Below, piece by piece: positions 1 through 64,000 of a DNA stretch of 64,000 nt; position 1 is the stretch's first letter; each line of letters begins with the position of its first letter. Below the pieces are notes generated by a model that saw nothing but the letters and a program-made list of their open reading frames with translations, was not told where the DNA came from and searched no databases. The position numbers were made by a program, and so were the translations under genes. The stretch is from Bacteroidales bacterium (GTDB lineage: Bacteria > Bacteroidota > Bacteroidia > Bacteroidales > UBA3824): assembly GCA_017412115.1 (NCBI GenBank), contig JAFPYR010000128.1, positions 12,679 to 76,678 of the forward strand, in the 5' to 3' direction.

Positions 1-23
1 GACTGAAAAATAATAATAAGATT

Positions 24-98
24 AGGCGGATGCTTAATGTGTCCGCCTGTTTTTGTACAAATCTAACCGAAAAATATTTTGCATAACGAGAAACTTTT
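24..98 (+). repeat. Junction block A: GC hairpin plus promoter-upstream segment, repeated at 1543-1617; hairpin also at ~3025-3047
   Basis: aggcggatgcttaatgtgtccgcctgtttttgtacaaatctaaccgaaaaatattttgca aligns by eye with aggcggaagcttgaagcgttcgcctgtttttgcacaaatctatccgaaaaatattttgca. The hairpin is followed by a T-run, so it is terminator-like. Confidence 0.85.
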
Positions 99-109
99 AT
101 ATATCTTTG
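78..109 (+). promoter_or_regulatory. Bacteroidota housekeeping promoter for the MNT-HEPN operon
   Basis: TTTG (78-81), 20-nt spacer, TATCTTTG (102-109); ATG at 131. Confidence 0.75.
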
Positions 110-130
110 GAGCGAAAAAAATATTTGAGT

Positions 131-457
131 ATGAATCAAAGCACCACCTTGCAAAACATAAGAGAAGGCATTGACAAGATTCTTGCCAATATATTGCCTT
201 TAAAAAGTTGTGCCATTCTGTTCGGCTCCCGCGCACGAGGAGACGCAAGAAATGACAGCGATTGGGATGTGCTTATTCTTCTTGACAAAGACCGCATTAC
301 GCAATCGGACATTGATGAAGTAAGTTATCCTATCAGGGAATTAGGGTGGAAACTTGACGCTATGGTCAATCCAATCATGTACACAATGAAAGATTGGAAC
401 TCAAAAAGTTTCACACCGTTTTACAAAAATGTTATGAGAGAGGGGGTTGCAATATGA
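131..457 (+). CDS. Minimal nucleotidyltransferase (MNT) antitoxin
   Basis: LFGSRARGDARNDSDWDVLIL = GS-x10-DxD motif. Start moved to ATG 131, downstream of the promoter. ATGA overlap with the HEPN gene. Confidence 0.9.
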   Translation: MNQSTTLQNIREGIDKILANILPLKSCAILFGSRARGDARNDSDWDVLILLDKDRITQSDIDEVSYPIRELGWKLDAMVNPIMYTMKDWNSKSFTPFYKNVMREGVAI

Positions 458-870
458 GTTTGAACAATGAAGAGCGCAAGGCGATTGTTGAATTTCGCAT
501 AGAGAAGGCTATTAGAGCCTTCAATGAAGCCAAAGGAGTAATAAAACTTGGGTATTGGGAAACCATTGCCAACCGTTTATATTATGCAGCATATAATGCC
601 GTCTCAGCATTGCTAATAGCCAATGGAGATACAGCCCAAACGCATAGTGGAGTTATCCACTTGTTTGGATTACGCTTTATCAAAACAGGAGTGTTGAGTT
701 CTGATATGGGTAAATTGTTTCATAGTTTGTTTACAATGCGGCAAACAGGAGACTATGACGATACATACGGACTGACAGAAGACGACGTTATTCCAAATGT
801 TGAACCAACGGGCAAATTCATAGATAAAGTTACGACACTTGCCAAAGAGTTATTGAACAAAGATAAATAA
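454..870 (+). CDS. HEPN domain protein (toxin partner of MNT)
   Basis: NRLYYAAYNAVSALL, THSGV and RQTGDY (R-x4-Y) motifs; starts MSLNNEER at the ATGA overlap. Confidence 0.88.
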   Translation: MSLNNEERKAIVEFRIEKAIRAFNEAKGVIKLGYWETIANRLYYAAYNAVSALLIANGDTAQTHSGVIHLFGLRFIKTGVLSSDMGKLFHSLFTMRQTGDYDDTYGLTEDDVIPNVEPTGKFIDKVTTLAKELLNKDK

Positions 871-1205
871 TGAAACAAATCATCAAATTGTCGGAGCAAT
901 TCGGCACAAGAATACACATAAGGGCGCAGGTTGCGGCTTTTGAAAAGACACTTTCGCCTACGAATAGTTATTTGCTTGATTTTTCAGGCATTGAAACTGT
1001 TTCAAGGTCTGTTGCAGACGAATTTTATACACTTGTTCATTCGGGAAAGCACGTCGAAATGTACAATATGAGCGATTTTGTGCGCAAAATGTACGATGCT
1101 GTTACATACGGACGTTTTGTTCCTCGCAATTTGCAGTATTCGTTTGATGAAATTGTAGTTTGTCCCGATATGGAAAGCGTTAGGCGTAGTTTGAGAAGTT
1201 TTTGA
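870..1205 (+). CDS. STAS-like (DUF4325-like) small protein
   Basis: LDFSGIETVSRSVADEF resembles the STAS-like DFxGVxxxSxSFADE motif; TAATG coupling to the HEPN stop. Confidence 0.6.
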   Translation: MKQIIKLSEQFGTRIHIRAQVAAFEKTLSPTNSYLLDFSGIETVSRSVADEFYTLVHSGKHVEMYNMSDFVRKMYDAVTYGRFVPRNLQYSFDEIVVCPDMESVRRSLRSF

Positions 1206-1306
1206 CAGCCATCAAAAACGTTACAATTCTAAGGTCAAAAAAAGGCCTTAATATGTTATCGCTTGATTTTGCATTTAGAGTACGCCAAAATTACTATCAT
1301 CAAAAT

Positions 1307-1464
1307 ATGGCAAAACTGAAAAACGAAAAGGAATATCGTGCGGCGTTGAAAAGGATTAACGAACTTGTACATTACCCGATTGGCAAACCAAGCCTTCGCT
1401 CTCACTCGCCCGCACAATAAGTCGAAAACTAAACATTGAACCCTCAATCGTTTTGGGCGTATAG
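1307..1464 (+). pseudogene. higA: HigA-type HTH antitoxin remnant with internal deletions and a frameshift
   Basis: MAKLKNEKEYRAALKRINELV, then HYPIGKPSL, then in another frame LARTISRKLNIEPSIVLGV*. These match the N-terminal, middle and C-terminal pieces of Bacteroidota HigA; the HTH core is missing. Confidence 0.75.
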
Positions 1465-1617
1465 GCATTGTGGAATATTCTCTCCATTGGTCGGGGAACT
1501 GTTGGCGGAAAGGTTCATTTTTCCCTAAGAGACAGACAAAACAGGCGGAAGCTTGAAGCGTTCGCCTGTTTTTGCACAAATCTATCCGAAAAATATTTTG
1601 CAACAAGAGAAACTTTT
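1431..1617 (+). repeat. Junction block B: higA 3' end, conserved ~100-bp segment, hairpin and promoter-upstream segment
   Basis: 1431-1580 aligns with 2914-3062; 1543-1617 aligns with 24-98. Confidence 0.85.
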
Positions 1618-1622
1618 TTTGT

Positions 1623-2813
1623 TTATTCTTCTGTCAGCAAATTTCTTAATTGTTCTATATCGGGCAGGACTTTGCGGAATTTTTTGGGAATATCCTCTTG
1701 TGTTTTGTATGTAGCGACACCCATTGGAGCATCATATTTTTGAATTACAAACTCAACGTACGCATTGTTGGCCTCTCGGCACAAAATAATTCCGATAGAT
1801 GGGTTTTCATTCTTTTTGCGTACATCAACATCAAGTATTTGCAAGTACGACTGCAACTGTCCCAAATAGGCGGGTTTAAATTTGCCTTTTTTCAATTCTA
1901 CCGCCACAAGACACGCAAGTTCGCGGTTATAAAACAAGAGATCGATAAATTCGTTTTCACCAAATTTTTCTAAGTGGTATTGGTTGCCGACAAAGGTGAA
2001 GTCCTTGCCAAACATCATTATAAAGTTCTTAACGTTGTGTATAATCGCTTGTTCTACAACCTTTTCATCTGTATCTGAGCGGTCGCGGGCATTAAGTTCC
2101 TCTACATTGATGAAATCCAACAAATATTCGTCCTTGAACATCTCAATCGCCTTCAATGCCTGAGAGTGTTTTGGCAATGTCTTTATGAAATTGTTTGGCA
2201 TTGCCGATTGATGATGGTACAAGTCCTGTTTCAAAATGTCGCGTAATGTATATTTGTTCCATTTGTATTCAGAGGCTTTCTGAATGTAAAAAATCCGTTC
2301 TTCCAATGCTTTTGTTTTGAACAGGATTTCTATATGATGAGTGAAACTTATTGAAAGAAAGTTGTACGCAAGTGTTACATCAAAGGTTCCTTCTTTGAAG
2401 TTCAATTTGGATGCAAGCACCGGCAATTCAGCAGCCGACAGCTGTTGAATTGTAATATTTTGACTGTCAGTTGATTGTAATTCAACAGCCAATGGCTGTT
2501 GAATTGTAGCCGAATCCGTATAGATATAATCACGCCACTCTTCATAAAACTGCCTCATATTTCTGATACTTGACACGCCGAAGCCTTTCAGACCTGGCAA
2601 TTCCTTTTGCAATCTATCGCTGATAGTGTCTATTGCGCCGCTACCCCATTGCTCCATACGGGAATGGTTGGAGATGTACCTGCCAATCGAAAAATAAAGC
2701 GTCAATTGATTTGCATTTACATTTCTTGCCGCTTTGTTTTGGCTTTGTAGAATTGCGTTTTTAATATCCTCAACAGCACGGATGAGGCTGTTAGGAATAT
2801 CCTTGGTTTCCAT
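1623..2813 (-). CDS. YhcG/DUF1016 family PD-(D/E)XK nuclease
   Basis: N-terminal LYFSIGRYI..WGSGAIDTIS..GF...IRNMRQFY; C-terminal FTFVGNQY..FIDLLFYNRELACLVAVELK..GQLQSYL..NPSIGIILC. Confidence 0.92.
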   Translation of the reverse strand: METKDIPNSLIRAVEDIKNAILQSQNKAARNVNANQLTLYFSIGRYISNHSRMEQWGSGAIDTISDRLQKELPGLKGFGVSSIRNMRQFYEEWRDYIYTDSATIQQPLAVELQSTDSQNITIQQLSAAELPVLASKLNFKEGTFDVTLAYNFLSISFTHHIEILFKTKALEERIFYIQKASEYKWNKYTLRDILKQDLYHHQSAMPNNFIKTLPKHSQALKAIEMFKDEYLLDFINVEELNARDRSDTDEKVVEQAIIHNVKNFIMMFGKDFTFVGNQYHLEKFGENEFIDLLFYNRELACLVAVELKKGKFKPAYLGQLQSYLQILDVDVRKKNENPSIGIILCREANNAYVEFVIQKYDAPMGVATYKTQEDIPKKFRKVLPDIEQLRNLLTEE

Positions 2814-2913
2814 GTCAGTATCGTTTTAATATGTTTTCTGGCAACAAATTTAATCATAATAATTGATAGCGGCAAATGGAATTGAAAAAATTGTTTTCTG
2901 AAACATTCCTAGA

Positions 2914-3062
2914 AAACATTGAACCATCAATTGTTTTGGAGGATAGGCGTTATGGAATATTCTCTCCATTGTTCGGGGAATAGTTGGCGGAGAGGTTCAT
3001 TTTTCCTAAGGGACATACAAAATTGGCGGATGTTTAATGTATCCGCCCTTTGTTGCACAAAA
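2914..3062 (+). repeat. Junction block C (second copy of block B, starting with the same higA 3' end)
   Basis: aaacattgaaccatcaattgttttgg...tggaatattctctccatt...gttggcggagaggttcattttt...ggcggatgtttaatgtatccgcc. Confidence 0.85.
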
Positions 3063-3133
3063 ACTTTACTTGACATTTTTTGTAGTTTCGCAGAAATAAC
3101 CTATTTTTGTAGTGTTAGAAAATCTCATACAAA

Positions 3134-3781
3134 ATGAAGCCCCAAACACTACAAATACGTAACAGCACGGCTGACTTCTTGATTTTTACCAAACAGAACT
3201 CGCAAGACACGATTGAAGTACGTGTTCAAGACGAAGACGTTTGGCTGACACAGGACGGAATCGCAAGGTTGTTCGATGTGGAAAGATCTGTTGCCACCAA
3301 ACACCTTAAAAATATATTTAAAGAAAACGAATTACAGGAAGATTCAGTATGTGCAAAATTTGCACATACTGCCGCTGATGGAAAAACTTACAACACAAAG
3401 TTTTACAATCTTGACGCTATAATTTCAGTAGGTTATCGAGTAAATTCGGTAAGGGCGACACAATTCAGGCAATGGGCGACAAAAGTATTGAAAACTTTTA
3501 CAATACAAGGCTATGTACTTGATAAGCAACGTCTTGAAAACGGTCAAATTTTCGACGAACAGTATTTTCCAATGACAATGGAAGATTGGTCAAAACGGCT
3601 CAATAAGTTTTTGGATTTCAATGAAATGGAGATTTTAAACAACCACGGTAAAGTAACAGTCGAAATTGCCAAATCGTTTGCCGAAAGTGAGTTTGAAAAA
3701 TACCGCATCAAGCAAGACCGCCTTTATCAGAGCGATTTTGACCTTTTCCTTCAAGACGTAAACAAATTGACTGAAAAATAA
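3134..3781 (+). CDS. rhuM: RhuM-family (virulence RhuM-like) DNA-binding protein with an in-frame internal deletion; possible pseudogene
   Basis: VWLTQ..IARLFDV, YNLDAIISVGYRVNSVRATQFRQWAT, GYVLDKQRL. DEQYF is joined directly to PMTMEDW, skipping the usual central part. Promoter TTTG-19nt-TATTTTTG at 3079-3109. Confidence 0.8.
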   Translation: MKPQTLQIRNSTADFLIFTKQNSQDTIEVRVQDEDVWLTQDGIARLFDVERSVATKHLKNIFKENELQEDSVCAKFAHTAADGKTYNTKFYNLDAIISVGYRVNSVRATQFRQWATKVLKTFTIQGYVLDKQRLENGQIFDEQYFPMTMEDWSKRLNKFLDFNEMEILNNHGKVTVEIAKSFAESEFEKYRIKQDRLYQSDFDLFLQDVNKLTEK

Positions 3782-3801
3782 TAACATACACACCATGCAC
3801 C

Positions 3802-4004
3802 TCGGCTATCATAGAGACTGTCAATGACGAACAGAAAAACATAGCTCAAGTTGAACACTCAAGGCATCGGTCTATTAATAACTTCATAGTCAATATGCTT
3901 GGCGCAATTGCTGCTTATTGCTTGTTTCCGAAGAAACCGTGTATTGATTGTGAACGATATTTCGATAGGCAATTAACTTTATTCTAAATTCGTCGAACTC
4001 ACGT
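3802..4004 (+). mobile_element. IS982-family remnant: transposase C-terminus plus right terminal inverted repeat
   Basis: 3802-3987 translates SAIIETVNDEQKNIAQVEHSRHRSINNFIVNMLGAIAAYCLFPKKPCIDCERYFDRQLTLF*; end motif TCGAACTCACGT at 3993-4004. Confidence 0.85.
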
Positions 4005-4018
4005 TATATTATGTCTCT

Positions 4019-4045
4019 TGCAAACGATTGCGCAAACGTTTTCGC
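4019..4045. promoter_or_regulatory. Two adjacent LacI-type operator palindromes upstream of the GH65 gene
   Basis: TGCAAACGATTGCG and GCGCAAACGTTTTCGC; the same core occurs at 61150-61199. Confidence 0.75.
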
Positions 4046-4141
4046 ATTTTTTTTATATGTTTTTGGGGGTAATTTCGGGGAATTCCGTTAAAATAACCGT
4101 AAAATTGCAGTTAGAAACACTTAAAAAAAATTTAAGGACAA

Positions 4142-6406
4142 ATGAAAAATTATATCAAATACGACCCGTGGAAAATTATCGAGGAAGGTTTTAATCCCGA
4201 TTACAACAAAATCTCCGAAAGTATCTGTTCGTTAGGTAACGGAAAATTCGGACAAAGAGCAAATTTTGAAGAAAGTTTTTCAGGCAAGACTTTGCAGGGA
4301 AACTATGTTTCAGGCGTTTATTACCCCGATAAGACCCGCGTGGGCTGGTGGAAAAACGGTTATCCGGAATATTTCGCAAAAATGCTTAATGCTCCCGCTT
4401 GGATTGGTATCAAGACAATCGTTCAAGGCGAAGAGCTTGATTTGAATAAATGTGAAATTCAAGATTTTTCAAGAGTTTTGGATATGAAAAAAGGCGTTTT
4501 GGAAAGACGTTTTACTGCTAAAACTCAAAGCGGAAAAATTTTTCAAGTCGTTGCAACAAGATTTCTTTCGGTTTTAAGAGACGAAATCGGTGCAATTAAA
4601 TACACGATTATTCCTAAAAATTTCACATCTGAGGCAGAAATTCTTTGCGATGTTGATGCCGACATCAAAAACGAAGATTCAAATTACGACGAAAAATTTT
4701 GGATTGAAATTCTAAAGGTTTCCGATACTAACAATACTTTTGTTACCGCAGAAACCAAGAAAACACAGTTTCAGGTTTGTACGGCAGTCAAAATGGAACT
4801 TTCAAATTTTTCAAGTGTTGATAACATTTTGAAAGAAAAATACGCTGCAAAGAAATACACCGTTCAATTTACTGAAAACGAAGAATTTACTGTTTATAAA
4901 TACGCTGCCGTTACCTCGACGATGTATTATTCAAAAGAGGAAATTTCTTCAAAAACGTTGCAAGTTTTGGAAAAGGCATATAATGACGGTTTTGAAAAAC
5001 TTCTTGATGAACAAATCAAAACTTGGGACGAAAAATGGAAGGAATCCGACATTATAATCGAAGGCGATGTTGCCGCTCAACAAGGAATTCGTTTTAATAT
5101 TTTCCAATTGAATCAAACTTACACCGGCAGAGACGAGCGTTTGAATATCGGTCCTAAAGGTTTTACGGGCGAAAAATACGGCGGCACAACATATTGGGAC
5201 ACAGAGGCTTATTGTTTACCGTTTTATCTTGCAACCGCAGACAAAAAAGTTGCTCATTCGCTTTTGGTTTACCGTTGGAAACACCTCAAAAAAGCAATCG
5301 AAAACGCCGAAAAACTTGGCTTTACAGGCGGTGCGGCACTTTATCCGATGGTAACAATCAACGGTGAAGAGTGTCATAACGAATGGGAAATCACTTTTGA
5401 GGAAATTCACCGCAACGCTGCAATTGCTAATGCCGTAAAAATTTACGTTGATTATACCGGCGAGAAAAAATATTTAGCGGATTACGGTTTGGAAGTTTTA
5501 ATTTCGATTTCAAGATTCTGGGCTCAAAGGGTCAATTGGTCAGAAGACAAACAAAAATACGTTATGCTCGGCGTTACCGGTCCTAACGAATACGAAAACA
5601 ATGTTAATAACAACTGGTACACTTCGTTTTCGGCTGTTCAAAACATGAAGTACACTATCAAGGCGATAGATTTTGTTAAAACCAATTATCCCGAAGATTT
5701 CTTGCGTATAAAAAACGTTTGCAACTTTAACGAAAAAGAAACCGAAAAATGGCAAGAGGTAATTGAGAATATGTATCTCGGTTTTGACGAAAAACGTCAG
5801 ATTTTTGTTCAAAACGACGGATTTTTGGATAAGGAATTAATTCCGGTTTCAAAACTTGCCGCCTCTGAGCGTCCGATTAATCAGCATTGGTCTTGGGATA
5901 GAATTTTAAGAAGTTGTTACATCAAGCAGGCTGACGTTTTGCAAGGAATTTATTTCTTTGAGGAACTGTTTGATACTCAAACGATAAAACGCAATTTTGA
6001 ATTTTACGAGCAATTCACCGTTCATGAGTCTTCGCTTTCAAGTTGCATTCATAACATTTTGGCTGCAAGAGTCGGACTTTATGACAAAGCATATCAGTTT
6101 TATTTGAATGCGAGCCGTTTGGATTTGGACGATTATAACAACGATACTTGCGACGGTTGTCATATCACTTCAATGGGCGGTACTTGGATGACGATAGTTC
6201 AAGGTTTCGGCGGCATGAGGATAAAAGATGGTTTACCTTCGTTCAATCCGATAATCCCGAAACAATGGCAAAAATATGCGTTTAAAATCCGTCATCAAGA
6301 CAATTTGTTTTTGATTGAGGTTAGTCAGGGGGGAACCAAAATTCAAAAGCTCGAAGGCCCTGACGCAAAGGTACTTATTAATGGTGTTTTAACGGAAATA
6401 AAATAA
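4142..6406 (+). CDS. GH65 maltose phosphorylase-like glycoside phosphorylase
   Basis: ESICSLGNG, NIGPKGFTGEKYGGTTYWDTE, GVTGPNEY, IKQADVLQG, HESSLS. Confidence 0.93.
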   Translation: MKNYIKYDPWKIIEEGFNPDYNKISESICSLGNGKFGQRANFEESFSGKTLQGNYVSGVYYPDKTRVGWWKNGYPEYFAKMLNAPAWIGIKTIVQGEELDLNKCEIQDFSRVLDMKKGVLERRFTAKTQSGKIFQVVATRFLSVLRDEIGAIKYTIIPKNFTSEAEILCDVDADIKNEDSNYDEKFWIEILKVSDTNNTFVTAETKKTQFQVCTAVKMELSNFSSVDNILKEKYAAKKYTVQFTENEEFTVYKYAAVTSTMYYSKEEISSKTLQVLEKAYNDGFEKLLDEQIKTWDEKWKESDIIIEGDVAAQQGIRFNIFQLNQTYTGRDERLNIGPKGFTGEKYGGTTYWDTEAYCLPFYLATADKKVAHSLLVYRWKHLKKAIENAEKLGFTGGAALYPMVTINGEECHNEWEITFEEIHRNAAIANAVKIYVDYTGEKKYLADYGLEVLISISRFWAQRVNWSEDKQKYVMLGVTGPNEYENNVNNNWYTSFSAVQNMKYTIKAIDFVKTNYPEDFLRIKNVCNFNEKETEKWQEVIENMYLGFDEKRQIFVQNDGFLDKELIPVSKLAASERPINQHWSWDRILRSCYIKQADVLQGIYFFEELFDTQTIKRNFEFYEQFTVHESSLSSCIHNILAARVGLYDKAYQFYLNASRLDLDDYNNDTCDGCHITSMGGTWMTIVQGFGGMRIKDGLPSFNPIIPKQWQKYAFKIRHQDNLFLIEVSQGGTKIQKLEGPDAKVLINGVLTEIK

Positions 6407-6429
6407 TTTTTTTATTCGATACTTTCCTC

Positions 6430-6534
6430 GAGGTTGTCTAATAAAGTGAAAAAAATATATATTATCAGCAAGGGTACATTTGTTTTTCTTTTTTATTTTA
6501 AAAAAAATATATCACTTTAAAATTAGGCAACCTC
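6430..6534. mobile_element. ~105-bp MITE-like element with IS-type terminal inverted repeats
   Basis: GAGGTTGTCTAATAAAGTGA ... TCACTTTAAAATTAGGCAACCTC; AT-rich non-coding interior; no clear target-site duplication. Confidence 0.5.
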
Positions 6535-6650
6535 ATTTTTTTAACTTAGTTTCAGGTTTCTTTTTTGAAAATTTAAACATAAGATAACATTATAATTTTT
6601 AAATAATTAATAATTTTGCAGGTCAAAAAAACGTAAATAATTCAATCACA

Positions 6651-8459
6651 ATGCAGGACATCAGAAATATTGCAATCATCGCTCACGTTGACCACGGTAA
6701 AACCACATTGGTTGACAGAATTTTGCACCAGTCCCATCTTTTCAGGGAAAATCAGGAAGTTCAGGATTTAATCCTTGACAACAACGACCTCGAAAGAGAA
6801 AGAGGTATAACAATTCTTTCCAAAAACGTTTCGGTAAGATATAAAGGCGTTAAAATCAATATCATAGATACTCCCGGACACTCTGATTTCGGCGGCGAAG
6901 TAGAGCGTGTGCTCAATATGGCTGACGGCGTTATCCTTTTGGTAGACGCTTTTGAAGGTCCTATGCCGCAGACAAGATTCGTTCTTCAGAAAGCTATTGA
7001 ATTGAAACTCAAACCGATAGTAGTTGTTAATAAAGTTGATAAACCCAATTGTACGCCCGAACAGGTTTACGAACAGGTTTTTGACCTTATGTTTTCGCTT
7101 GAGGCGAGTGAAGACCAGTTGGATTTTCCCGTTGCATACGGTAGTTCAAAAGCCGGTTGGATGGGTCCCGATTGGAAAACTCCTACACAAGACGTATCAT
7201 ATCTTTTGGATTTGATTATCAAACACATACCTGCTCCGAAATATGTAGAAGGTCCGCTTCAGATGCAAATCAGTTCTTTGGATTATTCTTCTTATCAGGG
7301 CAGAATTGCAATCGGAAGAATTTACAGAGGCTCTATCAAACCGGGTCAAACCGTAGCCGTAATGAAAGCTGACGGCAAAATCGAACGTTCAACTGTAAAA
7401 GAGCTTTATACTTTTGAAGGTTTGGGCAAAGAGAAATCAAAACAAGAGCTTCCTTGCGGTGAGATTTGTGCTATTTTGGGTCTTGACAATTTTGACATCG
7501 GTGATACTGTTGCCGATCCGGAAAATCCTGAAGAACTCAAACGTATCCATGTTGATGAGCCTACGATGAGTATGCTTTTTACTATCAACAATTCACCGTT
7601 CTTCGGAAAAGAAGGTAAATTTGTAACATCAAGACATTTAAGAGAAAGACTTTTCAAAGAGACAGAAAAGAATCTTGCTTTGAAAATTGAAGAAACCGAT
7701 TCTCCTGAAAAACTTCAAGTTTACGGCCGAGGAATCTTGCATTTGGCGGTTTTGGTTGAAACCATGCGCCGTGAGGGTTACGAACTTCAGCTTGGTCAAC
7801 CTAAAGTTATTATCAAGGAAGAAAACGGTGTTAAATACGAACCGATTGAACTTTTAACAGTGGAAGTTCCTGAGACATTTTCATCTCGTGTTATTGACCT
7901 TGTTCAAAAACGTAAAGGTGATATTCTCAACATTGAGAGCAAAGATGACAGAGTTTTCTTGGAATTCAATATTCCTTCAAGAGGTATTATCGGTTTAACG
8001 AATCCGATTTTGACGGCAACGGAAGGTGAGGCTATAATTTCGCACCGTTTCAAAGATTTTGAACCTTGGAGAGGCGAACTTGCACGCGAGCGCAACGGTT
8101 CACTTATCGCAATGGAAACGGGAACAGCTATTCCGTATTCTATCAACAACTTACAAAGCCGTGGTAAATTTTTCATTTCTCCGGGTGATGAGGTTTATGC
8201 CGGTCAGATAATCGGTGAAACTACACGTCAGGACGATATCGTTGTTAATGTTACCAAGACGAAAAAACTTACGAATATGCGTGCTGCCGGCAGCGATGAC
8301 AAAATCATTATTGAACCGGCTACCGTTATGAGTTTGGAAGAAAATATGGAATATATCAACGATGACGAATACGTTGAAGTTACTCCGAAATCTATCCGTC
8401 TTAGAAAAATTATCCTTGACGAAATCGAAAGAAAACGTGCTTCAAGACAGACTGAATAA
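6651..8459 (+). CDS. typA: Translational GTPase TypA/BipA
   Basis: [49 protein letters not shown]; promoter TAATTTTG at 6611-6618. Confidence 0.97.
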
Positions 8460-8479
8460 GTTTTTTAGATAAAAAAATG

Positions 8480-8513
8480 AAACCCTCGTCGAAGAAAATC
8501 GGCGGGGGTTTTT
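8480..8513. terminator. Probable bidirectional intrinsic terminator between convergent typA and parC
   Basis: aaaccctcgtcga-agaaaa-tcggcgggggttttt. Confidence 0.75.
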
Positions 8514-8526
8514 AATTTTTTAGTTT

Positions 8527-11157
8527 TTATAATTTTAGAACCGTTTGTGCCACATTGTCAATGACTTCAAAATCGGGTTCTTCCCAATCATCGGGATTGT
8601 CGGAGCCATCGTCGTCGTTTTCGGGAACATCGGGGTTGTGCTCAAATTTCATCGTTGCAACCGAATAAATGCTTACTCTTTTGCCGTGTGCACGATAACT
8701 CTTTTCTCCGATAAATTCCACAGCATCAATCGTTTCTTCGGGTCTGCCTTCGTTTTTGCCGCCGAATGTAACTTTCAAAATAGGATTTTGATCTACCGTT
8801 AAATCGTAAAGTTTGCTTTGCAGGCTGTCGCCTAACAAATATAATTCTTTGTCAGTATCCTCTATTTTGAAACGTTTTAAATAACAGAATCCCAAATCCT
8901 CGTCGTAATAAGCCAAAGAATAAATTTCTTCGGGATTGAATTTTCTGATTAAAATTATATCATCGTCGAAATGAGTGCTCAAATCATAACCTGTAACTCT
9001 GTAATGACCTGTTTTCCTAATAGTTACGATTTTGTCATCGCCCGAAAATTCACCCAAAAATTCACCTATTTCCTGCGTATTGAGTTTTGAAACCGAGGAA
9101 TCGAACCAAATCTTCAGTCCGCCTAACGTGCTGACACCATTTGTTACTTTGTTGATTCTCAAAACGGGATATTTCGTAACGATATTACCCATTGACGCAC
9201 GGTTTTTCACCGCTAACGTTCCGAAATCAAATTCCCAACTGCGTTTTTTGAGTTTGGCTTTCGGCCTTAAAATTACTTTTACGGTTTCGGCCTCGCCGTT
9301 GGAATTTCCCGAAAAATACGTTACCGTGGTCCCCGGAGTTCCTTGTGTTAAATCGTATTCTTTATCTCTTGTTATACCTTTAACAGAAAACCTTTTAGCG
9401 TATGTTATGCCCGTTGCGCCGTCGCGGTAAATAGCATTGTAAATCGTTCTTTCGTCGTTTTTGCGGAAAATATTGATGTACATTGCATCTTGTCCGATAA
9501 AAAACTTATCCGAAATTTTTGAAATCGTATATTTACCGTTTTTGCGGAAAACGATTACGTCGTCAAGGTTAGAACAGTTGCAAACAAATTCGTCTTTTTT
9601 GAGCGACATTCCTGCAAAACCGTCTTCCCAATTTACGTAAAGTTTTTCGTTAGCAACCACAACTTCTTGAGCCACAATGTTGTCAAAGTTTTTGATTTCG
9701 GTGTGGCGGGGATATTTTTTGCCGTATTTTTCTTTTATGCCTTGATAATATTCTATTGCATAATCAATTATATGGTCGAGTTTGTATTGAGCCTCTTCCA
9801 TTTGTTTTTCAAGGCCTTTGATATAATTATCGGCTCTAAAAGCGTCGTATTTGGATATTCTCTTGATTTTGAGTTCGGTAAGTCTTGTTATGTCGTCAAT
9901 TGTTACCGGCTTTTTGAGTAAGTGTTTAAACGGGTCTAACGCCGTGTCAATGGTTTGAACTATAGCCTCCCAAGTCTCGCAATCTTCAATCAGATTATAA
10001 ATATGGTTTTCGATGAAGATTTTTTCCAAAGATGCATCGTGCCAACTATCAGCGAGTTCGTTTAATAGGATATTAAGTTCCATTGTAAGCAGGCTCACCG
10101 TTTTGTCTACCGAATGTTTTAGGATTTCGGTTGATGACAAAAAACACGGTTTGTCATTGAGGATGACGCAGGAGTTAGCCGAAATTGAAACTTCGCAATC
10201 CGTGAAAGCATAAAGAGCGTCAATCGTAACATCGGGTGAAACGTCAGCGTTAAGATACAAGAGTATTTCAACGTCGGCAGCCGTTTTGTCTTCGATTTTT
10301 TTGATTTTGATTTTGCCTTTATCGTTAGCGGAAATAATGGATTCGATAAGACTTCCGGTCGTTGTTCCGAAAGGAATTTCCGTTATTGCGAGGACTCTTT
10401 TGTCTTGTTTTTCAATTTTAGCTCTAACGCGCAGTTTTCCGCCGCGTTTTCCGTCTTGATAACGTGAAACGTCAATAGAACCGCCTGTTAAAAAGTCGGG
10501 ATAAAGTTCAAATTCTTCGTTTCTGAGGTACGAAATCGAAGCGTCCATCAACTCGTTGAAGTTGTGGGGCAGAATTTTTGACGACAAACCTACGGCAATA
10601 CCTTCCACGCCTTGAGCCAAAAGCAAGGGAAATTTTACGGGGAGAGTTATCGGTTCTTTGTTTCTGCCGTCGTAACTTAATTTCCATTGAGTGGTTTTGG
10701 GATTGAAAACAACGTCTAAAGCGAGTTTAGAAAGTCTTGCTTCGATGTAACGGGGAGCCGCAGCCGAGTCACCGGTTAAAATATTTCCCCAGTTACCCTG
10801 CGTGTCAATCATTAAATCTTTTTGACCGAGTTGCACCAAAGCATCTCCGATAGAAGCATCTCCGTGCGGGTGATATTGCATTGTAAAACCGACGATGTTA
10901 GCAACTTTGTTGTAACGACCGTCGTCCAAACGTTTCATTGCATGGAGAATACGTCTTTGAACGGGTTTCAGACCGTCGTCTATTTCGGGGACTGCGCGTT
11001 CAAGGATAACGTAAGATGCGTAATCGATGAACCAGTTTTTGAACATTCCCGAAACTGATTTCAATTGCAAGTGGTTTTGAACACCGCCCGAGATTTTCTC
11101 GTCTGAATCATCGACGGTTTCCTTATTTTTATCTTCCGGATTTATATTTTCTGACAT
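8527..11157 (-). CDS. parC: DNA topoisomerase IV subunit A (Bacteroidota type)
   Basis: DYASYVILERAVP, DGLKPVQRRIL, YHPHGDASI, AAPRYIEARL. Confidence 0.92.
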   Translation of the reverse strand: MSENINPEDKNKETVDDSDEKISGGVQNHLQLKSVSGMFKNWFIDYASYVILERAVPEIDDGLKPVQRRILHAMKRLDDGRYNKVANIVGFTMQYHPHGDASIGDALVQLGQKDLMIDTQGNWGNILTGDSAAAPRYIEARLSKLALDVVFNPKTTQWKLSYDGRNKEPITLPVKFPLLLAQGVEGIAVGLSSKILPHNFNELMDASISYLRNEEFELYPDFLTGGSIDVSRYQDGKRGGKLRVRAKIEKQDKRVLAITEIPFGTTTGSLIESIISANDKGKIKIKKIEDKTAADVEILLYLNADVSPDVTIDALYAFTDCEVSISANSCVILNDKPCFLSSTEILKHSVDKTVSLLTMELNILLNELADSWHDASLEKIFIENHIYNLIEDCETWEAIVQTIDTALDPFKHLLKKPVTIDDITRLTELKIKRISKYDAFRADNYIKGLEKQMEEAQYKLDHIIDYAIEYYQGIKEKYGKKYPRHTEIKNFDNIVAQEVVVANEKLYVNWEDGFAGMSLKKDEFVCNCSNLDDVIVFRKNGKYTISKISDKFFIGQDAMYINIFRKNDERTIYNAIYRDGATGITYAKRFSVKGITRDKEYDLTQGTPGTTVTYFSGNSNGEAETVKVILRPKAKLKKRSWEFDFGTLAVKNRASMGNIVTKYPVLRINKVTNGVSTLGGLKIWFDSSVSKLNTQEIGEFLGEFSGDDKIVTIRKTGHYRVTGYDLSTHFDDDIILIRKFNPEEIYSLAYYDEDLGFCYLKRFKIEDTDKELYLLGDSLQSKLYDLTVDQNPILKVTFGGKNEGRPEETIDAVEFIGEKSYRAHGKRVSIYSVATMKFEHNPDVPENDDDGSDNPDDWEEPDFEVIDNVAQTVLKL

Positions 11158-11381
11158 AAAAATTACTCTAACTTTTTATTAATTTGCAAAAGTACAAACT
11201 TTTTTTTTATTTGCGAAAATATTTTTTGCGGGATTATATTTTTCTCTCCATAGTCGAAAAAAGAGAGGTGTTTTTTTAGGGTGATGAAAAAAAATAAAAA
11301 AAAGTATTTTTTTTGTTGTATTCCGAAATGCACTTTTTTCGTTTTTTTTACTAACTATCAAGGACAGTTTTTAAAAAAAAC

Positions 11382-12455
11382 TTAAACAACGTTTTTTTTA
11401 CCCTCTAAATATTCTCCGTAATAGGTTCTGACTAAACACGTAAAAGGTATTGCTACGATTAATCCCAAAAAGCCTAAAAGTTTGCCCCAAATACTCAGTG
11501 AAAGTAATATCATTGCCGGGTTCAGACCTGTGTGTTTGCCCATGAAATAGGGCGTAAGTATCAAATCCTGAATTATTTGAACAAATACAAAAACCGCTGC
11601 CGTCATAAAAATCGCTGCCCAAAGCGGAGTGTCAGTTTCAACGGATTTTATGACCGTTAAAAGTAGTGCCGGCAAAAAACCTGCAATCTGAAGATACGGC
11701 ACAAGGTTTAAAATTCCGACCAAAATTCCGAGTGTAATTCCGACCGGCAAACCGATAATTTTGAATCCTGAGGCATAAAGTATTGTAACACACAATACCA
11801 CAAGCAGTTGTCCACGAAAATAATTGCTCATTTCTTTCTGAAAACGTTTTATAAATGTATCAAAACGTTCTTTGTATTTTTGCGGAATAAGATTTTTTGC
11901 GCCAAGAGAAATCTCGTCATAATCTTTCATAATGAAAATTATGTACAAAACGATGATTGTCAGACCGAAAGCCGCTGAAATAACGTTTACTGTCCCGGAA
12001 AAAAATCCGGCAATTCTCGGCAAAATAATTTTTGAAACCATGTCGAAAATTTTGGATAAATTACCGTCCGCAAAATATTTTTCAATGTTTTCGTCAAACG
12101 TAAAATTTTTGATATAATCTCTTAAAAATTCGGGCAAATTTTCACTCCATTGTGTTGATGAGGTCTTTTCTTTCAGCAAGTCATAAAGAGAACTTATTTC
12201 CGAAATCATTGACGGAAAAATCAAAACCGATGCCCCGAAAACTACGGTAGATAAAAGCAAAAGTGTTACGATAACCGATAAAATGCGCTTTTTCAGGTAT
12301 TTGTTGAAAAAGTTTACTATCGGGTTGAGAATGTAGGCTATCATAAAAGCAATAGCAAACGGTAATAACACATTTCTTAAATAATAGATTATCAGCAGTG
12401 TAACAACCGTTAATGCGATTTTTAGCCAAATATTTTTTTCTATCGTTTTTAGCAT
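11382..12455 (-). CDS. AI-2E (PerM-like) family transporter
   Basis: Multi-pass membrane protein with YFRGQ, NLVPYL and GLNP..ILLSLSIWGKLLGFLGLIVAIP; start set at MLKTIEK, after the -7 element at 12476-12483. Confidence 0.88.
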   Translation of the reverse strand: MLKTIEKNIWLKIALTVVTLLIIYYLRNVLLPFAIAFMIAYILNPIVNFFNKYLKKRILSVIVTLLLLSTVVFGASVLIFPSMISEISSLYDLLKEKTSSTQWSENLPEFLRDYIKNFTFDENIEKYFADGNLSKIFDMVSKIILPRIAGFFSGTVNVISAAFGLTIIVLYIIFIMKDYDEISLGAKNLIPQKYKERFDTFIKRFQKEMSNYFRGQLLVVLCVTILYASGFKIIGLPVGITLGILVGILNLVPYLQIAGFLPALLLTVIKSVETDTPLWAAIFMTAAVFVFVQIIQDLILTPYFMGKHTGLNPAMILLSLSIWGKLLGFLGLIVAIPFTCLVRTYYGEYLEGKKNVV

Positions 12456-12611
12456 TTTTTTTAGTTTTTTTACCACAAAAGTACAAAAAAAAATCAAAAA
12501 AATCTGCGAAAATCATAATTGACGGCAATGGTACATACGAGACAACGATTGAAGTTTATCCGAATCCAACGCCCCCTAAAATAATTGAAGAATAGTATAT
12601 TTTTAGGAATT

Positions 12612-13667
12612 TTAAACAGAATTTTTTAAAAATTCCATCGTATCAACACCGTCGGCAAAGTCAAAAACACTCGGAGTTTGTGCCGAACCTAATTTTACGG
12701 TTTCAACGTTAGAAATTTGAGTTTTTGAAACAACGCATTGCAAATTTTCCCTCAAAAGTATTAATTTTTTTGATAATTCTTCAAGATTTTCATAACGTTC
12801 GGCAAACAAAACTCCGACCGGCGAAGACAAATTTTCGTCTTCTTTCAAAATCAAGAAGTTATTAATCAGAATTTTGTTTTCTGCCATCAAATATATCGCT
12901 TTGTTATAATCATAATTATCAGCGTATTTTGAATTGTTGATTACAAACGAAAAATCTACAATATTTTTGAAAAACTCTTGATAATCATAATCTTTAGGAA
13001 CAAAAATTTTTGAAACGCTCCGACAGCCCAAACCGTAATACGCAAAAATATCTTCTGCCAAAAGTTTGTAATCTTCCGCCATTTCTTCTCCTGAGATAAC
13101 GGCTACGGAATTTCTGTTGCGCCTTATGATGTGAGGATATTTTGAAAAATAATATTCAAAATAGCGGCTTGAATTATTGCTTCCCGTTGCAATTATCGCA
13201 TCAAAACTTTGTTTTTCATCTTTTTCTTCGATGATTCTATCTGTTAATTCAGGATTGATGTGTTTTAAAATTTCCGTTACCAAATAGGGTAGGAGTTTAT
13301 CTTTTTGAGAAAATTTTATAACGCATTTTTTACCCGAAAACAATATGCAAAAAATATCATGAAAACAAACCAAAGGAATGTTTCCCGCCGCAATTATTTT
13401 TACTTTTTTCTTAGAAAGAGTTCCTTGTCCGTATTTCACTTCAAATGCTGTTAAATCTTTTTCGTTCAGCATATTAGCGAGTGAAATAAGCTGCATTTTA
13501 ACGAACTTTTCTTCAAACCAGCCGTTATAATTGTGATAATCTTTTATGATGTTTTTTAAGTTTTCGACGTCGTTTTTGTAAGGCAATAAATCCTCTGACA
13601 AAACACCGTTTTCCTCAACCGAAGCCTTAAAAATTTTTCCCAAGGTTATAAAAGTTTCTTTAAACAT
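12612..13667 (-). CDS. LuxC-like acyl-CoA reductase
   Basis: IAAGNIPLVCFHD, IATGSNNSSRYFEYYF, GLGCRSVSK, DFADGVDTMEFL. Confidence 0.88.
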   Translation of the reverse strand: MFKETFITLGKIFKASVEENGVLSEDLLPYKNDVENLKNIIKDYHNYNGWFEEKFVKMQLISLANMLNEKDLTAFEVKYGQGTLSKKKVKIIAAGNIPLVCFHDIFCILFSGKKCVIKFSQKDKLLPYLVTEILKHINPELTDRIIEEKDEKQSFDAIIATGSNNSSRYFEYYFSKYPHIIRRNRNSVAVISGEEMAEDYKLLAEDIFAYYGLGCRSVSKIFVPKDYDYQEFFKNIVDFSFVINNSKYADNYDYNKAIYLMAENKILINNFLILKEDENLSSPVGVLFAERYENLEELSKKLILLRENLQCVVSKTQISNVETVKLGSAQTPSVFDFADGVDTMEFLKNSV

Positions 13668-13675
13668 AACTCCTT

Positions 13676-15181
13676 TTAATTTTTTTTAGGTTTACTAATT
13701 AAAAACAATCCCAAAACCGTAATCAAGGCATTGTAAAGCAAAAGTTCGTATCCCATTTTGTAACCCGAAAACCACTGCATAGAATTAAGGCTCAAAACAA
13801 GACATATCACCGGCGACAAAATACAAACCACTGGCACAAATTTATCCTTAACCTGTTTTTTGGAATAAAGTCCGAACAAATAAAGCCCGAGCAAAGGTCC
13901 GTAAGTATAACTTGCTACAACATAAACTGCATCAATTACGCTGTTGTCGCCGATTAACGAAAACATACAAATCAAAACGCCCATCACAACGGTATTAATA
14001 ATATGAACGTAAAAACGCGTTTTTGAAAGTTGTTCTTCGTCTTGCTTTTTGTCTGCACGCAAAATGTCTATTGTAACGGAAGTCGTTAGAGCTGTAACGG
14101 CACTTCCTGCTGAAGAAAAAGCCGCCGCTATCAATCCGATTACAAACAAAACACCTACAATCTGCGGCAAAAACAAATTTCCATCAAGATTAGTACCCGT
14201 TGCAAGATACGGAAAAAGTTCGTCAGCTTTTAATGGATTACCGTTAATATCGCTTAAAACACCGTCAGAAAACATTCCCAAACTTCCGGCGTATTGATAA
14301 AGTAAAACTCCCAAAGCCAAAAACAACAGATTAACAGGGAAAAAACTGAACCCGTAACTAACAACGTTTTTTTGCGCTTCTTTCAAATTTTTACAACTGA
14401 GATTTTTCTGCATCATGTCTTGATCCAAACCTGTCATGGCTATTGTCGTAAACATTCCCGCAAAAAACTGTTTGAAGAAATATTGTTTAGAATTAATATC
14501 GTCAAAATACCAAAGCCTTGACATATCGGAATTTATAACGGCAGAACACATTGAGGAAAAATCCAAATTCATGGCTTTTCCAACGTAATAAATACACAAA
14601 ACAACGGCTGCAATCAGTGATAAAGTTTGAATCATATCCGTCCAAACAAGCGTTTTGACTCCGCCTCTAAAAGTATAAAGCCAAACAATCAGCATCGTAA
14701 CGGCGACATTCAGCCAAAACGGTATGCCCAAAGAGTTAAAAATTATCAGTTGAAGAACAAGTGCCGTAAGATACATTCTCACGCCGCAGCCCAAAAACTT
14801 GGAAATCAGAAAGAAAATTGCACCTATTTTGTAACTTGAATTTCCGAATCTTTGGTCCAAATATGTATAAATTGAGTTTAAATTCAGCTTGTAATAAAGC
14901 GGCAACAACACGTATGCAATCGCAAAATATCCGGCAACAAAGCCTAACGCCATTTGCAAATATCCAAAGCCCGAAAACTGAACCATGCCGGGAACGGAAA
15001 TAAATGTTACCCCTGAAATCGAGGTTCCAACCATCGCAATGGCTACAACATACCATGGGGATTTTTTTGAACCCGAAAAAAAATCTTTGTTATTACTGCT
15101 TTTTCTCGTTGTTAAATGACTGATAAACAATATAATTGCAAAATACACTGCAATTATAGTCAATACCAAAACCGATGACAT
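13676..15181 (-). CDS. Sodium:solute symporter family protein
   Basis: SPWYVVAIAMVGTSISGVTFISVPG, GGVKTLVWTD, GLDQDMMQKNLSC; start MSSVL, after the -7 element at 15214-15221. Confidence 0.92.
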   Translation of the reverse strand: MSSVLVLTIIAVYFAIILFISHLTTRKSSNNKDFFSGSKKSPWYVVAIAMVGTSISGVTFISVPGMVQFSGFGYLQMALGFVAGYFAIAYVLLPLYYKLNLNSIYTYLDQRFGNSSYKIGAIFFLISKFLGCGVRMYLTALVLQLIIFNSLGIPFWLNVAVTMLIVWLYTFRGGVKTLVWTDMIQTLSLIAAVVLCIYYVGKAMNLDFSSMCSAVINSDMSRLWYFDDINSKQYFFKQFFAGMFTTIAMTGLDQDMMQKNLSCKNLKEAQKNVVSYGFSFFPVNLLFLALGVLLYQYAGSLGMFSDGVLSDINGNPLKADELFPYLATGTNLDGNLFLPQIVGVLFVIGLIAAAFSSAGSAVTALTTSVTIDILRADKKQDEEQLSKTRFYVHIINTVVMGVLICMFSLIGDNSVIDAVYVVASYTYGPLLGLYLFGLYSKKQVKDKFVPVVCILSPVICLVLSLNSMQWFSGYKMGYELLLYNALITVLGLFLISKPKKN

Positions 15182-15254
15182 TTTTTTTATATTTCTTTTA
15201 TAATAATTCGCAGCAAAGTTAAGACTTTTTTTCAAGAAAAGCAAATCACCGTGC

Positions 15255-18200
15255 TCATTCTGCGATTATCTTGAAATTCAAAGTCTTTACGCCGTTCCAA
15301 AAGACAGTACCGTTGTAAAAACCGTCTTTCAAAACAATGGAATTAATTTTTTTAACCTCAGAAATTCTGTTGACAACAATACCGAGTTGGTTGTAAATTA
15401 CAATTTCAGCATTAGAAAAATCATCATCCGAAAAATTTTCTAATTCGATATAAATAGGCTGATTGCTTACCGCCGGATTAGGATACGTTCTGACTGAAGC
15501 CGCCTTTTTTTTCGCAATTTGCTCTACTATGAAATCATCACTGGGACAAACTCGAAAACGGAGGCTGTCAATATTTAAAACTGAAGCCAAATATATATGC
15601 TCTTTGCCGTCGTTAAGATAAGGCAGCAAATCTATGAACTGTTTGTTCTCGCCTAAAATCTCCACACCGTCCATATACCATTTGTATTCACCGTCCAAAA
15701 ATTGTCCGTCAAAATTATCCAAAGCCAAAACATCGTCATAAAGACGGATATTTCTTTCTGAAGGGTAATCGGCTGGGAAAATCATTGTATTCTCAAACAT
15801 GTAATCGTCTTTGAAAAATTTCACGGGAATTTTTTCGTCGCCACCGCTCAATGTGCCTTCTGGAACAGTAAACTTTATGCCCTCGTAAGGAACTTCCTTA
15901 TTAATGTTCAATTTGTCTATCGAAATATAATCGACCATGGAATACCTTTTATCAAAGTCCATGTTCATAAGCAAAACATCACCACGACAAAACGACTTTA
16001 TTGTTGTGTCTGCTTCCATTACAAACGAATATTTAGAAGGCATAACCTCGTATTTGACCTCAAGGATAATTTTCATTGTTTGCGATTCGTAATCCGCAGG
16101 TTTTAAGTCTGACTCCCAACCATTAGAATCACCAAGCGGATTTATGTGAACCAAAATCGTATCGTTACCCGGCAAAAGTGTTTTAAGATACTCTTTGTTG
16201 ATTTTTATAGCGTTGTCAGTTTCAAGAAAATTCAAGTTAAGACCGTTCTTTTCTGTTATCGCACCTATTGTATTGCCCTCAAGCGAAATTGAAAAAGTTT
16301 GATCCTCAATCATTTCCGATGAATAATAGATAGGGGCAGAAGTGATTTCGTTTCCCAAGTTTTCAGCAAACTTGCTGTCGTTGAACACGGAAAACCACGC
16401 AGAATATGTCTGTGTCGTGTTGCCTGCCACATCTTTTGAACGAAAATAAACACTACTTTTCCCGTATGGAAGTGTTATATTTTGGTCAAAATCATTAAAA
16501 CTTACGCCGTCAAGACTATATTGAATATTTTCAACACCGCTTGTTTCATCCTCAGCAGAAACACTAAAAGCTGCTCCGAGGCGCAAATAATAGTTTTTCG
16601 GTTCGTCAATGCTCAAATCAATATCATAATCACCTACCTGTACAGAAATCTCTGGCGGGTTCTTGTCGATCCTTACAACATAGGATTCTTTTGCAATTAT
16701 ATTGTCGGAATCAAGTATTTTACATACTGCATTATTTTCGCCTTCTTGGGTGATTGTGTTGTTTTGAGAATCATTAATTGTCAATATCCAATTGTTGTCG
16801 TTGTCGGGACACGTGAAAACAACATCTTCTTTGTACCATTTGTCTTCGTCGAAAAAATTTTCAAATGGGTCGATGATAGTAATTTCTATTTGGTAATTAT
16901 TAGAAGTTAGCGTACAAACATCTCCTTTTGCTACATTGTTGGTGGTAACAATGCGATTGTTGGAAACAGAAACTTCGCTATTGTCGGAAGTGAAATTGAT
17001 TGTTAGATTGGAAGCAAAAGGAAGATTTGCAGAGGCATTTTTGCCCAATTTCATGGTATAAAATTCTTTTGTTGAGGAATAAAATTCTGCTCTATCTGCT
17101 TTTACTTTATACGTATAAACTCCTTCTGAATTTGGAGTCAAAGGGAATTGCTCGGTATCATCGCCCAACGTATAATATACATTGCTTGATGCGTAACCAT
17201 CTGAAATTTTAAACTGAACTTCAGAATCATATTCAAATAAATCATCGTCGTTGTTTGCAGTAATATATTCAAAATGATCTGGCAAAATTATCCTAAATTT
17301 ATCCTTCATCCACTGAGCATAAAGATTTATATCTTCATTTACAGCGTAATTACCATAACCATACTCATCAGGATCGTCTGTAACAGTCCATTTCAATAAA
17401 TAATGCCCTTCTTTTTCAGGTTCTGGATATTGGTCGTCGGAAAGTTTTTCGCCATGAGGCACTTCTACCGAAGAGAGAAATTTAGTACCGTTGTAAAAAC
17501 TTACAGTATGATTTACAATCGACCAGTGCATTTGATAAATTCTGTTGCCCTCATCGCCTGCTGCGATTGTCAAAGTTGAAGACGAGCCGCCGTCGTATGC
17601 GCCTGTCGGCGAAACACGTGTCCAATACAAAAACTTATAACCGTCTCTTTCAGGGTTGGGAATAGTAACATCAACAGAGCCGTTGAAAGTTGACGGTTCA
17701 TACGACTGATATTCATTAGGCTTGTCAGCCCATTGATAAAATATTTTGTAATCGCCGGTGGTTAATAAGCCGCCTGCGTTAGCGTGGGCATATTCATACG
17801 TTAATTTGGTAGTAGAATATACTGTACCGTCATTACCTATAAGTTCTTGGGTTCCAGTAAATATATCAACATTTGCATTTCCCGCATCCCATTTCGGACC
17901 TACCAGTATAGTTGTTAGTTTCGTACAAGCCCAAAACATAGAACTCATCCACCAGTCTGTGCCTTTTGCTTTTTGCGTATCAAAACTGCTTATATCAAGA
18001 ACCGTGAGTTCTCTACATGACTGGAACATATAAACCATATACTTTACATTCGCCGTGTTGAATGTTCTTAAATCAAGTTTTTTCAGTTTTTTACAACTGC
18101 CAAACATACTCCGCATATCCGTAACATTTTCAGTATGGAGATTTTCTAAGTTCTCTATGGTGGTTAAATTTTCAAAACCGTCAAACCAATAATAACACGA

Positions 18201-21200
18201 AGTCGGAGTGATTGTGCTTGCAAAAACAACCGTTTCAATCATTGTTTTTGCTGTTTCCCAAGCGGGTTTCGTATTTTCTCCGTTCAAATCAAAATAATTT
18301 ACGCCTTCGGGTTTTGCGCCGTGAGTAAAGGTAAGTGTTTTGCTGTCGGACGACAGATATGCGTAATCTTGAATTACCGCCCAATTCATCACATAAATTC
18401 TGTTTCCAATATCGCCTGCTGCGATTGTCAAATTTGCTGACGATTCGCCAATTTGTTCGCCGCTTACCGAAACTTGTGTCCAATACAAAAACTGATAACC
18501 CTCTCTGTCATTAGGTGGGTCAATAGTTAAAGGCGTTATACTACTATTATATGTTGACGGAGTATACTGCGTTTTATAACCGTCTTCGTCAGCCCATTTA
18601 TAGAAAATCTTGTAATCGTCTTTTGTAAGATAGCCGCCAGCGTCGGCGTGGGCGTTGGTTTTGTCAACTTTGCTTGCATCGTATGTCGTTCCGTCGTTGC
18701 CGATAATTTCGTTACAGTTCACAAACATATTCTGTGAGGAAGTAACTGACGAAATGTTCTCTTGTGTCCAATCAGAACCAACAAGTATTGTTATAAGGTG
18801 CTTACACTCGGAGAACATGCCGCTCATATTCTCAACATTTTTCGGATTAAAATTTCGGATATTAACTCGTGTCAAAGTACTGCAATTAGTGAATGTAAAT
18901 TGCATAGTCTCCACTAAATCCGTATTAAAACTGCTTAAATCAAGAGTTATTAGTTTTATGCAATCATAAAACATACTTCGCATAGATTTGAGGTTTCTTG
19001 TGACGAAATGACTCAAATCAATACTTTCAAGGTTTCTGCATTTGTCAAACATTGACCGCATCGTTGTAACCTCAGAAGTGTTGAAATTTTCTATTCCGAC
19101 AAATTCTTTAAGGTTTTCAAATTCTTTGAACCAACAATAGCACGAAGTCGGTCGTGCCTCAGCAAATGAAGCATCAAAAACGACCTTTGTAATATTTTTT
19201 CTGTTATCATACCAACCCGGATTAGTAGTTTCTCCGTCATACAATTCATACGCCCCGTCTGGTTTATCACCATATTTAAAAGTCAGCGTTTTGTTGTCGG
19301 AAGATAGTTCTGCATACGGTTGTGGCACTCTCCAATGCATAACATAAATTTTGTTTCCTAAATCGCCGGCAGAAATTGTCAAATTTGTTGACGACTCGCC
19401 GATTTGTGTACCTTTTGCCGAAACTTGTGTCCAATACAAAAAGGGATACTCCCTGTCTGAGGGGTTGTTTATTGTAACGGCAGTCGTGCCGTTAAAAGTT
19501 GACGGAGTGTATTGCGTCTGATATGCGCCCGTTTTGTCGTCAGCCCATTTATAAAAAATCTTATAATCGTCTTTCGTTAAGAAGCCGCCTGCCTCGGCGT
19601 TGGCGTGGGAGAGAGCAACATCAGATTCTTCATCATAAGGGGCGATTGTACCGTCGTTGCCGATAAGACTGGGACAATTCATAAACATATGACCTCTCGT
19701 CGTAACCGCATCAGTATTCCAATTATCACCTATCAAAACAGTTGTAAGTTTCTTACACCCTGCAAACATATGTCCCACATCCGTAACCATTTCGGTATTG
19801 AACCCGCGTAAATCAAGAACGGTAAGGTTTTCACAATTGTAGAACATTGCACCCATCTTAGTAACTATATCCGTCTTGAACCCGCTTAAATCAAGAGCAG
19901 TAAGGTTTTTACAATCACGAAACATCCAATTCATTTTCGTAACCTTTTCGGTATTAAGATATTCTTTCATTCCTACAATCTCGGACAAATTGCTAAGACC
20001 ATAAAACCACTCACTACACTGAGTCGGTCTTGCATATTGGAAAGTCTCATCAAAAACTACTTTTGTGATATTGGTATTTTGTTTCCAACCGACCGAACTC
20101 AAACTATACGCCCCGTCGGGTATACTCTCTCCGCATTTGAAAGTAAGGGTTTTGCTGTCGTCTGAAAGTACCACATAAGGCTGCACCACAACCCACTGTG
20201 CCTTATACCATCTGTTGCCGGCATCCGCAGCAACAGTTACATTGGTAGCAGTAGAAGACTCAAAAGTTGTAGAAGTCAATTGACGTGTCCAGCCCAAAAA
20301 CTGAGAACCCGTTTTAGTGGGTTCGGGCAAGGTAACCTCTGATGTTACATTTATCACAGTGCCGTCGGTAAGCGTTCCGCCGTCAGGATTCAAGAACACT
20401 TTATAATTATCAGAAGTAAGATAGCCGGTGCTTAAAGTGTTGGCGTTGGTTTTATTGATTGTTGAGCCAATCCATACACCTTCGTTACCGATAAGAGCAG
20501 TACACTTCGAGAACATCTCTGCATGGGAAGCAACACTGCTAACATCCCAATCTGAACCGACTTTGATTGCTGTAAGATTCTTGCATTCGTAGAACATATC
20601 AGCCATATCCGTGGCACTTTTCGTATTAAAACCGCTTATGTCGAGACTTGTAAGACCATAGCAATATGCAAACATATAACGCATACCCGTAACATTTTCT
20701 GTATTAAAAACGCCGCCAACATTAAGACTTGAAAGTTTGGTACAATTAGAGAACATAAATTCCATATTTGTAACATTTCCCGTATTGAAGTTGCTTACAT
20801 TTAAACTTATAAGACTGCGGCAATCTGCAAACATATGATTCATACTCTCGACTTTTCTCGTGTCGAAACCACTCACGTCGATACTTGTAAGTTTAGAGCA
20901 ATAAGAAAACATAGCTGCCATATTTGTAACCTCAGAGGTATTGAGATATTCTTTCATACCAACGATTTCGGTTAAGTTTGTCATGTGATCAAACCAAGAA
21001 TAACACGAAGTCGGGCGAGCATCTTTGAAACTTTCGTCAAAAATTACTTCGGTAACATTTGCAACATCATCTTTCCATGCAGGATTGTCGTTCTCATTCA
21101 AATCGTATGCCCCATCTGGTTTTATGCCGTATTTGAAAGTAAATGTTGTGCCGTCAGCAGAAAGTTCGGCGTAAGGCACATCTTGAGCATTAACTATACT

Positions 21201-21254
21201 TGCGCAAAGAGATAATATTAACGCTGCAATAATTTTAAAAATGTTTTTTTTCAT
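15255..21254 (-). CDS. Large BspA/DUF285-type leucine-rich-repeat surface protein with InlB-B/Flg_new-like repeats, Ig-like domains and a T9SS C-terminal domain
   Basis: Signal peptide; many FNTxxVTxMxxMFxxCxxLTxLD repeats in four modules; C-terminal VRTYPNP...IYNQLG...GFY...KIIAE. Confidence 0.88.
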   Translation of the reverse strand: MKKNIFKIIAALILSLCASIVNAQDVPYAELSADGTTFTFKYGIKPDGAYDLNENDNPAWKDDVANVTEVIFDESFKDARPTSCYSWFDHMTNLTEIVGMKEYLNTSEVTNMAAMFSYCSKLTSIDVSGFDTRKVESMNHMFADCRSLISLNVSNFNTGNVTNMEFMFSNCTKLSSLNVGGVFNTENVTGMRYMFAYCYGLTSLDISGFNTKSATDMADMFYECKNLTAIKVGSDWDVSSVASHAEMFSKCTALIGNEGVWIGSTINKTNANTLSTGYLTSDNYKVFLNPDGGTLTDGTVINVTSEVTLPEPTKTGSQFLGWTRQLTSTTFESSTATNVTVAADAGNRWYKAQWVVVQPYVVLSDDSKTLTFKCGESIPDGAYSLSSVGWKQNTNITKVVFDETFQYARPTQCSEWFYGLSNLSEIVGMKEYLNTEKVTKMNWMFRDCKNLTALDLSGFKTDIVTKMGAMFYNCENLTVLDLRGFNTEMVTDVGHMFAGCKKLTTVLIGDNWNTDAVTTRGHMFMNCPSLIGNDGTIAPYDEESDVALSHANAEAGGFLTKDDYKIFYKWADDKTGAYQTQYTPSTFNGTTAVTINNPSDREYPFLYWTQVSAKGTQIGESSTNLTISAGDLGNKIYVMHWRVPQPYAELSSDNKTLTFKYGDKPDGAYELYDGETTNPGWYDNRKNITKVVFDASFAEARPTSCYCWFKEFENLKEFVGIENFNTSEVTTMRSMFDKCRNLESIDLSHFVTRNLKSMRSMFYDCIKLITLDLSSFNTDLVETMQFTFTNCSTLTRVNIRNFNPKNVENMSGMFSECKHLITILVGSDWTQENISSVTSSQNMFVNCNEIIGNDGTTYDASKVDKTNAHADAGGYLTKDDYKIFYKWADEDGYKTQYTPSTYNSSITPLTIDPPNDREGYQFLYWTQVSVSGEQIGESSANLTIAAGDIGNRIYVMNWAVIQDYAYLSSDSKTLTFTHGAKPEGVNYFDLNGENTKPAWETAKTMIETVVFASTITPTSCYYWFDGFENLTTIENLENLHTENVTDMRSMFGSCKKLKKLDLRTFNTANVKYMVYMFQSCRELTVLDISSFDTQKAKGTDWWMSSMFWACTKLTTILVGPKWDAGNANVDIFTGTQELIGNDGTVYSTTKLTYEYAHANAGGLLTTGDYKIFYQWADKPNEYQSYEPSTFNGSVDVTIPNPERDGYKFLYWTRVSPTGAYDGGSSSTLTIAAGDEGNRIYQMHWSIVNHTVSFYNGTKFLSSVEVPHGEKLSDDQYPEPEKEGHYLLKWTVTDDPDEYGYGNYAVNEDINLYAQWMKDKFRIILPDHFEYITANNDDDLFEYDSEVQFKISDGYASSNVYYTLGDDTEQFPLTPNSEGVYTYKVKADRAEFYSSTKEFYTMKLGKNASANLPFASNLTINFTSDNSEVSVSNNRIVTTNNVAKGDVCTLTSNNYQIEITIIDPFENFFDEDKWYKEDVVFTCPDNDNNWILTINDSQNNTITQEGENNAVCKILDSDNIIAKESYVVRIDKNPPEISVQVGDYDIDLSIDEPKNYYLRLGAAFSVSAEDETSGVENIQYSLDGVSFNDFDQNITLPYGKSSVYFRSKDVAGNTTQTYSAWFSVFNDSKFAENLGNEITSAPIYYSSEMIEDQTFSISLEGNTIGAITEKNGLNLNFLETDNAIKINKEYLKTLLPGNDTILVHINPLGDSNGWESDLKPADYESQTMKIILEVKYEVMPSKYSFVMEADTTIKSFCRGDVLLMNMDFDKRYSMVDYISIDKLNINKEVPYEGIKFTVPEGTLSGGDEKIPVKFFKDDYMFENTMIFPADYPSERNIRLYDDVLALDNFDGQFLDGEYKWYMDGVEILGENKQFIDLLPYLNDGKEHIYLASVLNIDSLRFRVCPSDDFIVEQIAKKKAASVRTYPNPAVSNQPIYIELENFSDDDFSNAEIVIYNQLGIVVNRISEVKKINSIVLKDGFYNGTVFWNGVKTLNFKIIAE
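17520..21180 (-). repeat. Four ~0.85-1 kb intragenic modules (cap, LRR block, B-repeat)
   Basis: Modules start PYAELSADG, PYVVLSDDS, PYAELSSDN and DYAYLSSDS; identical 25-mer ccgaaacttgtgtccaatacaaaaa at 18467-18491 and 19418-19442. Confidence 0.85.
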
Positions 21255-21567
21255 ATTCTGTGTGATAGTTAAATTTCTATATTTATGCGCACAAAAATAA
21301 AAAAAAGCAATATGTTAAAAAACTTTAACAAAGAAAAATATACGAAAATTTTGAAAATTGAAATAAAGGAATTTTCGCAAGAGAAATGTTAAAAATAAAA
21401 CAGAAATCACGGAATCAAAATTTCAATTGAATAAGTTCAGTGTTTTTTTATTATGCAAAATAATGCTAAGCATAATAAATTTTCTGATAAAAATTGCAAC
21501 TTTTCCCAAAAAATAAATAATTTTGTGCCTTAGAAAAAACAAACAGTCAAGATAATTTTAGAAAAAA

Positions 21568-21798
21568 ATGGCAAAAGTCAGAGGGGCAGTTGTCATTGAC
21601 AAAGAAAAATGCAAAGGTTGTGGACTTTGTGTCGAGACCTGCAAATTTCAAGTCTTGCAACTTTCCCAACAAGTTAATTTAAAGGGTTATAATCCCGCTT
21701 TTATGGTTAATCCGCAAAATTGCACGGGTTGTACTAATTGCGCCGTTATATGTCCTGATGCAGTTATCACAGTTTATCGAGCAAAAGAGAATGAGTGA
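21568..21798 (+). CDS. 2x[4Fe-4S] ferredoxin (delta subunit of 2-oxoacid:ferredoxin oxidoreductase)
   Basis: CKGCGLCVETC and CTGCTNCAVICP; promoter TAATTTTG at 21518-21525. Confidence 0.92.
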   Translation: MAKVRGAVVIDKEKCKGCGLCVETCKFQVLQLSQQVNLKGYNPAFMVNPQNCTGCTNCAVICPDAVITVYRAKENE

Positions 21799-22888
21799 AT
21801 TAAGATTAATGAAAGGCAATGAAGCCTTGGCAGAGGCCGCTATTAGGGCAGGAGTTGATGCTTATTACGGTTATCCTATCACACCTCAATCCGAGGTTAT
21901 GGAATATTTAATGGCGGCAAATCCCGAAAAAACAACGGGTATGGTGGTGCTTCAAGCAGAAAGCGAAGTAGCCTCTATTAATATGGTTTACGGTGCGGCC
22001 GGTGCGGGCAAAATGGCGATGACTTCATCCTCAAGTCCGGGCGTATCGTTGATGCAAGAGGGAATTTCGTATATTGCCGGTGCTGAATTACCGTGCGTGG
22101 TTGTTAATGTCGTAAGAGGAGGTCCCGGTTTAGGAACGATTCAGCCTTCTCAGGCGGATTATTTTCAGACGGTAAAAGGCGGCGGACACGGCGATTACAA
22201 GCTTATAACATTAGCTCCGGCTTCGGTTCAGGAAATGTCTGATTTTATGCGTCTTGCGTTTGAATTAGCATTTAAATACAGAAATCCCGCAATGATATTG
22301 TCAGACGGAGCAATTGGTCAGATGATGGAAAAAGTGGAATTGTTTGACCCTATACCGCGCCGCACTGACGAGGAGGTTGCTCAACAATGTCCTTGGGCTA
22401 CAACGGGCAGAAAACGCGGAACACAAAAACGTGTTATCACCTCGCTCAGACTTGTTGCATCTGTTCAAGAAGAGTTTAATATAAAACTTCAGAAAAAATA
22501 CAAACAAATTCAAGAAAACGAGGTACGTTGCGAAATGATAGGTTGCGAAGACGCACAATTTGTTATCGTGGCTTATGGTTCGAGTGCGAGAACGAGTATG
22601 AAAGCTGTTGAACTCGCAAGAAAAAGCGGTTTGAGAGCGGGTCTTTTAAGACCTCAGACGCTTTGGCCTTTCCCGACGAAAGAACTTCGCTCGTTAGCCG
22701 AAAGAGGCGTTCAAGGTTTCTTATCGGTTGAGATGAGTGCTGGTCAAATGGTTGAAGATGTCAGACTTGCTGTTAACGGACGCTCAAGAGTGGAACATTT
22801 CGGAAGAATGGGCGGTGTTATAGCCTCGCCTTCGGATATTTTTGAAGCGTTGAAACAATTCGCCGCCGGCGAGAAAAAACTTTTTTAA
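21791..22888 (+). CDS. vorB: 2-oxoacid (3-methyl-2-oxobutanoate-type):ferredoxin oxidoreductase alpha subunit
   Basis: MKGNEALAEAA, YGYPITPQSE, QAESEVASINM, MTSSSSPG, RGGPGLG; start MSELR. Confidence 0.9.
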   Translation: MSELRLMKGNEALAEAAIRAGVDAYYGYPITPQSEVMEYLMAANPEKTTGMVVLQAESEVASINMVYGAAGAGKMAMTSSSSPGVSLMQEGISYIAGAELPCVVVNVVRGGPGLGTIQPSQADYFQTVKGGGHGDYKLITLAPASVQEMSDFMRLAFELAFKYRNPAMILSDGAIGQMMEKVELFDPIPRRTDEEVAQQCPWATTGRKRGTQKRVITSLRLVASVQEEFNIKLQKKYKQIQENEVRCEMIGCEDAQFVIVAYGSSARTSMKAVELARKSGLRAGLLRPQTLWPFPTKELRSLAERGVQGFLSVEMSAGQMVEDVRLAVNGRSRVEHFGRMGGVIASPSDIFEALKQFAAGEKKLF

Positions 22889-22895
22889 GAAAATC

Positions 22896-23693
22896 ATGGA
22901 GTTAGAAGATATTATAAAAGAGGAAAATATAGTTTTCAAAAAGACTAAACTTCTGAACGATAAACCTCTGTCATATTGTCCGGGTTGCGGACACGGCACC
23001 GTTCACAGAATCTTGATGGAAACGCTTGAAGAACTTGGCATCGACGAACAAACTATCGGTATTGCGCCCGTAGGTTGTGCTGTTATGGCATACGAGTTCA
23101 TGGAAATTGATATGCAGGAGGCTGCTCATGGACGCGCTCCGGCGTTAGCAACGGGTATAAAAAGGGTTTATCCTAACAAATACGTTTTCACTTATCAAGG
23201 CGACGGTGATTTGGCTGCAATCGGTACTGCCGAGACGATGCACTGTTGCAACCGTGGTGAAAATATTTTGATAATTTTCATCAACAATGGTATTTACGGT
23301 ATGACCGGCGGTCAGATGGCTCCGACAACGTTGGAAGGCGCAAAAACCTCTACATCGCCTTACGGAAGGGACGTTTCAACGATGGGTTATCCGATAAGAA
23401 TAACAGAATTAATAGCGCAACTTCCCGCTGTCAGATACGTTACCAGACAGTCTGTACACACCCCAGCCGCTGTTAGAAAAGCAAAAGCCGCTATTAAAAA
23501 AGCTTTTGAATATCAAGCGGAAGGTAAACAAGGAACTTGTTTTATCGAGTTTTTGTCCAACTGCAATTCGGGTTGGAAAATGTCTGCTGTTCAAGCGAAC
23601 AAATGGATGGAAGAAAACACTTTCAAATATTATGTTCCGGGCGATATAAAAGATAATTTCAAACTTTTAAAAAATCCTATCGTAGAATTATGA
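22896..23693 (+). CDS. 2-oxoacid:ferredoxin oxidoreductase beta (TPP-binding) subunit
   Basis: YCPGCGHG, HGRAPA, YQGDGDLAAIG, NNGIYGMTGGQMAPTT. Confidence 0.93.
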   Translation: MELEDIIKEENIVFKKTKLLNDKPLSYCPGCGHGTVHRILMETLEELGIDEQTIGIAPVGCAVMAYEFMEIDMQEAAHGRAPALATGIKRVYPNKYVFTYQGDGDLAAIGTAETMHCCNRGENILIIFINNGIYGMTGGQMAPTTLEGAKTSTSPYGRDVSTMGYPIRITELIAQLPAVRYVTRQSVHTPAAVRKAKAAIKKAFEYQAEGKQGTCFIEFLSNCNSGWKMSAVQANKWMEENTFKYYVPGDIKDNFKLLKNPIVEL

Positions 23694-24250
23694 ACGGAGA
23701 ATTTATGAATGAAGAGATAATAATAGCCGGATTTGGCGGTCAAGGTGTTTTGTCGATGGGTAAAATACTTGCGTATTCGGGTTTAATGCAAGGCTTGGAG
23801 GTGAGTTGGATGCCTTCATACGGTCCTGAAATGAGGGGCGGCACGGCAAACGTTACCGTTATTTTGAGTACTGAAAGAATCAGTTCGCCGATTTTAACGG
23901 CTTTTGATACGGCTATAATTCTTAATCAGCAGTCGTTGGACAAATTTGAAAATACCGTTAAACCGGGTGGACTTTTGATTTACGATCCTAATGGTATTTC
24001 AAGACCGCCGGAGAGAACTGATTTGAGAATTTATTCGGTAGAGGCTTCAAAAACGGCTAACGAAAAAAATATGCACAAGATTTTCAACATGATAGTTTTG
24101 GGCGGTTATTTGAAAATTAATCCCGTAGTTTCTTTGGATTTCATCGAAGCAGGACTAAAAAAATCTTTGCCTGAAAGGCATCACAAACTTATTCCCGCAA
24201 ATTTAGAAGGAATAAAATTAGGCGGTGAAATTATTAACCGTGTAAATTAA
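23690..24250 (+). CDS. 2-oxoacid:ferredoxin oxidoreductase gamma subunit
   Basis: AGFGGQGVLSMG, PSYGPEMRGGTA. Confidence 0.93.
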   Translation: MNGEFMNEEIIIAGFGGQGVLSMGKILAYSGLMQGLEVSWMPSYGPEMRGGTANVTVILSTERISSPILTAFDTAIILNQQSLDKFENTVKPGGLLIYDPNGISRPPERTDLRIYSVEASKTANEKNMHKIFNMIVLGGYLKINPVVSLDFIEAGLKKSLPERHHKLIPANLEGIKLGGEIINRVN

Positions 24251-24279
24251 GAGTGAAAGAAAATCACAGTTTTTTTTTT

Positions 24280-24326
24280 AATTATCTTTGTTTGAATCTT
24301 TATTTAGGGTTTTAACAAAGATAATT
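24280..24326. terminator. Inverted repeat between convergent genes, probable terminator
   Basis: aattatctttgtt (24280-24292) / aacaaagataatt (24314-24326), flanked by T-runs. Confidence 0.55.
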
Positions 24327-24334
24327 TTTTTTTA

Positions 24335-26284
24335 TTAACTATTTACGGGTTGGTATTTCAGTCTGATGAAAAACGTAGTGCCTAAGCCGGGTTTTGATTT
24401 GAGCCAAATTTCCCCGCCCATCAAGTCCACAAAGCCTTTACTGATTGTTAAACCTACGCCTACACCGCTGTATTTACGTTCGAGGACGTTTTCATCTTGC
24501 ATAAAGGAGGTAAAAATTATGCTGTGCATTTCTTCTCTGATACCGATTCCCGTATCTGCTATTGTGAATAGTAAATTGCCGTCGCTCATCGAATAACCGA
24601 GTTTTACGCCGCCGGTTTCAGTGAATTTTATGCCGTTTGAAACTATTGAACGTAAAATTCTTTCTAATTTTGGTTTGTCACCGATGATATTTGCAGCCTT
24701 GTCGTCAAGACCTTTTTCTACCCTGAGATAGATATTTTTGATTGTAGCCTCGCCGATTAATTCCGAGTAAACTTTATCTATCAAATGATTGAGATTTAGT
24801 GGCATAGGATTCAGTTTGGTCTGTTTTGTCTGAAGTTTTGCAACATCTTTTATATCATTGACAACAGAGAGCAACTGATTGCAACCCAAATTTATCATTT
24901 CCATAAATTTGGCGTTTTTTTCGTCGAAATCGTAATGAGAAAGCAATTTGCTAAAACCCATAATCGAATTTAACGGCGTGCGTATTTCGTGCGAAATATT
25001 GCCTAAAAACAACGATTTCAAACGTTCGCTTTCTTCGGCTTTTTCTTTCGCCTCTTTCAAATCTCTTTTGTAATTTCTCTCTTTAATTTCCGAAAGCATA
25101 AACGGCGAGATGTAAGTCGCAAGCGATTTTATGTAATTCATCTCTTTTTCCGAATAACCCGTCGGACAATCAGAAGTACCGATAATGCCTATCACATTAT
25201 TTTCCTCGCTTATAATCGGAGTTGCCAAAAAGACTTCGTGTCCTAAAATGTTAAGACCGATTTCCTGCTCTAATGAGCATTGAGCCTTAAACGAGGTATA
25301 ATCAGGCGATACCATAACTCTTTCAAAACCGTGTTCGTCCGTTACAGTTGGTAGTGTTTCGTCTTGACGTGCAAGACAAACAATATCGCCTTTGCGTGAA
25401 AAATATCCGATATAACCCGAAGGACTTCCCGTATTTTTTAGGACTAATTCAAGCACGGCATTATAAAGGCTGACATTGTGTCCTAAAGCAAATGCTTTAG
25501 AAATTTCATTTTTGACTATAAGGTCGTTTCTTATCATCATTTCAGTTTTCAAATCGTTGAAAACCGCAACACAATAGCCTCTGTACGGTATTGACGTGCA
25601 AACCTGATACGTGGTTTGCGTTAAATTGTTATAATAATTGCTGTCGTTTGAAGTGCCGATTCTTGCGGGTCTTGCAAGAATTTTTATGAGCGTATCTTTG
25701 TTTGGCAGCCTTGTCTGACTGATATTTTTGCCGATAATAGAACTTTTCTTGACCTCAAAAACCGATTCAAAAATAGGATTAATGTCAAGTATCTGAAAAT
25801 CAATAATTCTGCGCTTGTTGCCCATTATAGCTTTTGCGTACATAAAGGCAGAAGACATATTGTCGAACAAGAGTTTAAAACCGCGTTCACCGATATTTTC
25901 CAACTTAAGAGTCGTTCTTTTTACTACGAAGAGCAATTCGTTCTTGAAAAGCGAAACTCTCAAGTGATAAGTATCTTTGTTTTCGGAAGTAAAATCGTAT
26001 TCTAAATATGGGTTTTCAACAGAGAGATTTTTTATTTCTTCGATTTTTGAGTCTTCGACATCAAAAGGAAGGACTTTAAAAACACTATCGCCTATTATAG
26101 TTTGTTGATAACGAAAAAACTGTTTTGCAGTTTGATTAGCACATTTTACTGCAAAATTGTTTTTCTCGCACAATAAAACAGAATCCTCATGGGTATCAAT
26201 CAAGTAGTTGAGGATATGATTCTCACTTTTGCAAGTGATACCCGTGAGGTCTGTAAAAAAATTATCCTTGTTTTCGATGTCCAT
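24335..26284 (-). CDS. Cytoplasmic PAS/GAF sensor histidine kinase
   Basis: FLGNISHEIRTPLNSIMGF, NGIKFT, DTGIGI, GVGVGLTISKGFV; no TM segment; start MDIENK, after the -7 element at 26306-26313. Confidence 0.9.
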   Translation of the reverse strand: MDIENKDNFFTDLTGITCKSENHILNYLIDTHEDSVLLCEKNNFAVKCANQTAKQFFRYQQTIIGDSVFKVLPFDVEDSKIEEIKNLSVENPYLEYDFTSENKDTYHLRVSLFKNELLFVVKRTTLKLENIGERGFKLLFDNMSSAFMYAKAIMGNKRRIIDFQILDINPIFESVFEVKKSSIIGKNISQTRLPNKDTLIKILARPARIGTSNDSNYYNNLTQTTYQVCTSIPYRGYCVAVFNDLKTEMMIRNDLIVKNEISKAFALGHNVSLYNAVLELVLKNTGSPSGYIGYFSRKGDIVCLARQDETLPTVTDEHGFERVMVSPDYTSFKAQCSLEQEIGLNILGHEVFLATPIISEENNVIGIIGTSDCPTGYSEKEMNYIKSLATYISPFMLSEIKERNYKRDLKEAKEKAEESERLKSLFLGNISHEIRTPLNSIMGFSKLLSHYDFDEKNAKFMEMINLGCNQLLSVVNDIKDVAKLQTKQTKLNPMPLNLNHLIDKVYSELIGEATIKNIYLRVEKGLDDKAANIIGDKPKLERILRSIVSNGIKFTETGGVKLGYSMSDGNLLFTIADTGIGIREEMHSIIFTSFMQDENVLERKYSGVGVGLTISKGFVDLMGGEIWLKSKPGLGTTFFIRLKYQPVNS

Positions 26285-26379
26285 TGTTGAATAATTAAGA
26301 CACGCCAAAGATAGAATATTTTTTTGAAAAAACAAATATTTCCGTTATTATTTTTTCAAAAAATGAAATTTCATATCTG

Positions 26380-27453
26380 TTATTTTTTAGGCGGCAATAT
26401 CTCTCCGTCATCAGAAATTTGCGGCAAATTGTCGTAAATATCCTCTTTCGTTAAATTCTGAATTACTTGAATTACACGTTTTTGCGAATCAATATGCGGA
26501 CCTTTGTTAGGCGGTTTGATTTGGTAAGTCGGGATAATTTGGGCTGAAATAAAATTACCCGTTTCTTTATCAATTTTAACACGGAAAATAGGAGCAAGAC
26601 CGTTAACACCTTTGATGTTGATGTTGCTGTATGTTGCAAAATTTCCCATGCTGTAAGCGATAAATTTACCTTTATAAACCTCCACAGCTCTTGTAACGTG
26701 AGGACCGTGTCCTAAAACGATGTCGGCACCTGCATCAATAACCTCGTGACTAAAAGCATAAACGTTGCCTCGGTTTTGACCTAAAAATGTTTCGTATTTT
26801 CTTGGTACGTGCTGATAATTAGCACCTTCAGCACCTCCGTGAAAAGATACGATAACGATTTGACACGAGTCTTCCTTTAGTTTTTTTACCAAAGCGCGGG
26901 CGTTGGCATGGTCTGTTATCTGAATTGTTCCTTGGTTTGGAGCAAAAGCACAAAATCCGTATTTTATGCCGTTTACAACAAACTCTGCAACAGGTTTTTC
27001 TGTAAAACCTGCCCAATTGATTTCAAGACTGTCCAAGAGGTGTTTCGCATTGGTTTTGCCTAATTCACCGAAATCCCCGCTATGATTGTTTGCAACGCTG
27101 ACAAGATTAAAACCTGCATCTTTGAAACATTTAGCGTATTTTTTCGGCATACCGAAAGTAAAACACGTTTTTGGGTCGTTACAGTTTTTTGCTCCGGTTT
27201 TGGTGTCGGTAAAAGTACCTTCTACGTTACAAAAAACAATGTCCGAATTCTCAAAATACGGTTTTACTTCGTCTAACAAATGACTTGCATCGTTGTTTGG
27301 CGGACAATACGACATATCCGGCACAATACTGCCCAACATTATATCACCGACAGCTGTAATTGTCAGCGTATCAACTTTTTGGATTGTGTCTTGGGCGTAT
27401 GTGCCGCTGCAAAACATTGCTGCTGAAAAAACAGTAAATAAAAGTTTTTTCAT
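26380..27453 (-). CDS. CapA-family (PGA_cap) metallophosphatase, secreted
   Basis: AVGDIMLG, NVEG, SVANNHSGD, VSFHGGAEG, GHGPHV, AYSMGNF; signal peptide from MKKLLF. Confidence 0.9.
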   Translation of the reverse strand: MKKLLFTVFSAAMFCSGTYAQDTIQKVDTLTITAVGDIMLGSIVPDMSYCPPNNDASHLLDEVKPYFENSDIVFCNVEGTFTDTKTGAKNCNDPKTCFTFGMPKKYAKCFKDAGFNLVSVANNHSGDFGELGKTNAKHLLDSLEINWAGFTEKPVAEFVVNGIKYGFCAFAPNQGTIQITDHANARALVKKLKEDSCQIVIVSFHGGAEGANYQHVPRKYETFLGQNRGNVYAFSHEVIDAGADIVLGHGPHVTRAVEVYKGKFIAYSMGNFATYSNINIKGVNGLAPIFRVKIDKETGNFISAQIIPTYQIKPPNKGPHIDSQKRVIQVIQNLTKEDIYDNLPQISDDGEILPPKK

Positions 27454-27473
27454 AAAAGTTTTTTTGTTCACTT

Positions 27474-29759
27474 TTATTTTTTCTTTTGTTTATCCGTAAT
27501 AGCGTCGATGACAGCTACCGCAACGATATTTACGATGTCGTTTACCGAAGATTCAAAATCGATGAAGTGAATCGGTTTGTTAAGACCCATTTGGATAGGA
27601 CCGATAAGTTCAACGTTTTTGTTCATTGCCGCTAACATCTTATAACTTGTGTTTGCACTACCTAAGTTCGGGAAAATGAGCGTATTGACAACTTTTCCTT
27701 TAAGACGGTTGAACGGGAATGTTTTGTCGCGCAGTTCGTCGTCGATTGCAAAATTAACCTGCATTTCACCGTCGATGTCGAGTTCAGGCATTTGAGAATG
27801 AACGATTTCAACGGCTTGATGAACGGTTGCCGGAGTTCCGACCTCGTCAGCACCGAAGTTAGAATACGAAAGCATTGCGATAACGGGTTCGTGGTTGAAG
27901 AATTTTACCGTATGAGCCGCAAGTTTTGCCGTATCAACCAAAGTATCAACATCCGGGTGGCGGTTAATCAAAGTGTCAGCCAAGAAGAAAGTACCTTTTT
28001 CGGAGTTAAGAATATGCATTGTTCCGAAATGAGTGAAACCTTCTTTTATACCGATAACGTCTTTTGCAACCTGAATCGTATCTCTGTAACGGGTGTAAAC
28101 GCCGGTAATGAAAGCATCAGCCTCGCCGGTTTCTACCATCATCATACCGAAATAGTTGCGGTCAAACATTTTATCGTTTGCCTCTTGGAATGTCATACCG
28201 TTGCGCTGACGTTTTTCAGCAAGGATTTTTGCAAATTTTTCACGGCGGTCTGCTTCACGGTCTGCACGCAGGTTGATAATTTCAATACCATCGAGATTGA
28301 GTTCAAGTTCGGTAGCTATTTTTGTAATTTTTTCGGTGTTACCAAGCAAAATCGGGAAACAAATACCTTCGTTTTTAGCTTCAACGGCAGCTTTCAACAT
28401 ATTGGGGTGAATACCCTCTGCGAAAACCACTCTTTGAGGATTTTGTTTTGCAATATTGAAAAGTTGAGCTGAAAGTTTTGATTCATAGCCCATTAATTCT
28501 TTCAAATGCTGACGGTAAGCGTCCCAATCCTCAATTTTCTTTCTTGCAACTCCTGATTCTATTGCAGCCTTTGCAACAGCTGAAGAAACCTCAGTGATAA
28601 GTCTGGGATCAACGGGTTTTGGAATAAAATATGACGGACCGAATGTCAAATTATTAACATTATAAACCTTGTTAACAACATCGGGAACTCTTTGTTTTGC
28701 GAGGTTTGCAATAGCGTAAACGGCAGCGAGTTTCATCTCTTCGTTGATAGCCGTTGCAGCAACATCCAATGCACCGCGGAAAATGTACGGAAAACCGATA
28801 ACGTTGTTGATTTGGTTAGGATAATCGCTTCTGCCGGTAGACATCAAAACATCGGGTCTTGAGGCCATTGCCTCTTCGTATGTGATTTCAGGAACTGGGT
28901 TTGCAAGTGCGAAAACGATAGGTTTTTCTGCCATTGAACGTACCATATCCTGTGTTAAGATATTTCCTTTTGAAAGTCCCAAGAAAACGTCAGAGCCTTT
29001 GATAGCCTCTTCCAAGGTGTGAACATCGCGTCTTGAGGTTGCAAAGAATTTCTTTTCGGGCGTAAGATTCGGACGGTCGTCGGTGATAACGCCTTTTGAG
29101 TCAAGCATTACGATGTTTTCAACTTTTGCGCCTAATGCAACGTAAAGTTTTGTACAAGAAATTGCCGCAGCACCAGCACCGTTGACAACGATTTTTACCT
29201 CTTCGATTTTTTTGCCGGCAACCTCCAAAGCGTTGATAAGACCTGCTGAAGAAATAATTGCCGTTCCGTGTTGATCGTCGTGCATAACGGGAATGTCAAG
29301 TTCTTCTTTCAAACGGCGTTCGATTTCAAAACATTCGGGGGCTTTGATGTCTTCGAGGTTGATACCGCCGAAAGTCGGAGCTATAGCTTTAACAGCTTGA
29401 ATAAATTTATCCGGATCTTTTTCATTGACTTCAATATCGAAAACGTCAATACCGCCATAGATTTTGAAAAGTAAGCCTTTACCTTCCATAACGGGTTTTC
29501 CGCTAACTGCGCCTATGTCACCAAGACCAAGGACAGCAGTACCGTTTGAAATAACGGCAACAAGGTTTCCTTTGTCGGTATATTTATACGCATCGTCGGG
29601 GTTTTTCTGAATTTCGAGACACGGCTCTGCTACACCGGGCGAATAAGCGAGTGAAAGGTCAGTTTGAGTTCTGTACGGTTTGGTGGGAACGACTTCAATC
29701 TTTCCCGGACGGCCTTCTGCATGATATTTCAATGCGGCCTCTTTAGTTATCTTTGCCAT
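27474..29759 (-). CDS. maeB: NADP-dependent malic enzyme with PTA-like domain
   Basis: [43 protein letters not shown]; C-terminal DGEMQ..LIFPNL. Confidence 0.95.
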
Positions 29760-29923
29760 TTTATAATTTTATTTTTAAACTAATTTTCGGCAAATATATT
29801 TATTTCTTTGCAAATTTTACTAATTTTGTATGTAATTTTTATGTAAAAATATTTGTATAATTGTATATTTATACAGTTAGCGGTTCAAAATAAGGTATAA
29901 TTTTGCAAAAAAAAAGAATCTAT

Positions 29924-30748
29924 ATGAAAAAAATATTTCTAATTCTTGCGTTTTTCTTGCAAGTTATTAATTGTTGTTCTCAAAAAATATCTCCCGATTA
30001 TGATTACCGCAATATCGGCAGTGCTAAAAAATTAAGCGGAAAAACCTACGTTTTAGTGCTTTTTGTTTCTTATAAATATGCTCAGGATTGGACGAAGGAG
30101 GAGATGGACGAATTTTATCAAAAAATTTTTAATGCTTTTTCGTGGTTGAAGAAATCCGCTAAAAAATATAATTCTGAAGTTGATTTTTCGCTTTTTGTTT
30201 TGGGCGATAATGAAAAAATAAAAATGGATTATATTCCGCAAGGTCCGTTTGAGGGTGCGTATTCTACCGAAATGTTAAAACACGCAATGTATGAGGCTGA
30301 TTATGATAAAAAATTTGATTTTGAGGAATATGCACATCAGACAATCGGGAGTGATAATTGTGTCGTTTATGTCTGTTGCAATACTTACGGACGCAGTTTT
30401 GCGCTGCCGGTGAGCCTGAATTTTTTTGATTATTATAAAAAAAACGGAACAAACCGCGACCTTTTGGAAGGATGTGTGCTTTACAAAGGTTTTGATTCTC
30501 AAAGGCCTTTGTATCCATCTGTGATTGCTCATGAAACGTTGCATCTTTTCGGGGCCGCCGATTTGTATGACGTTTACGGCGGTGATGATTCCGTATTGGA
30601 CAAAAAAATGCAACGTTATTTTCCTACTTCCATAATGCGGCGTACTCCTTATAATATTGAAGATGCCGAGGTTGATAAATTAACAGCCTTTCTTGTCGGA
30701 ATTTCAAGCAGTTATGAAAACCGTTTCGATGAATTTTTAAACCAGTGA
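29924..30748 (+). CDS. Secreted putative zinc metallopeptidase (HExxH)
   Basis: Signal peptide MKKIFLILAFFLQVINCC; VIAHETLHLFGAADLY and downstream SIM (Met-turn-like). Confidence 0.65.
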   Translation: MKKIFLILAFFLQVINCCSQKISPDYDYRNIGSAKKLSGKTYVLVLFVSYKYAQDWTKEEMDEFYQKIFNAFSWLKKSAKKYNSEVDFSLFVLGDNEKIKMDYIPQGPFEGAYSTEMLKHAMYEADYDKKFDFEEYAHQTIGSDNCVVYVCCNTYGRSFALPVSLNFFDYYKKNGTNRDLLEGCVLYKGFDSQRPLYPSVIAHETLHLFGAADLYDVYGGDDSVLDKKMQRYFPTSIMRRTPYNIEDAEVDKLTAFLVGISSSYENRFDEFLNQ

Positions 30749-30752
30749 TTCA

Positions 30753-33548
30753 TTATATCACAAAGCCGTATTTTCCCATTATGAGTTTGAATTTCGTAAT
30801 GTTTATCGGTTTTGAAATAAAATTTGTACAACCGGCTTTCAAAGCGTTTTCTCTGTCGCTTTGATACGCATTAGCAGTTACGGCGATTATCGGAATTGTT
30901 ATGCCTTTTCCTCTTAACGTTTTGGTTGCCCAAAGTCCGTTGTATTCGGGCATGGAAATATCCATTAAAATTATTGCGTAATCTTGTTTTAAAGCTTTTT
31001 CTACTGCATCTTTTCCGTTGTAAGCGCGGTCTATGGTATAATAATCTTTGAGATAAGTCTTTAATAATGAGAAATTTCCGTCTTCGTCCTCAGCTATCAA
31101 AATTTTTTTGTTGATAGGTGTTGTTATAATATCTTCACTTTGCGGGGATTCGTAATCGGTCGGAGCTTTTTCAAAGATTTTGACCTCGCACGGAAACCAT
31201 GCCCAAAATTTTGAACCGTGTCCTTCCTCGGATTTAAAACCGACGTAACCGCCTGCACTTTCAATAATTGCTTTGCTTATTGCAAGCCCTAAACCCGAAC
31301 CTTGAAGATGCGGATCTATTTTTTCAAAACGGCAGAAAACTTTGTCTCTATGTTCAACAGAAATACCCGAACCCGTATCCTCAACGCTGAAATAAATTCC
31401 GTCCTCTTGGTATTTGTAATCCATTTTAACATAACCGTTTTCAGTATTTTTCAATGCGTTTGAGACATAATTTCCCATTACTTGTTTTAATCTGTCAATA
31501 TCGCCGTTGATAATACAATGCGGATAAGGATTGCTGCATAAAAATTCCGTATTAGGATTTTTTCTGTCCTGATACGTTTCGTAAATATGACGGAACAATT
31601 TGGCAAAGTCAAAACTGCTGTATGTTAAATCCACATAACCCGCAGCCATTTTGGAGGTGTCCAAAATATTATCCAAAAGTTCCAAAAGCATATTGTTGTT
31701 TTGCCTTATAATATCGTAATACGATTTCATTTTTTCCGATTTGTTTTCTTTTGCCATAAGTTCGGAAAAACCGCAAATCGCATTCAAAGGCGTGCGTATT
31801 TCGTGATTTATGTTGTTTAAGAATGCTGATTTCAATTTGTCGGAGCGTTCAGCATTGTTTTTAGCCTCTTTGAGTTGTTCTATCGTGGAGCGCAATTCTG
31901 AATCGTTGATGGCACTACTGATAATGTATTTTCTGCCTTGCATATCCGTAAAAAGCGTTTTGGTGATGTGCAGGGAATATTTTACGTCGTTGAGAGTAAA
32001 TTCCGTGTCAAAGGACACCGATTCACCGTCTTTGAGGACTTTGTTGTCCATTATGTAACAGTCTTCCGATATTTTGGTGTGTCCGAAAATTTCAAAATCG
32101 TTATGACGTTTTAGAGTGTTTTGATTCATCTCGGTAATTTCACAGAAATTGTTGCTTGCCATAATGTAGCGGAAATCGTTTTCGGGATCTTTTACGGTCA
32201 GCATACACGGAACAGAATTCATAATGGTTTTTAAGAAACGGTCGGTATCTTGAGCCGAATTTATAAGTTTGTCCCATTTCGGATTGGAACTTACCACACC
32301 TTTATATACAAGAACTTTTCCGCCTGAAATTTCTTTCGGCGTGATAAAAAACTGACGGTCTGTCCATTCTCCGTTTACACAAAGATTGTAACTCTCTGAT
32401 GTAGTGATTATTGCACCGTTTTTTATGCTTGAGATAATCTCTTTATTAACATCCAAATCCTCCGGTTTTATTTTCTTTAAATATTCCTCAAACGGTATTT
32501 TTTCTTTTCTGCCCGAGATTATGAGTTCATCTTTTTTTACGTCGTAGATGAAACTCGTTATAAAACTTTTATCGGGATTGCTTTCTGTTTTTTGGGATTT
32601 AATATTATTGAGAATGGTTCTGTACGTGATTTTGTTGCAAAGGCCTTCTACCGATACGACTTTCCCGTTTTCAAAAACGCTTCTTACCTCGGTGTTCCAA
32701 TACGAATAGCCGCCTTCAACGTTTTCGTCAACGGCTCTTAAAACGAATATCGTATTTTCGGTTTTTCCTTCCATGTGTTTTTGAATGGCATCTTTTAGCA
32801 TTACGATGTCTTGAGGCACAAAAAACGAATAAAAATCCTCCAATGAGCAGTAAGCACTCAATCCCGCTTCGTTTAAATATTCCATACAGGAATTTTCGAT
32901 GTGATAACGCCATATTTTCAGAAGGTCGAGCGCATTGATTTTGCAGAAAAGCTCTTGTGTATTTTTTTGATATTGCAACAGATGCTCTTGCGGTGTCATG
33001 TCAATTACCGTGATAAAAATATACGGTTCGGTATCGGGCGAAATTTTTTGTTTGCTAAAAAAAACATTGAAATATTTCGTGTCGGAATTAATAGATTGAT
33101 ACCATTGTCTGACATCTTCGTTTTTGAAATCTATTTTAAGGTTTACGCTTCCAGAGTCGGACTCACGGATTTTGTTTATAAGACTTGTGCTGTTTGCAGG
33201 AGAGTTCCAAAGCAGGTGAGAGTCGTCTTTAATATAATTTTCGTCTGTGATTCCGAACAAATTTATGAGTTTTTGGTTCGTGAAAATTCTTCTGCCTTCA
33301 CTATCGAAAACCGAGACTGCAAATTCAACGCTGTTGATGTATCTTGATAAAAAATCCATAAGATTCTCGATACAATAATTTTTCGGGGCAGGACATTCAA
33401 GTTTTTGCGATTGACTCTGATGAGTAATCTTTTCTTGATTGTTGCCATCTTTAATTCTTGTCTGGCGTTTGTCTTTCAAAATTGTTGCAGCAAGTATTGC
33501 TAATGCTGCATTTGTTATAACGAGTGTGAGTAATAATGCCGTATTCAT
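30753..33548 (-). CDS. Hybrid sensor histidine kinase with PAS-like domains and a receiver domain
   Basis: N-terminal TM; FLNNINHEIRTPLNAICGF, DTGSGI, GSGLGLAI; REC ILIAEDE..ILMDISMP..VTANA..FISKP. Confidence 0.92.
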   Translation of the reverse strand: MNTALLLTLVITNAALAILAATILKDKRQTRIKDGNNQEKITHQSQSQKLECPAPKNYCIENLMDFLSRYINSVEFAVSVFDSEGRRIFTNQKLINLFGITDENYIKDDSHLLWNSPANSTSLINKIRESDSGSVNLKIDFKNEDVRQWYQSINSDTKYFNVFFSKQKISPDTEPYIFITVIDMTPQEHLLQYQKNTQELFCKINALDLLKIWRYHIENSCMEYLNEAGLSAYCSLEDFYSFFVPQDIVMLKDAIQKHMEGKTENTIFVLRAVDENVEGGYSYWNTEVRSVFENGKVVSVEGLCNKITYRTILNNIKSQKTESNPDKSFITSFIYDVKKDELIISGRKEKIPFEEYLKKIKPEDLDVNKEIISSIKNGAIITTSESYNLCVNGEWTDRQFFITPKEISGGKVLVYKGVVSSNPKWDKLINSAQDTDRFLKTIMNSVPCMLTVKDPENDFRYIMASNNFCEITEMNQNTLKRHNDFEIFGHTKISEDCYIMDNKVLKDGESVSFDTEFTLNDVKYSLHITKTLFTDMQGRKYIISSAINDSELRSTIEQLKEAKNNAERSDKLKSAFLNNINHEIRTPLNAICGFSELMAKENKSEKMKSYYDIIRQNNNMLLELLDNILDTSKMAAGYVDLTYSSFDFAKLFRHIYETYQDRKNPNTEFLCSNPYPHCIINGDIDRLKQVMGNYVSNALKNTENGYVKMDYKYQEDGIYFSVEDTGSGISVEHRDKVFCRFEKIDPHLQGSGLGLAISKAIIESAGGYVGFKSEEGHGSKFWAWFPCEVKIFEKAPTDYESPQSEDIITTPINKKILIAEDEDGNFSLLKTYLKDYYTIDRAYNGKDAVEKALKQDYAIILMDISMPEYNGLWATKTLRGKGITIPIIAVTANAYQSDRENALKAGCTNFISKPINITKFKLIMGKYGFVI

Positions 33549-33733
33549 AATTGGTTATCGTTTTCCTTAGGTTTTCTTTGAATTATTTTTTTGTGCAAGG
33601 TAGCAATAATATTTTATTTAAAAAAATTAATTTCTCTTTTTTATTAAAATAAAATTGTGGTACGCTGTTTGCTTTTTAGGGTATAGGAAAACAGTAAATT
33701 TTAATAACTCTATGGTCTTGATTAACTAAAAAA

Positions 33734-34207
33734 ATGAAAATTAAATTTGTCGTTATCGGTAAAACCGTGGAGAAATATTTGATTGATGCGTGTAACGAAT
33801 ACGAAAAAAGGATAAAAAAATACGTCCGTTTTGAGTATATCGTGCTAAAAGACTTGAAAAATATTTCTGCTCTTACTTTTGACCAAGTCAAAGAGCAGGA
33901 GGCAAAACTATTGGAGCCGTATATGAATGAAAATTCGTTCAAAATTATTTTGGACGAACACGGTCAGGAGTATACATCAAAAGATTTTTCAGATTTTTTG
34001 GAAAAAAAGATTGCCAATTTGTCAAAAGATATTACCTTTGTGGTCGGTGGACCTTATGGTTTTGCCCCGAAAGTTGTCTTGAAAGCAGACGGCAAAATAT
34101 CGCTCTCTAAAATGACTTTCTCTCATCAGATGGTAAGATTAATCTTTTTGGAGCAGTTGTACCGTGCGTTTACGATTATGCACAATGAGCCGTATCATCA
34201 CGAGTAA
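33734..34207 (+). CDS. rlmH: 23S rRNA pseudouridine1915-N3-methyltransferase
   Basis: LDEHG, FVVGGPYGF, SLSKMTFSHQMVRLIFLEQLYRA, PYHH. Confidence 0.96.
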   Translation: MKIKFVVIGKTVEKYLIDACNEYEKRIKKYVRFEYIVLKDLKNISALTFDQVKEQEAKLLEPYMNENSFKIILDEHGQEYTSKDFSDFLEKKIANLSKDITFVVGGPYGFAPKVVLKADGKISLSKMTFSHQMVRLIFLEQLYRAFTIMHNEPYHHE

Positions 34208-34332
34208 AAAAAGAAGTGAAAAATTGAATTTGGGAATTATTTTATTAAAAAGGAAAAAACTACTCAAGGAAAAAAACTAATTTAAGGGACAACTAACGGA
34301 TTTTAAGAACCTTTTTTAACAAGGGAAAACAA

Positions 34333-37300
34333 GTGAAAGAAAAGTTAATAAAATTTCAGTTTCTTATATATGCGGTTATCCTTTTTATAACTGCCTCTGT
34401 ATTAGAATCATATCTGAGCGGTCTAAACTCGGGAGGCATCAATGTCGATAGAGTGGAGTCCGTGTTGCACCGTAAGGAGGCGGGATTGGATAGCGCAATC
34501 AATTTCATCAAAAACGAAATTGAGAGCGGGGAAAATCTCGTCAAGGAAAATTCCGTATGGGTTAGTTCGCGGGATTTAACCTACTTAAGGCGGCAGGGTC
34601 TTACCGTGCTTGTTTACGAAAACGACACGTTAAGATTTTGGACAGACAATACCGCACCTGCTGACCGATTGTATTCGCAATCGGCTCTCAACAACCGTAT
34701 CGCTAATCTTAACAATGCGTGGTACGAAATCCGTATGCTTAATAGCGGAAATCTTCGTTATGTTGGTCTTATTTTTATTAAAAACAAATATAATATCAAC
34801 AACAAATATCTCAAAAACGATTTTATGCCGGAATTGAATCTGCCATCTTCTGTACAGGTTTCAATGATTCCGCTAAGTTATAGTTTTGATATTAAGGACA
34901 AAGAAGACAAGTATATTTTCTCGTTGGTTCCAACCAATAGTTATGATATTGATTCTAACAGAGTTAATATTGCGGGAATATTGTTTTTTATGGCGTTGCT
35001 CTCTCTTTTGATTTATGTTTATTCTATAATTGATAATTTTACCAAGAAAGAGGGTAATTCGCTGAAAATCATTGCTATAATTTCAGGCGTTGTGATAGTG
35101 GCGTTTATAATGCTGATTTTCAGATTTCCGTTCAATGTTTATTCTTTGGACTTTTTTGACCCCGTTTATTTTTCCGGACCGGGTATTTTCAGAACAATCG
35201 GTGATTTTATTCTGAACGTTAGTTTTATGTTTGCCGTTGCGGTTTATGTTTTTAAACTCGCTGAATACAAGAGAATTAACGAGAAAATAAAAGAAATGCC
35301 CGATTCCAAATTTTTAACGGTTTGGTTTTCGGTTTTGGGTGCTGTTTTCTTGATTTTCGGCTACTTGTATCACGCTGCAAAACTTCTTGTTAAAGAGAGC
35401 AAAATTTCTTTTCAGCTGACAAATGTTATTTCGCTTGACATTTTCAGTTATTCGGGTATTTTGATAATGATAATCCTTGTTGGCATTATGATTTATGTTT
35501 TGATGCAGCTGACGGGTTATTTCAGATATTCGATTATAAAGGATTTCAAGAAAACGCTGATTTGTTTTGCTTTAGTTACTGCTCTGCTTTTTATTATAAC
35601 GGTTTTAATAACGGATTATAAAATTGCTTTTGCCTTTTTGTTTTTGATGCTTTTGACGGGCTCTGCTATGCTTACGCATTATCACAAAGCCGAAAAAAGT
35701 GTTTATCGTTATATTTTTATGGTGTTTTTGAGTGCGGTTTTCTCTTGTTTTTTAATAACGGTGACAACCGAAGAAAAACTCACTGAGGATACTAAAAAAT
35801 TTGTTACATATCCTTCCGACGAACACGATCAAATTGCGGAATTGCTGTTGAACGATATTTCCGAAAAACTTCCGAATGACGGCATGATTTCGGACTTTTT
35901 GCGCAAAACAGACCGTCAAGTCGGCGAAATAAAACTTCGTGATTATATTCAGCGTCAGTATTTTAACGGATATTGGAGCAAATATAATTTGAGTATCGGC
36001 ATTTTGGAATTTGCGCAAGGGGAGTTGTTTTCAAACTCTGACAGCGAATTTGCAAAAACCGTTAATGAATCGGCTTCGGAGGTCAACGGAACGGGATTTT
36101 ATTTCGTTGATAAACCCGACGGCACGATAAGTTATCTTGCGCCTTTGAGGTTTTCGGTTCAGGACAAAATCTGTTATGTCTGCATTTCGCTCGATTTGAA
36201 ACCCGTACCGCAAGAACTCGGTTATCCCGAATTGTTAATGGACAAAAATGTTAAGCCTTCTGTTATAAGCGGTTACGATTACGCAAAATATTGTAAAGGC
36301 AGAAAAGTTTCTCAAAACGGAGAGTTTTCTTACGACTTTTCCGATGAGGTTTTTATCGAGGCTTTTGACAAAACTTCCGATACGATAGCCGTTACAAAAC
36401 TTGCGGATTATGTTCATACGGTTTATCGTAACGGTGAAAATACGGTTGTGATTTCACGAAAATCTGTTTCGCTTTTGGAAATCGTAACGTGTTTTGCATA
36501 TTTGTTTATAATTTACATTTTTGTAATGCTTTTGGTCGTTGTTATACGACTGATTGTAATGCACAACACCGATTATCGTTATCAGATAAAAACGAGATTG
36601 ATTTTTTCAGTAACCTTTATTTTAATGCTTTCGTTTGTGTTGATTTGTCTTGGTTCTATATATCTTAATATCAGAACTTTCAGAGAAAATAATGCTCAAA
36701 GCATCGACGAAAAAGTTAAAAGCGTTTACATGGAATTGGAGCATACGTGTTCCGATACGTCAAAATTTCATTCGGTTTGGAATCCTAACGAAAATTCTGC
36801 AATGGACGAATATTTGATAGCTTTATCACATATTTTCTTCATTGACATCAACCTTTATGGTGCTGACGGAGAGTTAGTTGCAACTTCACGTCCGGAAATT
36901 TTCAAACAAGGTTTGATTTCAACGAGGCTCAATACAAAAGTTTTGCAGGAGTTTGTTATCGAGAGCAAATCGAATTATACTCAAGAGGAAAAAATCGGAA
37001 AAATGACATACGCCTCGGCGTACATTCCATTTTATAATTCTTCTGACGAATTAGCGGCTTATATCAACTTGCCGTATTTTACCAAGCCCGAGGTTTTGCA
37101 AAAAGAACTTGGAACTTTGATTGTTTCAATCGTGAATTTTTACGTTATCCTGATGATGATTTCAATCGTGATTGCCGTGATAATTTCCGAGAGGATTGTT
37201 CACCCGATTAAATTGATTCAGAATAAGTTGGAAAAAATAGAACTCGGTAAGCAACACGAAAAGATAGAGTACGGACGCAAAGACGAACTCGGACAACTTG

Positions 37301-38028
37301 TTGCCGAATACAATAGCATGGCTGAAAAATTGGAAGAAAGTGCCAAACTTTTAGCACAAGGCGAGCGTGAAAGCGCATGGCGTGAAATGGCAAAACAAAT
37401 TGCTCACGAAATCAAAAACCCGTTAACGCCGATGAAACTTTCCATTCAATTCCTCATGCGTAGTAAAGAAAACAACGATGCGGATTTTGATAAAAAATTG
37501 GAAAAAGTTTCCAATACGTTGATTCAGCAGATTGACACGTTGTCATCTATCGCAACGGGTTTCAGCAATTTCGCCAAAATGCCCAAACCAAACGAACATC
37601 CGTTCAACGTAATCGAAACACTTTCCAATGTGATTCAACTTTTTAACAACGTTGATAACATCGACATAACCTCAGACCTCGGCGGATACGAAGATATTAC
37701 AATCGTTGCTGACAAAGAACAAATTTCAAGGGTTTTTATCAACCTTATCAAAAACGCAACTCAAGCAATACCCGAAGGCGTCAGAGGTAAAATTCATGTT
37801 AGCCTCGAAAAACAGGACAAGCTGATAATTAAAATCTCCGACAATGGTTGCGGTATACCCGACGAAATACGCGGAAAACTTTTTACGCCAAGTTTCACAA
37901 CCAAATCCAGCGGCTCAGGTCTCGGCCTTGCAATGGTTAAAAACATAATAATCAACGCTAAAGGTAATATCACTTTCGAGTCCGAAGTCGGAAAAGGTAC
38001 TACTTTTATTGTTACGTTACCGTTGTAA
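34333..38028 (+). CDS. Large multi-TM HAMP sensor histidine kinase (NtrY-like)
   Basis: Many TM segments; DELGQLVAEYN; AWREMAKQIAHEIKNPLTPMKL; NLIKNA, DNGCGI, GSGLGLAMV. Confidence 0.9.
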   Translation: MKEKLIKFQFLIYAVILFITASVLESYLSGLNSGGINVDRVESVLHRKEAGLDSAINFIKNEIESGENLVKENSVWVSSRDLTYLRRQGLTVLVYENDTLRFWTDNTAPADRLYSQSALNNRIANLNNAWYEIRMLNSGNLRYVGLIFIKNKYNINNKYLKNDFMPELNLPSSVQVSMIPLSYSFDIKDKEDKYIFSLVPTNSYDIDSNRVNIAGILFFMALLSLLIYVYSIIDNFTKKEGNSLKIIAIISGVVIVAFIMLIFRFPFNVYSLDFFDPVYFSGPGIFRTIGDFILNVSFMFAVAVYVFKLAEYKRINEKIKEMPDSKFLTVWFSVLGAVFLIFGYLYHAAKLLVKESKISFQLTNVISLDIFSYSGILIMIILVGIMIYVLMQLTGYFRYSIIKDFKKTLICFALVTALLFIITVLITDYKIAFAFLFLMLLTGSAMLTHYHKAEKSVYRYIFMVFLSAVFSCFLITVTTEEKLTEDTKKFVTYPSDEHDQIAELLLNDISEKLPNDGMISDFLRKTDRQVGEIKLRDYIQRQYFNGYWSKYNLSIGILEFAQGELFSNSDSEFAKTVNESASEVNGTGFYFVDKPDGTISYLAPLRFSVQDKICYVCISLDLKPVPQELGYPELLMDKNVKPSVISGYDYAKYCKGRKVSQNGEFSYDFSDEVFIEAFDKTSDTIAVTKLADYVHTVYRNGENTVVISRKSVSLLEIVTCFAYLFIIYIFVMLLVVVIRLIVMHNTDYRYQIKTRLIFSVTFILMLSFVLICLGSIYLNIRTFRENNAQSIDEKVKSVYMELEHTCSDTSKFHSVWNPNENSAMDEYLIALSHIFFIDINLYGADGELVATSRPEIFKQGLISTRLNTKVLQEFVIESKSNYTQEEKIGKMTYASAYIPFYNSSDELAAYINLPYFTKPEVLQKELGTLIVSIVNFYVILMMISIVIAVIISERIVHPIKLIQNKLEKIELGKQHEKIEYGRKDELGQLVAEYNSMAEKLEESAKLLAQGERESAWREMAKQIAHEIKNPLTPMKLSIQFLMRSKENNDADFDKKLEKVSNTLIQQIDTLSSIATGFSNFAKMPKPNEHPFNVIETLSNVIQLFNNVDNIDITSDLGGYEDITIVADKEQISRVFINLIKNATQAIPEGVRGKIHVSLEKQDKLIIKISDNGCGIPDEIRGKLFTPSFTTKSSGSGLGLAMVKNIIINAKGNITFESEVGKGTTFIVTLPL

Positions 38029-38216
38029 TGCGCCTCAAGCCGGCGGGGCTGTTCCCTTTTGAAAAAGGGAACCGGAAAACTTTTATAAAATTTATTTTAA
38101 ATGCGTTAGGGGCTGTGGTTTTTAAGACCACAGCCCCTAACGCATTTAAAATAAGTAATTAAAAGTTCTTTGGTTCTTTCTTTCAAGAAAGAACAGCCCC
38201 AGCGGCGAGCGGCATT
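38027..38216. repeat. ~190-bp nested palindrome (REP/REPIN- or MITE-like), probably also a bidirectional terminator
   Basis: Perfect 28-bp arms at 38092-38119 / 38127-38154; outer ggggctgttc / gaacagcccc; a sub-hairpin in each arm. Confidence 0.85.
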
Positions 38217-38644
38217 TACTTTACCGTAACGACAATCGGAGTATTTATTTGTCCCAATCTGTTTTTGACTTGGTAGCTGAAATAGCCGGGGATTTGGTAT
38301 TTTCCGGGTTTAACGCCTTGGGATACGGTGATATTGTATTTTAGGGTAACGGTACTTCTTTCGATAGGGAGTTTATACCATTGGTAGAAGACTTTGTTGT
38401 TTTCGAAATAGAAGTTAGCGTTATCGGATTCGCCGCTTATTTCGGTTGCTGCAAAACCCTCAGGTAAGAGTTGTTGGAATTGAGCGTAGCAAGCTAAATC
38501 GCATTTGTTAATTTTTACGGACATAACGAAGGAGTTACCTTGTTTTACGATTGTGTCCGAGGTGCAATTAGCTGAAGGTATTTGGGCTTTTAAGTTGATA
38601 GCCGCTAAGAGTATTATTGCTAAAAGTAAAAAAAGTTTTTTCAT
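38216..38644 (-). CDS. Secreted hypothetical protein, probable single Ig-like beta-sandwich
   Basis: Signal peptide ending LKA-Q; beta-rich LPEGF..VTLKYNITV..PGKYQIPG.FSY. Confidence 0.7.
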   Translation of the reverse strand: MKKLFLLLAIILLAAINLKAQIPSANCTSDTIVKQGNSFVMSVKINKCDLACYAQFQQLLPEGFAATEISGESDNANFYFENNKVFYQWYKLPIERSTVTLKYNITVSQGVKPGKYQIPGYFSYQVKNRLGQINTPIVVTVK

Positions 38645-38647
38645 TTT

Positions 38648-39268
38648 TTATGCGTTTTTTATTAGTTGTATTGTTTCTTGTGGGGAGTCAGACAAGCTGA
38701 AGAGGTCGATGTCGGACTGTTTGATTGTTTTGTAATCGTTTTTTAGTGTATTTTTAAGCCAATCTGTCATTGGTTGCCAAAAATTTTTGTCTTGAAGTAT
38801 GAGCGGACGTTTTTCGATGTTTCCCATCTGCATAAGAGTCAGACATTCAGTGATTTCGTCTAACGTTCCTAATCCGCCTGGCAGAGCAATGAAAGCTTTG
38901 GCATATTTCCAAAACAGATATTTTCTTGCAGCCATATCGGTTAACAGGAGATGGTTTTCTTTGTCGATAAAATCGTTTTGAATACATATATCAGGAAATT
39001 CCATGCAAATTCCGATAGATTTTCCTTTGGCATTTTGAACACCTTTGTTAACGGCTTCCATTATGCCCGGACCGCCGCCTGTGATAACTTCAAAATCTGC
39101 ACGAGCGAGTTTTTCGCCCGTTAGGACTGCATCTTCGTAATATTTTGTACCCGCTTTGATTGATGACGAGCCGAAAACGCAAATGCAGTTTTTATGTTTG
39201 TCCAAAACACTTTTGGCATTTATGATTTCGTCCAAAGATTTTTGCAGTTTTTCTTTTTCTGTTAACAT
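38648..39268 (-). CDS. LOG-family nucleotide phosphoribohydrolase (Rossmann fold)
   Basis: VFGSS, ITGGGPGIMEAVNKG, ARK, PGGLGTLDE. Confidence 0.92.
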   Translation of the reverse strand: MLTEKEKLQKSLDEIINAKSVLDKHKNCICVFGSSSIKAGTKYYEDAVLTGEKLARADFEVITGGGPGIMEAVNKGVQNAKGKSIGICMEFPDICIQNDFIDKENHLLLTDMAARKYLFWKYAKAFIALPGGLGTLDEITECLTLMQMGNIEKRPLILQDKNFWQPMTDWLKNTLKNDYKTIKQSDIDLFSLSDSPQETIQLIKNA

Positions 39269-39348
39269 TTTTTCTTGATTAAAGTTTTATGCAAAAATAG
39301 AAATATTTTGTTTATTTTTGAAAAAATATTTGCACAAAAAAACTTATT

Positions 39349-40434
39349 ATGAAAATATTGAAAGAATTTAAACATTTTGTTTTCAGAGAATATCGAAGGC
39401 GTGAAATAAAAAAGCACGAACTTGATTATTTGTTTTGGGAGTGTACTTTGAGGTGCAATTTGAATTGTCTGCATTGTGGCAGCGATTGTTTGAAAAATTC
39501 TCAAATTTCTGATATGCCAAAAGAAGATTTTTTTTCGGTTTTGGATGATATTTCTTCTTCGGGTTTAAGTCGAAATCTTACAATTTGTATTACGGGAGGA
39601 GAGCCGCTTTTGAGGGAGGATTTGGAATTTGTGGGAAGAAAAATCCGCGAGAAAGGTTTTAAATGGGGAATTGTTACAAATGGCTTAATGCTTGATAGAA
39701 AGCGTTTTATTTCGCTTTTGAATGCTAAAATCTCGTCTCTTAGCATAAGTCTTGACGGTTTTGAATCGCAACACAACAAATTGCGCTGCAATTCTAATTC
39801 TTTTTCAAAGGCTTTTGAGGCTGTGAAAACGGCTGTGGAGTTTTCCAAAAAAGGTTTTCTTATTTTTGACGTTATAACTTGTGTTAGCAGTTTGAACTTT
39901 TCTTCGCTTGAAAAATTTCGTGATTTTTTGATTGATAGCGGAGTAAAAAGATGGCGGATTTTTTCGATTTTTTCAAACGGTAGGGCGGACAAAAACTCCG
40001 AAATTCTTTCACTTTCAAAAACGCAATACAGAGAATTGTTGGATTTTATAAGTTTTACACGAAAAAATTTTGGAGATAAAATCAGTTTAAATTATTCTTG
40101 TGAAGGCTTTTTAGGGGATTATGAATTGGAAGTCAGAGATTATTTTTATTTCTGTCGGGCGGGAATTTCTGTCGCCTCAGTTATGTGTGATGGAAGCCTA
40201 ACGGGTTGTCTTAGTGTTAGGGCGAAGGATTTTATTCAAGGCAACGTTTACGAAAAAAGTTTTTCAGAAATTTGGAAAAACGGTTTTTCTATTATGCGGG
40301 ATAGGAGCTGGGCTAAAAAAAATAAATGTCAAAAATGTAGTTTTTGGCAAAAATGTTTAGGCGGCGGACTTCATCTTTATAAAAGTGTTGATTCAGAGAT
40401 TTCTCATTGCAATTTGAAGGATTTTTTAACTTGA
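39349..40434 (+). CDS. Radical SAM/SPASM enzyme of the Bacteroidota rSAM/lipoprotein system (TIGR04133-like)
   Basis: FWECTLRCNLNCLHCGSDC (CxxxCxxC), ITGGEPLLR, ISLDG; SPASM C-x..DGSLTGC..QGNV..CQKCSFWQKCLGGG; lipoprotein partner nearby. Confidence 0.85.
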   Translation: MKILKEFKHFVFREYRRREIKKHELDYLFWECTLRCNLNCLHCGSDCLKNSQISDMPKEDFFSVLDDISSSGLSRNLTICITGGEPLLREDLEFVGRKIREKGFKWGIVTNGLMLDRKRFISLLNAKISSLSISLDGFESQHNKLRCNSNSFSKAFEAVKTAVEFSKKGFLIFDVITCVSSLNFSSLEKFRDFLIDSGVKRWRIFSIFSNGRADKNSEILSLSKTQYRELLDFISFTRKNFGDKISLNYSCEGFLGDYELEVRDYFYFCRAGISVASVMCDGSLTGCLSVRAKDFIQGNVYEKSFSEIWKNGFSIMRDRSWAKKNKCQKCSFWQKCLGGGLHLYKSVDSEISHCNLKDFLT

Positions 40435-40569
40435 AAAAAAGGAAATGCGCTGTCGTTTGAAAAAAAAATATTCCTTTTTGTGCACATTTTAATTAAAAAG
40501 TTTGTATGTTTGCATCTGTAAAATGATTATGCCGGTTGGCTAAAACAAATTTTTAAATACTATAAATCA

Positions 40570-40791
40570 ATGAAATCAAAATTAGTGGCATATTTGCTAT
40601 GGTTTTTTTTAGGAGTATTTGGTGTTCATAAATTCTACTTACACAAATGGTTGTGGGGCGTATTATATTTTTTTACTGGTGGTTTTGCTTGTATAGGTTG
40701 GTTGATAGACCTATTCACGCTTGGAACGCAAGTTGATGCCTACAATTTAGCAACCTTCAATAAAAAACTTATTGAAAATAATATTAAGTAG
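40570..40791 (+). CDS. TM2/NINE domain small membrane protein
   Basis: KSKLVAYLLWFFLGVFGVHKFYL..FTGG..IGWLIDLF; own -7 element TATGTTTG at 40505-40512. Confidence 0.88.
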   Translation: MKSKLVAYLLWFFLGVFGVHKFYLHKWLWGVLYFFTGGFACIGWLIDLFTLGTQVDAYNLATFNKKLIENNIK

Positions 40792-40827
40792 TTTTTTTTA
40801 AGTCCTAAAAATTTAGGAGGAAAAATT

Positions 40828-41193
40828 ATGAAATGTTTTAAAAAAATATCCGCCTCGTTGTTGGCATTTTTCGGTATCGGGACTTTAACGGCTTGTTACG
40901 GAATGCCTCCGCAAAATTTTGACGAGGCGTTTACGGTTTACGGGCGCGTTTCAAAAATTGACGGTAACGGAGATACCGTTAATCTCGAGGGAATAAAAGT
41001 CTCCGTTTTGGGTGCTCCTGAAATTTTTACGCAAACCGACGAAAGCGGTTATTATGAGCTTACCTTTACGGATTCCTCAGTGCAGACAATCTGTTTTGAG
41101 AGCACAAATTTTGAGAATGATACCGTCAAAATTCGTTTTAACACGCCCGGACCTCAAACTTGCGATGTGTTGTTGAAAGAAAATAAAGAGTAA
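40828..41193 (+). CDS. Radical-SAM-associated lipoprotein (TIGR04134-like) with a carboxypeptidase-regulatory-like beta domain
   Basis: Lipobox LTA-C23 followed by YGMP; then VYGRV..LEGIKVSV..TQTDESGYYEL. Confidence 0.75.
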   Translation: MKCFKKISASLLAFFGIGTLTACYGMPPQNFDEAFTVYGRVSKIDGNGDTVNLEGIKVSVLGAPEIFTQTDESGYYELTFTDSSVQTICFESTNFENDTVKIRFNTPGPQTCDVLLKENKE

Positions 41194-41208
41194 TTTTTTT
41201 CCCCTTTT

Positions 41209-41655
41209 TTATCTCTTAATAACACTCAAAATTGCAACTGCGCACGTTGTTTTAGGGCTCAGCGGCATGATGTGAACCCAATAAACATCGGTTTTGGGAC
41301 AGAAAAACGTAAATTTAAAATTTCTTGTCGTCGTTGCTAAAATATTATTGTTGTTATCATAAAGCGATAACATTGAGTTTACCGCAAGTCCTGTGGCTAA
41401 AGATGAATTTCCCTCTTCGAGATATTGTGAGTCGGAGGGGTTGCAAAGTTGTAAAGTGTACATATATCCTTTGTTGAGGATAACTTTGTGTTTTTGAATT
41501 TTTCCTGATGAGAATTTCGTGTTGAATTCTTTTAAGAAAATAACGCCGGAGTTTTGCAAAGCACACTCGTACACAAATCTTTGTTTGCATTGAGCATTAA
41601 CGCAAAGACTTGATAATGTGATGAATATAACGATAACTAATCTTAGTAACTTCAT
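41209..41655 (-). CDS. Secreted hypothetical protein
   Basis: Signal peptide MKLLRLVIV..VNA-Q; Cys-containing small beta protein. Confidence 0.7.
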   Translation of the reverse strand: MKLLRLVIVIFITLSSLCVNAQCKQRFVYECALQNSGVIFLKEFNTKFSSGKIQKHKVILNKGYMYTLQLCNPSDSQYLEEGNSSLATGLAVNSMLSLYDNNNNILATTTRNFKFTFFCPKTDVYWVHIMPLSPKTTCAVAILSVIKR

Positions 41656-41745
41656 AATTGAAAATAAATTTTTACGTTTCAAAGGTAATATATTTTTTTG
41701 ATTTAAACAAAAAGCAATCCAAAAACAATTTACAATAAAAAAATT

Positions 41746-42519
41746 ATGTCTACGTTTTTGTTTCACGATTTGGTTTACGGACCCGTAAAATCCAGACGGC
41801 TTGGAAATTCTCTCGGTATTAATTTGTTACCAAGAGAAAAAAAATATTGTAATTTCAATTGTATTTATTGCGAATGTGGAGCTAATATTCCGGGGCATGT
41901 AGGATTTTTGCCGGGGCGTGCGGAAATTGCTGCTGCTTTAGAAAAAAAACTTATTGAACTCAAAGAAAAAAACGAAAGGGTTGATTCAATAACTTTCGCC
42001 GGAAACGGAGAGCCTACAATTCACCCCGATTTTCACGAAGTAATTTCTGATACCGTTAATTTAAGAAATAAGTTTTTTCCTGATGCAAAAATTTCCGTTT
42101 TGAGCAATGCAACACGGATTGTAAGCAAAAATACTGTTGCAACTCTCAAGATGATAGATAATTGCATTTTGAAAATTGACGCAGGTATCGAAGAAACCGC
42201 CAAAGCAATCGACCGTCCCGTCGGAAATTATTCTTTGAAAAAGCAAGTGGAACTTCTTAAACAATTTGACGGAAATTTTGTGCTTCAAACGATGTTTTTA
42301 TCGGGCGATGTTAACGGTAAAAAAATTGACAATACAACGCCGGAAGAAGTTTCGGCATGGCTGAAAATTGTTGAAGAATTGCGTCCGAAAAAAGTTATGA
42401 TTTACACCATTGCTCGCGATACGCCGGAAAAAAATCTCCAAAAAGCCTCAAAAGAAACTCTTGATAATATTCAAAAAAAGGTTCAGGATTTGGGAATTGA
42501 AATTTCGGTTTCGTATTAG
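41746..42519 (+). CDS. Radical SAM protein (COG0731/TYW1-like bacterial family)
   Basis: YGPVKSRRLGNSLGINLL, CNFNCIYCECG, ITFAGNGEPTIHP. Confidence 0.88.
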   Translation: MSTFLFHDLVYGPVKSRRLGNSLGINLLPREKKYCNFNCIYCECGANIPGHVGFLPGRAEIAAALEKKLIELKEKNERVDSITFAGNGEPTIHPDFHEVISDTVNLRNKFFPDAKISVLSNATRIVSKNTVATLKMIDNCILKIDAGIEETAKAIDRPVGNYSLKKQVELLKQFDGNFVLQTMFLSGDVNGKKIDNTTPEEVSAWLKIVEELRPKKVMIYTIARDTPEKNLQKASKETLDNIQKKVQDLGIEISVSY

Positions 42520-42528
42520 AAAAAAACA

Positions 42529-43530
42529 GTGAAAATAATTTCAGACATAAAGTGTAAAAACGTGCTTGTCAGTCCTTTAGATTGGGGATTAGGACATTCC
42601 TCAAGAATGATTCCCGTGATTGAAGAACTGAAAAAACATCAAAACCGTGTAACAATAGTTTGCGGTTTGGGCAGTTATGATTTTTTACGGGCGGAACTTT
42701 TAGGTTTTGAAATTATTAAAATCAAAGAAAAACGCATAAAATATCCTCAAGGAAAAATTAATTTTTTTACTTTTCTTGATTGGATTTTCGTTATGCTTTT
42801 TAATACTGTTAACGAGAAACTGAAAATCAAAAAAATAATCCGAGAAAAAAATATTGAGGTTGTAATTTCTGATAACCGTTACGGTCTGAATTTCAAAGGG
42901 TTGGAATGTTATATCGTGACACATCAAATATGTCCGAGATTGCCTAAAGGAATTAAAATTTTTCAGAGAATTTCGGATTTTGTTTTCATCGCGGTATTGA
43001 AGCGGTTCAAAAAAGTTTTGATTCCGGATTTAGAAACAGGATTTTCTTTGACAGGAAAACTTGGCGCGGATTCCTCTGACGAAAAGAAATTTGTTAAAAT
43101 CGGAATTTTATCACGTTTTTCTTCTGAAAAAAACATTGAAATTACTAAAAAATATGATTATTTGATTTTGATTTCGGGACAAGAAAAACAACGCACCGTT
43201 TTTGAAAAATTTTTGTTAAAGAAAATATCAAAAACTGATAAAAAAATACTTTTCGTCCGCGGTGTTTTTTCTTCTCAAATCTCTGAATTAAAGGATTGTA
43301 ATAACATAAAATTTCTAAATAATTTAACGGGGAAAAAATTAATGCAAGCTTTTTTGGAGGCCGAAACAGTGATTTGCAGGGCGGGTTATAGTACAATTTG
43401 CGATATTATGGCGTTGAACAAAAAAGCGATTATTTTTCCAACCCCCGGTCAGACGGAACAGGAATTTTTGGCACAAAGGCTTAACAAAAAATACGGTTTT
43501 GTTCTCGGTGATAATTCTTTGTCGTTCTGA
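42529..43530 (+). CDS. GT-B glycosyltransferase (GT28/MurG-like C-terminal domain)
   Basis: PLDWGLGHSSR, ISDNRYG, VICRAGYSTICD, PTPGQTEQEFLA. Confidence 0.88.
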   Translation: MKIISDIKCKNVLVSPLDWGLGHSSRMIPVIEELKKHQNRVTIVCGLGSYDFLRAELLGFEIIKIKEKRIKYPQGKINFFTFLDWIFVMLFNTVNEKLKIKKIIREKNIEVVISDNRYGLNFKGLECYIVTHQICPRLPKGIKIFQRISDFVFIAVLKRFKKVLIPDLETGFSLTGKLGADSSDEKKFVKIGILSRFSSEKNIEITKKYDYLILISGQEKQRTVFEKFLLKKISKTDKKILFVRGVFSSQISELKDCNNIKFLNNLTGKKLMQAFLEAETVICRAGYSTICDIMALNKKAIIFPTPGQTEQEFLAQRLNKKYGFVLGDNSLSF

Positions 43531-43624
43531 AAAAATGTAATTCTCCACTTTTTAATAAAAAAAAATACAAAAAAAATTATTACTTTTGTGCCTTAAAAAA
43601 GCGAACAATCAATAACGAGACAAA

Positions 43625-45076
43625 ATGTCAGAAAATAGTGATAAAAATATAATAGAGCAACTCGAAAATAGCGGTTACGAAGCAGGTTTTGTAACTGATA
43701 TTGAGATGGAAACGTTTGAAAAAGGACTTAACGAAAATATTATCAGAAAACTTTCAGCCCTTAGAAACGAACCTGAAGAGATGCTTGAATTCCGTTTGAA
43801 GGCATACGAAAAATGGAAAACGATGAAAATGCCTCATTGGGCGCATCTTGATTTTGAAGAGCCTGATTATCAGGATTTAATATATTATGCAGCACCGAAG
43901 AAAAAAGCAAAACTCAACAGTTTGGACGAGGTAGATCCCGAACTTTTGAAAACTTACGAAAAACTTGGTATTCCGCTTTCAGAACAGAAAGAGCTTGCAG
44001 GCGTGGCTGTTGATGCCGTTTTCGATTCGGAATCGGTGCATACCACGATGAAAAATCAATTAGCGGAAAAAGGCATAATTTTTTGTCCGATAAGCGAGGC
44101 GATAAGGGATTATCCCGAGCTTATAAAAAAATATCTCGGCAGTGTAGTCCCTCTCGGTGATAATTTTTATGCAGCTCTGAACTCTGCTGTTTTTACTGAC
44201 GGCTCGTTTGTTTATATTCCAAAAGGTGTGCGTTGCCCTGTGGAACTTTCAACATATTTTCGTATTAACGCCGCAAAAACGGGTCAGTTTGAACGCACTT
44301 TAATCGTTGCAGATGAAGGCAGTTATGTTTCGTATCTTGAGGGTTGTACCGCTCCGATGAGGGACGAGAGTCAGCTTCATGCCGCTGTTGTGGAATTGGT
44401 TGCGCTTGATAATGCCGAAATAAAATATTCAACGGTTCAGAACTGGTATCCGGGCGATAAGGACGGCAAAGGCGGAATTTATAATTTCGTTACAAAACGT
44501 GGAATGTGCAAAGGTGATAATTCCAAAATTTCATGGACTCAGGTCGAAACCGGTTCGGCTATCACGTGGAAATATCCTTCTACAATTCTTAAAGGAAATT
44601 ATTCAACCTCAGAGTTTTACTCTGTGGCTGTAACAAATAATTATCAACAAGCCGATACTGGAACCAAAATGATTCATATCGGCAAAAATACCAAATCAAC
44701 GATTATCAGCAAAGGTATTTCGTTGGGCAAAAGTCAAAATTCGTACCGCGGACTTGTGAAAGTTGCTAAGGGAGCTCAAAACGCCCGCAATTATTCACAA
44801 TGCGACAGCCTTTTAATCGGGGACAAATGCGGTGCGCATACGTTTCCTTTCATTGAGTGTTCCAACAAAACGGCAACGCTCGAACACGAAGCAACGACTT
44901 CTAAAATTTCTGACGAACAACTTTTTTATTGCCGTCAAAGAGGAATTTCAACGGAAAATGCAGTAAGTCTTATTGTTAACGGTTTTGCAAAAGACGTTTT
45001 GAACAAACTTCCGATGGAATTTGCCGTTGAGGCGAGAAAATTACTTTCAATAACTTTGGAGGGTTCGGTAGGATAA
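43625..45076 (+). CDS. sufB: Fe-S cluster assembly scaffold SufB
   Basis: [47 protein letters not shown]; promoter TACTTTTG at 43581-43588. Confidence 0.97.
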
Positions 45077-45112
45077 CAAAAAAATATACTAATTTTTTAA
45101 TGACAAAAAAAA

Positions 45113-46330
45113 GTGGATATACAGCAAATTAGAAACGATTTTCCGATTCTCGGACAAAAAATATACGGGCATCCGTTGGTTTATTTGGACAATGCCGCCA
45201 CTACGCAAAAACCTCAGTGCGTGTTGGATTCTATTATGAAATTTTACACTTTGTATAATAGTAATATTCACCGAGGAGTGCATTATTTAAGCGAAAAAGC
45301 CACCGAAATTTACGAAAACGCACGTCTTAAAGTTAAGGAGTTTATTAATGCAAAATCCCGTACCGAAATTGTTTTTACAAAGGGAAGTACTGAGGCTATC
45401 AACACTTTGGCTTCATCGTTTTCGCAGCGTTTTATTAATTCCGGTGATGAGTTGATTATCAGCGAGATGGAACATCATTCAAATATTGTTCCTTGGCAGT
45501 TGAACGCTCAAAACAAGGGAGCTGTTATTAAGGTTTTGCCTTTTAACGATAGGGGAGAACTCTTGATTGAAAAATTAGAAAGTCTTATCACTGACAAAAC
45601 CAAAATCGTTTGTGTAACCTACGCTTCTAATACTTTAGGAACGGTTAATGACGTTGAAAAAATCATTAAAATTGCTCATTCGCATAATATTCCCGTTTTG
45701 GTGGATGCTGCACAGGCTATTCAGCATTTAAAGATTGACGTTCAAAAACTTGACTGTGATTTTCTTGCGCTTTCGGGTCATAAAATTTATGCCGAAACAG
45801 GTATCGGAATTCTTTACGGAAAAGAAAAATTTTTAGAAGAACTTCCTCCGTATCAAGGCGGCGGCGACATGATAAAAAATGTCAGTTTTGCCAAAACGAC
45901 ATACGCCGAACTACCTTTGAAATTTGAAGCTGGAACTTCCAATTTTGTTGGAGCCGGTTCGCTTCATACGGCTTTGGATTATGTTGATAAACTTGGTTTG
46001 GAAAATATTGCCGCACACGAGGCGGAGCTTTTGAATTATGCGACTCAAAAAGTGGAAGCTTTGGGCGGTATTACAATTTACGGTAAGGCTGCTAACAAAG
46101 TTTCTGTGCTTTCATTTAATATTGACGGAGCGCATCATTACGATACGGGTATGATTTTAGACAAACTCGGAATTGCTGTCCGTACGGGTACGCATTGCAC
46201 CGAACCTATAATGCAACATTTTGGCATCACGGGTACTGTCCGCGCAAGTTTTGCGCTTTACAATACTTTTGAGGAAGTTGATGCCTTAGTAGATGGTATC
46301 AAAAGAGCCAAAAAAATGTTAGTGGGATAA
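45113..46330 (+). CDS. sufS: Cysteine desulfurase SufS
   Basis: YLDNAATTQKP, EHHSNIVPW, SGHK, RTGTHC, RASFALYNT. Confidence 0.96.
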   Translation: MDIQQIRNDFPILGQKIYGHPLVYLDNAATTQKPQCVLDSIMKFYTLYNSNIHRGVHYLSEKATEIYENARLKVKEFINAKSRTEIVFTKGSTEAINTLASSFSQRFINSGDELIISEMEHHSNIVPWQLNAQNKGAVIKVLPFNDRGELLIEKLESLITDKTKIVCVTYASNTLGTVNDVEKIIKIAHSHNIPVLVDAAQAIQHLKIDVQKLDCDFLALSGHKIYAETGIGILYGKEKFLEELPPYQGGGDMIKNVSFAKTTYAELPLKFEAGTSNFVGAGSLHTALDYVDKLGLENIAAHEAELLNYATQKVEALGGITIYGKAANKVSVLSFNIDGAHHYDTGMILDKLGIAVRTGTHCTEPIMQHFGITGTVRASFALYNTFEEVDALVDGIKRAKKMLVG

Positions 46331-46353
46331 AAAAATTTAGTTGCTCGATAATG

Positions 46354-46413
46354 TCGGTTTCAACTGAAAAAGGGGCGCATTAAGCACCTTTTCTGTTGAG
46401 CCGATTTTTTTTT
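46354..46413 (+). terminator. Intrinsic terminator after sufS
   Basis: tcggtttcaactgaaaaagg...ccttttctgttgagccga followed by a T-run. Confidence 0.6.
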
Positions 46414-46618
46414 AATTGAAAAATCTAATTTTTTAAATTTTCCCGTTTTTGTTTGAATTTTTTTTAAGGCTTGGGGCGTTGGAGGATATGATTAAAAAAA
46501 AATTAGTTCAACGCTTTTTGTAAAAATTAACCATAAGAAAAAACAATAAATTTTAGTATTGAAAAAAATATGCTTAATTTTGCATATTAAAATTCAGCAA
46601 TTAAGATAACACAATACA

Positions 46619-47047
46619 ATGTTGACTATCAACGAAATACAAGATGAAATCATAGAAGAATTTTCTGTCTATGACGAGTGGCTTGATAAGTATGAATATC
46701 TAATCGAACTTGGAAATTCACTCGATATAATTGACGAAGGCCAAAAAACACCCGATAATATTATTCAAGGCTGTCAGTCAAGGGTTTGGCTTGATGCTAA
46801 AATGGATTCTGACGGTACTTTGAATTTTAAAGCCGATAGCGACGCAATAATCACTAAAGGTATTATTGCATTGTTAATCAGGGTTTTCAATCATCAAAAA
46901 CCACAAGATATTATTGATGCACAATTATATTTTATTGACGAGATAGGTTTGTCGGCAAACCTTTCGCCAACACGTGCTAACGGTCTTTTGGCTATGATAA
47001 AACAAATAAGATATTACGCATTGGCATTCAACGCATTAAACAAATAA
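46619..47047 (+). CDS. sufE: Sulfur acceptor SufE
   Basis: IQGCQSRVWL, ADSDAIITKG, LSPTRANGL; promoter TAATTTTG at 46575-46582. Confidence 0.95.
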   Translation: MLTINEIQDEIIEEFSVYDEWLDKYEYLIELGNSLDIIDEGQKTPDNIIQGCQSRVWLDAKMDSDGTLNFKADSDAIITKGIIALLIRVFNHQKPQDIIDAQLYFIDEIGLSANLSPTRANGLLAMIKQIRYYALAFNALNK

Positions 47048-47049
47048 AA

Positions 47050-47382
47050 ATGGCAGAAGAAACAAAAAAAGTTCCTTTTTTGGAACTTGAAACAAAAATA
47101 ATTGAAGTTTTAAGAACGGTTTACGACCCCGAAATTCCGGTAAATGTTTACGACCTCGGTCTTATTTACAAAATAGATGTCGATGACGACAAAAATGTAA
47201 ATATTGATATGACATTAACCGCTCCTAATTGTCCGATTGCAGACGATATTTTCTTGGACGTTAAAACTAAAATCGAAGGTATACGTGAAATTAAAAGCGC
47301 AACTATAAACCTCGTTTTTGAACCGGCTTGGACTATGGACATGATGAGCGAGGAGGCAAGAAATATGTTGGATTTGGATTAA
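47050..47382 (+). CDS. sufT: DUF59 / SufT Fe-S assembly protein
   Basis: VYDPEIPVNVYDLGLIY, MTLTAPNCP, FEPAWTMDMMSEEAR. Confidence 0.9.
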   Translation: MAEETKKVPFLELETKIIEVLRTVYDPEIPVNVYDLGLIYKIDVDDDKNVNIDMTLTAPNCPIADDIFLDVKTKIEGIREIKSATINLVFEPAWTMDMMSEEARNMLDLD

Positions 47383-47401
47383 GGAAAAACAACAACGTAT
47401 T

Positions 47402-48409
47402 ATGAAATACAAAATTTTAACGGTATTGGTTTTGTCCGTTTTGGTTTCGTGCAGTACCAAAACGGATTTTCATATTGACGTTTCTAATATAAACGCTGAA
47501 ATTAAAGTCAGTCGTTTCGATATGGATTTCAATGTTATAAAACCTGAAAACATATACGATTCGTTGCCGGTGCTGAAAAAAAAATACGGCGATTTTTTTG
47601 ACCTTTACGTTGAGAGTATTGCCGGTTTAACAAGTACTGAAAGCTCTTCTTTTTTAACTAATTACGGCGATTTTTACAGTTATTGCAAATTGAATTCGGT
47701 GTTTTCGGACATCGAAAAAACTTTTCCAAGAGATTTTGATTTCAAGACACTTTTTTCTTCAGGAGCAAAACATTATAAATATTATTTTCCAAATGATGGT
47801 TTGCCTAAAGTTTATACTATAATTTCGGGTTTTCAGGAATCGGTTTTTCCTACCGAAGATATAATTGCATTCAGTCTGGAAAAATATTTTGGCGTTGATT
47901 ATCCGTCTTATCCGCAGTTGGGTATCGAAAACTACAAACGCCGCAGAATGACAAAAGAAATGCTTCCTGTGGATTATTTCCGCACGTTAGCCACTATAAA
48001 ATATCCTAAAGCCGAAAGCCTTGAGGCAAATCTTCTTAACGAGATGATTTATAAGGGCAGACTTCAATTTTTTTTGAAATCGATGCTACCGGAGACCGCA
48101 GATTCTTTGCTTTGGGGATATTCCGATTATCAGTACCGCTGGGCTGAAACTTACGAAAGCAATGTTTGGACTTATCTTATTGACAGAAAACTGCTTTTTG
48201 ATACTAATCCGTTGGCTATCAGAAATTTAACGGGAGAAGGACCTTTTACCAACGCTTTCGGTAATCAGTCCGCTCCAGGAGTTGCTTCGTTTTGCGGATT
48301 TGGTATTGTTTGCAGTTTTATGCGCAAAAATCCTGATGTTAGCCTCAAAAGTTTAATGGAAATTACTGATTTGAATCAGATTTATATCCGTTCAAGATAC
48401 AATCCTTAA
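47402..48409 (+). CDS. gldB: Gliding-motility lipoprotein GldB-like
   Basis: Lipobox LVS-C; RFD, HYKYYFP, SLEKYFG, NLLNEMIYKG, GEGPFT..SAPG; ends SRYNP. Confidence 0.8.
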   Translation: MKYKILTVLVLSVLVSCSTKTDFHIDVSNINAEIKVSRFDMDFNVIKPENIYDSLPVLKKKYGDFFDLYVESIAGLTSTESSSFLTNYGDFYSYCKLNSVFSDIEKTFPRDFDFKTLFSSGAKHYKYYFPNDGLPKVYTIISGFQESVFPTEDIIAFSLEKYFGVDYPSYPQLGIENYKRRRMTKEMLPVDYFRTLATIKYPKAESLEANLLNEMIYKGRLQFFLKSMLPETADSLLWGYSDYQYRWAETYESNVWTYLIDRKLLFDTNPLAIRNLTGEGPFTNAFGNQSAPGVASFCGFGIVCSFMRKNPDVSLKSLMEITDLNQIYIRSRYNP

Positions 48410-49836
48410 AGCAGTTCGTCTCTTGAGGCGTCCATTCTTATAAAGATAAACAGCAGAATTGTAAACGACCAAAGCGAACTTCCTCCGTAGGAGAAAAACG
48501 GCAGAGGTATTCCTATGACAGGGACTAATCCTATTGTCATTCCGAGATTTATGGCTATGTGGAAAAACAAAATACTTGCCACGCAATAGCCGTAAATCCT
48601 CGCAAAGGCAGACCGTTGAAGTTCTGCTAAATGTATGATTCTCAGTATTAAAGCTAAAAACAATAGGATTACTATCGTTGAGCCTAAAAAGCCCCATTCT
48701 TCGCCTACCGTACAGAAAATAAAGTCAGTTGCTTGTTCGGGCACGAAATTGAATTTTGTTTGAGTTCCTTGCAGATAACCTTTGCCCGTAAAACCGCCCG
48801 AGCCAATTGCAATTTTACTTTGTTCAACATTATAACCTGTACCTTTTGGGTCGTTTTCAAGTCCTAAAAATACGTTTATAAGGGTTTGCTGATGTGCGGT
48901 CATAATGTTGTTGAAGACAAAATCCACTGAAAAAACCACCACAAACGATGCTATTAAACCCGCTGCAATAAAAGTTGCAACCCATTCTTTTCTTATGTAA
49001 CTATAAATTGCAATCGGAATAAGCAAAATAAAGCATGACAAAACTATTAAATAATGCAATTGAAATTTGTCAGCGAGGGCAAAATGGTTAATAGTCCAAA
49101 AAATAGCCGTTAAAACAGCTATTGCGCCCCATGCTATAAAGGCGTTTAATAGATTTTTGCCTAAAACTAAATACCAAATTCCCGCCACGATAACAAGGGC
49201 TACGATTACCACAATCAGCTGATATTGAAGCGTTGTAACAAAAATTCCTATTCCTAAAACCACTAACCATAAGAAAATTCCGGAAAGACCTTCTCTGTAA
49301 AAAACGAAAATCATGCTGAAATATACCAAAACCGAACCCATATCTGGTTGAAGCAATATCAGAGCGGCAGGCAAAAGAATTATGCTGACCGAGATTGCTA
49401 TGTTTCTGAATTTGGTTAAATCGAATTCAAAGGCAGACATAAATTTTGACAGAGCAAGGGCTGTGGCAAATTTTGCAAATTCGGAGGGCTGTATTTTAAA
49501 CATTCCGAGTTCAAACCAAGATTTAGCACCGTGGCTTTCTTTGCCCGCCACGAGGACTAAGGCAAGCAAGATGATAATTCCTCCGTAAATAAAGTAAGAT
49601 AGGACGGAATAAATTCTGTAATTAGATGCCATTATCAGAATTATGATAATGTACGATACGCCTATCCAAACGAGTTGTTTTCCGTAACGTGCGCCGAAAT
49701 CGAAAATGCTGTTGTATTTTTCGTCATAAACGGCGGCATAAATGTTACCCCAACCCATAAAAACTAATACTGTATATAGTATCAATACTATCCAGTCTAA
49801 CGATAGAAATATATTTGAACCTCTTTGTTTGCTCAT
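48406..49836 (-). CDS. rodA: Rod shape-determining SEDS transglycosylase RodA
   Basis: IQPSEFAK, LQPDMGS, QSKIAIGSGG, PEQATDFIF, GIPLPFFSYGGSS. Confidence 0.95.
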   Translation of the reverse strand: MSKQRGSNIFLSLDWIVLILYTVLVFMGWGNIYAAVYDEKYNSIFDFGARYGKQLVWIGVSYIIIILIMASNYRIYSVLSYFIYGGIIILLALVLVAGKESHGAKSWFELGMFKIQPSEFAKFATALALSKFMSAFEFDLTKFRNIAISVSIILLPAALILLQPDMGSVLVYFSMIFVFYREGLSGIFLWLVVLGIGIFVTTLQYQLIVVIVALVIVAGIWYLVLGKNLLNAFIAWGAIAVLTAIFWTINHFALADKFQLHYLIVLSCFILLIPIAIYSYIRKEWVATFIAAGLIASFVVVFSVDFVFNNIMTAHQQTLINVFLGLENDPKGTGYNVEQSKIAIGSGGFTGKGYLQGTQTKFNFVPEQATDFIFCTVGEEWGFLGSTIVILLFLALILRIIHLAELQRSAFARIYGYCVASILFFHIAINLGMTIGLVPVIGIPLPFFSYGGSSLWSFTILLFIFIRMDASRDELL

Positions 49837-49868
49837 TTTTTAGTTTTGCCTTGTAAGTTTTTTTTATT

Positions 49869-51707
49869 TTAATTTTTCATCTGTGCGTTTGCATCCATTA
49901 AATTGGCGTTAAACATTCTTTGTTCAACGTCTTTTCTTGTGATGGTATCGTTAAGATATTTTTCCATCATAAGACCGGCAATCGGTGCTGCGTATTGTGC
50001 TCCGAAACCACCATTTTCTACATAAACGGCAATTGCGATTTTAGGATTTTCCATGGGAGCAAATGCCTCAAAAATTGAGTGGTCTTTACCGTGAGGGTTT
50101 TGAGCCGTACCTGTTTTACCACAGACTTTTACGCCCGGGACCTTAGCCGCACGTCCCGTACCCATTTCGCAAACCTGATACATACCTTGAATTACAGCGT
50201 CAAAATATTCTTTTTTGATGCCCGTTTCTTGTTTTTGATAAAATCTTTCATCAATAGAACTGCTTTTGCCGTCGTCGATTTGTTTTACGATATGCGGAAT
50301 GTGATAATAACCTCTGTTAGCAATCGTTGCGCAGGCGTTACAAATCTGAAACGGTGTAAAACCCAACTCGCCTTGTCCGATTGACAACGAAATTATAGTA
50401 AATGCGCTCCAATGTCCTTCACCGTAATAACGGTTGAAATAATCTTTTGAATAAATAATTCCGTTAACCTCTTGTGAAAGGTCGGAGTTAAGTTTTTTTC
50501 CGAGTCCGAACGATTGAACCCTTCTGCGCCAGTTTGAATACGCACTGTCTACTCTGTGATATTTTGCATCACCGATGATTTTTGTAAATTCGTAACAAAA
50601 ATATGCGTTGCACGAATGTTGAATAGCTGTTACCAAATCGAGCGAACCGCCGTGGTGACATTTTACGACGTGTTTTCCAATGCTGAAACCACCGTTACAG
50701 GGGAAAGATGTATTAACGTTGATAACGCCTTCCTGTAAGCCGATTAACGCATTGATAGTCTTGAAAGTAGAACCCGGAGGATAGCAAGCCATTAATGCAC
50801 GGTTGTACATCGGCTTGAATTTATCGCGGATAAGTTTCGGATAATTTATCGCCATATCGCTGCCCACCAAGAGGTTAGGGTCGTAACCCGGCGTAGAAAC
50901 CAATGCTAAAATTTCTCCCGTTGAGGGCTCTATCGCAACAATAGCTCCGACTTTGTTTTGCATTAATTTTTCGCCGTACATCTGAAGGTCAATATCGAGG
51001 GTGGAGGTAATATTTTTTCCGACAGTGGCAAGAGTATCGTAAATGCCGTCTTTGTATTTGCCTTGAACACGGTTTTTAACGTCTACGACATAAATTTTCA
51101 TGCCTTTGTGTCCCCTTAAATATTCCTCGTAGGATTTTTCAATACCGGCAACGCCGACGTAATCTCCGGGTTTGTAGTAAGGATTACGGTTGATAAGAGC
51201 CGTATCTGCTTCACGGACATAACCCAAGATATGAGCCGCTGCGGGATAAACATAACGCCTTGCAGTACGTTTTTGAACTTCAAAACCGGGAAATTTATAC
51301 ATTTTTTCCTGCAAATGCGAATATCTGAGTTTGGTTATCTGTTTGAAAATAACACTCTCTTTGTAAGGTGCATATTTAACGGCTTTTTGAAATTCTTTTC
51401 TGAAATTTTCTATTGTAGTACCGAGTATTTCACAAAGATCGAGTGTATCGAATGCTTCAACTTTTTTCGGAGTAACGAGTAAATCGTAAGAGCTCTCGTT
51501 ATAAATCAAAAGTTTACTGTTTCGGTCAAAAACCAAACCGCGTGCCGGATAATCAACGACTTTTCTGAATACATTACTTTCAGCCGAAAGTTTGTATCCG
51601 GAGTCCATCACTTGAATCGTAAAAAGTTTTACGATGTATATCACGGCAATAACGGTAAAAATTATGCCGATTACAAATTTTCTGTTAGAATATCTTGTAA
51701 CATTCAT
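49869..51707 (-). CDS. mrdA: Penicillin-binding protein 2
   Basis: YPPGSTFK (SxxK), SCN (SxN), GKTGTAQN (KTG). Confidence 0.95.
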   Translation of the reverse strand: MNVTRYSNRKFVIGIIFTVIAVIYIVKLFTIQVMDSGYKLSAESNVFRKVVDYPARGLVFDRNSKLLIYNESSYDLLVTPKKVEAFDTLDLCEILGTTIENFRKEFQKAVKYAPYKESVIFKQITKLRYSHLQEKMYKFPGFEVQKRTARRYVYPAAAHILGYVREADTALINRNPYYKPGDYVGVAGIEKSYEEYLRGHKGMKIYVVDVKNRVQGKYKDGIYDTLATVGKNITSTLDIDLQMYGEKLMQNKVGAIVAIEPSTGEILALVSTPGYDPNLLVGSDMAINYPKLIRDKFKPMYNRALMACYPPGSTFKTINALIGLQEGVINVNTSFPCNGGFSIGKHVVKCHHGGSLDLVTAIQHSCNAYFCYEFTKIIGDAKYHRVDSAYSNWRRRVQSFGLGKKLNSDLSQEVNGIIYSKDYFNRYYGEGHWSAFTIISLSIGQGELGFTPFQICNACATIANRGYYHIPHIVKQIDDGKSSSIDERFYQKQETGIKKEYFDAVIQGMYQVCEMGTGRAAKVPGVKVCGKTGTAQNPHGKDHSIFEAFAPMENPKIAIAVYVENGGFGAQYAAPIAGLMMEKYLNDTITRKDVEQRMFNANLMDANAQMKN

Positions 51708-51842
51708 TTTACATTCTAAAAAAAGTAGCAGACAAAAATAGAAATTTTTTTGTTGAAAAATTAATTTTTTCTAAAAAAACTCCCCAGATAATAATTTTAT
51801 ATCTTTGTCCAAAATTCAACTTTAATTTTAGACAGTGTAATG

Positions 51843-53081
51843 TTATAATCCTTTTTCAAAATCTTCCCAAAATCTCGGATAAGATTTTTTTACGGACTGA
51901 GCATCGGTTATGATGATTTGTTTGTCAGCATTTAGAGTGGCAATGGCTAACGAAAATGCCATTCTGTGGTCATTTCTTGACGAAACGGTTACTCCACCCG
52001 AAATTTTTCCGCCTTTTATCCTCATAAAATCGCCGTCCAAAACCACTTGAATGCCGATTTTAAAAAATTCTTCTTTAATTGCCAAAGCCCTGTCAGACTC
52101 TTTATGCGCCAATCTTGAAACGCCTTTTATAACGCTTTCTCCGTTGCAATTTGCTGCAAGCGAAGCTAATACAGGAAACAAATCAGGACAATCCGTTGCG
52201 TCAAAATTATAGGCTCTTAAATCCTTTTTACTTACTTTTATTTCGTCATTGCTAATAACAACCTCTGCGCCGACCTTATCTAAAACTTCCATAACGGCTC
52301 TATCGGCTTGTAACGAATTAGGATTAAGACCTTTAACAACGGCCTTTCCTGCTATTGCACCCGCAATTAAATGACCTGCCGCACTCGACCAATCGCCTTC
52401 CACTTGATATTCTGTGGCTGTGTAATTTTGCTTTCCTTTGATTATAAACTCCTTAAAATCAATATTTTGAATTTGTCCGCCGAATTTTTCAATTATATCC
52501 AATGTCATCTGAACGTATGGCACGCTTTTCAAATTTTCAACTTTCAGAACAGAATCTTTTTCGGCTTTTGGTAGTGCTGTTAAAAGTCCCGTTAAAAATT
52601 GAGAGGATTGACTGCCGTCGATTTCAGCAAAACCGCCTTTTAGTCCCGAATGAATCGTTATTGGCACAAAACCGTTTGAAAGTGAGATTTTTGCGCCTAA
52701 ATCTGCCATCGGTTTTTCCATCATTGACATCGGACGTTTTAGGAGCGAGCCTTCGCCATAAATCGTTAAACCGCCGCCCAAAAGCGCACAAACAGGTGTA
52801 AAAAGTCTTAATCCCAAACCTGCCTCGCCAACAGAAATTTGTTCTGCTTTAAGTGGATTTTTCGGAGTGATTTTCACTAAAGACTCTTCTCTTACAACTT
52901 TGCAGCCCAAAGCCTCGGCTATTTTCAAGGCTGAAGAAGAATCGTTGCTGAAATCAGGATTTTTTAAAATTGTCTCTCCATCCGATAGAATTGCAAGAGC
53001 CACAGCCCTTTGCATATAACTTTTTGACGAAGGAATCATCAAAGAAGCATTATATTTTGAAGGTTTTACTAATTTGTCCAT
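51843..53081 (-). CDS. aroA: 3-phosphoshikimate 1-carboxyvinyltransferase
   Basis: PSSKSYMQR, SSQFLTGLL, EGDWSSA, RLAHKESDR, DHRMA, KSYPRFW. Confidence 0.95.
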   Translation of the reverse strand: MDKLVKPSKYNASLMIPSSKSYMQRAVALAILSDGETILKNPDFSNDSSSALKIAEALGCKVVREESLVKITPKNPLKAEQISVGEAGLGLRLFTPVCALLGGGLTIYGEGSLLKRPMSMMEKPMADLGAKISLSNGFVPITIHSGLKGGFAEIDGSQSSQFLTGLLTALPKAEKDSVLKVENLKSVPYVQMTLDIIEKFGGQIQNIDFKEFIIKGKQNYTATEYQVEGDWSSAAGHLIAGAIAGKAVVKGLNPNSLQADRAVMEVLDKVGAEVVISNDEIKVSKKDLRAYNFDATDCPDLFPVLASLAANCNGESVIKGVSRLAHKESDRALAIKEEFFKIGIQVVLDGDFMRIKGGKISGGVTVSSRNDHRMAFSLAIATLNADKQIIITDAQSVKKSYPRFWEDFEKGL

Positions 53082-54342
53082 AAATTTTTTCTGCTATTTT
53101 CTCTCTGTTAAGATTTTCTACATTGACAATTGCGTATGCGGCATCGGCATAAAAAGGCACGCGTGAAAGAAACATTTCGCGAGCTTTTTCTACCGGGTTT
53201 TCGCATTGCAAAAGCGGACGGTTGCTAATATCAAGACCGTCCAAACAATATTCTACGGGAGCGTAAAGCCAAAGATTCAAAAAGTTTTCACGCAAGATTT
53301 TGCGGTTTTCTTCATTTTTTATAGTACCGCCGCCGCATGAGAGAATTATATTTTTCTCTTTTGACAAGGTTTTCAAAAATTCAGTTTCGGTTTTGCGGAA
53401 ATAATCTTCGCCTTTTTTTGAGAAAATTTCAGAAATTTTCATTCCCTCGTTTTTCTCGATTTCATCGTCCGAATCTATGAATTTATAACCCGTAAGTTTT
53501 GCAAGTTCTTTTCCTGAGGTCGTTTTGCCGACTCCCATAAAACCTGTCAAAGCAATTCTGCCTTGAAAATCGAATTTATAATTTTTCAAAGCTTCATACA
53601 TTTTTTCGGGAGCGATTTTCTCGCCAGTAAAATTTTCGTAAGAGGGAACAGCTTGATTTACAAGCCAATTTTTGCCGCTCAAAAATTTAAAGCCGATTTC
53701 CTTTGACGGGGTTTCAAAAATCGAATCCTTATAATTAGCGTCCAAAACGACATGGTCTTTTGTTAATAATTCGGGATCAAAAACTTTTACCCCCGAGGGC
53801 AAAGCCTGAACGATAACCGCAAAATCATTAACAAAATTTTCTATGTTTTTTAATTCTTTGATGCTGACGTTAAAACGCTCTTTCAATGCCTCTAATGCGT
53901 TGATATTACGAGCGGTAACAGTAACTTCAAGACCGAGATTTTTTCCTGCGATAATTACTGCGGGAGTTGCGCCGCCAGAGCCGATTACGAGCATTTTTTT
54001 CTGCTGTAAAAATTCAGGATAGAGTTTGAGAGTAAGTTCAACTCCTTTTATATCGGTGTTGTCGCCGCAAAGTTTATTGTCAGAAGAATAAAAAATACAA
54101 TTAACCGCCTCGGCTTTTTTTGCATTTTCCGAAAGACAATCAAGGTATTTTATAACATCTTTTTTGAAAGGGGCGGTAACATTAAGACCTTTAAAATCGA
54201 GTTGTTTGAAAGTTTTTATTGCTTCCTCCGCTGTTTCAGCGCAGAGCCTGAAATAATTGAAACTGTCAGAAACCGACATTAAAATAGGACTTAACGAATG
54301 TAAAACGGGGTTTCCCGTTACCGCAAAGAGTTTTGTGTTCAT
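53050..54342 (-). CDS. aroE: Fused shikimate dehydrogenase (AroE) and shikimate kinase (AroK)
   Basis: N-terminal GNPVLHSLSP, GLNVTAPFK, AVN, GDNTD, GSGG; C-terminal LTGFMGVGKTT, DSD, GEDYFR, SCGGG, RPLL. Confidence 0.9.
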   Translation of the reverse strand: MNTKLFAVTGNPVLHSLSPILMSVSDSFNYFRLCAETAEEAIKTFKQLDFKGLNVTAPFKKDVIKYLDCLSENAKKAEAVNCIFYSSDNKLCGDNTDIKGVELTLKLYPEFLQQKKMLVIGSGGATPAVIIAGKNLGLEVTVTARNINALEALKERFNVSIKELKNIENFVNDFAVIVQALPSGVKVFDPELLTKDHVVLDANYKDSIFETPSKEIGFKFLSGKNWLVNQAVPSYENFTGEKIAPEKMYEALKNYKFDFQGRIALTGFMGVGKTTSGKELAKLTGYKFIDSDDEIEKNEGMKISEIFSKKGEDYFRKTETEFLKTLSKEKNIILSCGGGTIKNEENRKILRENFLNLWLYAPVEYCLDGLDISNRPLLQCENPVEKAREMFLSRVPFYADAAYAIVNVENLNREKIAEKIYGQISKTFKI

Positions 54343-54416
54343 ATCTTATGAGTAAAAAAATCTTTGCAAATTTAATTTATTTTTTCTGATTCGGACAATA
54401 AAAACGTTAAAAAAAA

Positions 54417-54845
54417 TTATTTCACTATGTTGTAAACTCCCTCTTGATAATCATCTTTATCTACAACGGGTTCGGTTTCGATAAACTGAAAATTAAGGTT
54501 AAGAATTGAAGAATATTTTTGTCCTATTTTTAGCATTTCATGGTCATCTTTTTCGTAATACCATTTTACGAATATTTGGTTTTGATTTTTGCACTCGTTG
54601 ATTGCGGTGATAAGTTTTGCGATTTGTTTTGCGCTTGAGGTATTGAAATATGAGAGGCTAAACTCAATATCGGTTTTGGGTTGCGGGTTTTCAAAATAAT
54701 CCTTTATCCATTGAATCAGCGGTTTATAAAAGCTTAAAGCATCCTCTGCCCAAGAAGTTCCGCTAAAACTTATGAACCCTTTTACACCGTTCATTATTAC
54801 CTCCGGCGTATCTTCCGTTGCACTGATATTGAGATTTTCAACCAT
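54417..54845 (-). CDS. siaC: SiaC-family (DUF1987) phosphoacceptor protein
   Basis: TEDTPEV, FSGTSWAED..FYKP, LSYFNTSSAK, WYYEKDD. Confidence 0.85.
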   Translation of the reverse strand: MVENLNISATEDTPEVIMNGVKGFISFSGTSWAEDALSFYKPLIQWIKDYFENPQPKTDIEFSLSYFNTSSAKQIAKLITAINECKNQNQIFVKWYYEKDDHEMLKIGQKYSSILNLNFQFIETEPVVDKDDYQEGVYNIVK

Positions 54846-54848
54846 TTT

Positions 54849-55985
54849 TTATCTGTTAATACATGAAGTCATTTTGAATAATGAATATTCACCTTCGCCT
54901 TCTATAAATTCGTATTCTAATGGATTGCGGCTTTTATTTCTGATTTCGATTAAACCTAACCCCGCCTCTTTGCTTGAATTGATTCTAAAATCGAAAAGTC
55001 TTTCGTTATAAAACTCTTCCCTTTGTTGTTCGTTGAGTGAGTTAATATGATCGAGTTTGGCTTTCAAATCATCGACTTTTGATTTTTTTATGTAGTTAAT
55101 TGTAGTAAGACAATATTTGTCATCTTTTAATGAAATGTAAAAAATTCCTTGACAACCTTCTGTGCCTGAAATATTTACATTGCCGTGATGAATAATATTT
55201 TGCAGCATTTCGACCATAATGCTAATGATTTTTTTCTTGGAGTTCAGGGTTTCCTTCATTCTGTTTTTCATGATAGAAATCAGACTAAGAAGGCTGTCTT
55301 GGTCGAAAACGGCACTGTAAATCAATAATATGGAGTTTTTCATGATAAAACTATGAAGTTTTACCATATAATTTACGGAATAAACCGATTCTAGGGATTG
55401 TTCCGGAGCTTGCTCCAAGGTTGTACCGTTGATATTGCTGTGGAGATAAAAAAACGAAATTTCATCGTTTACTTTTTCGAGTTGATACGAGAGTTTGTTG
55501 CCTGATTTTCTTACCATTTCGATAAGACCAAGGCCTGCACCGCCTTTGCTTGAGAGTTGTCCGTTGCCTAAAACTTCTCTGTAAAATTTATCAAGTTCTT
55601 CAGAATCAAGACTATTGATTTTGTCAAGTTTTGATTTCAAATCACTGACTTTGCCGTTTTCGATAATATTGCCCGTGGTGATATAATACCATTTGTTTTC
55701 TTTCTGAATAGAAAACATTGAGTTGGTGATTTCATTGGAATCCTCCGCAGCATCACCGTGTCGGGAAATGTTTTGAATACTTTCCACCATGATATGGAAA
55801 ATACGTTTTTTTATTTTTCCCGAAATTTTGTCCCTGTCGATGTTTTTTTCGGCAAGCGATAAAATATGCTGTTGCAGATTTTGAGTAAATTCACCGCGAT
55901 AGATATAATTGAGGTCTTCTTTTTGAGTAGACTTCATCAACTCTATCACAAAATCTTTGTTTGCTATATTGTTACCTGAACCCAT
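54849..55985 (-). CDS. siaB: SiaB-family protein kinase with two tandem kinase domains
   Basis: Domain 1: VESIQNISRH..TGN..KGGAGLGLIEMVRKS. Domain 2: VEMLQNIIHH..TIN..KEAGLGLIEIRNKS. Confidence 0.82.
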   Translation of the reverse strand: MGSGNNIANKDFVIELMKSTQKEDLNYIYRGEFTQNLQQHILSLAEKNIDRDKISGKIKKRIFHIMVESIQNISRHGDAAEDSNEITNSMFSIQKENKWYYITTGNIIENGKVSDLKSKLDKINSLDSEELDKFYREVLGNGQLSSKGGAGLGLIEMVRKSGNKLSYQLEKVNDEISFFYLHSNINGTTLEQAPEQSLESVYSVNYMVKLHSFIMKNSILLIYSAVFDQDSLLSLISIMKNRMKETLNSKKKIISIMVEMLQNIIHHGNVNISGTEGCQGIFYISLKDDKYCLTTINYIKKSKVDDLKAKLDHINSLNEQQREEFYNERLFDFRINSSKEAGLGLIEIRNKSRNPLEYEFIEGEGEYSLFKMTSCINR

Positions 55986-56136
55986 TGAGTAGTAATATTT
56001 TGAAAAAAAACATTAATTTTATTTCGGCAAAAATCACTGCCAGAAGTCGCCTTCAAAATTAATAAATATATTGCAAATTTCTTGCCTTGTTTCAAATTTT
56101 TTTTTAATTTTTTTTTCTTTCCTAAAAAAAACGGCA

Positions 56137-56169
56137 AAGGGCAGATTCTTTTTTAAGAAAACTGCCCTT
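56137..56169 (-). terminator. Hairpin downstream of rpoD
   Basis: aagggcag...ctgccctt with flanking A/T runs; a second hairpin near 56206-56229. Confidence 0.6.
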
Positions 56170-56289
56170 CCTTTTTTTATAAAAATTTTTTTTTTTATTT
56201 TAGTCGGCGGGAGTTTTTGTTACACCCGCTAAAAAATTATTCAAGTAAATTAACCTTTTTCATTTCATTGGATTAGAAAGAAAATCTTT

Positions 56290-57150
56290 TTAACCGAGAT
56301 AGGCTTTCAAAAGATTGCTTCTTGAGGTGTTTCTTAATCTGCGGATTGCTTTTTCGCGGATTTGACGCACCCTCTCACGAGTCAGGCCGTACTGATCGCC
56401 GATTTCCTCAAGGCTGAGCTCCTGACAACCGATTCCGAACGAAAGTTTCAAGATAGAACGTTCTCTTTCTGTCAAGGTTGAAAATGCTCTTTCAATCTCC
56501 TTGCTCAAAGACTCGTCCATCAAATTTCCGTCAGCAACCTGTGAATCAGGGTTTTCCAAAACATCAAGCAGGCTGTTTTCTTCGCCTTGTACAAAAGGAG
56601 CGTCCACACTTACATGTTTGCCTGAAACGCGCATCGTATCAACAACTTTTTCCTGCGGCAATTCCAAAATACCGCTTAATTCCTCCGGTGAGGGTTTGCG
56701 TTGATGCTTTTGTTCAAAATCAGACACCGCCTTGTTGTACTTGCTCAAAGAACTTACCTGATTGAGCGGCAACCGTACAATTCTTGACTGTTCGTTAATC
56801 GCCTGCATAATAGATTGACGAATCCACCAAACGGCATACGAAATAAATTTGAAACCGCGGGTTTCGTCAAATTTTTCAGCAGCCTTAATCAAACCCAAAT
56901 TGCCTTCGTTGATAAGGTCAGGCAAGCTAAGTCCTTGATTTTGGTACTGTTTTGCAACGGAAACAACGAATCTCAAGTTTGCTCTCGTAAGTTTTTCGAT
57001 AGCAGACTGATCGCCTTTGCGTATACGCTGAGCGAGTTCCACTTCTTCTTCTACCGAGATCAACTCGTATTTGCCGATTTCTTGCAAATACTTGTCAAGA
57101 GATGCACTTTCTCTGTTGGTAATTGACTTTGTAATTTTTAACTGTCTCAT
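56290..57150 (-). CDS. rpoD: Primary sigma-70 factor, short Bacteroidota type
   Basis: [54 protein letters not shown]. Confidence 0.95.
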
Positions 57151-57343
57151 ATTACAATCAGATTATTATAAAAAATGAATCCTTCTATCCATAAGGACTC
57201 CTTTACTTAAACGTATTTTTTATCAAAAAGTTGCGCAAAAGAACATATTTAATATTATCTTTACGTTAAGTACTATGTTAATTTTTTTTAATCTTAGAAT
57301 ACGCTTTTTTATTGATATTTTTGCGCAAAACAAAATTTTCGTT

Positions 57344-58252
57344 ATGAAAAAACTTTTAGCGGTGATAGGTCCTACTGCTTCGGGCAAAACGGATATGGCT
57401 GTAAAAATAGCGCAAATGCTTGATACAGAAATAATTTCAGCAGATTCACGTCAGATTTTTCGCGAGATGACAATCGGTACGGCAGTCCCGGATAGTGACA
57501 CATTAAATAAAGTGAAGCATCATTTTATTCAAACGCATTCCGTTGCGGATTATTATAATGCTTACAAATACGAGCAAGAGGTTTTAACGCTTTTGGAAAA
57601 CGATATTTTCAAAAGGAAAGATATTGCGGTGATGTGCGGAGGTTCGATGCTTTATGTTGATGCGGTTTTAAACGGAATTGATTTTGCGCCCGACAGAGAT
57701 GAAAATTTGCGCAACGAGCTTTGGAGACGTTTTGAAAGGGAAGGACTTGAACCTTTGAAAGAGGATTTAAAGAGGTTGGATCCTATTTATTATTCTCAAT
57801 GCGATTTAAAAAATCATACGAGAATTATAAAAGCTTTGGAGGTTTGTATTCAGACGGGGAAACCTTATTCGTCTTTTAGGACGGGAAACGTTAAAAAACG
57901 GGGTTTTGAATTTTTTAGAATTCCTCTTAATATGGAGCGCAGTTTTCTTCATCAGAGAATTAACTTAAGAGTTGATAAAATGATGGAAGACGGACTTTTG
58001 TTCGAGGTAAAAAGCCTTGAAAAATATAAAACTTTGATGCCTCTTAATACTGTGGGTTACAAGGAATTGTTTGAATATTTGGACGGCAAAACGGATTTGG
58101 AGACCGCCGTCGAACTTATAAAACGAAACACCCGCCGTTATGCCCGCAAGCAGATAACTTGGTTTTCCAAAGAGGTTAATAACACTTGGTTTAATCCGCT
58201 TACGGACGAAGAAAAAATTTTAACGGAGGTGGAAAGAATTTCAAAACTTTGA
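57344..58252 (+). CDS. miaA: tRNA dimethylallyltransferase
   Basis: GPTASGKT, ISADSRQ, GGSMLY, TRRYARKQITWF. Confidence 0.96.
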   Translation: MKKLLAVIGPTASGKTDMAVKIAQMLDTEIISADSRQIFREMTIGTAVPDSDTLNKVKHHFIQTHSVADYYNAYKYEQEVLTLLENDIFKRKDIAVMCGGSMLYVDAVLNGIDFAPDRDENLRNELWRRFEREGLEPLKEDLKRLDPIYYSQCDLKNHTRIIKALEVCIQTGKPYSSFRTGNVKKRGFEFFRIPLNMERSFLHQRINLRVDKMMEDGLLFEVKSLEKYKTLMPLNTVGYKELFEYLDGKTDLETAVELIKRNTRRYARKQITWFSKEVNNTWFNPLTDEEKILTEVERISKL

Positions 58253-58282
58253 AAAAAAAATCTTAGCGAAGAAGTTGGTGAA

Positions 58283-61060
58283 TTATTTTTTCACCAACTT
58301 TTTTACTGCTTGATTTTTTCCGGTTTTAACGATTACGAAATAAACACCGCTTGTTAAATCCGAAATGTCAAATTTATTTTGATTAGCCTCTAATGTTTTT
58401 ACCTTTTGACCCGAAATATTTAAAATCGAAATATCTTGGATTTCCTCCTTGGTATCTATCGTAATAAATTCAGAGCAAGGGTTAGGATAAATGGTTAAAT
58501 CGATTTCAGATTTCGGCGTGATGTCAGAAGTGGCTGTTTCTACGTCGTCTTTATTATCGGAGAAAATAGCGGTTTGACCCGCAGTCATCGGATAATTAAC
58601 CGTTGGGTCGCTCACTTCTAATTTTTCTCCAGAAATAATCTCGTACCAAGTACCGCCTTTAGGAAACGCAATTCTTGCGTTTGTCTTGTCGGTGTTGAAA
58701 TTAACAACGAAAATCAAATTAGCATTTTCGGATTTTCTGTAAATAATTTTCATTAAACTTGAAGCGTCAATTTTTGCCGTGCCATTTGTCATCGCCTCGT
58801 TGGTTTTGCGCAATTTGCAAAGTTTTGAATAAAAATTATAGAGGCTTTTACGGTTTTCGTTGTCCAAGTAGTTTTCGGGATAAGGTTTTTTGTCGGTGCG
58901 AGCTCCATCGTCTTCTTTTCCCGTTGCCGGATTGTAATTGATTGAATAATCATAACCTAATTCGCCGAATTGCCAAATCATTTTAGGACCGGGCATTGAA
59001 AGTAAAACTGTTGCCGCACCTTTCATACGCTCAAGAGCTGTTTTTAAATCTTTAACGTCATATTTTGCAGTCGTTTGACCGTAATTCAGGCATTTGAACA
59101 TCATACGTTCTTCGTCGTGGCTTTCTGCGTAAGAAATCAAACCGGGCTTATCAAAATTGCGTCGTTTATAATCTAAAGAATTTAAATCGCAGCCTGAGGA
59201 ATAACCCATGGTCGCCTGACAAAACGCATAATTCAAATTTCCCCAAAGCATAATGCCGTAATTCGCCAAAACTTTTTCTTCCGAATTGTCGGTTAGATGT
59301 TCGCAAATCATGTATGCTTTAGGATTGATTTCTTGCATTTTATCATAAATTCTTTTCAAAATGTTTATTCTTGACTCATCGTATGCAGAGCATTGTGCAT
59401 CGTTTGTTGCAGGCGTGTTAGTAAAGCCTTTGGTAAAGTCAAAACGGATACCGTCAATTTTGTACTGAGTCATCCAATAACTCATAACAGAATCTACAAG
59501 TGCTTGAGTTTCTGTAGCTTCATGGTTGAAATCATGTCCCCAAGAATAAACCGTATTAGGAGAATAAACATTAAACCAAGGACTCTCTGGAGTTGTTTTT
59601 TCTCCGTCAAAATACAATTTAACGAAAGGCGAAGAGCTGAAAGCGTGGTTCAAAACAACGTCTTGAATGACAGCAATTCCTCTTTTATGACATTCGTCAA
59701 TAAATTCTTTGTAATCGTTTTCAGTGCCGTAAGCTTTGTCAGCGGCAAAATAATATGACGGATTATAACCCCAAGAATTGTTGCCTTCAAATTCTGAAAA
59801 CGGCATTAATTCTATTGCATTAATTCCTAAATTTTCAAGATAATCAAGATTTTCTTTCGCGGCTTTAACAGTGCCTTCTTTGGTAAAATCACGGATTAAC
59901 AATTCATAAATGATGAGGTCTTTTGCCTTAGGAGCATCGAAATTTTTAACTTGCCAATTATAAGCTTTTTTGTCAAGTTGAAACGTTGAAACTATGCCGT
60001 AAGTTTTGTCTTGCGGATAAGTTAAATTACCGTCATAAATATCTTTCGTTAAATATTTATCGTTGTCGGGATCGAGTATTTTTTCGGTGTAAGGGTCTGC
60101 TATTCTGATAGTTTCATCAACGATGTATTGATAACCGTATTCCTTGTCTTTGTCCAAATTGCTGATGGTGCAGAAAAAATATTTCCCGTCTTCAGAGAGT
60201 GTCATGGCAGAATTTTGGTTGATTTGCCAATCAGAAAAATCTCCTATTAAATAAGCGTTTTTTTTGCCGGGGGCAAACAAAACGAAAGTCGCCGAATTGT
60301 CAGAAATTTTGTTAACACCGCGTCTTAAATTTTGGGGCATTTCGCCCGTTTTAGCATTTTCTCTTACCACGTATGAAATTGATTTTTCTGCGGTTTCTTG
60401 GTTGTTGTTTTTAGCGGTTATTTTTATGATATGACAGCCGGAAGCTTCTGCGTTGATTTTTATTGAATTACCGCTTTTTGAAAGTTTTTCACCGTCGAGA
60501 AAGTAAGAAATTTCTGCTTCTGACGAAGTTGAAACTTCAACCTCAATTTCTTCGCCGCCGTTTACGAAAATAACTGATTCTGAAGGGTTTTTAACGGTTA
60601 TATTAAACTCGTCAGCGGCATAAACTTCTTGAAAAATATTTGTTCCGCCGGTGTTTTTGCCTTCTTTTTTGCCGTCAGCACTACGGAAAACGAAAGCCAA
60701 TTTTTTGACTTTTGCTGCTGTTTCGTCATCAAGACCGTAAAAATCTTTGATGTTGCCGATATTTAGCGTGTAAGTGTTTGTTGAAAAGCGGCTTAATTTG
60801 CATTTTTCGACGTTTTTGTCCCAATCGGCGACAACGTTTTTCCAATCGCTGTCAGTGCCGCCTTCCAAAATAACGCCTGTGTGGGCATAAATATCGCCGG
60901 TGTATCCGCTAAGTCCGCGACTTCCTTGGTCAGCGTGGAAAGTTATTACAACATTTTGGGATTTAATGTTCGGAAATTCTGGCGAACATTCTATAACTTG
61001 ACCGCATGAAAAACTTATTGCAGTCAATAAAATCAGTAATGTATAAAACAGTCTTTTCAT
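58283..61060 (-). CDS. T9SS-secreted GH13 alpha-amylase/pullulanase-like enzyme with N-terminal binding domains
   Basis: IYELLIRDF, WGYNPSYYFA, DVVLNH, DGIRFDFTKG, ICEH, ESHDEER; CTD IYPNP..LNISGQ..SGVYFV..KKLVKK. Confidence 0.92.
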   Translation of the reverse strand: MKRLFYTLLILLTAISFSCGQVIECSPEFPNIKSQNVVITFHADQGSRGLSGYTGDIYAHTGVILEGGTDSDWKNVVADWDKNVEKCKLSRFSTNTYTLNIGNIKDFYGLDDETAAKVKKLAFVFRSADGKKEGKNTGGTNIFQEVYAADEFNITVKNPSESVIFVNGGEEIEVEVSTSSEAEISYFLDGEKLSKSGNSIKINAEASGCHIIKITAKNNNQETAEKSISYVVRENAKTGEMPQNLRRGVNKISDNSATFVLFAPGKKNAYLIGDFSDWQINQNSAMTLSEDGKYFFCTISNLDKDKEYGYQYIVDETIRIADPYTEKILDPDNDKYLTKDIYDGNLTYPQDKTYGIVSTFQLDKKAYNWQVKNFDAPKAKDLIIYELLIRDFTKEGTVKAAKENLDYLENLGINAIELMPFSEFEGNNSWGYNPSYYFAADKAYGTENDYKEFIDECHKRGIAVIQDVVLNHAFSSSPFVKLYFDGEKTTPESPWFNVYSPNTVYSWGHDFNHEATETQALVDSVMSYWMTQYKIDGIRFDFTKGFTNTPATNDAQCSAYDESRINILKRIYDKMQEINPKAYMICEHLTDNSEEKVLANYGIMLWGNLNYAFCQATMGYSSGCDLNSLDYKRRNFDKPGLISYAESHDEERMMFKCLNYGQTTAKYDVKDLKTALERMKGAATVLLSMPGPKMIWQFGELGYDYSINYNPATGKEDDGARTDKKPYPENYLDNENRKSLYNFYSKLCKLRKTNEAMTNGTAKIDASSLMKIIYRKSENANLIFVVNFNTDKTNARIAFPKGGTWYEIISGEKLEVSDPTVNYPMTAGQTAIFSDNKDDVETATSDITPKSEIDLTIYPNPCSEFITIDTKEEIQDISILNISGQKVKTLEANQNKFDISDLTSGVYFVIVKTGKNQAVKKLVKK

Positions 61061-61140
61061 GGTATTTTTGTTCTATGGTTTCACGTTGCAATAATAGAGG
61101 TTATTACTCTGAAAATCTAACTTTTAGTCATTAAAACAAC

Positions 61141-61208
61141 AGAAAAAAAGCGCAAACGATTGCAGTTTTTGAAAAATAAAATTTTGCAATCGTTTGCGCT
61201 TTTTTTCT
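61141..61208. promoter_or_regulatory. Perfect 24-bp inverted repeat carrying two LacI-type operators between divergent GH13 genes
   Basis: agaaaaaaagcgcaaacgattgca (61141-61164), 20-nt spacer, tgcaatcgtttgcgctttttttct (61185-61208). Confidence 0.85.
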
Positions 61209-61285
61209 TTTAATTTCGTGCTGAAAATGCTTATTTTTATTTCAATATGTTTTAACATTGCACAAAATAATTAATAAAAAAAGCG

Positions 61286-62542
61286 ATGAAAAAATTTTTA
61301 TTATATTCGTTGATTGCATTGTTTGCTTCATGCGGCGGCGGACAAGTTGAAAAACAGGAAATTGGGATTCCTCAAAGCAATATCTACGAGGTTAATATCC
61401 GTCAGTACACTCAGGAAGGCACTTTTGATGCTTTTAGAGAGAAACATTTAGCGCGTTTAAAAGAGCAAAATGTTGATATTTTGTGGCTTATGCCGATTTT
61501 CCCGATTAGCGAGGAAGGCAGAAAAGGTACGCTCGGAAGTTATTACGCCGTAAAAAACTATACCGAAGTAAATCCTGAGTTCGGAAATTTAGAAAGTCTG
61601 AAACTTCTTGTTAATCAAGCGCATAAATTCGGCATGAAAGTGATTCTTGACTGGGTTGCAAATCATACGGGAAAGGATAACGTTTGGACAAAAGAGCATA
61701 AAGATTTCTTCAATCTCGATTCGTTGGGAAATCCGGCTGTTCCCGAAGGCACAGATTGGGACGATGTTGCCGACCTCAATTACGACAACCCCGAAATGCG
61801 TAAAGCAATGATTGAAGCGATGAAATTTTGGCTCAAAAATGCTGACATTGACGGTTTTAGGTGCGACGTTGCAGGCATGGTGCCGACAGATTTTTGGGTA
61901 GAATGTCGCAAGGAGTTAGAAACGGTTAAAAAGCCGATTTTCATGCTTGCCGAAGACGACAAACCCGAAATTCACAAGGCTTTTGACGCAAGTTATAATT
62001 GGAAAATTCATCATGTTTTAAACAAAATTGCGCAAGGCACAAACACTGCCGACAGCCTCGCAGAAGTTATTTTACAGGAGCAAAAAGATTTTCAGAAAAA
62101 TGATATTTTAATGAATTTCACCTCTAATCACGACGAAAATTCATGGAGCAAATCCGAGTACGACCGCATGGGCGACTACGTAAAGCAAATGGCGGTTTTA
62201 ACATATTATTTGCCGGGAATGCCGCTTTGTTATTCGGGTCAAGAGGCTGCTAACAAGAAAGCGTTGGAGTTTTTTGAAAAAGACGTTATTGATTTTTCAA
62301 ATGTGCCGTTGAAAGATTTTTATGCTGAATTAAACAAGGCAAAGCACACACATTCAGCACTTTGGAACAACGACATAAAAATCATCAGCAGCAACGATAA
62401 TGTTTTTGTCTTTGAGCGTAAAAGTAGCGACGAGAAAATTCTCTGCGTTTTCAATTTCAACGCTGACGAAAAAGAAGTAGCGTTGGAAAACGGAAAAACG
62501 GTTAAAGTGGAAGGGAAAGGGTATAAAATAATTGTTGAATAG
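61286..62542 (+). CDS. GH13 alpha-amylase-family lipoprotein
   Basis: Lipobox FAS-C; IYEVNIRQYT, LGSYYAV, DWVANH, DGFRCDVA, LAE, NHDEN. Confidence 0.92.
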   Translation: MKKFLLYSLIALFASCGGGQVEKQEIGIPQSNIYEVNIRQYTQEGTFDAFREKHLARLKEQNVDILWLMPIFPISEEGRKGTLGSYYAVKNYTEVNPEFGNLESLKLLVNQAHKFGMKVILDWVANHTGKDNVWTKEHKDFFNLDSLGNPAVPEGTDWDDVADLNYDNPEMRKAMIEAMKFWLKNADIDGFRCDVAGMVPTDFWVECRKELETVKKPIFMLAEDDKPEIHKAFDASYNWKIHHVLNKIAQGTNTADSLAEVILQEQKDFQKNDILMNFTSNHDENSWSKSEYDRMGDYVKQMAVLTYYLPGMPLCYSGQEAANKKALEFFEKDVIDFSNVPLKDFYAELNKAKHTHSALWNNDIKIISSNDNVFVFERKSSDEKILCVFNFNADEKEVALENGKTVKVEGKGYKIIVE

Positions 62543-62578
62543 TTGATTTTCAAAAAATATAGGTATTTTTGATATGAA

Positions 62579-62607
62579 CCTCGATAGTTGGACAATAACT
62601 ATCGAGG
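62579..62607. terminator. Hairpin between the convergent GH13 and Rpn genes
   Basis: cctcgatagtt / aactatcgagg, perfect 11-bp stem. Confidence 0.65.
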
Positions 62608-62655
62608 ACATATCGATAAAAGTATTTTCGGCTGTGTTTTTTTATAAAATTAGTG

Positions 62656-63582
62656 TTAATTATTAAAAATCAACCTGCGAAGTTCGGCGATTTGGTCGGC
62701 TGGGACTTTTAACGCTTCGACTGCTCTGTCGAAATCAAAACCAGAAGACATAAGATTTTTGATGCTTTCAACAAGTTGTTCGGTGCGACCTTGTTCGATG
62801 CCTTTCTCTATGCCCTTTTCTATACCGATTTTTTCGCCTTCAGCTCGGCCTTCTGCACGACCTTCACTTCTTGCACTTTCTACGGAATTGTGCTGGGTCA
62901 TCAATTCAAGCAAATAATCTTCGTAGGCGTAAAGATCACCGTCGGAATATGCCGAACGTTCTACAATTTCTAACGCTTGACTAATTTCAGGATTTTCAAG
63001 CATCACTGCATCTACTGTTTCGGTCTGTTCGTTGATTTCTGTTAAAAATCTGAGCCACAATTCTTTTATCGCACGGCTACCACGGTCTAACGGTTTATAT
63101 TTTTTTAGTTCGATAAATATCAACGACAAATCACGATGAATGTCGGTTGTATGCTTTTTGTTGATAATATAAAACTCTTGCATATAACCGTTATCACCTT
63201 CATAATCAAATGCTTCGTCGTTAACAAGTGCCAATGCGTAAACTTCTTTTAGTTTTTCAAACGGATTGCATTTTGCCAACTGTTTTGAATACATTGAAGC
63301 TGCACTAAAAAGTGTCCGAGAGAAAAATTCTTTATTCCAATAATTCTGCATTTCCACAATGAAACCGCGTCCTTTATTGTCGGTACAGCGAACATCTACG
63401 ATTGAATATTTTTTTGCAGGATTTTCGGGAACGTTTTCAGATGTAAGATATTCAACCTTTTCGATTGTCATGCCTTCGGGCAATGGCAAAAGGGCATTCA
63501 AAAGACTTTTAACGAGGTTGGGATGCTCGCCAAAAACCTTTTTGAAAGTTAAGTCTACTTTTGGATTCAGATATTTCGACAT
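62656..63582 (-). CDS. Rpn-family (PD-(D/E)XK transposase-like) nuclease
   Basis: YLNPKVDLTFKKVFG, IVDVRCTD..FIVEMQ, IFIELKK; C-terminal EGRAEGRAEG..GIEKGIEKG repeats. Confidence 0.92.
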   Translation of the reverse strand: MSKYLNPKVDLTFKKVFGEHPNLVKSLLNALLPLPEGMTIEKVEYLTSENVPENPAKKYSIVDVRCTDNKGRGFIVEMQNYWNKEFFSRTLFSAASMYSKQLAKCNPFEKLKEVYALALVNDEAFDYEGDNGYMQEFYIINKKHTTDIHRDLSLIFIELKKYKPLDRGSRAIKELWLRFLTEINEQTETVDAVMLENPEISQALEIVERSAYSDGDLYAYEDYLLELMTQHNSVESARSEGRAEGRAEGEKIGIEKGIEKGIEQGRTEQLVESIKNLMSSGFDFDRAVEALKVPADQIAELRRLIFNN

Positions 63583-63608
63583 AGCGTTTACGTTTTTTTG
63601 TTCTGTGG

Positions 63609-63640
63609 CAAAGATAATAATTTCGTGATTAATCCGCAAA
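63609..63640 (-). promoter_or_regulatory. Bacteroidota promoter for the Rpn gene
   Basis: Minus strand: TTTG (63640-63637), 20-nt spacer, TATCTTTG (63616-63609). Confidence 0.75.
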
Positions 63641-63642
63641 CA

Positions 63643-63685
63643 AAAAAACGACTACCGAAAAATAGTATTTCGATAGTCGTTTTTT
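63643..63685 (-). terminator. Intrinsic terminator of the upstream minus-strand gene
   Basis: aaaaaacgactaccgaaa / tttcgatagtcgtttttt. Confidence 0.7.
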
Positions 63686-63716
63686 AATGTAATGATGAAA
63701 AAGTAGCAGCGTTGAT

Positions 63717-64000
63717 TTATTTTTGTTTTGACCTTTCAATACCTTTTATAACTTTTTCCCAAAAATTGTTTTCACCTTCTGCTCCTAATTTTATACGAAG
63801 TTTTTTGTTTTCAAATATTTTGGGATTTTGTATAATTAAAACTAAATCGGCAACATCTTTTGATATGATTCCGGTATTTCGCATTTTTAAAATCTCATCA
63901 AACGAAAATGTCATCAAATACTTACACGTATGATTTTCAACTAATTTATTCATCGAAAATTCAATTATATTAACAACTTCCGATGAAACTTTCGTCCACG
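63717..64000 (-). CDS. Hypothetical protein, 3' part (runs off the window edge)
   Basis: The frame stays open from the edge (WTKVSSEVVNIIEFSMNK...) to the stop at 63717, followed by a terminator. Confidence 0.6.
   Translation of the reverse strand, partial: WTKVSSEVVNIIEFSMNKLVENHTCKYLMTFSFDEILKMRNTGIISKDVADLVLIIQNPKIFENKKLRIKLGAEGENNFWEKVIKGIERSKQK

Follow-up and report, generated by a model that had tools for sequence, protein, structure and literature searches.

The window analysed here is a 64,000-nucleotide stretch of DNA from a rumen Bacteroidales bacterium. It encodes, on the same strand, a radical SAM/SPASM enzyme of the TIGR04133 family (361 aa, 39349..40434, + strand) and a 121-aa lipoprotein (40828..41193, +), whose ORF begins 393 nt past the enzyme stop codon. 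Within this gap, the preliminary description of the locus overlooked an ORF for a 73-aa membrane protein with a TM2 domain (40570..40791, +; PF05154, E 7.7e-19). Among the related loci compared, the TM2 ORF is present solely in the window and in a relative with 95% identity (L014); judging from this comparison, it is probably an insertion rather than a component of the family. In L015 and L016, whose enzymes are 67% and 63% identical to that of the window, the lipoprotein starts 22 nt and 3 nt past the enzyme, respectively, and the order enzyme-then-lipoprotein is kept together with an LTAC-YG sequence.

In the RNA libraries, the lipoprotein shares contigs with the TM2 gene, and the enzyme gene lies on separate contigs. 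None of the contigs from the four runs covers positions 39839-40548, from which we draw no conclusion, and three begin at 40551-40562, which we do not claim as a transcript start. A scan whose model does not cover Bacteroidota promoters returned 10 promoter-like sites (6.3 +/- 2.4 expected) and 2 terminator-like sites (1.7 expected). The same scan, not built for Bacteroidota promoters, placed no site of either kind on the + strand between enzyme and lipoprotein.

The enzyme exceeds the 425-bit cut-off of the whole-protein model TIGR04133 (rSAM_w_lipo) with 451.6 bits (E 1.5e-135), aligning to model positions 9-347 of 350; a genome-wide search with the same model scored it at 451.2 bits. It also matches PF04055 (66.4 bits). 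The radical SAM [4Fe-4S] motif, C36-x3-C40-x2-C43, is encoded at 39454..39477 (+), and its three cysteines as well as the nearby C47 are invariant in all 35 aligned enzymes. The SPASM auxiliary-cluster domain is located at 40153..40365 (+; 52831-53043 of contig C84), where TIGR04085 scores 34.0 bits (cut-off 27) and PF13186 covers residues 269-330 (E 1.2e-7). The earlier reading of the gene as a CxxxCxxC plus SPASM enzyme is therefore confirmed. Residues C251, C269, C287, C327, C330, C336 and C354 are invariant among the aligned enzymes. At the position of the fourth Cys of the CX2CX5CX3C motif the window enzyme has a Gly, and no Cys is invariant there in the 35 sequences. With just 35 residues ahead of the cluster motif, the enzyme is too short at its N terminus to accommodate an RRE domain there.

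The lipoprotein begins with a signal peptide (40828..40896, +) that, read from the sequence, consists of the n-region MKCFKK, a hydrophobic core and the lipobox L-T-A-C23. The lipobox Cys is directly followed by Tyr and Gly, so that C23-Y24-G25 (40894..40902, +; codons TGT TAC GGA), as had been read before, leads into M-P-P. This YG, the dyad that never varies in the partner alignment, is where modification is presumed to occur, and at least 90% of the aligned partners retain P27. A second YG, V37-Y38-G39 (40936..40944, +), has its Tyr 14 residues past Y24. The preliminary description had pointed it out, and it is present; at least 90% of the partners keep its G39, but Y38 occurs only in the window clade and in L062, and the triplet falls within predicted β-strand 1 (residues 35-44). 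Residues 35-111 (40930..41160, +) are predicted by AF2 to form a transthyretin-like or CarboxypepD_reg-like β-sandwich with pLDDT values of 88-97. Foldseek matches this fold to the teneurin TTR domain (8fia, E 8.5e-8), the TTR-like domains of carboxypeptidases D, N and M, and the SusC NTE domains 6ytc and 9hfj, and PF13715 reaches 25.8 bits, under its cut-off of 32.2. Residues 1-30 have pLDDT values of 54-58; in the model, the first YG dyad sits in a disordered, low-confidence tether ahead of the fold.

According to the preliminary description, a radical SAM enzyme and a lipoprotein of Bacteroidota are catalogued together as TIGR04133 and TIGR04134. While the enzyme belongs to the former, the lipoprotein fails the latter: neither TIGR04134 (cut-off 39.8 bits) nor any other NCBIfam model matches it, even at E 10. 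The relationship is recovered in steps. The window lipoprotein matches the L015 partner by BLASTP (E 2e-24), which in turn scores 41.0 bits on TIGR04134, and an hhalign comparison of the window and canonical clades gives 99.5% (E 2.4e-22) with YG aligned to YG. Direct BLASTP against the canonical partner L027 is not significant, and the D-x-D-G-x-x-N-G motif kept by most partners is lost. By these profile comparisons, the window lipoprotein is a divergent homologue of the TIGR04134 family. The host genome carries two TIGR04133 enzymes, and the partner in the second pair scores 99.8-100 bits on TIGR04134. As a control, the Bacteroides thetaiotaomicron genome gave hits above the cut-offs of both models.

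We compared 57 TIGR04133-family loci, comprising the window, the second pair of the same genome, and 6 plus 49 further Bacteroidales loci. A same-strand signal-peptide ORF containing YG adjoins the enzyme in 52 of the 54 loci with more than 300 nt of upstream sequence; pairing is ambiguous in the other two (L017 and L064). The YG occurs in the upstream-adjacent ORF of 47 of 53 loci and in the downstream-adjacent ORF of 18 of 50. Adjacency of enzyme and partner is conserved. The TIGR04133/TIGR04134 pair is found in 47 of 201 sampled Bacteroidales genomes and in none of 393 sampled Bacteroidota outside this order. Beyond the pair, 17 loci share no conserved neighbours and have no protease or transporter context. 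In the enzyme tree, the window clade (4 rows) is separate with support of 100/100.

As a baseline, a crude scan of the host genome gave 383 lipoprotein candidates. Two of these contain C-Y-G: the window lipoprotein and what is probably a membrane protein. Three have YG.P no more than 45 residues from the Cys, and two of the three neighbour the two TIGR04133 enzymes. A more lenient scan, which returned 253 signal-type ORFs, 109 of them with YG, was too unspecific to serve as evidence.

All 36 aligned Bacteroidales partners have both Y and G, a figure that is inflated because a YG-containing pattern had seeded the HMM search from whose hits the rows were picked. One detected partner at L068 has C-Y-A; a second ORF of that locus has CYGSP. 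Over 35 distinct contexts, Y and G are each found in 35, P at +3 in 31 and Y or F at +7 in 23, in line with the earlier expectation that YG(x)P is the invariant feature of the partners. Position +2 is taken by T, V, M, A, C or P, and in no context by G. The residue before the Tyr is variable (C 15, E 9, M 4, A 2, L 2, Q 2). The emphasis originally placed on the lipid-anchor Cys as the X of an XYG motif was correct for the window gene, but the arrangement is not special to it: as a rule, Cys directly precedes YG in three clades (19 of the 42 partners detected), while the canonical clade places 2-15 residues between them. The distance is 0-15 residues in β-sandwich partners and about 30-60 in other partners, and the partners of L042 and L049 have AQ-YG and no Cys.

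The partners also differ in architecture. Tandem YG repeats are present at L031, L033, L040 and L045. Arrays of one to four short lipoproteins that lack the β-sandwich and end in K-YG-xP accompany the enzymes of L036, L041, L043, L044 and L048, and the short partners contain no second invariant residue. At L034, L037 and L039, the partners are a different, non-β-sandwich type of lipoprotein with CxYG[ST]PE, which appears coiled-coil on reading of the sequence. Across the partner ORFs of the 57 loci, YG persists while the β-sandwich, the distance from the Cys and the Cys itself vary. Retention of Tyr-Gly in partners across Bacteroidales marks the dyad as the likely site of modification. Loss of YG among the partners and a scattered gene neighbourhood had been named beforehand as grounds against this idea; both the dyad and the pairing are conserved.

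We infer from these patterns the role of the partner as the substrate, the YG dyad as the site, the timing before export and the chemistry. The locus would be a Bacteroidales module of two genes, maturase and substrate, that is complete in itself. The TIGR04133 enzyme would act in the cytoplasm on the unfolded lipoprotein precursor ahead of Sec export, as suggested previously and as the sole topology open to a radical SAM enzyme, with the signal peptide probably serving as a leader or activating helix. Its target would be the invariant Tyr-Gly, which sits in the flexible stretch that links the lipid-anchor Cys to the β-sandwich. That the two proteins are an enzyme-substrate pair, with the modification placed at or next to YG before export, is likely given the pairing and the motif. 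The best-fitting chemistry, by analogy, is the removal of a tyramine equivalent (-C8H9NO, -135.07 Da) as performed by spliceases, which in the window gene would make the lipidated Cys23 the spliced residue; this assignment is tentative, with a probability somewhat below even. The explanation as a whole, chemistry included, comes not far short of an even chance.

The analogy draws on the spliceases PlpX, PcpX and RhaX of the spliceotide RiPPs, which are likewise radical SAM/SPASM enzymes. Another common feature is the presence of several YG sites or precursors per locus. A 2022 study by Scott et al. is said to have screened for exactly this Tyr-Gly pattern and to comprise 27 characterised spliceases. 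The splicease motif is X-Y-G with variable X (PMC11414181), as in the TIGR04133 partners, and PMC10533398 gives the PlpA splice tags as ..P[LG]YGLPI, that is, the YG-x-P also seen here. Non-cyanobacterial spliceases have no Y protein and use a leader helix instead (PMC11414181); like such binary systems, the TIGR04133 pair has no separate RRE protein. In contrast to spliceases, which act on Nif11/NHLP-type leaders, the TIGR04133 enzymes are paired with precursors of the Sec/lipoprotein pathway, some of them with a folded domain, and their loci lack a peptidase-transporter gene.

Membership in TIGR04103, which we take to be the family of PlpX (IPR026482), is ruled out for the window enzyme: it scores 101.3 bits against a cut-off of 725, and the model ranks only seventh among families. 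NirJ2 (120.6 bits), rad_SAM_trio (113.8) and AhbD (113.8) score as well or better, so that the enzyme is no closer to TIGR04103 than to the NirJ/Ahb families. Direct comparison gives 108-134 bits to TIGR04103-like enzymes of other Bacteroidota and 39-54 bits to the remaining SPASM enzymes encoded in the same genome as the window enzyme. A search of solved structures with the enzyme sequence returned no splicease; the best match is 7vob (E 1.2e-12).

The window pair shares adjacency, the lipobox, YG-x-P and the β-sandwich with canonical TIGR04133/TIGR04134 pairs. It differs in that the partner is downstream rather than upstream of the enzyme, its YG comes directly after the lipobox Cys rather than 2-15 residues further on, the TM2 gene intervenes, and D-x-D-G-x-x-N-G is missing. 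A topological precedent is provided by the anaerobic sulfatase-maturing enzymes (anSMEs, TIGR03942). These SPASM radical SAM enzymes of the cytoplasm likewise have no RRE; they act on a short motif in proteins that are unfolded and still carry a signal peptide, and convert its Cys or Ser to formylglycine ahead of export. The window enzyme reaches just 63 bits on TIGR03942 (cut-off 349), the motif and the proposed chemistry differ, and anSME genes, unlike those of TIGR04133, do not each come with one substrate gene of their own.

Our literature searches found no paper naming TIGR04133 or TIGR04103 and none joining a splicease with a lipoprotein. IPR026482 is named in the excerpt of PMC11002830; neither this excerpt nor those of PMC11626197, PMC10849128 and PMC10885120, all from the spliceotide literature touching Bacteroid*, describe the TIGR04133 pair. 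Queries combining SPASM, lipoprotein and Bacteroid gave unrelated papers only, and a query for radical SAM and lipobox gave nothing relevant among the matches listed, judged by title and opening of the abstract. The word 'lipoprotein' is absent from a survey of Bacteroidales RiPPs (PMC10352776).

TIGR04133 and TIGR04134 are hypothetical equivalogs in NCBIfam, catalogued for years without a function, and the pair is widespread in Bacteroidales, the dominant order of gut and rumen communities. As the sole constant of the partners, a Tyr-Gly in an exposed tether narrows the question to one dipeptide. If tyramine excision is true, backbone-spliced β-amino acids would extend from secreted peptides to the envelope lipoproteins of commensals, a signal peptide would be able to serve as a maturase leader, and the product would be a naturally occurring ketoamide tethered to the membrane, which might function in protease control or covalent tethering. 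Any other chemistry would still add a new modification to the envelope proteins of Bacteroidales. It is conceivable, though doubtful, that Bacteroidales make a whole family of lipid-anchored, ribosomally encoded ketoamide (β-amino acid) proteins and peptides, with the Sec/lipoprotein signal peptide as the RiPP leader of a splicease-type enzyme and the YG 'core' exported and membrane-tethered. In three enzyme clades, including that of the window, the spliced residue would then be the lipidated N-terminal Cys, with an electrophilic warhead at the anchor.

The same pair and site could instead support other radical chemistry on the Tyr: a crosslink or three-residue cyclophane to the +2 residue, a link between Cys and Tyr or between Tyr and the aromatic residue at +7, epimerisation, or Cα/Cβ cleavage without re-ligation. 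SPASM enzymes perform many such reactions and the window enzyme is equidistant from many maturase families. The +2 residue, which is never G, and the frequent +7 aromatic are both possible crosslink partners, and the Gly at the fourth-Cys position may leave a cluster site for a substrate side chain. In the known cyclophane and crosslink motifs (triceptides), however, the third residue is the conserved one, whereas here precisely Y and G never vary and the residue ahead of them is free, the hallmark of the splicease motif, and the short partners offer no further invariant residue. We regard such chemistry as possible but on the unlikely side.

An improbable alternative is that the lipoprotein is not a substrate at all, YG-x-P being a structural, sorting or processing motif and the enzyme making or modifying something else, such as a cofactor, a lipid or another protein, that the lipoprotein binds or needs. 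Heme-modifying NirJ/Ahb enzymes are among the nearest NCBIfam neighbours, the RNA-library contigs of the window separate lipoprotein and enzyme, and in three clades YG occupies mature positions +2/+3, the place of lipoprotein sorting signals. The variable Cys-YG distance and the two partners without Cys make a fixed sorting role unlikely, and survival of YG after loss of the whole folded domain does the same for a structural role in the fold. Moreover, arrays of short YG ORFs beside one enzyme resemble precursor arrays. Finally, adjacency in the window could be incidental, with the true partner elsewhere or the pair decaying, as the 393-nt spacer with its unrelated gene, scores under every NCBIfam threshold and the lost D-x-D-G-x-x-N-G might suggest. 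This would be surprising: L014 has the same arrangement, L015 and L016 have the lipoprotein with LTAC-YG directly after the enzyme, and in the window both ORFs are intact and RNA-library contigs cover the lipoprotein.

The enzyme gene (39349-40434, + strand) encodes a 361-aa radical SAM/SPASM protein with a C36-x3-C40-x2-C43 motif. The lipoprotein ORF (40828-41193, +) encodes 121 residues, with a typical lipoprotein signal peptide running to L-T-A-C23, followed by Y24-G25-M-P-P. Every coordinate of the preliminary description was correct on re-reading of the sequence, and the "394-bp gap" that it placed between the two genes is occupied by a 73-aa ORF for a TM2-domain membrane protein (40570-40791, +; PF05154, E 7.7e-19). 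A TM2 ORF lies between enzyme and lipoprotein only in the window and in locus L014 of a 95% identical relative. The window corresponds to contig C84 of a 132-contig, 4.09-Mb assembly, and the close relatives identify the source organism as a rumen Bacteroidales bacterium.

The enzyme belongs to the TIGR04133 (rSAM_w_lipo) family, with 451.6 bits against a cut-off of 425; the runner-up families score far lower: NirJ2 (120.6), rad_SAM_trio and AhbD (113.8 each), TIGR04053 (108.2), TIGR04347 (104.1) and TIGR04103 (101.3). Radical_SAM and SPASM are the Pfam matches, and TIGR04085 matches at 40153-40365 (34.0 bits, cut-off 27). With just 35 residues before the cluster motif, the enzyme lacks an N-terminal RRE domain. 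In 35 aligned family enzymes, the invariant cysteines are C36, C40, C43, C47, C251, C269, C287, C327, C330, C336 and C354, with C47 and H342 constituting extra invariant residues. The SPASM motif of the window enzyme reads C327-x2-C330-x5-C336 with a Gly where the fourth Cys is usual, and no invariant Cys occupies that position in the 35 enzymes. Residues 327-354 (40327-40410) may form an auxiliary-cluster site left open for a substrate ligand.

TIGR04133-like genes (E <=1e-60) are present in 47 of 201 sampled Bacteroidales genomes, 42 of them above the cut-off, and nine of the 47 carry two copies. Of 401 genomes sampled phylum-wide, only the source genome and three of the seven others from the same order carry the gene; it was found in none of the 393 sampled Bacteroidota genomes outside the order. 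The source genome holds a second, canonical pair on contig C38 (loci L001, 362-2187, and L009). There, a TIGR04133 enzyme (536.8 bits) is immediately preceded by a 162-aa TIGR04134 (lipo_with_rSAM) lipoprotein (99.8 bits), and upstream there is also a 79-aa lipoprotein ORF ending ..ALYGVPSS... The family set comprises 57 loci, and the maximum-likelihood enzyme tree has 61 rows, including four distant outgroups with very long branches. The window clusters with L014, L015 and L016 (support 100/100), and clades of 13 (92/87) and of six under the TIGR04133 cut-off (99/95) are recovered; canonical enzymes are split among several groups. The branching order of all these groups lacks resolution.

No NCBIfam model matches the window lipoprotein, even at E 10, and CarbopepD_reg_2 reaches 25.8 bits, under its threshold of 32.2. 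The protein shares 37% identity (E 2e-24) with the partner, the lipoprotein-type ORF beside the enzyme, of L015, which scores 41.0 on TIGR04134 (cut-off 39.8). Direct BLASTP against a canonical partner was not significant; profile-profile comparison of the window clade with 17 canonical partners gave 99.5% probability (E 2.4e-22), with YG on YG. Judged by these comparisons, the window lipoprotein is a TIGR04134 relative. An AlphaFold2 model based on a 36-row partner alignment has a mean pLDDT of 83.9, with values of 54-58 for residues 1-33 and 88-97 for a beta-sandwich at 35-111. Foldseek relates it to transthyretin-like domains, including teneurin (8fia, E 8.5e-8), carboxypeptidases D/N/M and SusC NTE domains. 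The low values at 1-33 and the start of the sandwich at 35 place Y24-G25 in a flexible tether, and the second YG, V37-Y38-G39, 14 residues further on, belongs to strand 1 of the sandwich.

The enzyme-lipoprotein pairing is already catalogued as TIGR04133/TIGR04134, without an assigned function, and the window pair is a divergent variant of it. The window partner differs from canonical ones in lying downstream of the enzyme, in scoring below the TIGR04134 threshold, in having YG directly next to the Cys and in having lost the D-x-D-G-x-x-N-G motif, and the TM2 gene is an insertion between the two genes. The searchable part of the open literature yielded no description of a chemistry or YG motif for this system. 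Scott et al. 2022 reportedly looked for YG-rich neighbours of every rSAM-SPASM enzyme, and reviews credit that study with 27 confirmed pairs and 939 predicted systems. It may already list or test the TIGR04133/TIGR04134 type, which is the main limit on novelty.

A partner HMM, seeded with 24 partners picked by the YG pattern, retrieved 42 homologous ORFs, one per locus. YG stands near the N-terminus in 40 of these; one other is cut off at the locus end, and the L068 partner reads C-Y-A instead of C-Y-G, with another ORF at that locus reading CYGSP. The lipobox Cys immediately precedes YG in 19 of the 42, as LTAC-YG in the window clade, FQAC-YGTPQD in the clade of 13 and AAC-YG[VT]P in the sub-threshold clade. 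The Cys proposed as the X of XYG is thus seen in three clades, as a clade-level rule that is not peculiar to the window gene. A further 19 partners have 2-15 residues between Cys and YG. The partners of L042 (495-1265, -) and L049 (2561-3271, +) have no Cys, their signal peptides ending ..IIAQ-YG or ..LFAQ-YG; such endings resemble a signal peptidase I site that would expose Gln-Tyr-Gly. These two proteins are 237-257 aa long and have two beta-sandwich matches.

M1, Y24, G25 and G74 are the sole invariant residues of the 36-row alignment, a count that for YG is not unbiased because the HMM seeds were chosen with that pattern. P27, G39 and D92 are kept in at least 90% of rows. The alignment omits the cut L036 fragment, L068, L040 (GTG start), the longer L042 and L049 proteins, and L026, whose partner equals that of L025 over the printed stretch and whose enzyme is almost identical. 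Of 35 distinct YG contexts, 31 have P at +3 and 23 have Y or F at +7, and Y is preceded by C (15), E (9), M (4), A (2), L (2) or Q (2). YG is repeated in tandem in L031, L033, L040 and L045. More than 300 nt of upstream sequence is available for 54 loci, and 52 of these have a YG-bearing partner-type ORF; the other two, L017 and L064, are ambiguous, and L047, L069 and L070 are cut. In L064 a YG ORF of 70 aa (2538-2748) lies downstream of the enzyme and has two YGP-x-P sites; in L017 the YG ORF has 42 aa (3797-3923), with ..VYGPPP near the N-terminus and a hydrophobic stretch at the C-terminus. Neither has a signal peptide.

Most telling are the loci whose partners lack the beta-sandwich. In L036, L041, L043, L044 and L048, the enzyme is preceded by two to four short lipoprotein ORFs (about 50-120 aa). 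In L018 there are two such ORFs, with G or R instead of P after YG, and in L035 there is one, ending ..LYGVRP. The majority of these short ORFs end K-YG-[VITAG]P-x-x-[YF]. In L034, L037 and L039, non-beta-sandwich lipoproteins, apparently coiled-coil, contain C[LV]YG[ST]PE.

Because Tyr-Gly in an unstructured stretch is the sole element to survive domain loss, spacer change, Cys loss and precursor multiplication, we take it to be the modification site, and consider this probable. In a rough control, YG occurs in 47 of 53 upstream-adjacent ORFs vs 18 of 50 downstream-adjacent ones. Of 383 crude lipoprotein candidates in the source genome, three have YG.P no more than 45 residues from the lipobox Cys, and two of the three are enzyme neighbours. 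No neighbours besides the enzyme-partner pair are conserved among 17 loci compared. An incidental adjacency of enzyme and lipoprotein appears very improbable, and a role for the lipoprotein other than substrate is unlikely.

As to the reaction, we tentatively favour tyramine excision. Spliceases excise tyramine at a motif in which Y-G is fixed and the residue before it can vary (PMC11414181, PMC10533398), a motif that the partners match; YG-x-P is likewise common to the partners and the PlpA splice tags (PMC10533398). The window enzyme also resembles TIGR04103-like enzymes from other Bacteroidota (108-134 bits) more closely than it does the remaining SPASM enzymes encoded in the source genome (39-54 bits). 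TIGR04103 is presumably the family of PlpX. We know of no other characterised radical SAM reaction that has such a motif as its hallmark. Against tyramine excision, the enzyme is far under the TIGR04103 cut-off (725) and no nearer to that family than to the NirJ/Ahb families, and no true TIGR04103 member was found in 401 Bacteroidota genomes. A different Tyr-directed chemistry is slightly less likely.

Radical SAM enzymes require a reducing cytoplasm, and anaerobic sulfatase-maturing enzymes act on their precursor before export. With a cytoplasmic enzyme and an exported partner, any action would likewise have to be on the lipoprotein precursor prior to Sec export. Since the enzyme has no RRE, the signal peptide helix could plausibly be its leader; in binary spliceases, it is a helix of the leader that activates the enzyme (PMC11414181).

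Contigs from four metatranscriptome libraries (three studies) cover the region with 92-99% likeness, and indicate its presence, not transcript structure. Contigs of all three studies join the TM2 ORF with the lipoprotein gene, with X17 (40561-41300), X18 (40551-41150) and X15 (40562-40925) extending singly across both; short contigs cover the enzyme gene at 39343-39833.

Downstream of the pair, another radical SAM protein of 257 aa without SPASM is encoded at 41746-42519 (+; PF04055, E 7.8e-11), with weak viperin-like and NrdG-like matches. It is retained in L014 too. A 333-aa ORF, by eye a candidate glycosyltransferase, follows directly (42529-43530, +). Upstream of the enzyme lies a divergent gene for a LOG/TIGR00730-family protein (38648-39268, -; 131.9 bits) and, further away, an ORF of 1231 aa rich in hydrophobic stretches (34333-38028, +), by eye a candidate histidine kinase. 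In four of the 17 loci compared (L051, L053, L062 and L067), the pair has a serine peptidase gene as neighbour (S33/S9-like, S41 tricorn-like, S8 with a T9SS tail, S9 prolyl oligopeptidase), which may be chance, the genomes being peptidase-rich. Two loci from another family of the same class, L071 (G435:C2) and L072 (G293:C2), encode TIGR04103-like radical SAM enzymes (424 and 418 bits, cut-off 725). Two 56-58-aa ORFs precede each enzyme, one starting MGIMMP-YG-AA and the other without YG; these loci may encode a splicease-type system whose core is N-terminal.
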